Source of the DNA: Eukaryota sp. TZLM1-RC
Lineage: Eukaryota; Protista; Metamonada: BaSk clade
Assembly: GCA_040285825.1 (NCBI GenBank)
Contig: JAUPSS010000007.1
Span: forward strand, 2,578,689 to 2,642,688
Length of the DNA: 64,000 bases
Direction: 5' to 3'
The notes beneath the pieces were generated by a model. It had not been told where the DNA came from and did no database searches. It saw nothing but the letters and a program-made list of their open reading frames with translations. Of the stretch, positions 1-64,000 are shown piece by piece. The translations under genes were made by a program, and so were the position numbers. The first letter of the stretch is position 1; every line of letters starts with the position of its first letter.

Positions 1-928
1 TTTACTTGATGTTGATGTCTGTAAAATACCATCTGATCCTGAAGTTGCCAAATCCAAATACCCCAAGTCAGTTAGCTTGAAATGTCTGATGCCAAGTGGT
101 GTTGCCTGTCCTATACCATCGTACAATCCTGAATCTCAAAGAGTATCTGTTAAAACGTTATCAGCACTGTTTGTTTTGGAACGATTTGTTTTAAAGGATT
201 CTATTTTTAGAAAGGAATATCTTGGAGCAATTCAAATTCGTGCTCAGTTGGCTGTGATTAATTCAACATTATCTCAGTTGCCCAATGTTTTGGCTTCCCT
301 TCCTCCCTCTTTGATGAATGTGAAATTCATACCCAAGCTTACCAAATGGTCCTTTAAAGGCGACAAAGCTTCATTTAAAATTCGTGTGGATCAGGCTGAA
401 AGAATACAGAATCAATTGCGAGAGGCTAACTGTGCCAGTTTGGTGTCGTTTGAATCTGTTCATCCGAGTTTCCAACCATCAAGTACTGATTTTCTTCAAG
501 TTCACTGCAAGTACTTACTTAATCGGTTCTCTGATTTCTGTACCTCGTACAGTGGTGGAAAATTTGAGAACATTCCGCTTATACTGGAAAATCATGTTCT
601 TCCTCCCGATTCCAAAGTTCAACCTTATCATAGAGTAGGCTTAAATAAGACCAATTTCCTTCGCTGCTGTAAAGCTTGTGTACCTGTTTTTTATGATGTT
701 CACCAATGGGATTGTAGTCATCAATTTGGCCCTTTGGTTCCACTGTTTACGCAGGTTTTGAAGAAGCTGGGCATGGTCTATTCTGCAGTATACGACGAAG
801 AAATTCCGTTCATGAAACGGAAAAGTAACGCAAAGAAGTATCTTCTCTATCTCCTGCACCATGATCTTTTCAATGAAAAGGTACAGCCAGCGAATCTGAA
901 GCTTATCTGGGAGCAACAATTCAACTAA
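1..928 (+). CDS. 3' part of multicopy tandem 3'-5' exonuclease-domain protein (copy 1; runs off the window start)
   Basis: Nearly identical in DNA and protein to the C-terminal part of 53767..56759; shared 3' UTR continues to ~1010. Confidence 0.85.
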   Translation, partial: LLDVDVCKIPSDPEVAKSKYPKSVSLKCLMPSGVACPIPSYNPESQRVSVKTLSALFVLERFVLKDSIFRKEYLGAIQIRAQLAVINSTLSQLPNVLASLPPSLMNVKFIPKLTKWSFKGDKASFKIRVDQAERIQNQLREANCASLVSFESVHPSFQPSSTDFLQVHCKYLLNRFSDFCTSYSGGKFENIPLILENHVLPPDSKVQPYHRVGLNKTNFLRCCKACVPVFYDVHQWDCSHQFGPLVPLFTQVLKKLGMVYSAVYDEEIPFMKRKSNAKKYLLYLLHHDLFNEKVQPANLKLIWEQQFN

Positions 929-1034
929 CTCAATACGTGTGCTTTAAATTTACAACTGTCAATTGTTTTGTTTTTGTTATAATTGTATGAATTTTTATTT
1001 GAATAGAGAATTATATATATTATATATGATATAA

Positions 1035-1064
1035 GCATATTATATAAACCTTAGGGCGCCAACA
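1035..1064 (-). repeat. Remnant of the 5' end of an LTR related to the 27048..28408 element
   Basis: Reverse complement of 1049-1064 is TGTTGGCGCCCTAAGG, identical to the first 16 nt of the 92-bp LTR; similarity continues with mismatches (TTTATATAATATG vs CTTATATGTTATG). Confidence 0.7.
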
Positions 1065-1088
1065 CCTGTACATATTCGTCATACAGAT

Positions 1089-1696
1089 TTGAATTGTAAA
1101 TGTGCACAATTTGCTATTTTGCACCAAATTTGTAATTGTTGCAGTTTTGGAAAATTTCGCGATGTCCCTCACATTCGAATGAGACATACTTTGTGGTCGA
1201 TGTGTAGTAATTCAGGTGTAAGTTCAGAAATTGAAGTAACGTTGAAATCATTGTGCCCAGACATTGCCACTCATGACACCATGGATGTTGTTTCTTCGTT
1301 TAGAGGCAATGTCAAATTACTAATTGATGTTAAAACAGTTGACTTAAATAATAATACAAACTGTGGGCATCAAGATGTGGTGGAAATATTAGCTGTAAAC
1401 GAGTTAATCAAGCATAATCATTTTGATCCTTCAGTACCCAAAATCAATAAGTTTCCAAAATCTAAACGAAGCAAACTGTGTTATTCAATAATTTCGCAAT
1501 TTTTTTGAATGGACGATTAGGACCTGAGGCAACCTTGTTGTTGGATGAATTTAATGATTTCATCATCATTAAAAAACGCCTCCATTTAGGTAAAATTTCT
1601 GGACCAATCGAATTGTGTTCAGTTTGTACAAAGGTCTTGGTAAAATGGTTGAGGCTGTGGAACTTGCTCACGCTCAAAGAGTGTTTCACAATGTAG
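1089..1696 (+). mobile_element. Decayed C-terminal fragment of an RLE-type non-LTR retrotransposon
   Basis: CxC...HxxxC zinc motif, H..R, MD...IDVKTVD and E..K motifs as in the other RLE copies here; frameshifted. Confidence 0.6.
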
Positions 1697-2033
1697 GTGG
1701 AGATTCCTCTCCATTGAGGAAGTAATTAGTTGTTGTTGAAAGTGCATAATTTTCTTCCCTTATAAATAATAATTTTTGGAACAGTCCAGAAGTGCTTGTA
1801 ATTTTGAAACACAAGCACTCAACATATTGCGAAACGAAAAAAGAAAATTACAATTTAATAACTCAATAACACTATCTCAAGATCTGTAAAACTAAACACG
1901 ATCACATCCTAATTGATTAAAGAAAAACCGTGAATAATGAAAGTTGGAATTTATTGAAGCAATAAATGACCTGTGCACGTGTACCGAAAAACAGGAACAA
2001 ATTTTTTAATCAATTGTGGCCTCCCGGATCGAG

Positions 2034-3143
2034 TTATACTCTAGACAGACTCCTTGCTGCCCCACTTAAAGGATTTTCGGTAGTTTGGAACTGAGAAACT
2101 GTGCTCTGGGAAGGTACAGTCGTTGACTTTGTTACTTTTTGATCTGACAACCTGAATGCTGACATTGATGCAGGGGTACTTCCTCCGAAACCCATCACAC
2201 TCTCAGCGGCACGAGATGAACCATTTGAGTTGTATTGACGCCGTATAAGGGGAAGAATTGATATATAACCAATGTATGCAGAAATTGCAATAATGGAAAT
2301 TGATAAAATTGCTTGAAAAACACAAATTGTTGTGACATATATAAATGATGATAGAATTAAAAACAAAACCAACAAAACTCCACAAACAAGTGCGGATAAC
2401 TGCAGATTTTGGAGTATACGGTTTTTGGACGGTAACAAGTAATAATTGAAATACAATAGAACAGACTGAAAAGTTAAAGCCAACCCAACAAGCCACACAA
2501 TCCTTCCACATAAAGAAGTGGGCGTTGGAAAGTAGTCGCAATATTCATCAGCAATTTGTGGCAAGACTCGACTTAGTTCAGAGTAATCAGAGACAGAAAG
2601 GTAATGGTCATCTGTGTCTGCTATAAATTTAAGGTTCTCCTGGTGTTGTTGCTGACCAACTCCAATGGTGTAGACATTTACATTATTGTCATGAAGTTCA
2701 GTGACAATGTCGTAGAATTCATTAATATCATCCTGACCATCCGTTACGAGAATGACTACCTGGTCGTTGGATTCGCCAAACTTGAATCGCGAGTTTTCAA
2801 GAAGTTCATCCCGAGCAGATAAGAGACCCTCCTTGATTTCAGTGACTGCGAGAAGAGGTAGCATGTTGGAGATCGTATTCCTTAGTACACAGCGTGTTCC
2901 AGTAAGACAGACTTCACGTTGCGCACCAAGTGAGAATTGATGTATAGACAGATGAATACCATTGTCAGAGACAGATAAAAAGTCAACAGAGTCACTGAGA
3001 AAATCTTGGATTTGATCCCAGGAATCTTCAACTGAAAGAGAAGAATCAACTACTAGTACAATGTCAACAGCATTATCACAAACAAGAGCAAAAGAAAGAG
3101 AAAAGAAGAGTGAAAGCACAAGAAGTGTCCAGGGTCTGGTCAT
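2034..3143 (-). CDS. von Willebrand factor A (vWA) domain membrane protein
   Basis: Signal peptide after MTRPW, MIDAS motif DIVLVVDSSLS, VILVTDG, YTIGVG, then about 3 TM helices. Confidence 0.85.
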   Translation of the reverse strand: MTRPWTLLVLSLFFSLSFALVCDNAVDIVLVVDSSLSVEDSWDQIQDFLSDSVDFLSVSDNGIHLSIHQFSLGAQREVCLTGTRCVLRNTISNMLPLLAVTEIKEGLLSARDELLENSRFKFGESNDQVVILVTDGQDDINEFYDIVTELHDNNVNVYTIGVGQQQHQENLKFIADTDDHYLSVSDYSELSRVLPQIADEYCDYFPTPTSLCGRIVWLVGLALTFQSVLLYFNYYLLPSKNRILQNLQLSALVCGVLLVLFLILSSFIYVTTICVFQAILSISIIAISAYIGYISILPLIRRQYNSNGSSRAAESVMGFGGSTPASMSAFRLSDQKVTKSTTVPSQSTVSQFQTTENPLSGAARSLSRV

Positions 3144-3183
3144 ATTACAGATAAGGTTTGAAGCTGAGAATTTCACTCGGTGT

Positions 3184-3289
3184 GGATATTGAATAAATAT
3201 CCCCTAATAATTGCCCAATAATTGTGTAACTTCTCAGCACCAAGGGTTAGTATACACTAAACACCTTGGAAATACGTTGATTAAAACAG
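3184..3289 (-). ncRNA. Candidate Fanzor omega-RNA scaffold
   Basis: Directly downstream of the Fanzor stop: hairpin 3240-3269 (CCAAGG/CCTTGG plus TTAGT/ACTAA) and hairpin 3184-3202 (GGATATT/AATATCC). Confidence 0.4.
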
Positions 3290-4715
3290 CTACTGCTGTC
3301 TCCTTAGACGTCTCACACGCCTTGGCCTTCTGAATGGTTTAGGCCTAGTACCAGTGAAATACTCACTAATTGCAATCTCCAGCTGGTTTCTGGAGGCTGA
3401 GATGTCCCTAGACCAGTTGGTCTGACATCGAGGGCAATCGAACTTAGCGTTATTTACCCTTCCGTCATCATGATAGATCTTTCTATGAAAGACCTTACAG
3501 CAATTCAGTTTTGCTGAGGTCATAAACTCGTCCCCGACTTTGAGGCTTTCAAAGTGTTTTTTGATTTGTTTGAGAAATCTCTTTTGGGGGGATTTCACAG
3601 ATGGACCACCACCGCCATTGCCGAACCAAACAATAGTGTTTCTTCCTTCAGACAAGCGTTTAATTTTGTTAGTAAAACTAGTTATTCTCTTTTGCCTTCG
3701 TATGAAGAAATCAAACTTATTTCTTCTCAACTTTTTTCTTACACCACGCTGTAAATTTCCAGACATAATTGAAGCATATTCAGGCTCTTCCTCAGATTCA
3801 GGAACATAAGGTAAACTTATTTCAATCAGATACTCTTGGACGCTCTGAGCGGAATAAGTGTTAGGAGTTGCTTGAGTGAGAGGAGGAGGGTGATTTAGTC
3901 TTCGTTCTTTTGGATTCAGTAGCAGTCCAGAATGTTCAAAAACAGGTGCAGAATTTCGGAAAGAACCAGCAGTCCACAAAGATTGCTACAAAAAACAAAT
4001 TTTCATCAGGATCTCTGTAATTGGGTTGTTATTCCACTGGTAACCGCGGTCTTCTCTGTGGATTTGCTGTGCTATGGACATTGGATTTTCGTTTTGGATT
4101 TCCACCAATATATGCGTTGGCTGTTATATTGAGCCAATGGATCAAGATATGCTTGTGTATTTCTTGGTACAATTGTAAAATTGACTCATCTGGATGAATC
4201 CCTTGAAGTACACATTCGGCGTACTTCTTGGGGCAGGGGCAATTTAGAAACTGAGCACATCTCTTGAAAAAATTGCGTTTCTAGACAAAAGGGTCGTCAG
4301 CAAACAACTGACAAAAAACTTCTCACAGTGGGATGGCTCGACTGCCAAGAAGAGTGGAAATACACCAAGATCTCCCATCGTTGGCTGAGGTGGTTTCATT
4401 CAGCGGTCGCCAAGGCCAAAAGTGCCGAACAAGGTGTTGCAGCGCTTGGTAAACCAAAGGATGGTTCTCAAATGGCCTCCTTTGTTTAGGCTCACGTTGG
4501 CAAACAAAGTCGAAACAGAGGCTCCAGAACTGGCTTTGAGTAAGCCACATAGAGTGTTCTGGGTATTGGAGCACAAAGAGTCGTGATGGGTGAGTAGCAT
4601 GAGCTCCGATACTAGTAAGAACTTGGAACTGGCGTTCCATAGCTTCTTGTGCCTCTGAGTCGAAGAACTGGTTGACAGACGCTCCTACAGCTGTAGTTTG
4701 TAGAACTTTATCCAT
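3290..4715 (-). pseudogene. Fanzor (eukaryotic TnpB/OMEGA RuvC nuclease), decayed
   Basis: C-terminal ORF carries IVWFGNG, RuvC-II DEFMTS, Zn finger C..C/CPRC, RuvC-III WSRDISASRN and terminal G.RP..F.R. N-terminal ORF 4323-4715 resembles a Fanzor1 N-terminus. The middle has stops and frameshifts. Confidence 0.8.
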
Positions 4716-4964
4716 GGCAGTCAACACAGAACGGACACAGTGAGAAATGATTGAAAATTTGTTTCCTAAAATTGAAAATTAGTTGAAGTCAATCAATCTT
4801 AAAGTTGTCAATTCAAAGTTAAGTTAGTTACAAGTGTTTATTAATGATACATATCGTTCAAGATTACTTTCTGACCATTTTCCTTTCTTCAGACAAGAAC
4901 TAATGTTACAAAAGTTGGTGAGTGGAGTTTGGTTGGGTTGTCATCATTCCCCAGATTATATCGT

Positions 4965-5580
4965 ATTTATTGAATTTGCACACTTGATTAAATTAAATCA
5001 TAACTAATGGGACGACTATCATTAAACCAAGATTTCCTCTACAAAATCTTGATTTGCTTGCTGTCTAGCTTAAGCTTCTCTAATTCGATTGAAAGACCGA
5101 GGTAATCTATTAATAATGGCAAATTGAATCCGTGAACGCCATAAAAAAATATCAAATCTTTTCATTGTTTTTTCTTTCACCATTTTTTGGAAGTCATCCA
5201 AAAAAGTTTCTGCTTCATCTGATAATCTTCCATTTATCGAAAATGGGAAAGCAATAAAAACCAGCTGTGTATTTCTATCGACATTTGCATCTTCAATTTC
5301 TTTATCATATTTTCTATGTTTTTCTTTTGCTTTAAAATCCAGAGCAGCCACAGGATTAAGTTTTCTTCTGTGAACCAAAGTATCGTTTGCAACATTACAT
5401 GAGACAATGTCAACAATAGCTTCAGAATTATCAATCCAATCACAGTATACATCACCTCTATCATCAGAACCAAAATTATTCAGAGAAAGTGTTTCCTTCA
5501 GCAGGGGCTCTTTGATACACGATATCCTTGCAGTTTGTGCCATATTGAAAACAGTGTCTCTAACAGCATCATGTAATGAA
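4965..5580 (-). mobile_element. 5'-truncated RLE non-LTR retrotransposon, family B
   Basis: HDAVRD..KEPL..RGDVY..IVDIV..KEKHRKY..FPFSING; 3' UTR ending in AATAAA shared with five other copies. Confidence 0.85.
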
Positions 5581-5971
5581 AGAATTGAATCTGAAGGTAA
5601 ATCAATTAAAAAAATTAGGCTGTTGGGAACCACCGTTTGGATACATACCTGTTCCAAAACAATCAACGTCACTTGTTCTGCACTTGTACTTGCAAGATTG
5701 ATGTGACATTACAATTGTGTGACCTTAGGACGACATATTCAACCAAAATAAATGGCATATACAAATGTAATCGCTGAATTAAAATTCCTTTATTAGTAAG
5801 CTCTCAGCCGAGAAAATATTCAAACCAATTAGAACGTGACAGTATGTTATAATTTTAAAAAATTTCCACAAATATAAACAAAAAACCATTCGTCAACATG
5901 ATTAAATTCAAATCACATAATTACAAAACAGTAATCAAAACTTTGAATTAATCAGCCCAAAGTCAAAAATC

Positions 5972-6475
5972 CTAAATATCCAGATTGTCCAAAAGTGAGT
6001 GTTTGAAAGGTACCTCTATTAGTGCAAGTTCGGGCTTTAAAAGTGGAGGAAGTGTCGAACTGGTGTTAAGACGCTGAGTTATGCCTTCCAGCATTGAGGA
6101 GAAGTCAATTGCGCGATTGAAGAGGTGAGGCAGTTGTTGGGATGGTGGTATGGACGAAATAGTTTGTGAAAATTGTTGATTGGCGGTATTTAATTCATTT
6201 GTGGCGGTGACGTCAACATAAGTAGAAAGGGATTGGGGTAACTGCATATCAGTAAGATCCAGTGATTCTGGTCGAGGTAGAAGTAGAAATTGTTGAAAAA
6301 GATGACTCCAGCTGTCAATCTGTTGTTTAAGAGATGACATGCGTCCAGCTAAGACCGATAATTGTTCAAGGCATTGAGGGAATGGACGGTTCAGATCGAA
6401 TGCATATAAAGAGTCTCGGAGATCATCTGCCTTAGATTTTATAGTAGAAAGAGCATCCTGTAACTCTTCTGACAT
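5972..6475 (-). CDS. Mediator subunit MED8-like protein
   Basis: N-terminal helical pattern (DLRDSL..F...L.QLSVL), FLLLP and LPQSLST resemble MED8; size fits. Confidence 0.5.
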   Translation of the reverse strand: MSEELQDALSTIKSKADDLRDSLYAFDLNRPFPQCLEQLSVLAGRMSSLKQQIDSWSHLFQQFLLLPRPESLDLTDMQLPQSLSTYVDVTATNELNTANQQFSQTISSIPPSQQLPHLFNRAIDFSSMLEGITQRLNTSSTLPPLLKPELALIEVPFKHSLLDNLDI

Positions 6476-6530
6476 GAAGAACACAAATTAAAGAAGGTGC
6501 AAATGAAGAAAAGTATCTACTGTTTCTTTG

Positions 6531-7072
6531 ATTTATTGAATTTGCACACTTAATTAAATTAACTCAATACTAATGGGACGACTATCATTGAACCAAGATT
6601 TCCTCTACAAAATTTTGATCTGCTTGCTGTCTAGCTAAAGCTTCTCTTATTCTATTGAAAAACCGTGGTAATCTATTAATAATGGCAAATTGAATCCGTG
6701 AACGCCATAAAAATATATCAAATCTTCTTATTGTTTTTTCTTGCACCATTTTTTTGGAAGTCATTCAAAAAAGTTTCTGCTTCAACTGATAATCTGCCAT
6801 TTATCGAAAATGGGAAAGCAATAAAAACTAGCTGTGTATTTCTATCGACATTACCCTCTTCAATATCTTTATCATATTTTCTATGTTTCTCTTTTGCTTT
6901 AAAATCCAGAGCAGCCACAGGATTAAGTTTTCTTCTGTGAACCAAAGTATCGTTTGCAACATTACATGAGACAAAGTCAACAATAGCTTCAGAATTATCA
7001 ATCCAATCACAGTATACATCACCTCTATCATCAGAGCTAAAGTTATTCAGAGAAAGTGTTTCCTTCAGCAGA
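6531..7072 (-). mobile_element. 5'-truncated RLE non-LTR retrotransposon, family B
   Basis: Near-identical to 4965..5510, same 3' end. Confidence 0.85.
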
Positions 7073-8743
7073 GGCCAAAAAATCTCAATTTGACAGAAAC
7101 GAATTCAAGACTCTGATTTTTCCTACTGTTTTGTATGTCTACTATCTAGATAATGTTCCACCGGTAATGTTAACTCACAAATCAGGACTGTCTTCCTAGA
7201 TCCATCCATATTTTTTGAGATAGGAATTGGACCACTTAACTTAGTCACAACTAAATGAAAATCTACATAATGATTTGTGTGATAAGGTTAATCTGATGCT
7301 GTAAGGTGAGACATTTATACAGATAAGGAATAAGATGTTTATTGAATTTCACTGGTCCTTATAAAGGCCATCACTAGTGCAGCATCCATCTTTGATAATA
7401 AATGTACTAGAACTATTTGTCCACAGTACAACAAATCACAGTAAATTCTTTATGATCTAGGCAGGTAGAGGTGAACAAAACTATTTAAAATTGAATCATC
7501 TCCCCATTTAGGTCTACTTTGTTTTTCAAAAATTGAATTACTTGGACAACTGAAAACAATGTGACACAATATGGCAGATAGATTGACTCAATGAACACAC
7601 AGGGGACAATAGATCCATGAGGCAATTTCCCAAAATTTTCCATCAATAAAGGCTATCAGCAGTAGGTAATACACTCAAGGAAAAATTATTGCACTTGATG
7701 ATTCTAGCAAGGTAGATCAACACGAACAGCCAATGATGATCAGCATTCATATTTTCCGAGTTTAATATGACATTGTTAATTTAAGATTGAACTCTACACT
7801 CTCTGAATGTATGGATTCTTCTTTGATTCTCGTTTTTTTTAATTTTGGAAATAATTTTCGTACGATTTTCGGTATTTGTTAATCAATTTCTTTCTTCAAC
7901 CAGTAGAGAATATTTCTCCAACTGATCCATTGGATTATGTATTGGATTATTGTTTTCAGAGACCGCAATAGGACAAACATCCATTTTAGAACAATTACTG
8001 TTGTAAGAGGTGAAGTATAGAAAGAAAATATTATTCCCAAAATTATTGATTACTCATTAAACTTGGGTGACAACGATCACACAACTAAATCTACAGCAGA
8101 ATGGGAAGCAACTGTATCCCAAATTCAATTCCAAAAATTGAAGATTTGACACATTAGTAGAGTATTTTTAACAATTTTTTTGTAAATACTATATTTTATG
8201 GAGGCTATCATGAATAATTATTGAAAAAATTGAGATGATGAAACTGATATCAAAGATTCAAATCAGTAGATCCCAGCCAAGTTGTTACTGAGATTGGAAA
8301 TTGGGAACAACAATTTTTTTGAGATTTAAAGAACCTAACAAAGGAAAACGGTTGAGCATTAATCTTTTAAATTGATGAATTTCGAATCAGGAGTTGATGT
8401 TTCAATTGGAAGAAAGCGGAGAAAACAGTTGAAGTATTCCGATGGCATAGAAGTAAAAGGCCTTGAAAAAGACCTGAGATTATTGTAAACCACAGCCTGA
8501 TCATGTGTAAATCATCCGAAAGTTTGTGGAATTGAGACCAAAATGCTTCATCAAAAGCGCTGGGAGTGATGGATACCCGTAATAATGGTGGAGATTGATC
8601 AGTATTCCTACAGAGATCCACGGTTGCTGAAGGTTTTAAAAAGCACAAATAATTGAGAAAATCTTCCACTTTCCAGAAGCTGAATTACTCAACATTGGTG
8701 TAAAAGGACACTTATTCCATTGTTATAGACAATATCTGCAATA

Positions 8744-10126
8744 ATGACTTCTTCTCGAGGAGATTCTCCTCCTTGTTTAGATGACTTTGAGGACTCTTTT
8801 GACAGCATTTCAATACGTAAACTTCAACGTGAGCTTGCTGAAAAGGACAGCACAATTTCACAACTTGAGCTTGAGATTGAAGCTTTGCTGACAAATCACC
8901 ATGAAAGTTCAGTCACCTCCAAAGTGGCAGACCTGATTAAACGTAATCGTTCTCTTCAACTAGCTCTTGAACAGGAGAGGAATGCACATAAACTAACCCA
9001 ATCCCAAGCCACCAAACCCTCCCCTCCCTCTTCAGCTCCCTCTTCTTCTAATGATAACTCAACAATGCAAGTACGAAGAGACTTTCAGGCTAAGATGAAC
9101 CGTGCACTGAGTAAAATTGGAGACTTAACCACACAATTGGAAAAACAAAAATCTGAAAACATCAAACTTGTTAAAATATTATCAAGAGAATTGGGTGATG
9201 TGTCACTTGATTCATTACTCAATGATGAAAGACCTACTTGGAAAGGAAGAGCCCAAACGATAATGTCCCTCAAGCACCAAATCATGAATTTGAAGCAAAA
9301 GTTGGGTGATGAAGAAGATAACCCTAACCCTAACCCTAACTCTAACCCTAATAGAAATAGGGAACTTGAGGTTTATGCTAAAGTGAGGGAAAAGGTAAAA
9401 AAGGAAGTTGAACAAGAAATGGAGTCATTAACTTGTAATTATAATCAAGAACGTCATCGATTGAAGGCAACTCTAGCAAGAGTTTCTGTTTTAGAAAAGG
9501 AACTTGCCGATTTGAAGGGTCATTTACAGCAAGTAGTGACGAAAACTAAGAACGACAATCGTTATATACAAGCTCTAAAAAAGGAAATAAGCAAACAATC
9601 AAAATTGATTGGTGATGAGGGTCATTCTGATTTGATTAACGAGCTGGAATCAACTAAAGAAAGGTTATCTATTATGGAAAAGAAATACGGAACTCTCACC
9701 AAGGAACTCGAGGTGACACGTGTCACTGCCACGTCACAGTCCACAGAAGTCTTGGAGCGTGAATTGACTTCTTTAAATAAACTCTGTGATGATTTAAGGA
9801 ATAGATTAGTTGGTGCAGAAAAAGATAAGGCAGATGCTCTCTATGAGTTAAGAAAGTTGGTTGTTCAGCATGGAATTGAGGGTGCAATTGATGGTGTTGG
9901 GGATGATGAATATGATTTCGAAAGGAGTACTTCTAACTCTGTTTTATTGGAAAAAAGGCTTGGACTGTTAGAAAATGAATTAAAAATATATAAGGAAATT
10001 ATTCAAGATTTTAATGAATATTTATTAAATAATAATGATGAAAGAGATGCTCTTTATTCTAAATCAAAAACTCAGTTGATGGATTTACAAATTAAATATA
10101 ACGAATTAGTTCAGAATTATCAATAA
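8744..10126 (+). CDS. Coiled-coil protein, CCDC13-like (centriolar satellite/cilia)
   Basis: Long coiled coil with WKGRAQTI and K..NDNRYI.AL motifs typical of CCDC13. Confidence 0.65.
   Translation: MTSSRGDSPPCLDDFEDSFDSISIRKLQRELAEKDSTISQLELEIEALLTNHHESSVTSKVADLIKRNRSLQLALEQERNAHKLTQSQATKPSPPSSAPSSSNDNSTMQVRRDFQAKMNRALSKIGDLTTQLEKQKSENIKLVKILSRELGDVSLDSLLNDERPTWKGRAQTIMSLKHQIMNLKQKLGDEEDNPNPNPNSNPNRNRELEVYAKVREKVKKEVEQEMESLTCNYNQERHRLKATLARVSVLEKELADLKGHLQQVVTKTKNDNRYIQALKKEISKQSKLIGDEGHSDLINELESTKERLSIMEKKYGTLTKELEVTRVTATSQSTEVLERELTSLNKLCDDLRNRLVGAEKDKADALYELRKLVVQHGIEGAIDGVGDDEYDFERSTSNSVLLEKRLGLLENELKIYKEIIQDFNEYLLNNNDERDALYSKSKTQLMDLQIKYNELVQNYQ
9319..9351 (+). repeat. Telomere-type (TAACCC)n repeat inside a CDS
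   Basis: taaccc x3, taactc, taaccc, taa; encodes NPNPNPNSNPN. Confidence 0.8.
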
Positions 10127-10457
10127 TTATTTAATTGAAAGGTTTTGACTTATTTCTTAATAACCATTAGAAATTAACCAAATTGTAATTTTTGACCTTA
10201 AATTCAGAACAATTCTGTATATTATTATTAATTTTTCACAAAAATCTGTGGATTTTGTCGTTTTTATTTTCTTATTGTGTTTAATTTCGAATTTGTAACT
10301 GATACAAAATACTGAAATAGAAAGAATTCTCAATAATAAAGAATTTAAGACATATACTTTTCCAAATAAAATAGAAATAAATTCAAATAATATGGATAAA
10401 ACCAAAATACCAAATAAAACAACCAAAGAAATCCCTCCCTTAACCCTCCATTTCTTC

Positions 10458-11006
10458 TCAAATAATTGATTGAGATAATGATTGAAAAAAAGAAAAAGAA
10501 GTTCCATAAAGAATTTGCAATAAAGAGTGATAACCTAAGAAATAAGTACGAAGTAATATGAAAAAAGAAGAAAAATATATTAAAAAAAGACAAAACAAAA
10601 GGTGCGGTTTGGGTTCCAATCTGGATTTATAAAAGTAATGTGCAGTTAAAAGGCAGAAAACATAGAAGTAGAAATGACCAGATACTGAGTTGGGCTTGGT
10701 AGAGCAATTGAAGTCCTGCAAAATGTATCTGAGTGAACTCAAAAGGGAAAAAATGCAAAAAAATGAAGACCATGTGAATGATAGGGAAAGAATGGTCTGA
10801 TGGATTGACTTGAATGTGGAAATTAAGTAAAGTAAGGTAAATACCAGCAGCGAGGAAGAATGAGTGTAGTAGAGGGCTGATGTGAGGGTAGATTTCGAAG
10901 AGGGTCTGTCAGTGAAGCATCTGTTGATGAAATTTGGTGTTACAATTGAAGCGAATGCACTAATTAGGACAAGAAGGGAAGCTGCAATCAGTATATGTTT
11001 GGGCAT
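10458..11006 (-). CDS. Small polytopic membrane protein, PAP2/FIT-like
   Basis: Several TM helices; SGH and R.Y..GYHS..Q motifs. Confidence 0.55.
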   Translation of the reverse strand: MPKHILIAASLLVLISAFASIVTPNFINRCFTDRPSSKSTLTSALYYTHSSSLLVFTLLYLISTFKSIHQTILSLSFTWSSFFCIFSLLSSLRYILQDFNCSTKPNSVSGHFYFYVFCLLTAHYFYKSRLEPKPHLLFCLFLIYFSSFFILLRTYFLGYHSLLQILYGTSFSFFQSLSQSII

Positions 11007-11498
11007 ATAAGAAAAATGATGACTTCATTTAAGACTTTGAGTTCTGGGAAACTTCTCATTCAGTATCAATATCGGAATCAAAATCATTAACGTTTCTTCA
11101 TTTACTCAGACTTCTTTTGAACCATTGATTATTTGTGCGTTGGAACCACAAACGCTATCATCAAAGTTCCTGATGATCAATTATAAGCGTGAACCTACTT
11201 GCATGTTTCTGTTTCGAACTTCTACTGTTGTTAATATTGATTTAAGTCAACAAATAGTTGTTTGTGCTTCTATAATTTTTCTCAAAACTTTCGTCTAAAA
11301 TTGCAACGATCTCTCAATATATTGAATGATCGAATATTCTTGGAGGGAGTCTGTATTTGGTAGATATCATATTTAAATGTTAAGATTGCATTTGAGGACA
11401 ACAACGCAACAAATTCCAAGAAAATTACATATAAGAAGTTTAATCTTGTAAAAAAGCCTAAAAAGTAGCACAAAAAACAACTAATAACAATAAATCAC

Positions 11499-12923
11499 CT
11501 ATTTTTGGGTAGAGTCAACACGTTGAACAACAGTCTTATAATTCATTAACTGCCTAATTGTAACATTCTCAGAAACAGAGTTGCCTCCCCAAGACCCACA
11601 ACCTAATGTGAGTGATGGTTCCAGTCTAAAGTTATAAATATCACCAATTGCACCCTGACTAGCTGGTTGGTTGATGAGAATGCGACCAGCAATCATTCTA
11701 GTTCCAAAAGCTTCGATACGATCACTATGAGTGGGTTCAGTGTAAAGACAGGCAGTGTGACCAGAACCACCGAAACGAATGAGTTCTTCGGCCTTATCCA
11801 ACGCAGCTTCAAAGTCAGGAACAGTGTAGAAACCAAGAACAGGGGAGAGTTTTTCATAAGAAAAAGGTTCCTCTTGACCCACCAGTTTAGCATCTCCAAT
11901 CAGCACCTTTGTGTGTTCAGGTACTTCAAAACCAGCCATTTGGGCAATCTTATAGGCAGGTTGACCAACAATTCCAGCATTGAGGGCACCATTCTTGATA
12001 ATAGTCTTTGACAGCAGTTCAGCTTCCTGCTTAGAGCAGAAATAGGCTCCACGGTCAAGAAACTCTTGTCTAACTTTTTCAGCAATGGATTCAATACACA
12101 CTATTGATTGTTCAGAGGCACAAATGACACCATTATCAAACGTTTTAGACACGAGGACAGAATTGACGGCCATTACAATGTCCGCAGTTTCGTCAATGAT
12201 GACTGGAGTGTTGCCGGCACCAACTCCAGCAGCTGGTTTACCGGAAGAGTAAGCAGCTTTAACCATAGCAGGGCCTCCAGTGGCCAGGATAAAGTCAACA
12301 CCGTCATGGTGCATAAGAGCCTTGGAAAGTTCAACAGTGGGTGAAGCAATACACGCAACAACACCACGAGGAGCTCCGGCAGCTATTGCGGCTTCATGTA
12401 CCACACGGCAAGCTGCAGCGGTGGCAGCCTTAGCACGTGGATGTGGACAGAATACAATAGCATTTCTTGTCTTCAAAGCAAGAAGGGACTTGAAGATAGC
12501 AGTAGAAGTTGGGTTTGTAGTGGGTGTGATTCCGGCGATTGTTCCAATGGGTTCTGCAATCCTCGTAATCCCAGTTGAGTCATCACGTTCAATGATGCCA
12601 CATGTCTTGGAGTGTTTGTAAGCATTCCAGATCATTTCAGCAGCAAAGTGGTTCTTGATGACCTTATCTTCGACCAAGCCCATCCCACTTTCTTCAGCAG
12701 CCATTTTGGCGAGAGGAATACGGGCTGCTGCTGCCGCTTTGGCAGCATTCATAAAGATTTTATCAACAGCTTCCTGGGAGAAAGTAGAGAATTCTTGTTG
12801 TGAAGAGTTTGCACGTTGAATCTAGAGTCAGTCCTCCATGGAGAGACAAACAAGACGGTCCAGGTCTTCAAGAGAGTTGACCTGAATATCGGATTGATGA
12901 GGATCGGGAATGATGCCAGACAT
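11499..12923 (-). CDS. CoA-acylating aldehyde dehydrogenase (N-terminal half of AdhE), 2 exons; intron 12822..12851
   Basis: EESGMG.VEDKVIKN, PTTNPTST, ATGG, GVGAGN, SKTFDNGVICASEQ, EKLSP, LTLGCGSWGGNS. A 30-nt GT..AG intron joins MSGIIP..DRL to IQRANSSQ. Confidence 0.92.
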
Positions 12924-13378
12924 TGTAAGTAAGTAAAGAGTGAAGTTCCTGAGATCGTTGGTATCTGAGTTGCAGATCAAAACAGAACATTTTTGACCTA
13001 AAACAACAAAAAGATGATTTGTGTCAAAATGACCAATTTGAATAATCATCCAACTTAGGTATCTAAGTTGCCAGAGTGGTAATAACGTCTTACTTCGTAG
13101 ATCATACCTTCTACTGAAAGGATGTTAGTTAGATTTTGTAAGAATTTCTGTATAATTTACAATTACGAAGATTTTTATGGCAGCTAGTCCTTAAAAAGTG
13201 TATTTAGTTGATATCTTTATAGTCAAAACACAAGAACCACTCAATCATCAAGAACGTTTCAAATTATTCATCATGGAAAGCGATGTCATTTTTAAAAATG
13301 GATTCAATGAATCATACAAATTTTGTTCACCTCAAAACTCCAAAAAGTCATTGTTTTACTTTTTGTTGACTTTAAGTG

Positions 13379-14977
13379 ATGTTCTCCCGTCGTCATTTAC
13401 TGTGCATTGTACTTCTGGTTTTATCTATTTTACCTCAATTTTCGCTTTTTGCTCATAAGGATCTTGATCATCTGTTGCTCCCCAACATGGGAAAGAGGTT
13501 TTTGAAGTCCACTTCAAAAGATCCTAACCTTGTTCCCCGAGCAGTTGTCACATATTTGTGGGATAAGGATGACCAACTCTTTACCACAGCAATCGAAAGT
13601 GCGGAGAAAGATATGTCTCTTTCCGATCTCCTTCTTCTGCTTTCATCCACCGACAATGTTGCCGATTTTCAAGATCATAGCAGAAAAGTACTTCACGATC
13701 TTGCTACTGATCAAGGCTGGTCCGCTTATCCTAATGGACCAAACAGTGCGCTTGCTACGGCTGATGCTCTTCATATATCATCCCTTAACAACGAAGACAT
13801 CCCTGAAACCCGTCAGGAAGCAGTTCTAAGCTTTCTACAGTACTCAATGAACAATGAGAACTCCACTCTTATCGATTTCATCGCAGGTGCATCATCCCTT
13901 CCTTTCTTCACTGTCGATATTCCCGAAGAATACAAATCATCCATAGATCACCTTCCTCAGATGCTCTCCCAGTACATGCTTCCTGATCATTTAGTTGCCT
14001 TGGAAACTGACCGCTCTCTCGTTACCGTTCGATCATTGTACGCGCTTCATTCTGTACTGAATATCGTCAGTGATAAGCTTGTGTGCAAATCATTAATGAC
14101 CAAGATGGCTTCTGCTCTCCGCACGGCTTCTCTCTACACCCCCCTCTCTTCAGATGGAGCTGCATGGGTATCTGTTGCTATCAAGGACGGCATGCTTTCA
14201 CCTTATGTAAGCTCTGCCTTTGAACCCATTCCACTTCCCCTTGTCAGAGGCTTGATGTTTAACTTGTCCTTTGCTCTATTGGTATTTGCAAGCATGACAT
14301 TATTTTTCCCACAATTTGCTGCAAAAAAACTCAAAGGATGGGTTTTCAAACTTGTTCCTGTGCTTCTTGTCTTTTCTCTTTACCCAATTACTACTGTAAC
14401 TATTCCCTTTGGTGGTTTGGTCGTGCTATTAGGGTTTGGGTTGATTGGATTTTGGTCATATAGAGCTCTATCCAAGCTTGATACTGATGCTGCTCTTATT
14501 TGCGCAACATCTATCGCAGGTTCTGTCCTTTTACTTATTGTTTTATTAAGCAGGACAGCCCCTTTGTTGCTTGGTAGGGAGATTACTGTAGCTACCGTCA
14601 ATATTGTAGTCATTATTGCGACTATTATGGTTGTTTTTGCTTCTGTTCTTGTTTTCAAAATGAAAATGAAACCTGTGGAAGCTGTTGATATTGCCATGGC
14701 TGGATGGTCGTTTGGTATTGGAGGTGCTTCTCTCGTATTTTGGTTGAGACCTACCTTCCAAATTTTGTTCATTTCTTCTTTAAACAATGGAAGTTTTCCT
14801 CTTGTTTTTGGGTTTTCAATCTTGTTTAGTTTAACATTTGTTTTCCTTGTTGCTACTATCAGCTCTTCTTTAGTTGAGAATAAAGGACGTGTTCCCATTG
14901 CTAAGCAAGGAAAGGGAAAGAAAAGGTTAAAGTCAGTTCAGAAGAAACCTCTGAAACCCAAAGCCAAGAAGCAATAG
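13379..14977 (+). CDS. Signal-peptide, multi-TM membrane protein of unknown function
   Basis: N-terminal hydrophobic signal, lumenal domain, about 7 C-terminal TM segments, basic tail. Confidence 0.7.
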   Translation: MFSRRHLLCIVLLVLSILPQFSLFAHKDLDHLLLPNMGKRFLKSTSKDPNLVPRAVVTYLWDKDDQLFTTAIESAEKDMSLSDLLLLLSSTDNVADFQDHSRKVLHDLATDQGWSAYPNGPNSALATADALHISSLNNEDIPETRQEAVLSFLQYSMNNENSTLIDFIAGASSLPFFTVDIPEEYKSSIDHLPQMLSQYMLPDHLVALETDRSLVTVRSLYALHSVLNIVSDKLVCKSLMTKMASALRTASLYTPLSSDGAAWVSVAIKDGMLSPYVSSAFEPIPLPLVRGLMFNLSFALLVFASMTLFFPQFAAKKLKGWVFKLVPVLLVFSLYPITTVTIPFGGLVVLLGFGLIGFWSYRALSKLDTDAALICATSIAGSVLLLIVLLSRTAPLLLGREITVATVNIVVIIATIMVVFASVLVFKMKMKPVEAVDIAMAGWSFGIGGASLVFWLRPTFQILFISSLNNGSFPLVFGFSILFSLTFVFLVATISSSLVENKGRVPIAKQGKGKKRLKSVQKKPLKPKAKKQ

Positions 14978-15479
14978 TTTGTCGTTTTGGATCAATAAAT
15001 ATTTGTAGATCCGTTATAATTCATTGTAAGTCTAGTTTTTTTCTAGAGTGTCAATATCCTTACACCTTAATCATGAAGAAAGTCTGATTAACATATTTTG
15101 AGCGATTTTGTATAAAATTATAGCTAAATTATATTTAAGCCAGGTTATATTCATCTGATACTATTGTACATTCTAGTTGTTTTAGGCAATAATAATGAAT
15201 TCTTCAATGAATTGTTTGACAAATCGAAGAGTATTTTTTGAAACAATGGTCCAAATGATGAAATTGACTGGACATAAACCTATCAAATTTACCAATAGAA
15301 GACCATGTTGCAATTCAAATTTCAATCATATATTTTGATCTACAAATCCTTTTATCACTAGGCACGTCGCCCAATAGTTCAATGAGCTATGTGCAAAGAT
15401 TTTTTCACAATTACTGGGGTGTAGAATGTCCCTAATTCCTGTTCATGCTTTTCGTAGTCCAAATTATGGCGGTTTAGGT

Positions 15480-15560
15480 ATTTCTTCTCATTGTTTTGTC
15501 TTGATCCCTTTTTTGTGAAATCATTCAAACAAGTTTCTTCTTCCAATAGTCTTCCGTCGA
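15480..15560 (-). mobile_element. Old RLE retroelement remnant
   Basis: Translates GRLLEEETCLNDF, matching family B GRLSVEAETFLNDF. Confidence 0.45.
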
Positions 15561-18500
15561 ATGCTTCTTGATTCATGTAGAGCGTTCTTTGAGCTTCAAC
15601 TTAACCCAACAACACTCCCTACTCTCTCTTCGAAGGCAAAGTCACTAGCACAATTTATTGCTTCTTCACATTCCCAACTATCCACTGAATCATTACTCTC
15701 ACTCTCCTCACATCTTCTACCCTGTCTCTCAGCACTTAATCACCATCACTTTCTCTCACAAGTTTTTCTATCACATTCTTCATCGCCTCTTCTCTCTTCT
15801 CTTCTTCTGCAGTCAGCATCTTACTCTTCTTCAATGGAGACTAACCTTCACCAATATCTTCTGGATCTCTCAAATACCACACCTGCTACTCTTTTAACTT
15901 GTTTATCCAAATTATGCTTAAACCAATCTTTACTTGATTCCATGATTAATAATCAGTTTTTAAATCCTTTATTAGTAGACTTAATCGTTGGGTTATTTAG
16001 AGATGATTTCATTTCTTATTTCAAGGTGGAACTATCTGAGTTTTTTACGGTGTTTTCGAAGTATTTATTGGTAAGCAATGTTTTTGATCTCAATCTGATT
16101 TTTGATGGACAACCTGCTGTTCACTCAGTCTTTGGTTTTCTTGCTAAATTGATTGAGTTGATTGACCTTGATTGTACCCAGTCAAAATTACTCAATATTA
16201 GTGAGCGTTACTTGAAATATTTGGAAACATTAAATTTCAGACAAATTCTTGATACTGAATGTATAATTTTCAATTTTGCCAACTCGCTGAAAATATTACA
16301 GTTTTGTAGAGATAATAAGTTAGAGTCCAAAGTTGTTAGTTTGTGTTGTGATTTCCTTTTTCTTGTCAACGAAAAATTGGGAGTGTCAGATGCTTGTCAC
16401 CTTCATATTCTTTTACGATCACTATTCAACGTAATCAAATCTCACTCCAATTTCCAATCAAATGTCCAATCAAATCATATATCATTACTGGACCGTTCTT
16501 TTTCTCTTCTGTTGGGCCAATTCAATTCTGTGTTTTCTCAATCAAATATTCGATTTAAATCTTTCGAATTACCTCTAGCTTTTATTGATATTCAGTCAAA
16601 AATTAATTCCAAAAACCCTACAAAGTTTATTGAGATTATTACTTATTGTGTATCGAACTGGGAAAATTTAATTTGCACTTCCTCAAAAATTTCCAAGAAG
16701 TATTTGTCAATAATTTCAGTAATTCTATTTAAATTGTCACTGAATCTTTACTTGTTTGACTATTCAGATTGTCATTCTGTTAAAATTTTTCTTTTAAGCA
16801 AAATTTTAGGGCTGATCTCTTCTTCACTTCCTGTTGACCCCAATTCGTCAATGTCTTTGTTACCTTGTTTATTAGTTTTTTTGGTTTTAAATAAGGAAAG
16901 TTTTTTGATTGAATTAACCCATATTCAATTTGATTTACAATTTATCTGGCTCTGGCTTGGTGTGTTAGTCGCAGAATCAAGAAATTTTTATTCGAAGTGT
17001 CAGTTTGAGCTGAAACACGAAGAGCTCAAGCTACTTCAATTTTTAAAACTTGGCTTTGACACTATTAAAAAGGATCATGTCCAAGTTTTTAATTTTGAAA
17101 CAACTTGGATTTGTCAAATAACCAATATCTTTAGATCAAAATCACTAAATTTATCAAGAATTTGCTTGACCCTACTATCCCTATACGTACCATCATTTTC
17201 ATTGCAATTATTACCAGAATCTCAACAAAAAGAGTTAATTGACGGAATTGGCGAGTACAAACCTAATTTTAATTGCCTAATTGAATCGTTAATTGATGAT
17301 GAATTTAACCTTTCGAGGTATCAAATAAGTTTTGCTAGATGTTCTTATTTCAATTTGTTGTTTTTCTCTTCATATTGTATATCTCAATTAAGATGTAATT
17401 TTTATTCAGAACTTTTATTCCAAAGTTTAGATTCTTTGATTTGTTTAACGAAATCTCTTGATGTTGGAATAGGCTCAATCATTATTTCTAAATTCTTGCG
17501 GACTCTTGTTGACCAAGGAATTTGTTTCAATAATGTATTGAAGATCGTTATTCAGGGTATTTTGAACTATCCTTCTGAACCAATCAAATTTTCAATCATT
17601 TCAGAATTGTTTAGAATTTTGAAAATTGAATTTGCTTTTGAATTAAACCAGTTAACTTCAATTAATTTACTATTAAAATTCAAGGAAAGTTTGCTAAGGT
17701 CAACCACATTTTCGATTGATTCTGTTGATTATGGTCTTCCCATTTCCTCTTCAATCAGAACTGATTTGATCACAATAATCGATTCCTTAGTTTCCAATTT
17801 CAATTCTAAATTTTTGGCTCTATTTTTAGAAAATTCCACATCATTTTCCCCCAAATATTCCAAAATTTTTGATTACTTAATCCGTATTCACCACCACGAA
17901 TCAAATTTATTGCACTCAAGCAGCTCGTTCATCTTTAATAATTATTTTAGTAGTAAGTTTTTGCCCACCTGGTTTGGTCATTTAGCTCGAAATTTAACTG
18001 AGTCAAGGCTAGTCAACAGAATATTGACTCTTGAGGATCAGAATCTTGACCTTAATGAGCTACAATGCTTTTTTCAAGAATTTAGTTCGTTTTTTTGTTG
18101 TTTTTCTCGAAATATTTTGACAATTTTTACTAAAATGGTGTGCTTAAATTTATTTCTCAGTTTAAAGAATGCTGTTTTTCCTATCATTTCTTATTTATCA
18201 CGTCAGCTTTTGAGCTCTATTCGTGAAGACTCTGAAAATTTCCATTATTCGCCTGTAGAAATGTCAAATTTTGATGCTCTTCATACAAACTCTTCTACAT
18301 TTAAATATTTGGAATATTTGATTTATTTCGATTTCTTAATTAATTTTATTGAAAATTTTGCAAATACAAATTTCCATTCCTTATTACCCTTAATTATTGG
18401 TTATTCAAAGTACATTTTTTATTTACCTTGTCCTGAAGTTTCTTTATATTATATTTTCTTACTGACAAGATTAAATTATTTCTTTTTGAAAAGCAATTTA

Positions 18501-20570
18501 TTTTTAGCTGCTGATTCGTCCACTGAAGCTGTTTTTCTTGGCGTTTCCAAGCTTTTGGTGTATTATAGGGCTGACCTTTCGAGACCAATCATAATGATTG
18601 ATTTATGTGTTTACCTTTGTAAGCTATTGCAAGAGTTCCTTAGACATCCGGAAAACCAATCAAATATAATTGAGTCTCCACGAGTGAAAACACCTGACAG
18701 TCGCCAATCAATTTCTCAATCAATTTTCCAATCGCAAACCAAATCAAAGGCCCTGGAACGTTATCTGGAGCTATTCATGTCTCATTTGCTCTCCTTGACG
18801 GGGAAAGCGCCAGAGTTTACCCCCAAAACACACCAAAATTTCAAAGATTTCATTTCGCTGTCTGTGAATGTCAATCCACTTTTACCATTAATTTATCTGG
18901 ATCTAAACCAAACTTCAAATGCAAAAACTGAAGTTTTTAATTTCCTGTTGGAACAAAGTACATATTTATGTCATCTATTAGCAGTTTCATTTGACTATTT
19001 ACTTTTTGTACTTGAAAATGTTCCTCTTTGCCCGTCTACCAAGAGTAATTATCTTGTAGATGCTCTCAACAAGTCAATTTTTGTATTCGGGAGAGTCAAT
19101 GAGATGACGTATTTTGTTCGAATTGTGTCTTGCTTTGTAACCTTGTTTTCTAATCACAATTGGCAGCCTTTCATTGTAGACTGTTGTAGTAATTGGTTGC
19201 ATTTGTCTCTTTCTACTGTTGATTCAAAAGCACTAGTGTGTTATCTTCCTCAAATAATTCAATTCATTTTGAAATTTTCAAGTTATAATAGTATCGTTGA
19301 TCCCTTCATGTCAGTCATTGGTCAACATTGCAAAAGCAATAGTTTGTTTTTATTAAGATTGCTGTTTTTATTAAGATCAATAGGAGCACCAGTTTTGGAT
19401 AACTTTCATTTAAATATTAATTCAAAAGTCAATTCACAGCCTATTATTTTATTAAAAAGTCTGTTATCTAATTTGGATCCTTATTTATTTAGCCAATCTT
19501 ATTCCCAAATGCTTTTTATTGATAGCTTTACCTTGATTTCAATGGAGCTCAAGTCGGTTCCCAAACCTGAAAGAAAAAACGCTTTGATTAAACGTCTCAA
19601 ATCACTACCTTTGTCCCAACAAAAGGGAATTCTTCCAAAAGGGGAAATAGTCAATAGTGTTCTTCCAGAAAAATGTGTAGTCTTAAAAAGTCATGCCAAA
19701 GTACCTATATTATTGACCTTTACCACAGAAACTGATTCCACTGTTTCTTATATTTTCAAAGCTGGTGATGATGTACGTCAAGATTCTCTTGCCATTCAAT
19801 TGATTCACCAAATTTCTAATATTTTGAAATGTTCTGGACTTGATCTCTTCCTGTTACCTTACTTAGCTCTACCCACTTCTTCTGATGATGGTATTATCGA
19901 AGTTGTCCCAGAATCCAGGTCACGTGATCAGATTGGTGGTGATTCTGATGGGGGACTGATAGATTGGTTTCTTTCCCGATTTGGCGACCGTAAATCAGAG
20001 TCTTTTTGTTGTGCACAATCAAATTTTATTAAATCAATGGCAGGTTATTCTTTAGCCACCTTCATCCTTGCTGTCAAGGATCGTCACAATGGCAATCTTT
20101 TGTTTGACAGTAAAGGTAATATTATCCATATAGATTTTGGCTTTATCTTTGACATTTCTCCTGGTGGTGATTTTAAATTTGAGTCTGCTCCCTTTAAACT
20201 TTCTAGAGAAATGTTTGATCTGATGGGGGGCTCAGTGTCAGCGAAACCATTCGAAAAGTTTGTTTCACTTGTGGTTCGAGGCTATTTAGCCTTGCGAAAA
20301 CATTCTAATTTGATTATTTCATTGGTAAATTTAATGCTGTCAGCTAATTTAGGCTGTTTTAAGAAAGATCAAACGATTGATTTTCTAAAAGATAGATTAT
20401 CGTATAACCTTTCTGATAATGAAGCCGTCGTGAAAATGTTGAATTATATTAAAGAATCAAACTGTAATTATAGAACAGCAATCTATGATGAATTTCAGTC
20501 ATGGCAGAATAACATATCAAAACCTCCTTTACTTTATGATATTGGTTGGTCAAGGTCTCGGTCCAAGTAA
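15561..20570 (+). CDS. Phosphatidylinositol 4-kinase type III alpha (STT4/PI4KA-like)
   Basis: C-terminal LKSHAKVP, IFKAGDDVRQD, KDRHNGN, HIDFGF, FESAPFKL; long helical N-terminus. Confidence 0.92.
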   Translation: MLLDSCRAFFELQLNPTTLPTLSSKAKSLAQFIASSHSQLSTESLLSLSSHLLPCLSALNHHHFLSQVFLSHSSSPLLSSLLLQSASYSSSMETNLHQYLLDLSNTTPATLLTCLSKLCLNQSLLDSMINNQFLNPLLVDLIVGLFRDDFISYFKVELSEFFTVFSKYLLVSNVFDLNLIFDGQPAVHSVFGFLAKLIELIDLDCTQSKLLNISERYLKYLETLNFRQILDTECIIFNFANSLKILQFCRDNKLESKVVSLCCDFLFLVNEKLGVSDACHLHILLRSLFNVIKSHSNFQSNVQSNHISLLDRSFSLLLGQFNSVFSQSNIRFKSFELPLAFIDIQSKINSKNPTKFIEIITYCVSNWENLICTSSKISKKYLSIISVILFKLSLNLYLFDYSDCHSVKIFLLSKILGLISSSLPVDPNSSMSLLPCLLVFLVLNKESFLIELTHIQFDLQFIWLWLGVLVAESRNFYSKCQFELKHEELKLLQFLKLGFDTIKKDHVQVFNFETTWICQITNIFRSKSLNLSRICLTLLSLYVPSFSLQLLPESQQKELIDGIGEYKPNFNCLIESLIDDEFNLSRYQISFARCSYFNLLFFSSYCISQLRCNFYSELLFQSLDSLICLTKSLDVGIGSIIISKFLRTLVDQGICFNNVLKIVIQGILNYPSEPIKFSIISELFRILKIEFAFELNQLTSINLLLKFKESLLRSTTFSIDSVDYGLPISSSIRTDLITIIDSLVSNFNSKFLALFLENSTSFSPKYSKIFDYLIRIHHHESNLLHSSSSFIFNNYFSSKFLPTWFGHLARNLTESRLVNRILTLEDQNLDLNELQCFFQEFSSFFCCFSRNILTIFTKMVCLNLFLSLKNAVFPIISYLSRQLLSSIREDSENFHYSPVEMSNFDALHTNSSTFKYLEYLIYFDFLINFIENFANTNFHSLLPLIIGYSKYIFYLPCPEVSLYYIFLLTRLNYFFLKSNLFLAADSSTEAVFLGVSKLLVYYRADLSRPIIMIDLCVYLCKLLQEFLRHPENQSNIIESPRVKTPDSRQSISQSIFQSQTKSKALERYLELFMSHLLSLTGKAPEFTPKTHQNFKDFISLSVNVNPLLPLIYLDLNQTSNAKTEVFNFLLEQSTYLCHLLAVSFDYLLFVLENVPLCPSTKSNYLVDALNKSIFVFGRVNEMTYFVRIVSCFVTLFSNHNWQPFIVDCCSNWLHLSLSTVDSKALVCYLPQIIQFILKFSSYNSIVDPFMSVIGQHCKSNSLFLLRLLFLLRSIGAPVLDNFHLNINSKVNSQPIILLKSLLSNLDPYLFSQSYSQMLFIDSFTLISMELKSVPKPERKNALIKRLKSLPLSQQKGILPKGEIVNSVLPEKCVVLKSHAKVPILLTFTTETDSTVSYIFKAGDDVRQDSLAIQLIHQISNILKCSGLDLFLLPYLALPTSSDDGIIEVVPESRSRDQIGGDSDGGLIDWFLSRFGDRKSESFCCAQSNFIKSMAGYSLATFILAVKDRHNGNLLFDSKGNIIHIDFGFIFDISPGGDFKFESAPFKLSREMFDLMGGSVSAKPFEKFVSLVVRGYLALRKHSNLIISLVNLMLSANLGCFKKDQTIDFLKDRLSYNLSDNEAVVKMLNYIKESNCNYRTAIYDEFQSWQNNISKPPLLYDIGWSRSRSK

Positions 20571-20964
20571 GTAGGCAAGTGTTGATCAAGTGACTTAGGA
20601 TATTGAATTCTAGATAGATTTTTTATTAAATATTCCAGTTAAAAAAAGTGTTGATCAAGTAACTTTTTTCAAATTTTTCCCGTTGTTGAACAGTCGTTTT
20701 CAACATTTTCCATATTTTCTTTTTTAAAATTTACTTTATGTATTTAATTGGTCCATTTTATATTAAAGATTTGTGTTTTTCAAGACGATTTTTTCTTGCA
20801 AATTTTACTCTTCAAGGACTCACAACTTATACAATACCTTGAGAAAGATGGAAATACCCAATCGTGACACTGACCTTTTCTAGTTCATAACAGTTACTCA
20901 CTGTCAAAAACTCAAATCAAAAAACATTACTCTTAAATAATTCAATCAATTTGAAAAAAATCGG

Positions 20965-22194
20965 ATGCCAACCCTTCTTGTACTCTTCATACATAGTGAT
21001 GATCGACGGGACTTTCGTGTACCTGAAATCGAAGCTGTTGCCTCATTGTTCAATACTCACTTAGTCTTCAAAACCTATCCTTCTGTACACTTTCCATTTG
21101 CTTGGGTTGACTTTGAGTCCTTAGAATTAGCACGTCACATATGTTCTAGGTGCGTTTTGGTCCATTCTGTGATTGATGTGTTTGCTCACTCTTCTTCATG
21201 GGACAAACTACTTTCAACCATAAAGTCAATGAACAGTAACAATACACTACATCCTACACTTCAGTCTGCCATTTCAGACAATGTTTCTTTCAAATTCTCT
21301 CCATACACCTGGGGAAAGAAGCAATCACAGGCCACCCACTTCCAACTAATGGAAGACATTGGTGCTTGTCTAGAACCGATCAAATCCACTGTGTGCCTAA
21401 CCAACCCGGATTACGATCTCTGGATTGCCTGCTACTCACCTCCTCCCCAATGCAGTGATGATTCCCTCCAACCTCATTACTTCTTTGGTTCAGCTGTGGG
21501 CAACTCCCTGCGGAAGTCAATCTCTCCTTACAGACTTCCAGACAGAGCTTTTCTCGGACCTACTTCGATGGACACGGAACTCTCCTTTGTTATGGCCAAC
21601 CTAACCAAAGTCAGAGCTGGCAGTGTGGTGTATGATCCATTTGTAGGTACTGCTTCCACCCTCGTACCTGTTGCCTACTTCAACGCCTTTTCTATAGGCG
21701 CTGATCTGGATCCTACCATACTAAAAGACTATGATCATCAGTCCAAAAAAAGAGGAGGTCCTCGTTGCTTCCAAAACTTTAGTCAGTATTCGTTGTCTCG
21801 GCCAGACATCATACACTCTGACGTTTCCTCTCCTTCGCTCTCTCCGTGCTCCGTTGATGCGGTGGTTACTGATCCCCCCTATGGCATCAAAGCGGGATCT
21901 AGGGGTTTGACCAGACGTGGTTCTGATAAGCCTGCCAAAGTACCAAATTCTTCAAGAACACAGTGTAAGCTCTCTGATTTTTCTTCACAATCACCATTGG
22001 AGCTTATAAGAACTATGTTGTTTACAGTTTTGGTAGTCTTACGTAGGGGAGGTAGGGTATGCTACTGGTTACCACAGCCTGATTGTATAACCCTCGAACC
22101 TCCATTTGTAGAGGGGTTTAAAGTCATTGCTGATTGTCTTCAACCTTGTACGTCTGTTTTTAATAGGAGGTTGATTGTATTGGAGAAGGAATAG
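20965..22194 (+). CDS. TRM11: tRNA (guanine10-N2)-methyltransferase TRM11
   Basis: FRVPE, R.FLGPTSMDTELS, VYDPFVGT, TDPPYG motifs. Confidence 0.9.
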   Translation: MPTLLVLFIHSDDRRDFRVPEIEAVASLFNTHLVFKTYPSVHFPFAWVDFESLELARHICSRCVLVHSVIDVFAHSSSWDKLLSTIKSMNSNNTLHPTLQSAISDNVSFKFSPYTWGKKQSQATHFQLMEDIGACLEPIKSTVCLTNPDYDLWIACYSPPPQCSDDSLQPHYFFGSAVGNSLRKSISPYRLPDRAFLGPTSMDTELSFVMANLTKVRAGSVVYDPFVGTASTLVPVAYFNAFSIGADLDPTILKDYDHQSKKRGGPRCFQNFSQYSLSRPDIIHSDVSSPSLSPCSVDAVVTDPPYGIKAGSRGLTRRGSDKPAKVPNSSRTQCKLSDFSSQSPLELIRTMLFTVLVVLRRGGRVCYWLPQPDCITLEPPFVEGFKVIADCLQPCTSVFNRRLIVLEKE

Positions 22195-22389
22195 TTTTTT
22201 AGTTTATCTTACTGTAGCATCTTTCAATATTTCATTTTAAATTATTATTTTAAATTTTTATTTTATATCTTATGAATAATATTTGATATAACAGCACTGT
22301 ACAGTTACATCTGGGTTTCAGTAGAGGGCATCGTCTTTTGAAGAACGACATACCAGTATTTGCGAGATCATCACGAACCATGTAAATCC

Positions 22390-22740
22390 TTTTTTCAATA
22401 TATTTAATTTATTCCAGTGAGAAACTAAACAACAAACAATTTTGTTGTTTAACAAAACTTCAAAATTCTACATCTTCTTTCCCAAATCAGCCAAAAAGCA
22501 TTGACAAAAGGTTTTTCCTTCATAGAAGCGACCAAGATAAAATAAAGCAGAAGCTAATAAGGGAACAACACCTTTAAAAATTGAAAATACAATTCTATTC
22601 TACCAAAATGTTTTGTCAAAAATTCTTCATGTACGTTGTTTTTCAATTTCAACAAAATCATCCAAAAAAGATAAAGGAAGTGGACTAAGCGCACCATGTA
22701 AGGAAAAAGCAAATGACAAAGGACTTAAAATGGACATTTT
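22390..22740 (-). mobile_element. 3' fragment of another RLE non-LTR family
   Basis: Minus-strand translation FAFSLHGAL...FLDDF...FW*NRIVF; AATAAA and short poly(A) at the 3' end. Confidence 0.65.
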
Positions 22741-22751
22741 AGCATGTAAAT

Positions 22752-22850
22752 TTATTTATTGAACTTGCACACTTAACAAAATTAATTCATAACTAATGAA
22801 ACGAAATTCTCGGAACCAAGATTTCCTCTACAAAATCCTGATCTGCTTGC
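22752..22850 (-). mobile_element. Extremely 5'-truncated family B copy with target-site duplication
   Basis: Family B 3' end flanked by GCATGTAAAT at 22742-22751 and 22849-22858. Confidence 0.75.
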
Positions 22851-22955
22851 ATGTAAATCCTTTATAATAAGAACCTCATCCTTATCTATTTGTCTATTTA
22901 TTTATATATTTATTGTTGTTTAGTTTCTCGTTCGAATTAAATTAAATTACAGGAA

Positions 22956-25900
22956 TTTTTTTTTAATATATTGCAATTTATTAAAGAATCAAATAAAAAC
23001 AAAACAAACTAAAACACATAAGAAACTAAATTCTCCATGCCAACTCTTGATGAATCCTTATACAGCTTGAACATCATTAAATTTAAGTATTTGGGAACAC
23101 TTCTGTACAAAGCGAAAATGATACGATTTTTCCATAAATTCTCTGCAAAATTCTTACCACTTGAACGACATAAATTACCAAAATCATTGATGAAATTCAA
23201 GGCGGATTGTCCAATGTTGCCAAAAATCGAAAAGGCAAAAGGAACAAACGAAAACTTCGAATAAAGGTTCTTATTTAAATCATTTAATATCTCAGTATAT
23301 TTATCTCTCTTACGATCTTCAGCCTTGTTTAAATGACCATGACAACTAAGTAAAACATCATCGCGATAAACAAAAGCAAAGGGATCAACTGTAGTGAAAT
23401 CAACAACAATTTGAGAAGAATCCACAAAAGGAGCAATTAAATCACCTCGACGTGAATTAAAAAGATTATCATCACTATAATGCTTCAACAAAGGTTCTTT
23501 GCAACTAAAATTGTAACACTTGAACATCTCATATGTCACATCACGAACAGCATTATGAAGAACTGACCTATATTGGAGAAATTTCTTACAGCTCACACTA
23601 TGACGAAAATTGGCAGTAGGTTTTTTGTTGCAAATACAATAAGAATTGTCCAAAAGACCACTTGGATACATCCCTAATCTCAACCGCATGTTTTGTTTCC
23701 AAGCTTCATTTGTTAAGTGAAGACCAAATGGCCTTGGTTGCTGAGATATTAAACTAGTACAGTTCTGAATGTCTGATAAAAAGGCAGCAAAGACGGGATT
23801 ATTAATCTTAGTCACACTAAGTCGTTTAGAAAAATCCAGGTCTTCAAAACCAATAAGAACAGACTTCTGTAATTTCACAACAGCAAGATGAAGGTTGGTG
23901 AAAGATCTCGAAGGCACAGCAGGCAAACTTGAAGGAAAACTCCTATTCCAAATATCAACAGGTAGTTCTTGCACCATTTTTTCAAGAGAAATTAATAAAG
24001 GATGTGATTCATTTAAAGGAATATGATCAAAACGAAGTTTCCATTCAAAAGAAAATTTTTCATACCACCAATAAAAGCACTTTTGCATAAATACTCTGCT
24101 TTTGAAAAACCAACTCCACCAAATTTAGGACTAAAAAATGCATGATAAGGAATTTTAGATGGACAAACTTCTACTAAATTTCCTAAGAAATTTGTTCTCA
24201 AAGTATTGAATTGACGTGCAAAATCATGAGAAATTGTGGGAGATAAAGAACGAAGAAGATGATTAATTTTTGATCCAAAACACACATTTAGAACCGAAAA
24301 CACCAAATGTTTGTCAATTTCTAGATCTTGAATAGCCAAAAGTTGCTCTTCGATTTTTTCCAAAATACCTGACAAAATCGATTTAACTTTTTCACTATTT
24401 CCAAAATAAGATCCAAGAAACCGAATAGCATCTTCCTCGTAATCAACGTATTTGATAAAAGTTTCATTAAATGCCACCTGCGCATGCTGATTACCAATAA
24501 TGAAACACTTGGGCAATTTAATGTCTAACCCTATTTGTTTGGCCAGAAAAACAAAATGTTGTAAACCGTGTTGTAAAAGAGACAAAGGGCCAATAAGTGA
24601 TAAATCATCTGCATAAGCACATATATGAATGTCAGGAAAATCCGACTTAAATTTTACCAAAACTGATTGCAGTGCTAAGCAGAAGAAAAATGGACCCAAT
24701 GGATCCCCTTGTTTGACGCCTCTTGACGAAACAATATTCTCAGAATGGAAAATTAAGTTAGTGGGTGATCCATACATCAATTTAAAGTACGGCAAAAGTG
24801 GAGGATAGTGTAGTTCAAGTTCTTGCAAAATACTGGAGCGAAAAACGGAGTTGAAAGCATTTTTAAAATCAATGTTCAATAAATAATTTTCGCCTTTTTG
24901 ATTGAAAAGTAAATCTGTACACAACGCAGCACATGTTGTGCCATCAGGAATTCCGATAGCAAACTGATAAGGACGAAAAAAATTAATTGCGGATGACTTA
25001 ACTCTCTTAAAAGAAATAATTGCTAATAATCTCGTTATGGACTCACCAACAGCAATAGGTCTGACACCACCTCCAGGCTTATTTAAAGCAACTAAACGAG
25101 ATGCCATTAACGCTTGTGGTAACTTGAAACGTCCCATGATGACACTATTAAAAAAAGAAAACTAAATCATCCACGATTTCTGGACATATGTTGACTGCGG
25201 ACTTCAAATGATCATAACTAAGTCCAGAAGGCCCAGCAGAACGACCAGACGGAAGTCTTTTAATAGCTACACTAACTTCATCACAAGTGATAGGATTAGC
25301 AGTGAAGAAATCACGTTCATTATCAGAGACAATGTGATTTATGGTGAAGTCTTCAGGTGGATGAAGAGAATTTAAAGAATCCAAAGTTTCATCATTGAAG
25401 GCAGCAGGAGAAGAACCAGCCAATAATTTAAGTGCTGAAGAGTATTGTGAACGAAGAATCAAAGACTCAAAGCGTTTTTTGACATTTTTAGATTGTGGAA
25501 CCAACTTCTTATATTTAGATTTCTTGTGTGAAGACATAGCCTTAGAAAGAAAAAATTTCCAAAAAATCGAAGGATTCCAAATGCCCTTTCGAAGAGAGAA
25601 GGTTAAAGATCGAATAACTGTTGCAAGAGAAGACGAATGAGCAGGAGAAACGAATTGAGGGATTGCAAATGGAGGTCTACAAGGATCAATTGGCGTGCAA
25701 GAATCACAAACCAAAAGAGGTCGACCCGAAACATTGAATCCAGAAACTGGAGAACAACAGAACAAACATGATTTTGTATTACTACTGACTGAAGACGAAT
25801 GAAGTATATGTGGAGGCTCAATAGACTCAATAGGTGAAGATAATGATGCCAATACAGCTTCATCTGACAAAACTTTTCGCCGAGGACATGTTGTTTTTGT

Positions 25901-26060
25901 GTGACCAACAGTTTTGCACAAAGAACAGGTAGTCACAGAATTCTTAGGGCGTCCTCTAGAAGGTTTTGAAGTAACTGACTTCGGAGTCATAGATAAGCAT
26001 GGAGGGAGAAAAAACACGAAAATTTTATACATTATTTTTATTTTTTTTATTTTATACATT
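22956..26060 (-). mobile_element. Near full-length CRE-like RLE non-LTR retrotransposon (AT-hook, zinc knuckle, RT, CCHC, RLE; ~994 codons split by two 1-nt frameshifts)
   Basis: RGRPK, CSLCKTVGHTKTTC, RPIAVGE, DFKNAFNS, GVKQGDPLGP, AYADD, CIC...RHSVSC, HNAVRD, RGDL..VVDFT, AEDRKRDKY; AATAAA then A9 tail at 22956-22964. Confidence 0.92.
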
Positions 26061-27047
26061 TGACATCACTTTAAGAATTTGACAATATAGAAAAAAATAC
26101 AAATAGTAACAATATATAAGATGTAATTAATTTCGTAATTTAATTTAATTTTTCAATTTCGTAATTAAAATTCGTGTTATCAATGTAGTTGCATCCTTAA
26201 CGAATTAACATTCATAACAGAAATTTTGGTAACCTTGAAAAATCGATGTTTGTCAATATCCTCTTTATCCTGAACAATTATCGATTACAACAAGGATCAG
26301 TTCTCTATTCAAATAAAAATTCATACAATTATAACAAAAACAAAACAATTGACAGTTGTAAATTTAAAGCACACGTATTGAGTTAGTTGAATTGTTGCTC
26401 CCAGATAAGGTTCAGATTCGCTGGCTGTACCTTTTCATTGAAAAGATTATTGTGCAGGAGATAGAGAAGATACTTCTTTGCGTTACTTTTCCGTTTCATG
26501 AACGGAATTTCTTCGTCGTATACTGCAGAATAGACCATGCCCAGCTTCTTCAAAACCTGCGTAAACAGTGGAACCAAAGGGCCAAATTGATGACTACAAT
26601 CCCATTGGTGAACATCATAAAAAACAGGTACACATGCTTTACAGCAGCGAAGGAAATTGGTCTTATTTAAGCCTACTCTATGATAAGGTTGAACATTGCA
26701 ATCGGGAGGAAGAACATGATTTTCTAGTATAAGCGGAATGTTCTCAAATTTTCCACCACTGTACGAGGTACAGAAATCAGAGAACCGATTAAGTAAGTAA
26801 TTGCAGTGAACTTGAAGAAAATCAGTACTTGATGGTTGAAAACTCGGATGAACAGATTCAAATGACACCAAACTGGCACAGTTAGCCTCTCGCAATTGAT
26901 TCTGTATTCCTTCAGCCTGATCCACACGAATTTTAAATGAAGCTTTGTCGCCTTTAAAGGACCATTTGGTAAGCTTGGGTATGAATTTCACATTCATCAA
27001 AGAGGGAGGAAGGGAAGCCAAAACATTGGGCAACTGAGATATTGTTG

Positions 27048-28408
27048 TGTTGGCGCCCTAAGGCTTATATGTTATGATTAGAAAATAAATCAACTTTTCC
27101 TCATTGACTTTTCTTTACTACAATAGACTTTAGGCAACAATAATTATTGGCCATTTTAAAGTCAAAAGGTATATCATAACTCCAGCATTAGTGAACATCT
27201 CCAGACACTTTACAGCATGTCAGACATCTTCCAACCAGATATCTCTGACTCTAATCCCCCGCTTAATATGCAGCAGGTACCAGCGTCACATATACATGAT
27301 ATAGAGGGTAACGAGGCAACGGACCCGGATCCCACCTCCCCCTCCCTTAAAGTAGAAGAAGATGAAAGAGTGGACGAGGTCCCTCCATCTTCAGCAACAG
27401 AAGAGGTAACGAGAACGGACCTGGCTCCCTCTCCCCTCAAAGCAATGGAAGAGGTAACGAGAACGGACCTGGCTCCCTCTCCCCTCCCAATTGTAGAACC
27501 TGTCTCAAAGGGAACGGATGGAAATCCCACCTTAGACACGTCTTCTGCATTAGGAGAATATGAAGAAATTCACATAATCTAAATTTGATGAGATGGAAGG
27601 AGAAGATGACTCCAGTGATGGATCCTCCTAACAAGGACACAGAGCCTTACCTCGAATCAATGGACTTTTATTCATTCGAGTAGCTCTCTTCCTGATGGAG
27701 CCAAACACAAGAGAAGTCGACCAAAAACGAGGTTACGAGTAGAAACTCCACCTCCACTGTTATTGTACTAAAATGCAAAGATACGGTCTTTGTTCCTCTG
27801 ATATTTTTAGTCGTAAAGCCAGTACTTTAACAACAAAAGACGCCGCCTTCAAATTTCTGAAGTTTGTTACTTCGTTTACTGTTGCTTTGATCCAACATAG
27901 ACCCTGCAAGATCATTAGCGAATCCATTCTTCGATTCCATGATACCTTTACTAAACGACACTGCCACGTAACTCGTTTACGAAAAAGGGAAGAAGCAGAG
28001 CGCTTTATGTAGCGATTAAAACATACACAACAAAGTATTCAAACACACAGATCTTGGAACGAGGCCCTTTTCAGTTATTGCTTACTATCTTATACTAACA
28101 TTATTGTAGGAGAGTCATAGTACATCAATTGTCGATCTTAAAAATGTAAAACCAGTGTTTGTGCGAATCCCAATCACTACAGAGATAATTGTAGACAATA
28201 GAAAACAGTAGAATTCAGTATTTAGTTCTTAGTAATTTCAGTTATTTAGTTATTTGTTCATAGTTTTAGTATCATATTCATATAAGCTGATTTATTTTGA
28301 AAAAGGGAAGAAGCAGTGTTGGCGCCCTAAGGCTTATATGTTATGATTAGAAAATAAATCAACTTTTCCTCATTGACTTTTCTTTACTACAATAGACTTT
28401 AGGCAACA
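27048..28408 (+). mobile_element. Non-autonomous LTR retroelement (TRIM-like, 1361 bp)
   Basis: Identical 92-bp LTRs at 27048-27139 and 28317-28408 (TGTTG...CAACA), 4-bp TSD GTTG (27044-47, 28409-12), polypurine tract 28299-28316, no pol. Confidence 0.92.
27217..27582 (+). CDS. Acidic Pro-rich ORF inside the LTR element (possible Gag N-terminal relic)
   Basis: 121-aa ORF with a duplicated EEVTRTDLAPSPL. Confidence 0.4.
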   Translation: MSDIFQPDISDSNPPLNMQQVPASHIHDIEGNEATDPDPTSPSLKVEEDERVDEVPPSSATEEVTRTDLAPSPLKAMEEVTRTDLAPSPLPIVEPVSKGTDGNPTLDTSSALGEYEEIHII

Positions 28409-30929
28409 GTTGACTTAATCACAGCCAACTGAGCACGAATTTGAATTTCTCCAAGATATTCCTTTCTAAAAATAGAATCCTTTAAAACAAATCGTTCCAA
28501 AACAAACAGTGCTGATAACGTTTTAACAGATACTCTTTGAGATTCAGGATTATACGATGGTATAGGACAGGCAACACCACTTGGCATCAGACATTTCAAG
28601 CTAACTGACTTGGGGTATTTAGATTTGGAAACTTCAGGATCAGATGGTATTTTACAGACATCAACATCAAGTAAATCGGAATGGTAAAGAACATCTGCAT
28701 CATTACTTAAGTCTTGAGAGGTGAGATTAACAAAATAATAATTATCAGTTTTCTCCACCGCCTTTTGACGAGCGATTAATTCATCTACCTCTGGTTGAGC
28801 AGATGGAATTGTACATTGAACTGGTACAGAGTTTGCTGTTTGCAAGTTATACTTTTTCATCAATAACCACATGCTGAAGCATATAGTTACATCTTCAGAG
28901 CATGGGCTAAGAGGGTAACTATCACAATACCCGTACACTGGCAAGGAAGAAGACATTTTAGGATCATAAAGGGAAAGATTAGGTCCAAATAATTGGCAAA
29001 ATTCATTATTTGCAGAATCATATTGATTACCAAAGTCAACAAATCCACAAAGTTTTTCCAAGCAAAAGAACTCACCAACATGGGAAATGGGACAGTCTTT
29101 GCCCATGAAGTACTTTGTAATTGCTCCATTGGACAACAGAGCTTCTAGTAATGGATTAATTTCTCTATTATAATCAGTAATGAGTTCAACAATACTGGTA
29201 TCCGTGGCGAACGTAATGGTATCCGAAAGTGTTGTTGTTGAACAAGCATAAACAGCTACAATAGGATTCTCGAGATTGATGGAGTTGATAAGGTTGTTGA
29301 GAGCATCATTTATATTTTCATCCTTTGAGTTACATTTACAGACACTTACAGGATTCATTCCAGAGCACAACAGCTTATTGTTAATGCATTCTGCCAAAAT
29401 GGAGCAATAAGAGGTGATAATTGGATCAACAAAGTCCATACATGGTTCCACATTGAACATTGATTCATCCAAGGTGATCGTTTTGAATAAATCAAGGCTC
29501 AAAGGGTCATAGTCCACGATTTCAGCAAATGCGTAATAGGCAACTGTTAGATTATAAAGAGCAAACCTCTTTTGATTAGAGAATGAAAGAAACACGTCAG
29601 GAGCGTTACTACCGCCAACTGTTCTAAAGACAGCAAAACAAACTATTCTACTGGCCAGCTGGGCAAATTCAAGAGGTTCAATGGTACCAGAACATTTGAG
29701 GTAAGAGTACGCATTGCGGAGATTAATCTTGTCCAGATTCTTCACCTTAGTAAGTACTTTACATAGAAACTGAGTAAATAGAGAGATGGAGTTGAGCAAA
29801 AACTGTGGATCTTTGAATGAAGTTCTTGGTAAGAGCTTCCGGTCATTCTTTACTTCATGAACATCACAACAGAACAATTTGAGCTCACGGAGAGCAGTAA
29901 TAAAGCTCTTTGAATCTATTCTGGGTAAGTAGGTTCTAAAAGGAGTCCTTCTCGCAAGAGAGGAGTCTTTCAGATCAAACCACCTACGGAAATACACACA
30001 AGGACTTTCCAAGGGCGGTGGAACTCTTCCAATACCATATTGCTTCATTATGGAGTAGTTAAACGCAATGCAATATGCTTCAAGTGCAGCATAGTCTACT
30101 TGTTCTTGGGTTAGAGTCTCTGCACTCCAATTTGACATTGTAGTGGATTCATCCCTGGGAAGTAGACATTTGAAACCATGTGCTGCAAATGTACAAGCAG
30201 GGTGGGACGGTTTACCAATCTGTTCCACTCCCTGACCTGTTCGGTTTTGATAGAGCATTTCTATCGTCCTGAAACAGCCTTCAATATCGAAAACCGGGGA
30301 AACATTAACCTTCCAATACTTGTTCATACGTCCTAAGATCTCGTTCTTGGTCTTGAAGACTTTCAAAATGGAAGAGGTAAGAAGTTCTTTCAAGTGAGGA
30401 TTTAGAGTCTTTTGCTGATGAATCTGAATGACAACGCACATTGAAGGTGTACCTAATTGGAGGACATCAAGAAGATTATCACGCCATTCAGCATCAACCG
30501 ATATAAAAGGTTTAGAACTGCTCATGCTGCCCTTGAGCATCTCAACAACAGGGTAGATAAGATCATCATTATCTCTCGTAGAGAGAGAAGGTATAGGGGA
30601 ACGGGTTCAGCATCGTCTATGAACTGAATCATTCTCATAGGAGGCATAGCAGCCTCGTAAGCAGTGTTTGTAATAAGATCATCTTCTGAATCTGAGGATA
30701 GGTAAATCTGTGGTGATCACAAAGCATTAAGGATACCATTGTGGATAATGACAAAAATTTTGGTTTCTGACTCACAAAAACAAGAGTTATATTCCTGGAA
30801 CAGACACGGTTTACAACTCAAACAAAACCTTAATTAATATTTCAACACACTCAATATTCCATCAATTGAATGACGGGAGATTTTTGATATTCACTTGAAT
30901 AGCAACTCGCTTGTTATAAAACTCTGTAA

Positions 30930-31531
30930 TGTTATTCAAAATGAAGTTAATATAACAAGGAAGAGCTTTCAATAGCAAGAATACAATTCTGTTCTTCCAA
31001 ATCAAAAAATCAAATGTACGATTATTTTCTTTGAGAAGTTTTCCAAAATCATCTAAAAAGTTGAGATCTCCCTATGAGACCAGAAATAGAAATAGCAATT
31101 GAGACAAATTTAATGTTTCTGCCTCTTGAGCCATTGAGATGTTGAAGAAAAGCTTCGTACTTTGATTTCAAGGAAAGCTCTGTAACTTTGAGTCAATGTT
31201 GAATGTCAGAATTGGAACTTCTTTTCTGTGGAGACACAGTAGTACAATCGATAATTAGTTCAGTTCCATCATACCAAGCACAATGAATATCACCTAGTTT
31301 TTGGCTCAAACTGAATGCTAATTCATCAAACAGACGTTCTAAACAAACATGATGATGAGCAGATTTTGACAGATCATAAATACAATCACGTACCGCATTA
31401 TGGACAATTGATCCTTTTTGAGTGAATTTAGAGCAGGAAATTATTTGATCGAAAGAAACATAAACACCACATTTGTTGTTGTTGAACTTAAATTGATTTA
31501 GTAGGTTTCTGTGTATTTCGACTGATGACAT
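30930..31531 (-). mobile_element. Decayed RLE non-LTR fragment
   Basis: VHNAVRD, LGDIHC..LIIDCTTV, and downstream W.NRI.F-like sequence. Confidence 0.65.
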
Positions 31532-32767
31532 GATACTCGTTTATGAATCAGTTTTATCAATAATCTTAGATTTCCTCTCTTTCCTTCGTGTGTTCATCTG
31601 CCTAACGGCACCACATTTACATTTCATATTTGATAAGTTTTGAGAACGAGGCAAATTAGGTCTAATTCGCATTACAATCAAAATTTGAATGTCTAAAGAC
31701 AGTAATCCAAAACTCACAAGATGTGATTGTCACGTGACAACTGAATATGAAATATATCTCGTTATAATGACATCTCTTTAATTATGATTGATACATCTGC
31801 CTTCGAATTTTTCTTCAAGAATTGCTTCTCCAAGTTCGATCCGCGGTCAACCCAATTTTCCCTCTTCGTTTCTCCTAATTAAAAATACATTTTGTTACAA
31901 TGATCAAAATGTTTCTCAAAAGGGATGAACGGATTAACTGTCTTTAATTGTGTAGTCGCAATTAAAATTGAAAAATAAAATTGATAAATATAAAAGAAGT
32001 TTTTTCTTGAATGCCGTATCACACACTCATTTTGTACCTTGTCCATTTCATTTTCCCTACTTGCTCCCTTGAAACAATTGCTTTATTTCTTAAATGATTT
32101 CATTGAAATTGTGACACAATGTACACAATGAGTTTTCGACAAAACTTCTTGGCAGAGCAGATTGATATTTTAACGGTGTTGTCCCCTGGTTACTTTCTGC
32201 TTTGTAATCTTTTGGTCGGTTTTATGAAAGAAAATCTTCCAGTCAATTCTTTTTGGCTGATTTGGTGTGTGACGATACAGAATTTCAATTTCTTGTTTTA
32301 ATTTTTCCTTGAAATAAATTTATGTAGAAAAAAAACCCGAGCTCAACTAATTGAAATTTTTTTCGATAATTCCCGATTGTTGCCTCGCAATTCATTTGAA
32401 GTATTTTCCTCATCAATATTCTGCTCTGAAATTGAGTGAAGTAATGACAACAACAATGTTGGTGAGAATATATCACTAAGTCTTTTTCATCTCATATCTT
32501 ACATCTTATGTGACCACAGAAAAAACAAGGGATAGATTGCTGATATCACTGCATAATGTATGCGTCAGAATTTCATATGATAAAATCAATTTCACGATCA
32601 TTTACATGAATTCAATTTTCTTTTATCCTGGTAAACTATGGAAAGAGTCATATAAAAGTGAAAATTTGCATTCATTTGATTGAGAGATAATTCAAGACAA
32701 AACAATATGAAAACGATAAACTTTATACAAATACTGATACATAAACAAGCTAAATGACAGATAACAC

Positions 32768-34646
32768 CTAAAGAGCTGCTGCCATATCTGCCAGCATTGA
32801 ATCAAATGCGTCAGGATAACGTCCAAGACCTTGGATAAACTGCTTCATTCGCTCAATTTCAGCTCTCCATTGTTCGGTGTCAAGAGAGAGAATTTGCTTG
32901 AGTTCATCTTCAGGGATTGACAATCCTTCAAGATTGAGTTCTTTGGGAGAAGGAACCTTTCCAAGTGTAGAAATTTCTTCATTAGAATCGCATTGCTTCA
33001 AGATCCAATCGATAACACGTACATTGTCACCAAAACCTGGCCAAATGAACTTGTTATCATCATTACGTTGGAACCAATTAACCAAAAAGATCTTGGGAGC
33101 CTTATCTCCAAGCATCTTTCCAATCTTGAGCCAATGGGCAAAGTAATCACCTGCATGATAACCAATGAAAGGTTTCATTGCAAATGGATCAACCCCAACA
33201 ACGCCTCTTTTTTGATCCTGCGCAGCAGTGGATTCAGAGGCAATGGTGGAAGCCAGCAAAACACCATGTTCCCAGTTCTGGGACTGGAGGCAGATAGGAA
33301 CCGTGTCGTTACGACGACCACCAAACAAAAAGGCATCAACTTTGACACCCTTTGGGTTTTCAAATTCTGGATCAATAATTGGACACTGAATAGCAGGGCA
33401 AGTGTATCTGGCATTAGGGTGAGCAGCAGTTGTGGTTGATTCGGGGGTCCATTCGTTACCCTTCCAATCAATCAATTTTGATGGAACTTCTTCAGTCATT
33501 CCTTCCCACCAAACATCACCCTTCTCCTCATCAAAAGCGCAATTAACAAACATACAGTTCTTCTCCAAGCCCGTCATAACATGAGGATTAGTCTTGTAAG
33601 AAGTACCAGGGGCGACACCAAAGAATCCATTTTCAGGATTGACACCACGAAGAACACCTTCATCGTCGACCTTGAGCCAAACAATGTCATCACCCACACA
33701 GCTAGTCTCATATCCAGGAATGGTGGGGAGCAGCATGGCAGCATTAGTTTTACCACAAGCAGACGGGAAGGCACCGAGGACATATCGTTTTTCAGCATCA
33801 TTTGGACCTTTGACACCAAGAATAAAGCAATGCTCGGCTAACCGGCCAGCTGAATCATCATTTTTGGCTTTAATTGAGGCAATCCTGAGAGCAAAACATT
33901 TCTTACCAAGAAGGGAATTACCCCCATAACCAGAACCGAATGAAACAATGGATTCGTTGCCGGGCTTCGTAAAGTGGACGATATGTCGTTTATCAGGATT
34001 ACATGGCCAGGTGACGTCTTCTTGGCCATCGGGTAAAGGACTTCCTACAGAATGAACACAGGGGACGAAATCAGCCTCTCCAATGTAGTTATAGACAGAA
34101 GATGAGACACGGGCCATAATAGCCATGTTTACAACTACATATGCACTATCCGTAATTTGGATGCCATATTGAGAGAGATCTGATCCAAGTGGACCCATGG
34201 AAAACGGAATGACGTACATCTCACGACCGACCATACAGCCATCAAATAGACCAGAAAGAGTGTCGCGCATAGCTTCAGGATCTGCCCAATTATTGAGAGG
34301 TCCGGCTTCATCCTTAGTTTCAGAGCAAATAAAAGTACATTTCGGATTACGGGCTACCTATGGTAAACAAAACACGTAGACATACGTCACGAGGGTCTGA
34401 TCGAGCCAAATATGAGTTAGGACGTGCAGGAATAGCCTGACAACTTCCTCTTTCACACAGAAGAGTTTTCAACTCAAGCAATTGGGATTCGGAGCCATCA
34501 ATCCAAACCAAAGACTTTGGCTTGCAAAGATCGACTGCTTGTTGAACAAAATCAATGACAACAGCATTATCAATGGGACAACTGTCATTGACGTTGAGAA
34601 TGTTGCGATTGGGAGAAGCTAAAGGCCACTTAGATGAGACTACCAT
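32768..34646 (-). CDS. GTP-dependent phosphoenolpyruvate carboxykinase, 2 exons; intron 34358..34385
   Basis: SFGSGYGGNSLLGKKCFALR, AFPSACGKTN, VGDDI, NPENGFFGVAPGT, IWPGFGDN; splicing restores SDPRDVAR. Confidence 0.95.
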
Positions 34647-34779
34647 TTACAATTGTGAGGTAATAATCTGATCGTCAAAGCGTCACATTGTACAAGTAGA
34701 AGGTCGTGTACATTCTAGAAGGTTAAGAGATTTCCTTGGAATTTACACCAAATTGACACAGTCTCTGACAGACATCACC

Positions 34780-36342
34780 ATGGTTGACCTTAGGTTCGTC
34801 CTCTCATTAGCTTTCATCGTGTTTTTCTCTGTCCTGTCTTCTGGTCGCTTTAGTTCTGGTATTGGTTTCCTTTGTCTTCATTTTTGTCTTTCGTATTGTT
34901 CTCGGTTTTCCCAACAGATAAAATGGTATCACCTATATATTTCATTATCTATATCAATAGGCTACTTTATATGTTTTTGGGACTTTCTCGATTTGCCTTT
35001 CATTCTCTATTGTGCTGCGATCGTTCTTATTACTGTGTTTCTTTACACAACACCCCACCTACTGGCTACCTTATTTGTGCACAAAGTCCGATATTCCTTC
35101 TCATTCCCTTTCTTTTTCACTTTGTTCTCTTGTGCTTTCAGATTTCTTTCTCCTTGGGGTACTCAGGGTGTTCCCGTTCTTTCTCTTGCTGACTCATTTC
35201 TTTCTCCAACTGCGACTTTGTTCGGTTTAGACGGATTGACCTTCATTTCCATCATCATTCCAGCATCACTTCCTTATTTGCTTTTCCCTGTAGAGAATGC
35301 ATATGGGGAAAAAGAAGATTTTGCTTTGAAGTATTTCTTAATTTCCATTTCTGTAGTTTTGATTGTGTTGACAAATTCTATAGATGCAGCTACTTTTACC
35401 ACATTTGATCCCATTGTCTCTGTTTCTGGTGTCGTTCTTCCCAGAATCAGATACCCTACATATGGCGAAGATGACGACGGCAGACTGTTATATGAAAGGA
35501 ATGCAATTGATTGGGCGTTTGAAGTAAGCACAACAGTGACTAAGCAATCAAAATTGATTGTCTGGGCTGAGTCTATGCTGAATGTTTCAGAATACTCTAA
35601 TGGGGATTCCACAAAATCAGAGTTGTTAGTCAAGGCTTCACAATTCAGTAAACACCACTCAGTATACCTTGTCACTGCGTATAACTGCCAGTACGCTAAT
35701 GGAACTATTCTTAACGAATTGACCATGTTTGATCCCAGTGGTGATGCTATCGGTGCCTATACTAAGAGGAATACCGTTTTTATGGTAGAAAATGACATCA
35801 CCCCAGCAGATTGGCAAACAGAACCCTTGATTGTTGATACTGAGTTTGGCAAGGTTGGTCTCGCCATCTGCCATGATTTTGACTTTCCGGAGTTTGTCAG
35901 GTCCCTCTCCTCGGCTGATCTTCTTATCTCCCCTTCCTGGGATGCTAAAACTTGGGTGAGAAACACCTTTGGGACCGCTCTTCGCAGTGTTGAGCTCGGG
36001 GTTCCTTTTATGAGGCTCACTCATGGCGGTTGGACTGGAATTACAAACAAACTAGGAAGACACGTTTTTGGAGTTTCGCATTGGTCTAAAGAATCAAATT
36101 TGATTGACGATTGTCCTGAGTGGGCAATTGATTGTTCAACGGCAGGGGAGTTGACGTTTACCACCCCAGTGCCGATTGGGAGAAGATTTACTTTGCATGG
36201 TTTTATTGATGGCAAGTTTCTCTTGTTTCCTGTTTTAGTCTTTGTTTTTCTTGGTCTTTATGTTAGCCCATTACTAAAAAAGAGGGGCTTTGAATTTAAT
36301 TTTCCTCTTTATGGAGTCAAGACTTCTGCGGATAGAGTATAG
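34780..36342 (+). CDS. Apolipoprotein N-acyltransferase (Lnt)-like membrane nitrilase-superfamily protein
   Basis: N-terminal TM bundle plus CN-hydrolase triad: VWAES (E), YTKR (K), LAICHD (C); C-terminal TM. Confidence 0.8.
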   Translation: MVDLRFVLSLAFIVFFSVLSSGRFSSGIGFLCLHFCLSYCSRFSQQIKWYHLYISLSISIGYFICFWDFLDLPFILYCAAIVLITVFLYTTPHLLATLFVHKVRYSFSFPFFFTLFSCAFRFLSPWGTQGVPVLSLADSFLSPTATLFGLDGLTFISIIIPASLPYLLFPVENAYGEKEDFALKYFLISISVVLIVLTNSIDAATFTTFDPIVSVSGVVLPRIRYPTYGEDDDGRLLYERNAIDWAFEVSTTVTKQSKLIVWAESMLNVSEYSNGDSTKSELLVKASQFSKHHSVYLVTAYNCQYANGTILNELTMFDPSGDAIGAYTKRNTVFMVENDITPADWQTEPLIVDTEFGKVGLAICHDFDFPEFVRSLSSADLLISPSWDAKTWVRNTFGTALRSVELGVPFMRLTHGGWTGITNKLGRHVFGVSHWSKESNLIDDCPEWAIDCSTAGELTFTTPVPIGRRFTLHGFIDGKFLLFPVLVFVFLGLYVSPLLKKRGFEFNFPLYGVKTSADRV

Positions 36343-36864
36343 TTGTGAATAAATTTTCCATTTGACCTATGTAATACCCATACCTACTTACTTTTTCCTT
36401 GCTTTCCATATACTGTGAGTTTCCTTAATTGTAACCTGGTTTTTGCTTTTTAGTTGAACATATTATGCACTATACTGTGTATTTTATTAAAAGGTCTGCA
36501 ACTAATATTAACCAACTTGATCATCCAGTATCTTTTGTGATAGGGTCTGTACATTGACATATCTGACCTATTTGATCATTATAGAATTAATCACTGTGAC
36601 CAGAACAGACAAATCCTATGCTACACGACTGAAGTAAACAAATCGAATTGCTTTGTCCAGCCCAGATGAAAAGAACAACTTTTTTCCGAAATGATTGTAT
36701 CATTCATGTTACACTTCATGTACGTTCAATTATACAACCTCAAAAGATTCAGATTGTTAAAGGACAAAGTACATAAAATATTGACTCAACAATCAAATGT
36801 GGGAATATTGATTAAAACTTTTGCAAATATTTTACTCAATGTCGGTAATAGTTCTCCCTCTTGT

Positions 36865-39562
36865 TTAATCGATCAAGTGCTTGGATCGCTGGCAATCGGG
36901 GTCAGGACATTCATTTATAGAGTGGCCTGGAACACCACAGAATCTACAAAGACCAGCTTTATCTCTTTCTTTCTTAATTTGAGACTTGCTCCTTTTGCTA
37001 AGTTGAGCAGGGGCGACGCTGGAACCCGCAGGCTGAAATTTGCCTATTCGTTTCTTGTCCTTTGGGTTTGCTTTAACATAGTGACCCATATGTTGTTGAT
37101 AGCTATCACTGATGTTAGCCCTTTGCTCGTCGAAGGATCTGGCTGAACACCAATTCATGTATTCAGCAGCCAGGATGTCAACAAATTGTTGTAGTGTATG
37201 GTGTTGCCAAACATTGGGTGTGGACCATACAGTTTTCTATCAAACATAGTCGAAAACCTGCCTTGGGCTCTCAGAGCGGCCATGCACTCTGGAATAACAC
37301 AGGAGGCAATCCTACGAGGGTCGACCTGAGCAGCAGCTCTGAATCGGTCCCACTCGTGGAGGGGGTTACCATATCTCTGATCGAGAGGGAGGTTCCGGTT
37401 TTCCCTGCTAATGGATTGAGGAGTGGCTGGACAACGACAACGTTCCTCAAGTTGCCTTCTTAGTTCAGACACTTCTCTTGCTAGTCTAGATATCTCTCTC
37501 TTCAATGGTACTCTTAGTCCTAGCATACAGAATAAATCTGTCGATTAATTTCAAGATCCTTACCAGGTCAGAGATATCGTTAGCTTCCAGGGTGGGTTTT
37601 CTAGGACGACCACCTCTTTGTCTATCTCTGTCTCTATCCTGTGAACTCGCCATAGCTTCCATCAGTAGAGTGTTAGAATACTGAGGAGCTATAGGAGTGT
37701 TAAATGGAGTTGCTTCTAGGAGCCTAGGGTCCTGAGGAACCTGGGAAGGAGTAGATGGACCTTGTGATTGGACAACTACAGGTTGTTGCACCGTCTCAGG
37801 GGTGTCTGTACTCGCCATCGGTTCATCTTGTTGATCATCTTGAGGCTCAACGCTCAAAGATGAGAAAACAGTGTCTGTATCCACTGGGTCAGGATCAGAG
37901 GTTTTTAATTCTACTGGATCATGACTGCTCGGATAGTAACTTTCCACACTACCATCGATGTTAACCCATAGAAGAGAACTTGAATTGGTGACACCAATGT
38001 TCTCCTGTACATTCATAAGGGCATCCCTGAGAGGCCTATTCCTTCTGTGCTCTGGACCGAAATATGACGCGCAATGATCTGGTCTACGATCTTGAAGGTA
38101 CAATCTCTGATAATTCGTAGTGTAGGTATACCGCCATCCAGTCCTGAAGTCTCTGTTGATATAAATATCCAGAGAAGCATTGTATCCAGGGCTAAACTTG
38201 GGAAAAGGACATGGATTGCACCGGTTGAGGAAGAGATTCAGCTCATCACCAGCGAAGATCCTCTGTACACCTTCACGAGGAGTCCTGAACCCTCCAACAG
38301 TCTCCCGTTGAGGATAATGAGGAGGAGGGTCACAACGAACCGTGAGATTGTCTACTTCCTCCGTTGGGAAGTAGGGGCCCATTCTTCTGCGGATCCTGAT
38401 GGCGTGATCATGAACTACTTCTGGACCCCAAAATGGGGGTAAAGCAGCAATGAGTTCATTGGGAGGAATCGATGCAGGATCTCCTAGCATCAACTCAATA
38501 CCAGCATTAAGAACTAAGTTTTGAGCTTCAGTTCTCTACTGTGTAGAGATAAAGGGAGAGTCTGATTCCTGAGACTGACTTGGGGCTTGATAGGTGTTAG
38601 GCTGTGCAGCGCTAAGCACCTGCCAAGCAGCAGGAACAGAAGAAACAACGTGACCTTGCTGAGGAGTCTGGCCAGAGGTGGAGGGATATGAATTACTCCT
38701 CTAGTAGGAACTTCCGAAGAAGGAACAGATGGAGTTGAATGAACTTTTGAAGGAGCAACCGTAGTAGGAACAGAAGTATCAGGAAGACTTGCTACAGAAA
38801 CTTCTTGAGAAGGAGTAGTAGGATTAGGTTACCAGCAGGGACTGCAGGAGGAGCTGGTTGTTGCGGTGGGCTGCTTTCCATTGGAACTTCCGTAGAAGGA
38901 GTGGAAGGAGCTTGTTGTCCTTCCTCAGGAACTTCCGTAGAAGGAGTGGAAGGGACGACAGGAGCGCAAACTATAGGTGAAGAGGGAGACTCTATCATCT
39001 TGAGCTTCAACAGCTCAGATATCTTGATGGTGGCCGAGTCAGGGTCAGTCTGGTTGATGATATACTTCAGGTATTCATCTAAAGTACTGAACTGTTCAGG
39101 ACCTAAAAGGGAATCTTCAATCTCTCCTTCAGAACCAGGGGGACGAGCAAGAGGTACAAAGTTTTCCACATTAGAGGGAGGAACAGGAAGACTGATAGAA
39201 ACCACAGGAACATCCGTGGATGGAGTGAAACCTTGACCCGGAGGGTGAGAGGAAGTATCACTTCTCTCGCCACCAGAGGGTAGTTCTGTTCCCAACTGAG
39301 GAATTTGGGAGGAAGAACTGGGTGCATTGGGTTGCGTGACAGAATCTCCGGCAGGAGGCGTCAACGCAGGAGGAGGAGAAGCATTGCTTCCCTCGGACCC
39401 AGTTGCCAAGGGTTGTTCTGGTCCCGACTGAGGAGTTCGGGAGGAAAAACTCGAATGGTGAGACGTAGGAGGATCAGTCCTACCAGTCTCGGAGGTGTCA
39501 TTGGAACCACTCAAAGGTGATCCAATACGTATTGATGATCTGCGGGTGTTATGACGGGACAT
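36865..39562 (-). pseudogene. Decayed Gag-like ORF of a retroelement
   Basis: Consecutive frameshifted ORFs, long P/S/T-rich N-terminus with PSTPSTEVP repeats, terminal CCHC knuckle CRFCGVPGHSINEC; no pol follows. Confidence 0.6.
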
Positions 39563-40320
39563 GACCTATATGAAAAGTAGAGTAATTTATTACAAGGGAA
39601 AAAAGATTTCCCTTAACTTAAGCGCGTGGGCGCAATGGTACAATATACTATAGATAAACTATAAGTAAACTATTATAAATATTATCCAAGGCTAACACTG
39701 ACTCAATATGAATACCCTTAAGTGACACCATCAAATGTCAAAACACAATTTACACTCATATCATTGCATTTTGATAAACTTTGGTGTCTGGTAAAAAACT
39801 CAGTGATGAGGATGAAATAATTGTTTTTTTTCTGCAAGAGATCTTTCCAACTCTTACTGTCACTCTACAAGAAAGATTGTTGTAAATTCTGTTTCTCCAC
39901 AATGGAAGTGAGTCTCAATTCCAATCAATTTGATTTTTTTGAGATTCCAAATGAGTTTCTCAATCAACAAAGATAAAAAACAGAGAATGTTGTTGAGAAC
40001 ACAAACAATTAAGGTGATAATGTTTTGAATTCATCCCTGAGAAATCATAGTACAATTTTCTCAGTGGGAAACATGTAAATGGACAATAACGGAAAAGTAA
40101 GGGTACTGTTTTAGCACGAAATTCATAAATCATCGTTACAGAACAACAAAATATTTATTCCTTACAAAAAGAAAAAGACGACTGAAAAATAATGCTGGTC
40201 TCGTTCTAATTCGTTTTCTAATATGAAATCAAAACCAAGTTTCCAAATTGTATCAAAAACTGAAAAAAACTGAATCACCCCTTTTCTTTTCTGCTGTTAA
40301 ATCACCATTACCACCAGGTC

Positions 40321-40723
40321 CTATGTCAGCGTAAATGTAAAGAGATTTGAATAATCATGATGGTCCATGAATAAGTAGTGGTCTCCGTTTGGAACAGAAA
40401 GAATTGTATAAACGCCATTGTTACTTGTGAATGATGAAAACTCGCCCTCCTTACCCACCAACCTTATTGTGCTATTGACTATTGGTGACGATGTGTTGCT
40501 GTCTCGGATCTTACCAGATACGGTGAATTTTTGTATGGGTTCGGTGAACATCCAAAGGAGAGACCGGTGAAAAGAGGATCGTCGAAGTGGAAGGTTTCCT
40601 CCACACCAGCAACATCATACACAATTTTACCAGCATCAGAATGAAGAATAACTCTAACAACATGACCACATTGAAGGGATCTGCGATGGATATACCTAGA
40701 AAAGGAGTGGTTCTCGGATTCAA
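40321..40723 (-). pseudogene. Fragmentary surface-protein ORFs (carboxypeptidase-regulatory-like beta sandwich)
   Basis: TVSGKIRDSNTSSPIVNSTIRL...TSNNGVYTI..VP.G pattern; broken frames. Confidence 0.4.
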
Positions 40724-40881
40724 GCTTCCAATGCTTTACTTGGATGTAGTTGACAACAGTATCACAGACAAACTGAGCATTGGGGTCGACAGCTGCAGGC
40801 AGGTGTGGAATTGAGACACATGATTGTCGATCGAAACTTGAATTTGCTCAATATTCTTGTTGAATTTCATCAATTCATTTG

Positions 40882-41280
40882 ATGATGAACAACACTCAGA
40901 ATGTCATGTATGGCCAGCAGCTACCCAATACTACTCAGTCAAATGATGTTGTCTGGGAAGGCAGACCTAACGTGTGCTTTCTCAGTGTATGTTCAACTTT
41001 GATTTCCTCATTGTAGGATTACACTTCTTGTCGGTACAAGTTGACAAAAAACTGGCTCTATGTGAGTCGACGTTGGCCTTATAGCAAACGTCATCAAAGA
41101 TCAATCAAAGTTTCGGATATTAACTGTGTTGAAATCCAACCAGTAATGTGTTGCACAACAGCCGATGTGGTAGTGTGTTATCAATCTCACACCTATGTGC
41201 TGCATTCATTGGATAATGCAGGTGAAGTGGCACAGCTTCTAGAAGAACTTAGTTCCGTTGCCCGTGTCACACTTTGCTAA
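40882..41280 (+). CDS. Small bacterial-type PH (bPH_2-like) domain protein, 2 exons; intron 40987..41016
   Basis: Spliced product VVWEGRP...YKLT...IKVSDI..VEI...L..LDNA.EV; the intron ends in an in-frame TAG. Confidence 0.6.
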
Positions 41281-42153
41281 CAATTAAACACCTAATACGA
41301 ATCACCAAGTCATCCCCATAATTGAAAAGGATGTTGTTTGTGTATTTATAAAATTATGTAAATTTTAGAATCAAAGACCACTTTCACTTCATCATTACTT
41401 GAGTTTTTCGACGTATGGTGAATTGACCAGTGTTTTAACAAATTTGCAGAAATTGACAATTTTGCTGGAAGAACAATTCTTCTCACAATATTCTGCTTGT
41501 GTTTCTGAGTAACACATCAAAAGTTAGTCACTAAACCTTCTTTATTTGCTTTTGATACAAGTACTGAGGTCTACTGATGTACAGTCGTGTTCCCCAACAA
41601 TAAAAATTTCTTTGTGTAAGGGTTTCCTCTTGATTTGAGATCTTCAGACGACCTTCTGCTGTTTTTCATATTCGACAGAGAACGATGTGGATACACAGCT
41701 AGTAACCACAGTGACAACGGCTGTGCTTTTAGGACTTAAGTACACGTTGGTGATCAACAATAGACCTCCCAATAGTTATCCCAGAGTTGAGTGGTTGTAT
41801 GGTTGTATTATGATAGTCTTAATTAACTTATAATCCTCATATAATATGTAGTTTCAATATTCTCAACTTAGACATCCCATCCCACATATTATAAAAAGTT
41901 CTGAAAATGAGAACTTTTTAAGGGTGAAATCAATGCTAATGAATGGCTTCAATACTATAACTCAAATTTAATAGAATTGAATTACAAACACCTGAATCCC
42001 TTAATTGCTGGTCGATTTGTTGTTGATACTTGTAGTATTTACACAAATTATTGCCAACCACGCAAAATATTATTGAAATACAAAACTTAATAAAATAATA
42101 ATTGAATGGCTCAAGAATTCTGATCTGCTTGCCCTTTACGACCATCTTAACCT

Positions 42154-43197
42154 ATGGTACAAGATACTCGAGATTATGTACTTTGTGGAGAACATGATGT
42201 CAGCTATGCCTCAACATATGCTGCATCTGATGCATGGGGAGCCCTTTCAGCTTCTTCCTATCTTGACCTTAAGCGTTTCAAGGACAACTTACATATTGAA
42301 ATTGTATCTGACACCCCAGAGTGTCTTCAGTTTGACTTAATTGGTGTTGATGTCTCATTTGCCAATGCACTCCGTCGGATTCTTCTGTCTGAAGTACCCA
42401 CCATTGCCATAGAAAATGTCATTATCCACAACAACACATCTGTCATCCCAGACGAAGTTTTAGCTCATCGTTTGGGACTTTTACCAATAGCATGTGACCC
42501 AGAACTTTTAGAAGACGCGGACCCTGAACTTGCACCTTCCTACAACGACAAACAAGCCCTGAAGTATGTGCTTGACGTCAAGTGTAGCCGTAACCCAGAT
42601 GTACAGGAGGAAGACGCCCAAGATCCTTCTGCCGCTTATATCAATGGTAAAGTCTTTTCTTCTGCTATCCAATGGGAATCTATTGGTAATCAGCTAGAAA
42701 CCCTTACAGTTGCTCCAAGACTTGTCCACGATGATATTCTTATTGCCAAAATGCGACCTGGTCAAGAAATTAAGGTGGAATTATATGCAATTAAAGGAAT
42801 AGGTGCCACGCACGCCAAGTGGTCACCGTCTTCCACATCATTTTATTCACTAATGCCTGCACCTCGTATTAAGAGAGTAGTTGATGGTGATGAGGCCGCT
42901 GCAGTTAAGAAAGCTTGTCCTTTGGGTGTTTTCGACATTGAAGATGGACAGCTGGCTGTAGTTAATCCCAGGGTGTGTACTACATGCAGGGAGTGCATTA
43001 GAGAGCAACCAGGAATTTCACAACCTAGTCCCATAGAAATTAGGAAGATAAGGGACCATTTTATGTTTTCAGTTGAAAGTACCGGTTGCATTCCACCAAG
43101 GACAATGGTGGAAAGGGCATTGAAGGTATTAATGACGAAGTGTGATCTTTTGTTAAAATGTTTGGAGAGTTCAGCTCAAGCAGCTGGAGCGAGTTAG
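42154..43197 (+). CDS. RPC40: RNA polymerase I/III subunit AC40 (RPAC1/RPC40)
   Basis: FDLIGVD.SFANALRRIL..EVPT.AIE, DEVLAHRLGL, AKMRPGQE, HAKWSP, Fe-S cysteines CP..CTTCREC. Confidence 0.95.
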   Translation: MVQDTRDYVLCGEHDVSYASTYAASDAWGALSASSYLDLKRFKDNLHIEIVSDTPECLQFDLIGVDVSFANALRRILLSEVPTIAIENVIIHNNTSVIPDEVLAHRLGLLPIACDPELLEDADPELAPSYNDKQALKYVLDVKCSRNPDVQEEDAQDPSAAYINGKVFSSAIQWESIGNQLETLTVAPRLVHDDILIAKMRPGQEIKVELYAIKGIGATHAKWSPSSTSFYSLMPAPRIKRVVDGDEAAAVKKACPLGVFDIEDGQLAVVNPRVCTTCRECIREQPGISQPSPIEIRKIRDHFMFSVESTGCIPPRTMVERALKVLMTKCDLLLKCLESSAQAAGAS

Positions 43198-43799
43198 TTT
43201 TTTTTGCATTTTTAGTTAGTTTTGTTTTTGTTCATTATATCAGTAATTGTTATTTAAATGATTTTTTATTTTATTATTTTATTTTATTTTTCAATTATTA
43301 ATTTTCATTTATTATTATTTTTCTTTTACTGTGTCTGTATAATTGGATTTGTCCATAGTAAGTATAAAAAATAGAACTGACCAACTCAGACAGGCGAAGA
43401 ACTTGGATTAGAACAGAACTAAACTGGTTTTGAACATATGAAACAAGTCACGAATAGATCTTTTAATTTAATTAATTCTATTTAATTTGGAAAAACTTTC
43501 AATTGAATTTACTAAAGAAATAGTCCTTAATTTTCACTGTTCAAAAGTACTTTAAAAAATAGTTTAGTAATGTCCCAATTTTACAGATAACGTTTGAAGA
43601 AAAAATTATGAATAAAACTCCTCAAAACAATCTAGAGGTTTTAGAACAATTACGAATTAGAAGTAATTATACATTAGAAATAATTATGATCAAAATTGCG
43701 GTTTTTGATCTTATCATTATTGAAAGCATTTGATATATTATCATTTTTTCCAATTAGTTTGTTGAATAATAGTGTTGTTAAGCAACAATTTTTGTTGAA

Positions 43800-45251
43800 A
43801 TGCAATCACCATCGGCTAGTCCATCTCCCATTCATGAAAGTCCCCTGATACATCCCTATTTCAATGTTTCAGAACCAACTTTTATTGAGCCAAAGCTTCC
43901 ACCAACATGTGAAATCAATCACTTTATCCAAGAACATCTCAAACCCTCGTCCAATGGTTTTAACCAACCCAACAACCATGAAAACCCTCTCATATCATTC
44001 CTCTTTCATCGTTTAAATGGACCTGCTGAATACGAGACCTCTAGACCACTAGCTTCACTCTCTGATTTCATAGATAAACTCTACAACATCACTTCCATCA
44101 TCAAACACAAGCATGGTGTGGGCATCTCTTTATTTGCCAAATCTGCTGGCTTTGGGAGAAAGGAAGTCGTTGCGGAAGTTGCGAGAAGACTTCAAACTGA
44201 TTTCACTGCCATGAACCAAGCCAAATCCTTTAGATTTCTGTATATTGATGGCACGCAGAACAACACTTATTCCAGTGTTATTAAAGTTTTAGCTCATCAA
44301 GCAGGAATTAATTTCACAGAAGGTAAATCCGCAAAAAGATTAGAAGGTTTATTATTATCCTCAAAGATTAAGCCCACTCTTCTTTTCGTAGATAACACAG
44401 ACCAGTTAATTCAGAACGGTCAAGACAGTGTGTTATATTTACTTACCAATATTTATTCCCAAAATGACTCTGGGGCTGTTGCTGTGGTGTTTTCTACAAA
44501 TACATGGAATTTTGATTCGTTGTTAGAGGTTAGAATTAAGAGTAGAATAAGTTTCTTTTTGGCACAGCCTGTTCCATCATTTGATCAGTTTTTTGATTGT
44601 TTTTTCAGGAGAATTAGTGTTGATAATGATGATTTTACCTATTTTTTGCATGAAAGGCTTGGTTATTCCTTGGAAAAAAGGGAGGAAATTGTGGAATATT
44701 ACAGTGATGATATTAAAGATCACAATATTTCTGTTGATTTGTTGAGCAAAATAACAACATTCAGGTTAAAATTTGAGAAATTATTTAATTTTACAAATAA
44801 CCCAATGGCTATATTTAATTTATTTGGAAGCTTAATATCTCTAAAACCAAATATTAATGATTTTAATTCATTAATTGACGAATATTTCCTTAATTATTTG
44901 GATATTTTGCTTTCAAATCAACATCCAGAAGTTGTTGAAATGATTCTATTCTTAATAACTTATGCAGAATCCCAGTCAACTTCTTCTGAAATGTTTTCCT
45001 TCTCAATTCATTTATTACAAAGATTTATAAAGGAACGCAAAGATCTAGTTGATCCTCAGTGGATTTCAACTAGATTCTCCACTGTTTTTGACTTGGTGAT
45101 TAATTTGGATATAGTGAAATGTATTAATCAAAAAAAATCAAGCAAGGATTCTTTATATGTTTTGAATTATTCAACAAATATTCTTAAAAACAGTGTTTCT
45201 AAATCACAACATTATAGTGTTATTAAAGGAAAATTCCTGGGAATTGATTGA
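43800..45251 (+). CDS. Divergent Orc1/Cdc6/Orc4-family AAA+ protein
   Basis: Degenerate Walker A (SAGFGRKE), Walker B LFVDNTDQL, Q.SVLYLL, LEVRIKSR. Confidence 0.6.
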   Translation: MQSPSASPSPIHESPLIHPYFNVSEPTFIEPKLPPTCEINHFIQEHLKPSSNGFNQPNNHENPLISFLFHRLNGPAEYETSRPLASLSDFIDKLYNITSIIKHKHGVGISLFAKSAGFGRKEVVAEVARRLQTDFTAMNQAKSFRFLYIDGTQNNTYSSVIKVLAHQAGINFTEGKSAKRLEGLLLSSKIKPTLLFVDNTDQLIQNGQDSVLYLLTNIYSQNDSGAVAVVFSTNTWNFDSLLEVRIKSRISFFLAQPVPSFDQFFDCFFRRISVDNDDFTYFLHERLGYSLEKREEIVEYYSDDIKDHNISVDLLSKITTFRLKFEKLFNFTNNPMAIFNLFGSLISLKPNINDFNSLIDEYFLNYLDILLSNQHPEVVEMILFLITYAESQSTSSEMFSFSIHLLQRFIKERKDLVDPQWISTRFSTVFDLVINLDIVKCINQKKSSKDSLYVLNYSTNILKNSVSKSQHYSVIKGKFLGID

Positions 45252-45401
45252 TTGATTTGATTGATTTGATTCAACAACAGTGATTGTTAAGGTGATCAAT
45301 TCTGATAAATTATTAACATTAATAAATTAAAATTAAATATTCTCAGAAATTACAAAATAACTGAAATTTCTAAAGGAATAATTAAACCTATATCAAAAAC
45401 G

Positions 45402-45957
45402 TTAAACATGGAATAATGTTGGCTTTGTAATTTCTTGTCCTTCGCCACAAGTCATTTTCTCTCCCTTACTGCCATCGTCAACTTCTGTAGGTTCCAGCAT
45501 ACAGACGGAATCATCCCGTGGATCTAAAAGGTACGCATCTGATGGTATTGGAGGGAGAAAGGAGGGTACATAGGAGGAGGGTAAAGCTGATGGTTTAAAC
45601 GATGCTTCGATAAACTCAGAGGTTGGGTTGGGGAATTGGGGTATTTCAATGGCGAATGGTATATCATCATACATGGAGAGATGGCGTAAAAGATCGATGG
45701 GAGACAAGCCTATGTCTGTAAGAACAGTTATGATGTGTTTGGGGGTGATGGTGTCTGTTGATTCATCAGATACTTCTTTTGATGAACGAACACCTAGATC
45801 AATGATGACTGATGTGAGAAGTAGTGGTGGATACAGTACATTTGGAAAGTAAGTCTGCCAAAATCTTGACGGATGAAAACTGAATAGACTTGAGACCTCG
45901 AGCATGAGCAACTTGGAGTACGACGATACGAGCAAGAGAGGTGGCATATTGATCCAT
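45402..45957 (-). CDS. TAF8-like (BTP histone fold plus PSFLPP motif), 2 exons; intron 45809..45839
   Basis: Spliced: MDQYATSLARIVVLQVAHARGLKSIQFSSVKILADLLSKFIIDLG...PSSYVPSFLPPIP (174 aa). Confidence 0.8.
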
Positions 45958-46054
45958 TCTGACGGATATTTGAGTGTTTTGATGTGGGGAAGCTTTTTCA
46001 AAACACTAATTAAAAGAGTCCTTGAATTTACTTCATTCCATATATTCTTAGTAT

Positions 46055-46563
46055 ATTTATTGAATTTGCACACTTAATTAAATTAACTCAATACTAATGG
46101 GACGACTATCATTGAACCAAGATTTCCTCTACAAAATCTTGATCTGCTTGCTGTCTAGCTAAAGCTTCTCTTATTCGATTGAAAAACCGCGGTAATCTAT
46201 TAATAATGGCAAATTGAATCCGTGAACGCCATAAAAAAATATCAAATTTTTTCATTGTTTTTTCTTGCACCATTTTTTGGAAGTCATCCAAAGAAGTTTC
46301 TGCTTCAACTGATAATCTTCCATTTATCGAAAATGGGAAAGCAATAAAAACCAGCTGTGTATTTCTATCGACATTTGCCTCTTCAATATCTTTATCATAT
46401 TTTCTATGTTTCTCTTTTGCTTTAAACTCCGGAGCAGCCACAGGATTAAGTTTTCTTCTGTGAACCAAAGTATCATTTGCAACATTACATGAGACAAAGT
46501 CAACAATAGCTTCAGAATTATCAATCCAATCACAGTATACATCACCTCTATCATCAGAACCAA
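46055..46563 (-). mobile_element. 5'-truncated RLE retrotransposon, family B, with probable TSD
   Basis: Same 3' end as the other copies; ATATATTCTTAG (46040-51) and ATATATTCTAG (46563-73) flank it. Confidence 0.85.
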
Positions 46564-46859
46564 TATATTCTAGAATTCTGATCAAAATTCTTCAATTATT
46601 GAAATTCATTGGGGCCTTTTTCAATAGAGGTATTGTTGTTTTGAAGTTTCAATATTTGGGAATTCTGGAATTCCAAAATGAAAAAGTTGGAATTTAAAGG
46701 TATGTTCCAACACATATTCTTGCAGCTTTCTGATCTTTCTGAAACAAAATGTTGCGCATCGGTTTTGGTACATTTTTTTCCTAATTTTTAAATCGATGCA
46801 AAGTTATATCAATTGAGAATATAGTCATGGAACTTTGCATACAGACACGTTGTTTGCTA

Positions 46860-48745
46860 TTTCGTTACTTTTTGTTTTTGTTTTCTATGGCCAAGCTTTT
46901 TGCCCCATCATTTAACCTGTAAATGTGGTTAACCTCATTTGTTTACTCATCTGTTGAACTATAAACATTTCATTACATTTAGAAGTAAAGTACATAATAA
47001 TGACAGGGACTAAATTTTTGTCAGAAAACTGCTTTTTGTTCTTCTGAACTTTCGCCTGTTGCAGGTTAAACCTTTAATTATGAAAACCTTCTGCCTCACA
47101 ATTTTGGAAACAAAAACTACTTACTGAAATGGAAGTTGATGCTGCAGTGTTTCGTCCCAGCTGGAAATGCTCCTGGCCCATCTGCAATCACTTTCGATAT
47201 GCTGAAATCTGTGGACCGTCAAAATTCCTTCATTATAAGAATTTATGTTCTTTTCTCCAGATGTTTTGACCTTGACAATTGTTCCACCAAAAATTTGAGT
47301 GCATCTCCCTAAGTTGTTTCAATAAAAGCTAATGGAAAAGTTCATTCAATTGCTATTGGTGAAGCCATCTATCGACTGTTGTAATTTTCAACGGAATTTC
47401 ATTAAAAGCACAGGAATATTGTTCTCCCTTTCAATATGGAATTAAAACTATAGATAGAGAATCAGTTGCAGCTTTAACATCTGATTTATTTTTTAATTGT
47501 AAGGAAATAAATTGCGTTTTTAATTTTGATTTCAAAAATAATTTCAATTCAAATTTCTTAGGTCAAATTTTCTGAACTTCAAACATTCTTTTATAGGTTT
47601 TATGGCAATTCGTCTGATCCAATTATTCTTACTTCATGTGCTTTTGTTGGTGGATGCAGAAATACACTATTTGAGTTTTCTGAAAGATGTGCTGATTGGG
47701 AAGATTTTTTAATTACAACACAAAGTTCCACTGTTTTTGTTTCAATAAATATTCCAGTTTTTTTTAAAAAAAAAAGTTTTTGCATTAAATGATGAAAGTT
47801 CGAAAATTGATGTAGAAAAATGGAGTCGATGCTTTCCCCAATCAATCAATGGCAATATTCCAGAAAAGAATCTTTTAAATTTAAGATACACTTTTCGAAC
47901 ATTACAGAAACGTTTGACTGGAATGTATGAAAACGATTTTTATAATAATGTATGCAGCTCGGCTGTTTTAAATCAAGATCATCACTCATTGTTATTGGAA
48001 AAGGATGTTTGTGAAAACCAGTCATCAGATTTTTCACTGTATTATCAAAAGACAAATGCGTTTGTTCGAATTCACCTCATCTCACTTTGCGCCATGCTCT
48101 GAATTGTTCTAAACTGATAACTTATCGTTCTTCATTACATGATGCTGTTAGAGACACTGTTTTCAATATGGCACAAACTGCAAGAATATCGTGTTTCAAA
48201 GAGCGTCTGCTGAAGGAAACACTTTCTCTGAATAATTTTGGTTCTGTTGATAGAGGTGATGTATACTGTAATTGGATTGATAATTCTGAAGCTATTGTGG
48301 ACTTTGTCTCATTTATTGTTGCAAATGATACTTTGGTTCACAGAAGAAAACTTAATCCTGTAAGAGCTCTTTGATTTTAAAGCAAAAGAATAACATAGAA
48401 AATATGATTAAGATATTGAAGAAGCTAATGCTGGTAGAAATACACAGCTAGTTTTTATTGCTTTCCCATTTTCGATAAATGGAAGATTATCAGTTGAAGC
48501 AGAAACTTTTTTGAATGACTTCCAAAATATTGTTCAAAAAAACAATGAAAAGATTTGATATATTTTTATGGCGTTCTCAGATTCAATTTGCCATTATTAA
48601 TAGATTACCTCGGTATTTCACTCGAATAAGAGAAGCTTTAACTAGACAGCAAGCAGATCAAGATTTTGTAGAGGAAATCTTGGTTCAATGATATTCGTCC
48701 CATTAGTTATGAACTAATTTAATTAAATATGCATGTTCAATAAAT
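46860..48745 (+). mobile_element. Patchwork of decayed RLE retrotransposon pieces ending in a family B 3' end
   Basis: CCHC piece at 46900-47010; RT relics APGPS.ITFDML, IAIGEAIYR, QYGI, DFKN; RHALNC, HDAVRD; 3' UTR AATAAA near 48740. Confidence 0.75.
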
Positions 48746-49369
48746 GTGCAACTTTAACAAAATTCTTAGCCTTTTTAATGTCAGTTGATCCAACAATCAT
48801 ATTTTGCTGATATAGAACTTGGCGCTGTTGATTTTAATTCATCAAATTATTTAAACAACGATGCATTGGTTGTTTAAACAAGTTTGTTTTTCAATTTTTA
48901 GAAGATATCTTTTGGCCGAAAATCATGAAACAACAAATAGTCTCTTACGGGATAAGTAAAGAGACGATTTATTTTTTTCTATACGAATAACAAAACTTAA
49001 GATAACTTAAGGGAGGCAATATCAAGTTTATCTCCTGAGCTAGGGCAATCATGTTTCCCTATAGATATTCAAGAAATTCCAGAAAGAAGTTTGCTTTCAT
49101 TGAAATTTGCGTCAAAGAAACTGCAAAAACATCTTTTGAAACAATTTGAAAGTAAGGATTTTATCGTTCGACTTAGCACAACTAGGCAAGAAAATCCTGC
49201 TTTTGCAAATTTTTTGATTGATCGGAAGGAGATTTCATCTGCAGTTTTGTTGAACCAAAATCTCCAATTTTATGCTATATTTTCAAATGACGATCAAAGG
49301 ACCAGTTATTTTTGGTTTTAATGGAACCTTCAGTGTTTTACAACATATGTTCATTTATCCTTTCATTTC

Positions 49370-49640
49370 TTCCAATGAACATTTCAGTAATTCAGATGTT
49401 GATGATCCTCTTCGAGCTAGGCAAAATACACAGTTGTTAAATACGCAAGACCTATGTCTTTTGTCTATGATTCATTCATGCCCACTATAATTTATGTTTC
49501 TTTGTTTTCTGTTTGCTCGGTTGTTTTGGTAATGCTGCTTTGGCATTCCCCGAGGATTTCATTGTAGTTGTAAAGGAAAGGACTGAAAGAAGTTTCAATC
49601 TTGTTTACTGGCAAAACAATATTGTGTTTTCAATTGTCAA
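49370..49640 (+). mobile_element. RLE C-terminal fragment (family C)
   Basis: Inverted homolog of 50120-50400 (EDF.VVVKERT...YWQN.IVF). Confidence 0.65.
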
Positions 49641-50119
49641 TGGAAAAAATTGACTTTCTTCTTTTGGCAATTTTTCAGAATTTTCAGTATTAATGTTTCG
49701 ATGTCAAAGAGGCAAATTGTCAAGACGTAGAGCTTTAGTTGTCTATTTGAATCGTTCCATTTCTATTCGTTGCTTAATAAAGAATTGGTTTAATAAAAAA
49801 ATCAATAAACACAACAATATTTTTAAGCAAGGAATCAATAATTTGAAGAAAATTATATCAACAACGTGGGAAAATGAATAGGCGTGATTTCGAAAAAAAT
49901 CAGGATTGACACCCATCAGGTAAGCAGAAAATTATGTGCTTGAGGTAATTGAATGGACGTCATTAAGGTTCACGTAAGCTATTTAGAGAAACACTTTTCA
50001 AAAAAAGTGCCTATTTTATTTAAATATTAAATCGTTAAAATAATTTTTCTTCAAATAATCCTCTTCTTGCTTTTTATTCATTTAACAAGAAATATGAAAA
50101 TAAAATTCCCTTAAAAATA

Positions 50120-52340
50120 TAAAATACAATCCTGTTTTGCCAGTAAACACGATTGAAAATTCTTCCAGTTCTTTCCTTTACAACTACAACAAAATCCTCA
50201 AGGAAAGCCACAGCAGCCTTACATAAAAAACCAAGAAATAAAGGAAAAAACAAAGGGACATATGTTGGGCAGGAGAATTTTCATTAACTGAAGAAATTGG
50301 TTTCGCGTATTTAGCAATTTTGCATTTTTTGCCTGCAAGAAGAGGATTATTTACATCCGAGTTAATGAGATGTTCGTTAGAAGAATTACAAGAGTCAATA
50401 GACATGGCGTCTAAAATAGTAAAAATACCATTTACATTGGGAACACTAGATCATCTCTTGTCAGACCCATAGAAGCTCTGTTGTAACGCGTACTATCAAT
50501 ATTGGGGTCATCAAGAATTAATTTTGATAACAACAGCTCTAAAAGGAATCTACTCGATATGATTTGCACATTACATAAATTTAGTCCCTGACATTATTAT
50601 ACATTTTGCTTTCAAATGTAAGGAAATTTTTACAGTTCAACAGATGAGTAAACAAAAGAGGTTTACCACATTTACAAGTTAAATGATTGGGCAAATTGTT
50701 TGGCCACAGAACACAACGAAAACGCATGTTTAAAAGTCATTTTTTTTTAACAAAAGTCCATAAACAGAGGGAATTTGAGTTACTATAGCAGCAGCAGAAC
50801 TATCACAAATGTCTTTTAAAAAATTACCGAAAGTGGGATTTTCAGTTTTGGCCAAGCCAAGTTACACTTCATAATCCAAGCCTTCATAAAATTTAACCAG
50901 ATGACTGCTGAAGCTTATTCAGGCAAAAACGTAAATTTGGAAGTGATCGGATGTGACTTTCTTGAACATTTTGAGGGAAACACTGAATCAAGATATCACT
51001 AGGCAAATTATAAAAATATATTTATTGAATTTGCACACTTGATTAAATTAAATCATAACTAATGGAACGACTATCATTAATTATCTAATTCAATTTGAAG
51101 TTGATTTAAATAAAAATTTGATTCACCATGGATCAGATGAACATCATAAGGGAACCTTTGGAAAAATTCAAAAATAAAATTTTTCCCCATCCTAAAAAAG
51201 CTGCTTTACATAAAATCGAAGATTAAGTGAAACCAATTCCACCCAATTCAGCAGAACAAAAAACATGACTTCGAATTAAAGATTCATTTACTTCCAATAT
51301 TGAGGAAAAATATTTGACCCGAAGTTTGTTGAAAGATCTTCAAAAATCAAGAGATACCGAAGGGGCAATTGACCTTGAAATATGAGTGAATTTTCCAGAA
51401 TGACAAATTGTTAAAATAAAAAATTTGATGTGTTTTTCTATGTCGCAATCAGTAATAAAACTAAGATCCTTGTCAAATTTCTCCAATAAAGTGTTCAACT
51501 GGAAATTGTTTTCATCCAAATTACCAACCCAACATCCAAGAAACTTGAATGCTTGTTGGTCATAATTAATAAAAGGAATCTGAGCACAATCAATCAATCA
51601 AGATTGTTTTGTTCTACCAATCAAGAGACATTTAGATGGATTCAAAGCGAATCAAATTTCTTTGTACTTCGCGGCAACGCTTCAGAAACCCTACAAATGC
51701 TTTCGTAAGAACCAATAATAGAAATATCATCCATGCAAGAAACAATACGCAATTCAGGGAATTCTTTTTGGGTCAATTCAATAATATTATGGATAGCCAA
51801 ACAAAAAAGCAATGGGCCAAGAGGATCACCTTGTTTGACACCAGAAGAAGATTCAAGGGTAAAGGTGTCAAAAATTAAGTCGGACTTTTTTCCATCAAAT
51901 GAGTAAATAAGCTGAAAACACTGGAAATTCTTGAAGGAAATCGTAACTGCAGTTACGCTTTATTGAATTAAAGGCATTTTTAAAGTCCAAATTGGAAATA
52001 TATTGATGTTGCTGAATATTGAAAAAAACATATGAAGTCATTGATGCAACAGAAGCACCTTCAATAGTTTTAATACCAAATTGAAAAGGTTTCAAACAGT
52101 CCCTTGCTGTAGTGGAAATTCTGTTAAAAAAATAAGCGAAGACAGCAATCTGGTTAAAGACTCTCCAATAGCAATTGGTTTATCTCCATCAGATTTGTTA
52201 CTTTTTCCTGGTTTAACCAAAGCAACCAAACGGGCAGCAATCAATTTAGGTGGAGGAACATAATTCAAAAACATGAAATTTTTGCCATGCAATAAATAAA
52301 ATAGCTGAAAATTCAGACATTTCGTATTATACAACATCAT
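50120..52340 (-). mobile_element. Heavily decayed CRE-like element (RT to RLE) with a nested ~60-bp family B 3' end at 51020..51080
   Basis: ARLVAL..PIAIGESLTR, FQFGI, DFKNAFNS, GVKQGDPL, FLGCW, CKCG..HLLNC, YWQNRIVF. Confidence 0.8.
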
Positions 52341-52499
52341 TTGCTACATTTTTGTCACAAAAGTTTTGTGCATAGAATTTCGAATATTTTTTCAAATCTT
52401 AAGCAAAAAAATAGTATTGATAAGAATTATACAAATGTTACGATCTAGAAACAAAATTCAAAATATTATCCATTGTTTTAATGGTAAATTTCAAATTTA

Positions 52500-52842
52500 A
52501 CGTCAAAAAAAGAAAATACAAAAATATGAAGAACCATTAGCACAATTAGGTAGAGCTGAACATGTGAAATATCAGTTTGTGCCGTTTGCAAATTCCCTCT
52601 TTGGTAATATTGGACCTTCAGGATTACACTTTGTTGAAAACTTCAAAAGAGTTTTACTGAGTAGGTCTGGTAAAACAATGAATTCCACCTTCTGGTTAAA
52701 TAGAATTGTTTTTTTTTGCATTTTCAAATCTATTCCAACAATGATTTCTAAGGTTCTTTCAGCTATTGGTATAGAATATAAACGAAATGCTGTTAGTAAG
52801 TTTAGTAATAGTGAAGCTTGTTTGGAGGATATTGAATACTAG
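52500..52842 (+). mobile_element. RLE C-terminal fragment
   Basis: KYQFVPFA.SLFGNIG...FWLNRIVF, similar to the C-terminus of the 23009 ORF. Confidence 0.7.
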
Positions 52843-53766
52843 ATAGAATTTTATTTCTATAAAAATACAGTACTTTAAAAAAAATTGGTACAACTATATG
52901 ACTATTGCAGCATGAAGGAACAGACGATTAAAACAATTGAAGCACAAAGATGATTCATTTTGACTCGCTTTCTGCCAACTACTGAACAATTATGGCTTAA
53001 TACCAAATTCAAAATTTCCAAGGGTAAAAAACGAAATTTCACTGGTATGTTGGTAAACATAATTTTGAAAGTACTCAACAAAACCATCTCAGATTTCGAA
53101 TTATGTTCAGAAATTCCAGAACAGCTCTACCTAAATCTCACAGTAATTAATTTTTTTTCATGTACTCATTTCCAATGAAAGAAATACAAAAAAGCTGTTT
53201 TGTTTGTGTTCACCCAATTTCATTGTACCCAACTGATCTTTTTTTGGTTACAAGTTTGTAGAAGGGCCAAGGAAATAAAGTAAATTATCAATACTTCCAG
53301 AACTCACAAATCATGAATTTCATGGTAAGTTAAACCTAATCTTTCAGTTTTTCATGGGAGTGTAATGGATTTATTTACAGTCCCTACATTTCAACATAAT
53401 ATTCAAGCATCGAATTTGAATCAATTATCGAATTGTTTTTCCTCTACAGAACTATTCCTATTTTCTAACCTTAGAAGTTTTCAGCCTTATGAGAAGGTTT
53501 TGCATAAGTTATAAGAAAAGCCTTTTTACATCATTATTCAAGGAATGAAAATTCAAACAATTTAGTAAACACACAATATGACATCCGTGAGAATAAAACT
53601 TTTGCAACATCACGTTCAACATTTCCGTTTTCAGATACCATGGGGATAAGCTTACGTGTTGAATTTAATGGAAGTGAAAATAAAAAAAATAGGCGGAGTT
53701 GATACTGAATTGCCAAAGAATAAAGTTGACAATTAGTTCTTCCAAAATTTTTGTCATTATTCCTCA

Positions 53767-56759
53767 ATGGTATCGTTAATGCTTTGTGATCACCACAGAT
53801 TTACCTATCCTCAGATTCAGAAGATGATCTTATTACAAACACTGTTTACGAGCCTACTGTGCCTCCTATGAGAATGATTCAGTTCATAGACGATGCTGAG
53901 CCAGTTCCTTTATATCTTCTCTCTATGAGGGATAATGATGATCTTATCTATCCTGTTGTTGAAATGCTTAGGGCCAGCATGGACAGCACTAAACCATTTC
54001 TATCGGTTGATACTGAATGGCGTAATAATCTTCTTGATGTCATTCAATTAGGCACACCTTCAATGTGCGTTGTTCTACAGATTCACCAAAAAAAGTCTCT
54101 CAACCGTCACTTGAAAGAACTTCTTACCTCTTTATCGATTATGAAAGTCTTTAAGGCCCAGTTCGAGGATTTGAAGCGAATCAAGAAGTTTTGGAAGGTT
54201 AAGGTTTCCCCGGTTTTCGATATTGCAGACTATTTCGAGGCCATAGGGAAACTTTATCAAAATCGAACAGGTCAGGGGGTGGAACAGATTGGTAAACCGT
54301 CCCACCCTGCTTGTACATTTGCAGCACATGGTTTCAATTGTCTACTTCCCAGGGATGAATCCACTACAATGTCAAATTGGAGTGCAGAGACTCTAACTCA
54401 AGAACAAGTAGACTATGCTGCACTTGACGCCTACTGGATTGCGTTTCTCTACTCCATAATGAACCAATATGATATTGGAAAAGTTCCACCGCCCTTGGAA
54501 AGTCCTTGTGTGTATTTCCGTAGGTGGTTTGATCTGAAAGACTCCTCTCTTGCGAGAAGGACTCCTTTTAGAACCTACTTACCCAGAATAGATTCAAAGA
54601 GCTTTATTACTGCTCTCCGTGAGCTCAAATTGTTCTGTTGTGATGTTCATCAAGTAAAGAATGACCAGAAGGAATTACCAAAAACTTCATTCAAAGATCC
54701 ACAGTTTTTGCTCAACTCCATCTCTCTATTTACTCAGTTTCTATGTAAAGTATTTACTAAGGTGAAGAATCTGGACAAGATTAATCTCCGCAATGCGTAC
54801 TCTTACCTCAAATGTTCTGGTACCATTGAACCTGTTGAATTTGCCCAGCTGGCCAGTAGAATAGTTTGTTTTACTGTTTTTAGAACATCTGGGGACACTG
54901 ACGCTCCTGACGTGTTTCTTTCATTCTCTAATCAAAAGAGGTTTGCTCTTTATAATCTGACAGTTGCCTATTACGCATTTGCTGAAATCGTGGACTATGA
55001 CCCTTTAAGCCTTGATTTATTCAACACGATCACCTTGGATGAATCAATGTTCAATATGGAACCATGTATGGACTTTGTTGATCCAATTATCACCTCTTAT
55101 TGCCTCATTTTGCCAGAATGCATTAACAATAAGTTGCTGTGCTCTGGAATGAATCCTGTAAGTGTCTGCAAATGTAACTCAAAGGATGAAAATATAAATG
55201 ATGCTCTCAACAACCTTATCAACTCCATCAATCTCCAGAATCCTATTGTAGCTGTTTATGCTTGTTCAACAACCACACTTTTGGATACCATTACGTTCGC
55301 CACGGATACTAGTATTGTTGAACTCACTACTGATTATAATAGAGAAATTAATCCATTACTAGAAGCTCTGTTGTCCAATGGAGCAATTACAAAGTACTTC
55401 ATGGGCAAAGACTGTCCCATTTCCCAAGTTGGTGAGTTCTTTTGTTTGGAAAAACTTTATGGATTTGTTGACTTTGGAAATCAATATGATTCTGCAAATA
55501 ATGAATTTTGCCAATTATATGGACCTAATCTTTCCCTTTATGATCCCAAAATGTGTTCTTCCTTGCCAGTGTACGGGTATTGTGATAGTTACCCTCTTAG
55601 CCCATGCTCTGAAGATGTAACTACTTGCTTCAGCATGTGGTTATTGATGAAAAAGTATAACTTGCAAACAGCAAACTCTGTACCAGTTCAATGTCCAATT
55701 CCATCTGCTCAACCAGAGATAGATGAATTAATCGCTCGTCAAAAGGCGGTGGAGAAAACTAATAATTATTATTTTGTTAATCTAACCTCTCAAGACTTAA
55801 GTAATGATGCAGATGTTCTTTACCATTCCGATTTACTTGATGTTGATGTCTGTAAAATACCATCTGATCCTGAAGTTTCCAAATCTAAATACCCCAAGTC
55901 AGTTAGCTTGAAATGTCTGATGCCAAGTGGTGTTGCCTGTCCTATACCATCGTACAATCCTGAATCTCAAAGAGTATCTGTTAAAACGTTATCAGCACTG
56001 TTTGTTTTGGAACGATTTGTTTTAAAGGATTCTATTTTTAGAAAGGAATATCTAGGAGAAATTCAAATTCGTGCTCAGTTGGCTGTGATTAATTCAACAT
56101 TATCTCAGTTGCCCAATGTTTTGGCTTCCCTTCCTCCCTCTTTGATGAATGTGAAATTCATACCCAAGCTTACCAAATGGTCCTTTAAAGGCGACAAAGC
56201 TTCATTTAAAATTCGTGTGGATCAGGCTGAAGGAATACAGAATCAATTGCGAGAGGCTAACTGTGCCAGTTTGGTGTCGTTTGAATCTGTTCATCCGAGT
56301 TTTCAACCATCAAGTACTGATTTTCTTCAAGTTCACTGCAAGTACTTGCTTAATCGGTTCTCTGATTTCTGTACCTCGTACAGTGGTGGAAAATTTGAGA
56401 ACATTCCGCTTATACTAGAAAATCATGTTCTTCCTCCCGATTCCAAAGTTCAACCTTATCATAGAGTAGGCTTAAATAAGACCAATTTCCTTCGCTGCTG
56501 TAAAGCTTGTGTACCTGTTTTTTATGATGTTCACCAATGGGATTGTAGTCATCAATTTGGCCCTTTGGTTCCACTGTTTACGCAGGTTTTGAAGAAGCTG
56601 GGCATGGTCTATTCTGCAGTATACGACGAAGAAATTCCGTTCATGAAACGGAAAAGTAACGCAAAGAAGTATCTTCTCTATCTCCTGCACAATAATATTT
56701 TCAATGAAAAGGTACAGCCAGCGAATCTGAAGCTTATCTGGGAGCAACAATTCAACTAA
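53767..56759 (+). CDS. ~987-aa protein with an N-terminal DEDDy (WRN/EXD-like) 3'-5' exonuclease and a second degenerate exonuclease fold (copy 3, intact); intron 53770..53798
   Basis: SVDTEW (ExoI), IQLGT, FEDL (ExoII), SNWS...LTQEQVDYAALDA (ExoIII); ATG at 53767 plus a 29-nt intron joins in frame. Confidence 0.85.
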
Positions 56760-57524
56760 CTCAATACGTGTGCTTTAAATTTACAACTGTCAATTGTTTT
56801 GTTTTTGTTATAATTGTGTGAATTTTTATTTGAATAGAGAACTGATCCTTTTAAAAAGGGTCGTAGAAAATAACAGAGTTTGTTTGGCATACTACTTTGT
56901 GTTGATCACATCTCAAAATGGTATTGGGAAGTTTCAGAACATATCATTAAATTTGCTGAAGAAAAGATTTGTAAACAACACTCAGGAACACTAATTGATG
57001 ATATTAAGAATCACACTGAATTGATGTATTTTTGACACTTTTCTTATGTTCGTCATGATATTCAATGTGACTACTTTGGTTATGTTGAAATGAGAAAATT
57101 CGTTGTAGGACAAATCTAGGACACTTGGTCGAGGAGCAGTCCATTGTACAAAACAACCTATATGATGTAGTTGGGACTGAAAAAATAGACGTTACTTGGA
57201 TTTGAGGGGAAATCTTTGTGCGAGACTAAAGCCAACTAAGCATCGACTGACAGCTCTGATTGAAATTGGTCTACTGTACATTCAAGTTCATCAAATTTAA
57301 GGATGTCATGGGATCGATGGAACTACTTGAAATTTCTTTTGGTCAAATACATAGGCTTAAAAAATCGTTGATTTGTAATTATTTTTGAGCTTTTTGAAAA
57401 TTTAGTTACTTTTGAAAGTAATAAATTCATCTTTTTTTTCTCAAAACATTTTCTTATCCTTTTATTCATATTTGAATCATAAGTTTCATCATCTGCTTTT
57501 GTTTTAAAAGTCTTCACCTTTACA

Positions 57525-59396
57525 ATGGAATCCAGGAGACTTAAGCCTCCTACCAATGCCTATGCTCTTTATGCTTTCATGGGTGCTTTTGATGGCGATT
57601 TCGGCGAGGAACAACCTCTTCCGCCCAATTTCCAATTGGAAGGATCAGCAAGCGACCGTCTTAAGGTCTATCAAGATCTTCAAGTTGTGGTCAATGCTTT
57701 GGATAGCGTTGCTTTAAGCAATAATGGTGAATGTTCTCGCTTGTACGAATCTAGTATTCATTCGTTTATGCAAGAATCCAACATTGCCAATCTTGGAAAT
57801 CTACCTGGTTCTATTACCCAACTGTTAATTTCGCAAGTGCCAGCTCTTTTGGTGACAATTGAGAACTCATTTAATGGAGTTGATTGTTCACAACACATCC
57901 ATCAACAATACCGAACTGGTTCACTTTCCGGTCCTCAGAAGGCCTTCATGCAATCAGTGGTTGAAGACTATTCAAAGGATGAGTTGCTATCTGAGTTGAA
58001 ATAATTTGCCTACCGATGCTTGAGAGATATCCAAATTCAAGGTTCTGCCAATGTGGCTGAGTATCTGTTAGCAGAAAAAGATGTTGGACATTTACTGGGT
58101 GATTTGAGAAGTGATCAAGTTTATGCTGCTATTAGATATGTGGAAAGATTTCTCATCAATCCAATCAATACTTCTAATTTGGAACTTGATTGTCGAAATT
58201 CCATTATCTTGGCTGAAAACCAAGATTTGAGGGATAAAATGTTTCAAGAGAAAATGAAACTCAAGCAATTATCGTCGAAGGAGACTGATTTACGAAAACA
58301 TCGACTCAAACAACATCTATTAGAAGATCAAATTCAGAAGAAGGCTATTCAAATTTGTCAACTTTCCCTGGAAAAGGAATCTTTAGTTGCTGAATTAGAA
58401 AAAGTCAAGGACAAATGTGATAGTTACCAACAAGAATTGGTTGCTATGAATAATATCCGTTCGCAACTAAGTCATTTTCAAGATGAAGTATCTAACTTAA
58501 ATCGATCATTACTTGACAAATTAATGAAATTGAGCAACTGAACGATGCTAATTTTAAGTTAATTGAAACCGTAAAGCAACAAAATCAAGAAATGGAAGAT
58601 TTAATGAAACTTGAGAACAAGTCACCACAATGTCCTGTTCTAGACTCTTCAAATCTTATCATCAATTACAACCAAATACTTGGTAGAGGAGGATTTGCTA
58701 CAGTTTATGGAGCTCAATGGTTTTCTCTTAACGTTGCTGTCAAAATAGTAGATATTGTTGATGAAGGACCAGCAAAATTGCAAAAGGAAATTGGTATTGG
58801 TACTCATGAAACTCAATTTTCCAGGTGTTTTGCGAGTATTTGGCATCACCTACATTAATGATCAAATTGGAATTGTTATGGAAAGGGCAGATGGTAAGCT
58901 TCAAATTCCTTCTCCTTTAAGTGGAAGTACTTTGACTATAGCCAAGAACATTTGTTATACTTTGAAGTTTCTCCAATCTAAGTCTATCATTCATGGTGAT
59001 ATTAAACCCGACAATGTTTTAATAGTAAATGGCCAAATACGACTTGCTGATTTTGGAACATCCAGGGTCATTGCTTCACACTCAATAATTCAAAGTGCCA
59101 AAGCTTTTACTCTTAAATATGCAGCATCTGAGGTTTTAAATGGAGAGTCAGTTCAGCAAAGTGATGTTTATTCAATGGGTGTTTTATTATATGAATTGTT
59201 GACTAATGAAGTTGCATATAAGCGATTTAAGCATTTCATGGTTGTTGGGGCCAAGTACAAAGGCCAGAAATTACCTTTTGCTAGGATTGTTCCAGAAAAT
59301 CTTCAAAATTTAATCAACAACTGTATGAATGATGATATCTCACAAAGACCTACCATGGACAATATTCTCAAAGTTTTGGAATCATTGAATCAATAA
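57525..59396 (+). pseudogene. Coiled-coil plus Ser/Thr (TKL-like) protein kinase, disrupted
   Basis: LGRGGFATV, VAVK, HGDIKPDN, DFG, DVYS; in-frame TAA at 58002 and frameshifts near 58520 and 58795. Confidence 0.8.
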
Positions 59397-60399
59397 ATGA
59401 AAATCTCAACCTGATGGTGGTTTGTCTTTGTTGATCTTCTGCCTTTGTGCAGTGTTGAAAAGTATTCATTTCCTTAAGGAAAGACATGATCAAGTCACTA
59501 GCGAGTCAACTCCATATTTTTTAGTAAGAGTCGTAAATTAAAAAGCTTAGAGTGATGAAAATTCGGCACTTTTTGATACCTTTCAAGTAAGTGATTAGTG
59601 GTGTTTTCCTATAATGATAGATGTCAAAAACATCGGTGAAGGTGAAGTATTTTGAGCAATTTAGTCGGTTTAGTGATAGTTCAGTTATCAGGTATTAGAA
59701 GTATCAAATTTGAAATGTATTTCTGGTTTACACAAATCTGAAAATGAATAAAACTAAAATTTCATTCATCAGCTTGTTATATAAATTGGAATTAAAACTA
59801 TCTATTTTTTTCTTTATTTATTTATTCGTAAACAATACAGTCTAAAACCAATATCTTCAAAACAACCTTCCACACCATCAAACCGTACATCAGCAATGTA
59901 TTCATAATGTACACTGACAGATATCGGAGCTTTTGAAATCATTTTAGGAATTACTTTGAAAATAGTGGAAAACAAAACGATTTGACCACAAACGGCGCAT
60001 AGAGACTTAATAGGAGACTACTTTTAAGATCAATAAGGTTAAACAACGTTGCGAATCTCAAGTAGTCGCTTTCAACAACAATAATCATCCCATTTTTCTG
60101 CTTCAACACAATACTTAAACCTAATGAATGTGTGTTGTCATTGATTTTCATTTAATGACTTTTGTCCACCATCAATTGAAACTTGTTAAACAAAAATTCA
60201 TCAAAACTGAAGTGAAGATGATTTAAGATGAGTTAGGGTCAAGTTACAGACCCGACAGATTATACGGTGATGCGTTTATGACAAAATCAGTGAAGTTGTA
60301 CTCTGTCAGTATGACAAAAATTCCATAAGCAATATTTATATGGAATTTTAGTCAAAAACGAGTCATTAATTATGATTAACCAAAGTTTTGTTCAAATAT

Positions 60400-60560
60400 C
60401 AAAAAACATCAATTTTTTGTGGACCACTAGGAACATTTCATTTAGAGAAGAAATAGGTTTTGCACATTTAGCAATTTTGTATTTGTCTTTAGCAAGAAGA
60501 GGATTATTTACATCTGAATTAATGAAATGTTCGTTAGAAAAATCATCGATTAGCCGTTTC
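60400..60560 (-). mobile_element. RLE fragment (family C)
   Basis: SNEHFINSDVNNPLLA..K.KIAK matches 50290-50390. Confidence 0.6.
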
Positions 60561-61121
60561 ACCTTTTGCATATTTCCTGAAAGAAGCTCCACAATTGTTG
60601 CAAACTTTGTTCTTGATTTGACTGGTTTTGCAACAACTTGTGGAGGTTCATTTATGGGTTTTTCCTTAGATTCTGTTCTTCAAATAAGTTTTCAGAATTT
60701 GCCACATCATTTTTTCCAACATTGGGGCATGGTCGAGCATTATGTCCTTGTTGTCGACAATTTGAGCATCTCTAAGAGCGTGTCTTCGTTTTTGAACAAA
60801 CTTCATTTTCATCATGATTTTCAAAAATTTCATCATCAGAAATTTCTTGTCCAAAATTGAAGAGAGAAGAGGTTGATGAGGAGGGGTGGAGAGGTCTTCG
60901 GCATCTTGTTTTCTATCATTCTTTCTGTGACTCCATTGGTATCGGAAACTGGTTCAGGCATCAACAAGAAAGAATAGAAACAAGGATCATGGTTCTGCAA
61001 GGATTTAAGTTAGACGGTTTTATGTAGAGGAAGGAAGAAAAAAATAGTAATATACGATAATAATAGTAAAAATAAATAAAATTCCTTATTCAAGTGCTTT
61101 CAAAGAAGAATTATTAATCAT

Positions 61122-63353
61122 TTATTCATTTTGATCTAAATATTCGCAAAAAATATCATCCAAATAGATTTCAGTTGGATACAAAATAAACCATGGAAAA
61201 CAAGATAATTCAACTAAATATTCATTCTTGAATAATTTAATAGATTTAATTAAACCATGATTAATGAACTTTGTTGGAGCTAATGTAGAACCCAACAGGC
61301 TGTGTTTTTCAGGTTTAATCAATTGAATAAATTTTAAACAAGGAAAGTTTTGTTCAGTTGCACCATTAAGTTCATTGTAAAGATCCCGAATTACTAACTC
61401 CTTTAATCTTGGAAATGATACTTGAATACTCACTGGGCTTAATATAGCTAATGAAATTAAGCACGGAGGTAAAGCTAACTTTCCTTCCAATATTTGATCT
61501 GAAATATCACAAGATAATACCACCAATTCTTTTAATGATGTAAGATAGCTTAAATCATTAACCCAAAAGTGACAATGATTGAGCGATATCTTCACTAGTG
61601 AAGTGGGTAACTGTTGGGCGACAAAGGGACAATTGAGTTCTAAAGTGTGAAGATTTGTCAAATATGCCACGTCTAATGAAAAAATTGGCTGAGGAATTGA
61701 TCTTTGACCAAGTGTTAAAACCTCAACATTTGGGAACAAAAATAATAATTGTGGGTTATAACGAACCTTAAAATAGTACAAATCAAGTTTTTGAATTCTA
61801 GTATTAATTACTTTGGGACCATTATAATCAGTAGATAATCGCAATTGTAATTCACAAATATTTTCATTTAAATCTAAATCTTGAGGATTTTTTAACAAAA
61901 GATTGCGTTGAATTGGATGATCACTAAACACTTCTTGAGCAAATTGAGCTACCCTTTTACTAATACCACATTTGGTGTAAAATCTTGCTTTAACATATGA
62001 ATGATTACCAAAAAGCAATTGCAAATAATTTAAATATTCCCAATAAACAAGCTTAATTGGACCACTAAACATTCTATCCACAGGTCGTTTAGGATGATGA
62101 AAACTGCCAAGTATTTCAGACCCAAATACTTTGACAGGTTGTGGTCGATCAATCAAATCACCTGTACCTAATTGACCTTTATCATTCCTTCCCCATGCCC
62201 AAACAGTGTTTTTGTTGTAGGCAAAAAGGAAGTCATCACCGACTGAAATACCTTCTATATTAATGAATGCTTCAATACATCTAGGCTCCCGCTGATTTTC
62301 ATAAAAGTCACTCATTTTGCACAACCAGCCCCAGACAAAAACCTTACCATTGAGATCTAAAGCAGTGTAAACAGAATCATATTCGTAATATTCGTATCCA
62401 CAAATACAAATCACATGAGACAATTTCTCTATTTTGGTTGGTTCCAAAGAAGTACTGGGACCACAAGCAAACTGCCAAACATCACCATTGATATCGATAA
62501 CAAAAAGACATCCACGATCAAACAAAAATGAACATTCGGATGACTTTTTAGGGGTTATATACTGGGCGACTGGTAACTTTGCAACAGATACAGAGTTATT
62601 AACAACCCTGTTCCTGTGGAAAAGAAAAAAATCACTATTTCCATCAATTGCAACAAAAGATTCATCAGAAACAGAAATGAAAATAACATTACTTATGCCT
62701 TCAATCAGTTCCAATGGTTGACATTCTGACCACTTAACAACTTGGCCTTCGTGCGTTAAAGCAAAGGAGAGCTTACGACCAGCATACAGCTCCTTAATAT
62801 TATACGGGGAGTTCAAAGTCAAAAACAGTGATGATTCATTCCACTTATTGGAAGAACTTTCTGCATTGATGTTGCTTTCATGATACCTCCCCCAATAATG
62901 CAACTGACCTCCAACAGAGACGGCAAAAGAGTTTTTATATCCAGCAGAAATGGAGACAATGTCATATAAAGGAAGTTTGATTGGTGACGTGACGTTTCTA
63001 GGTCCATCAAAAAGAACTTGACCTACATCATTACACCCCCAGCTATAAACCTCACCAGAATAGGTGAGGAGAAGTGTATGTCCATCACCAACAGAAACAC
63101 ACTTAACCCCTGACTCGCGATCGACAAAATTGGAAAAAGAATGGGCACACTGTGACGAATGATGATGGTTGGGAAAGACTGGAGCAAAGTCAGGAAATCT
63201 TATGTAAGAAACATTATCTACTGTTCCTGGGTATTTTGATTGATGTGTGTCCACAGAATCAGGTATGAGCTGGGGAAGAGGGTTAGTGGGACAACATAAA
63301 GAGATAGATTGATCCTGGAGAGAACAGATATACTGACTGTAGCCGAACTCCAT
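61122..63353 (-). CDS. RCC1-repeat protein with C-terminal leucine-rich repeats
   Basis: VSVGDGHTLLL..GEVYSWG.N..GQ, VWAWGRNDKGQLGTGD, then LxxLxxL repeats. Confidence 0.85.
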   Translation of the reverse strand: MEFGYSQYICSLQDQSISLCCPTNPLPQLIPDSVDTHQSKYPGTVDNVSYIRFPDFAPVFPNHHHSSQCAHSFSNFVDRESGVKCVSVGDGHTLLLTYSGEVYSWGCNDVGQVLFDGPRNVTSPIKLPLYDIVSISAGYKNSFAVSVGGQLHYWGRYHESNINAESSSNKWNESSLFLTLNSPYNIKELYAGRKLSFALTHEGQVVKWSECQPLELIEGISNVIFISVSDESFVAIDGNSDFFLFHRNRVVNNSVSVAKLPVAQYITPKKSSECSFLFDRGCLFVIDINGDVWQFACGPSTSLEPTKIEKLSHVICICGYEYYEYDSVYTALDLNGKVFVWGWLCKMSDFYENQREPRCIEAFINIEGISVGDDFLFAYNKNTVWAWGRNDKGQLGTGDLIDRPQPVKVFGSEILGSFHHPKRPVDRMFSGPIKLVYWEYLNYLQLLFGNHSYVKARFYTKCGISKRVAQFAQEVFSDHPIQRNLLLKNPQDLDLNENICELQLRLSTDYNGPKVINTRIQKLDLYYFKVRYNPQLLFLFPNVEVLTLGQRSIPQPIFSLDVAYLTNLHTLELNCPFVAQQLPTSLVKISLNHCHFWVNDLSYLTSLKELVVLSCDISDQILEGKLALPPCLISLAILSPVSIQVSFPRLKELVIRDLYNELNGATEQNFPCLKFIQLIKPEKHSLLGSTLAPTKFINHGLIKSIKLFKNEYLVELSCFPWFILYPTEIYLDDIFCEYLDQNE

Positions 63354-64000
63354 AAAATGTGGGAAATGAGGAAAATCAGCACACTACAATGAGATTGACA
63401 AATGATTTGATTTGTTGTTGTGGTGGATAATGATTTTGAATCCTTTATTGAATTGCAAATTTAATAGAGACAATCTAAATATACATCACAAATATTATAT
63501 TTGAAGACACAAAGAAGGGATTTTTGCATGATGATATTCAATTGTATGATTAAAACAATGGAATAAACCAAGGAACAGAGGATTGATCGCGATCTTGCTG
63601 TGCAGCAGAAACTGATTGTGGAACAAATGAATTCAAAGTTAAATTATTGTTTTTACTGCGATGGAAAGAAATTGATCGCAAAGCTCAGGAAAGTCGTCAT
63701 TATTTACATCAATCTTGGCATTTCCTTCAACAAAATGGAAAGCATGATAGGGGTCAAGATTTTAAAATATGATTTACATTTTCTAAATTATTGAGTGAAT
63801 CTAAATATTGCTTAAATCCAATTCGATTTGAATAAGGTAATTTGTCCATTAACAATGGTATTCCGTGTTTTTTCAATATTATCAACAAGATCTCTTACTG
63901 CGAAAGCTTGGGTCATGAAGTAATTCTTGGCTTGGTCAAAACTCAAAATACCGCTTTCGCAAATATGACAAGTCGTTTGTAATAATTCATCTGTTGCTTA

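Follow-up and report, generated by a model that had tools for sequence, protein, structure and literature searches.

A sharply bounded exonuclease gene unit in Skoliomonas litria as a probable product of local duplication and gene conversion

The window, a 64-kb stretch of the Skoliomonas litria TZLM1-RC genome, contains three copies of a sharply bounded gene unit of ~3.1 kb, first proposed in a sequence-only reading and reproduced here by repeat finding and BLAST searches with flanks. Copy 3 (c3; 53742-56850, + strand) is a complete, intact unit whose annotated product, P0008, has 987 aa. Copy 2 (c2; 26292-30763, - strand) is a pseudogene carrying a 1361-nt insertion at 27048-28408. Copy 1 (c1) enters the window with its 3’ 1010 nt (1-1010, + strand) and continues to full length past the window edge (L002 9879-12980; annotated protein P0001); its 3’ end lies 10 nt before the 3’ border common to c2 and c3. 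A fourth copy (c4; L001 9978 to about 13000, opposite orientation; P0002, 78% amino-acid identity) is located ~80 kb upstream on the same contig. The contig is 3.2 Mb long; on it the four copies fall within ~155 kb and alternate in orientation, and a word search found no fifth copy in TZLM1-RC.

The 5’ border of c2 and c3 falls at the identical base, CCAAAATTTTTGTCATT, 25 nt ahead of the ATG, and the 3’ border at the identical base, ...AGAGAACTGATCCTT, 91 nt past the stop codon, in agreement with the ~25 nt and ~90 nt read earlier; beyond these points the flanks of the two copies cannot be aligned and are, as first described, unrelated. The 5’ border is the same to within one base in three unrelated contexts, those of c3, c4 and the c1/c2 pair. 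The latter two copies have 883 nt more in common upstream of the border at 98% identity (flank X; 30764..31766, - strand), in which c2 has 123 extra nt at 31030-31152 and a solo LTR of a second family lies at about 31474-31617. LINE reverse-transcriptase debris lies upstream of c3, the downstream flank of which is unique, and reverse-transcriptase genes adjoin c1, c2 and c3. The earlier description of retroelement debris around the copies is correct. A 24-nt match upstream of c3 (53698-53721 versus 54006-54029) was considered as the relic of an older copy and rejected, as its alignment score does not exceed that of shuffled controls and tblastx returned nothing. The only public runs covering the stretch are low-depth DNA contigs from one sample, which yielded short pieces and paralogue variants; no transcript ends or empty sites were found among them.

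Each copy is organized as a compact gene. In c3, the 25 nt upstream of the ATG (53742..53766, + strand) are common to all copies and contain CAAAATTTT and a TCATT initiator-like motif at 53753-53757, 13 nt inside the 5’ border. Similar TCATT-like motifs occur 13–35 nt upstream of many other genes in TZLM1-RC, a position that suggests that the unit carries its own promoter; the 25 nt may represent a core promoter and short 5’ UTR. Exon 1 consists of the ATG only (53767..53769, + strand), a layout that the public gene models P0008 and P0002 require and that is also present in GEM-RC1, the second Skoliomonas genome. It is followed directly by a 29-nt GT..AG intron (53770..53798, + strand) with T at -9 and A at -7. 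This intron, noted earlier as retained, is kept in all four copies (34 nt in c1) and is 28–30 nt long in GEM-RC1. Exon 2 (53799..56759, + strand) contains 986 codons and the stop; the sequences searched were exon 2, without the one-codon exon 1, and the annotated products. The shared 91-nt 3’ UTR (56760..56850, + strand) is unstructured: it forms no more structure than shuffled sequence does (z +0.84), and Rfam contains no match. An AATAGA hexamer begins 21 nt before its end, so that the border lies 15–21 nt beyond the hexamer.

The encoded protein consists of four regions, namely an acidic N-terminal motif, a DEDDy exonuclease, a dead exonuclease fold and a family-specific C-terminal domain. 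The first exonuclease domain (53991..54464, + strand; aa 65-222) matches Pfam PF01612, of the DnaQ-like DEDDy superfamily, with an E value of 1.1e-11 and 45.4 bits against a cut-off of 23.6, and the family profile matches EXD2, NrnC, Mut-7/Nibbler and WRN with the motifs aligned. The catalytic set is complete in c3 and c4 (D72, E74, D125, Y207 and D211 in P0008 numbering), and these residues align with D108, E110 and D171 of EXD2 and with its YAARDA motif. From its sequence, this domain is predicted to be an intact, active 3’-5’ exonuclease of the WRN/EXD2/Mut-7 class. In c1 and c2 the ExoII Asp is replaced by Ile; the c1 reading frame is intact.

A second exonuclease fold, of RNase D/WRN/EXD1-like type, occupies aa 446-636 of P0008 (55131..55703, + strand) in an AF2 model with a pLDDT of 70, or about 70–85 in the fold part. 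Foldseek identifies this region as an RNase H-like exonuclease fold with a probability of 0.95–1.0, its top matches all being of the exonuclease fold. VIA Z scores range from 11.3 to 9 across At5g06450, diDNase, RNase D, WRN, EXD1 and Egalitarian (11.3 for 1vk0, 10.2 for RNase D, 10.1 for WRN and 10.0 for EXD1) over 143–168 residues. Strand 1 lacks the catalytic D-x-E motif, reading VAVYACS in TZLM1-RC and VTVFARS in GEM-RC1, and the fold is therefore predicted to be inactive; the alignment has no invariant acidic column in this domain. The earlier description of a tandem-exonuclease protein thus holds at the level of folds, with the second one predicted inactive. The dead and active domains may form a pseudo-dimer with each other.

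The C-terminal alpha/beta and helical region (55713..56756, + strand; aa 640-987) has no relatives outside the family detectable in Pfam and PDB profile searches, and it contains no invariant acidic or Cys/His residue. A full-length AF2 model built from 7 sequences was too poor for use (pLDDT 41), and an ESM Atlas feature search gave scores below 0.9 throughout, which serve as leads only. Selection on the gene is purifying overall, with dN/dS of 0.41–0.47 for the whole gene and about 0.25–0.3 in both exonuclease folds. The family may act in nucleic-acid surveillance or conflict.

Copy 2 is disrupted by a 2-nt insertion near 30582-30592 and by a non-autonomous LTR element (27048..28408, - strand; 1361 nt) with two identical 92-nt LTRs, TGTTGCC...GGCGCCAACA, and a 4-bp target duplication, CAAC. 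The end of c1 is joined to LTR sequence at 1011..1068 (+ strand), where ~24 nt of AT-rich filler are followed by the final ~31 nt of the 92-nt LTR (to 1064) and by CCTG at 1065-1068. CCTG also precedes the LTR that opens the c1 composite, at L002 7684-7687; this duplication flanks the LTR ends of the composite, not the ends of the unit. The composite contains three LTR pieces, of which the two full LTRs differ by ~11%, and its flank X differs from that of c2 by 2%. A search of the available sequence with the joined flanks found no empty site of the composite, as no match or reading frame spans the junction. Given the LTR-bounded composite and the CCTG duplication, a retroelement was probably involved in making copy 1; an LTR element could have assisted in its copying, through either read-through cDNA or LTR-templated repair.

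An exhaustive profile search restricts the family to the two Skoliomonas genomes, and the combination of active exonuclease, dead exonuclease and C-terminal domain has no match outside Skoliomonas among 1.84 billion representatives. In GEM-RC1 the copies, whole or fragmentary, number at least 17 and are distributed over at least six contigs, where they form local clusters and lie in segmental duplications among ordinary genes; the gene neighbours differ from those of the TZLM1-RC copies. One GEM-RC1 copy pair lies inside a palindrome together with a Sec23/24-family gene, and another is a tandem pair with ~490 nt of upstream sequence in common. Between L003 and L004, also of GEM-RC1, a high-identity tract extends from 25 nt before the ATG to ~190 nt before the stop, so that it ends inside the coding sequence and not at a transcript end. 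The family is thus no conserved low-copy housekeeping gene, a possibility weighed in the sequence-only reading, and is multicopy in both genomes. The larger segmental duplications also considered there apply to one pair, c1 and c2, through their common 883-nt flank. As for recent amplification of a putative anti-transposon effector, the other early suggestion, a lineage-restricted, multicopy nuclease family with fast turnover fits it, whereas the age of copy 4 (dS ~1.2 in the 3’ third) does not.

Comparison of the four copies reveals a mosaic. First, at 53996-54263, 34 informative sites group c1 with c2 and c3 with c4, and none supports another grouping. Second, from 54342 to 55741 all four copies are 93–98% alike, with mixed groupings. 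Third, from 55786 to the end c1, c2 and c3 are 98–99% alike, and c4 differs at 312 sites. Relative to c4, dS is 1.17 in the last 221 codons and 0.05–0.10 in the middle. A block mosaic with unequal dS is, at the level of sequence pattern, characteristic of old paralogues that undergo gene conversion. Outside its c4-like patch, c3 is 92–99% identical to c1 and c2; because of this identity, c3 cannot be demonstrated to be an old locus.

We consider it somewhat probable that the unit belongs to a Skoliomonas-specific multigene family shaped by local duplication and gene conversion, with no sign of self-movement. Copies would arise locally at the DNA level and then be partly homogenised by conversion. 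The sharp borders would show how far homology between the loci, and with it the potential for conversion, still extends: upstream to the outer edge of a ~25-nt core promoter and downstream as far as the 3’ UTR reaches. Beyond this stretch the old flanks would have decayed, or retroelement insertions would have taken their place. The borders of the unit may coincide with the promoter and poly(A) edges.

In another account, each pair would stem from one ordinary dispersed duplication with breakpoints at random positions, and the borders would coincide by chance, without selection or conversion setting them. Any one insertional duplication yields two copies with sharp common borders, and other breakpoints do occur, as in c1/c2 and the GEM-RC1 palindrome. 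This account is improbable, since at least two independent events would have to coincide at the 5’ border to one base, the two 3’ ends lie only 10 nt apart, and the block mosaic would be left unexplained.

The sequence-only reading had suggested a new mobile gene unit, that is, an autonomous or semi-autonomous element in which the 987-aa protein, with its two RNase H-like folds and novel C-terminal domain, moves itself without terminal repeats or target duplications. The sharp ends and unrelated flanks fit such an element, as do the multicopy family with its many fragmentary members on at least six GEM-RC1 contigs and a C-terminal domain without a known function. However, the two RNase H-like folds belong to the proofreading DEDD type, with DEDDy motifs in the first and no catalytic acids in the second, and the C-terminal domain lacks an invariant acidic or Cys/His residue. 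Pfam and PDB profile searches found no transposase, integrase, reverse transcriptase, Rep/HUH, tyrosine recombinase or RuvC domain; the Pfam match is PF01612 only, and the PDB profile searches return exonucleases or nothing. Inspection of the unit ends found no terminal inverted or direct repeats, target-site duplications or poly(A), as stated earlier, and no subterminal hairpins or structured ends; nor do the copies have a conserved target sequence. The TZLM1-RC copies, apparently old paralogues converted in blocks, are all clustered within ~155 kb, and the c1/c2 pair has a larger common flank, while GEM-RC1 copies on at least six contigs are locally clustered amid ordinary genes and in segmental duplications. 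With nothing resembling transposition machinery or termini found in these searches, self-movement appears highly improbable. A Fanzor/TnpB (OMEGA) element was examined because the genome contains many Fanzor elements, and was rejected: Pfam yields no such match, conserved acidic or Cys residues are absent from the C-terminal part, and the 3’ UTR does not resemble an omega-RNA in its folding (z +0.84) or in Rfam.

The recurrent 5’ border is the main counterweight to gene conversion, together with one GEM-RC1 pair whose border also lies 25 nt before the ATG; a mechanism with defined ends, such as the copying of a transcript, would explain it more directly. In addition, the end of c1 and its LTR join, framed by CCTG...CCTG, suggest that an RNA 3’ end close to the border has been used at least once. 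A conventional processed retrocopy was rejected, since no copy has lost the intron and c2 and c3 lack poly(A) or a duplication. Alternatively, the gene’s own intron-containing transcript could be reverse-transcribed by the abundant LTR or LINE enzymes and patched into nearby DNA. The 5’ border would then be the transcription start and the 3’ border the poly(A) site, and a short initiator-type promoter within or at the start of the transcript would allow new copies to remain expressible. The 5’ border recurs in three contexts, and the similar GEM-RC1 border falls at a TTCATTT initiator-like motif; the 3’ border lies 15–21 nt past the AATAGA hexamer, and reverse-transcriptase genes adjoin three copies. 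c1 lies between LTR termini and CCTG, which has the same 4-bp length as the CAAC of c2, and intron retention is compatible with an RNA route because this LTR-bounded copy, ending near the 3’ border, keeps its intron. On the other hand, every copy in both species keeps the intron, poly(A) tracts and target duplications are absent at c2 and c3, and the TZLM1-RC copies are all confined to 155 kb, although retroposition would be expected to disperse them. The position of the TCATT motif in TZLM1-RC, 13 nt inside the border, points to a transcription start downstream of the border, and the GEM-RC1 identity tract stops within the coding sequence. Divergence of ~11% between the LTRs against 2% in flank X implies that the c1 composite is not a simple one-step cDNA. 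RNA-mediated copying appears rather unlikely. A broader form of this idea, which we regard as speculative and a little less likely still, is that Skoliomonas gene units are copied whole, from initiator to poly(A) site, via RNA/cDNA and patched into nearby breaks. Resident retroelements would supply the reverse transcriptase, and no poly(A) tail or target duplication would be left. Such copies would arrive expressible, because an initiator at the start of the transcript would make up nearly the whole promoter.

The evidence thus speaks for a familiar process, local duplication with gene conversion, acting on an unfamiliar gene, rather than for a new mobile gene. A genus-restricted nuclease family with fast turnover is a reasonable candidate for surveillance or conflict in a genome crowded with retroelements and Fanzors, and copy 1 clearly exemplifies, for a free-living metamonad, a cellular gene enclosed in an LTR-bounded composite. 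The recurrent border 25 nt before the ATG probably delimits the core promoter on its upstream side and would thereby aid annotation in this little-studied lineage. Copying from initiator to poly(A) site, if true, would represent a route to functional gene duplicates undescribed for metamonads.

Among known systems, the N-terminal domain resembles the class of WRN-exo, EXD2, Mut-7 (Nibbler) and RNase D, with ExoI D-x-E, ExoII D and ExoIII Y-x3-D in register. The Skoliomonas family differs from this class in its very low sequence identity, its confinement to one genus and its multicopy state; the protein has no helicase, HRDC or Mut7-C partner domain and instead adds a dead fold, followed by a C-terminal domain of 350 aa that is novel. 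Superposition of the second domain (aa 446-636) on EXD1, Egalitarian, Exuperantia and At5g06450/RICE-like proteins gives Z scores of 9–11, and in EXD1, Egalitarian and Exuperantia the catalytic acids are likewise missing. Unlike those inactive exonuclease-fold proteins, the Skoliomonas dead fold is part of the same chain as a predicted active one; it may bind RNA, or pair with the active domain as in DEDD homodimers.

Gene capture by LTR retroelements is known from retroviral oncogene capture, plant Bs1 and Ty1-cDNA-mediated events in yeast. c1 and its 883-nt flank similarly lie between LTR-element sequence and a terminal LTR fragment, and the composite is flanked by a 4-bp duplication, the length also made by the 92-nt LTR family at its insertion in c2. 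c1 differs from captured genes in keeping its intron and its own putative promoter, and the composite differs in having three LTR pieces, the full ones ~11% apart. Local LTR-templated DNA repair is an equally good reading of c1, since just ~25 kb separate this copy from c2, its closest relative. Textbook cases of concerted evolution by gene conversion include bacterial tufA/tufB, globin and Y-palindrome genes. The Skoliomonas copies differ from these in that one is a pseudogene and one lies in an LTR-bounded composite, and conversion is deduced from their pattern. They exhibit the same features as those paralogues: near-perfect identity within the unit, unrelated flanks, block switches and unequal dS.

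This locus adds a genus-restricted member to the DEDDy exonuclease superfamily; it probably evolves through local duplication combined with gene conversion, and a retroelement was probably involved in one copy. Its host, Skoliomonas litria TZLM1-RC, is a free-living anaerobic metamonad, and RNA-seq was used in training its public gene models (PMC11316075). Repeat finding, together with BLAST using 300–1000 nt of flank, reproduced the three copies first noticed in the sequence, c1 at 1..1010 (+), c2 at 26292..30763 (-) and c3 at 53742..56850 (+), and confirmed their borders. To the base, c2 and c3 start at the same point, 25 nt before the ATG, and end at the same point, 91 nt after the stop; beyond these borders the two copies do not align. 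Inverted or direct repeats at the unit ends, and poly(A) or a target duplication at the borders, were looked for and not found, as the sequence-only reading had it, and the intron is indeed retained. In the annotation of c3 and c4 the first exon is the ATG only, followed by a 29-nt intron, a layout also kept in the second Skoliomonas genome, GEM-RC1 (intron 28–30 nt). Copy c1 is full length and runs past the window edge (9879–12980 of L002, the upstream sequence of the same contig; product P0001). Some 80 kb upstream there is a fourth copy, c4, which is oriented the other way and whose product, P0002, has 78% amino-acid identity. A word search of TZLM1-RC gave no fifth copy, and all four lie within ~155 kb of one 3.2-Mb contig. 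Copy c2 is dead, with a 2-nt insertion near 30582–30592 and a 1361-nt LTR element inside it.

Windowed identity, dN/dS and quartet-informative sites among c1–c4 reveal three blocks of unlike history along the gene. First, in block 53996–54263, 34 sites group c1 with c2 against c3 with c4, and no site supports another grouping. Second, in block 54342–55741 all four copies are 93–98% alike and the groupings conflict (10 versus 15 sites). Third, in block 55786–56850, c1–c3 are 98–99% alike and c4 differs at 312 sites; the dS of c4 is 1.17 here and 0.05–0.10 in the middle block, and among c1–c3 it is 0.02. Because a single gene cannot hold such unequal depths, the copies have recombined, and on these alignments the mosaic is read as gene conversion between paralogues, of which c4 at least is old. 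Overall dN/dS is 0.41–0.47, falling to about 0.25–0.3 in each of the two exonuclease folds; in the linker, residues 226–440 of the c3 product P0008 (53799+3×225 to 53799+3×440), it is ~1 (0.6–1.75 between pairs), and model confidence there is very low.

Many TZLM1-RC genes have a TCATT-like motif 13–35 nt before the ATG; that of c3 (53753–53757) lies 11–15 nt inside the 5' border. We favor the reading that selection and conversion set the borders, the unit being the stretch they would hold alike from the core promoter through the 3' UTR end. Conversion would spread up to the edge of homology and never past it, which would give every locus the same end point to the base. Between the L003 and L004 copies of GEM-RC1, identity begins exactly 25 nt before the ATG and stops ~190 nt before the stop codon; a tract ending within coding sequence fits conversion and not a transcript-defined unit. 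The main rival, copying of the unit via an RNA intermediate, accounts more directly for the recurrent 5' border and for a c1 3' end that nearly coincides with the common border, but the copies are clustered, the intron is retained, and poly(A) and target duplication are missing. An autonomous element is unlikely, and the earlier suggestion of a mobile gene unit finds no support, since neither the protein nor the unit ends resemble transposition machinery. Elsewhere, a conserved ~65-nt element with GGTGTAAAAGGACACTTATT (window 8689–8754 and 4454–4521 of L001, the c4 locus; 84% identity) immediately precedes the start codon in each of two unrelated genes, one a 460-aa ORF and the other NPL4-like; it is perhaps a promoter module common to both, or else a small repeat.

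LINE reverse-transcriptase genes or debris adjoin c1, c2 and c3. A LINE-like element at 23009–26059 (-), a zinc-finger ORF followed by an RVT_1 ORF, has the orientation of c2, and its first ORF starts ~230 nt past the c2 3' border. A non-autonomous 1.3-kb LTR family with 92-nt LTRs (TGTTGCC...GGCGCCAACA) and 4-bp target duplications is present at window 27048–28408 (-) and L002 7688–8995 (+), the two elements being ~85% alike with no long ORF. The former, inside c2, has the target duplication CAAC and was recently inserted, as its two LTRs are identical. An ORF at 3290–3979 (-), continuing to about 4260, adjoins a vWA gene and has a weak Pfam match to Cas12f1-like_TNB (TnpB/Fanzor zinc-ribbon).

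Copies c1 and c2 have a further 883 nt upstream in common (98% identity) and are therefore part of a larger duplication, as weighed in the sequence-only reading. Within this upstream stretch lies a solo LTR (31474–31617) of a second, miniature family, ~835 nt with ~140-nt LTRs (TGTTGTTG...CTAACGGCA), whose full element is at L002 2855–3689 (-). In c1 the stretch directly adjoins the 1.3-kb element at L002 7688–8995. The c1 3' end falls 10 nt before the common border and is followed by ~24 nt of AT-rich filler and then the final ~31 nt of that element's LTR, and CCTG brackets the composite on both sides. The LTR ends and 4-bp duplication suggest that a read-through cDNA integrated here. Local LTR-templated repair, or a cDNA recombining with a resident element, would explain the composite no less well: its two full LTRs are ~11% apart and the upstream stretch only 2% from that of c2, the corresponding place in c2 has no LTR, and c2 is only 25 kb away.

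A profile of residues 225–987, searched against 1.84 billion representative proteins, gave 17 matches, all in Skoliomonas: the TZLM1-RC representative, a fragment from c2 (P0010) and, from GEM-RC1, 15 proteins, complete or partial, spread over at least six contigs. A quick tree, with SH-aLRT support only, unites the TZLM1-RC copies as a single clade on a long branch, and GEM-RC1 has at least four deep subfamilies. The GEM-RC1 copies have ordinary genes as neighbors and form local clusters. Contig 1 holds three in ~65 kb, two of them in tandem with ~490 nt upstream in common; contig 17 (JAUFOQ010000017.1) holds three in ~20 kb, two of which make a palindromic segmental duplication with a Sec23/24-family gene (L009 1–3252 and 7184–10549). 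The arms are 98% identical over the Sec23/24-family gene and only 85% over the exonuclease gene, which has either diverged much faster or been overwritten by other paralogues.

Pfam finds a single domain in the protein, PF01612 at residues 65–222 (E 1.1e-11), and the family profile matches EXD2, NrnC, Mut-7/Nibbler and WRN with the ExoI, ExoII and ExoIII motifs aligned. All five catalytic residues are present in c3 and c4; in c1 and c2 the ExoII Asp is Ile. All full-length homologues of both species carry an acidic, Ser-rich N-terminal motif, L-x-x-SSDSE-x-DL (P0008 residues 2–14; 53799–53840), which we take to resemble CK2-site or SUMO-interaction motifs. That the family could act as an anti-transposon effector, as weighed in the sequence-only reading, is plausible. 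Pfam and PDB sequence searches with the last 350 residues gave no match, and no acidic or Cys residue there is invariant in the family. An AF2 model of residues 440–987, built from a 15-sequence alignment (pLDDT 70), superposes its first 190 residues (446–636) on DEDD-type exonuclease folds at Z 9–11.3, and Foldseek and an Atlas search also give this fold. The two-exonuclease protein proposed earlier is thereby borne out at the level of fold. The second fold is predicted to be inactive because its D-x-E position reads VAVYACS. In fold it is like At5g06450, diDNase, RNase D, WRN, EXD1 and Egalitarian. Many DEDD enzymes pair as homodimers, and by analogy the dead fold may pair with the active one in the same protein.
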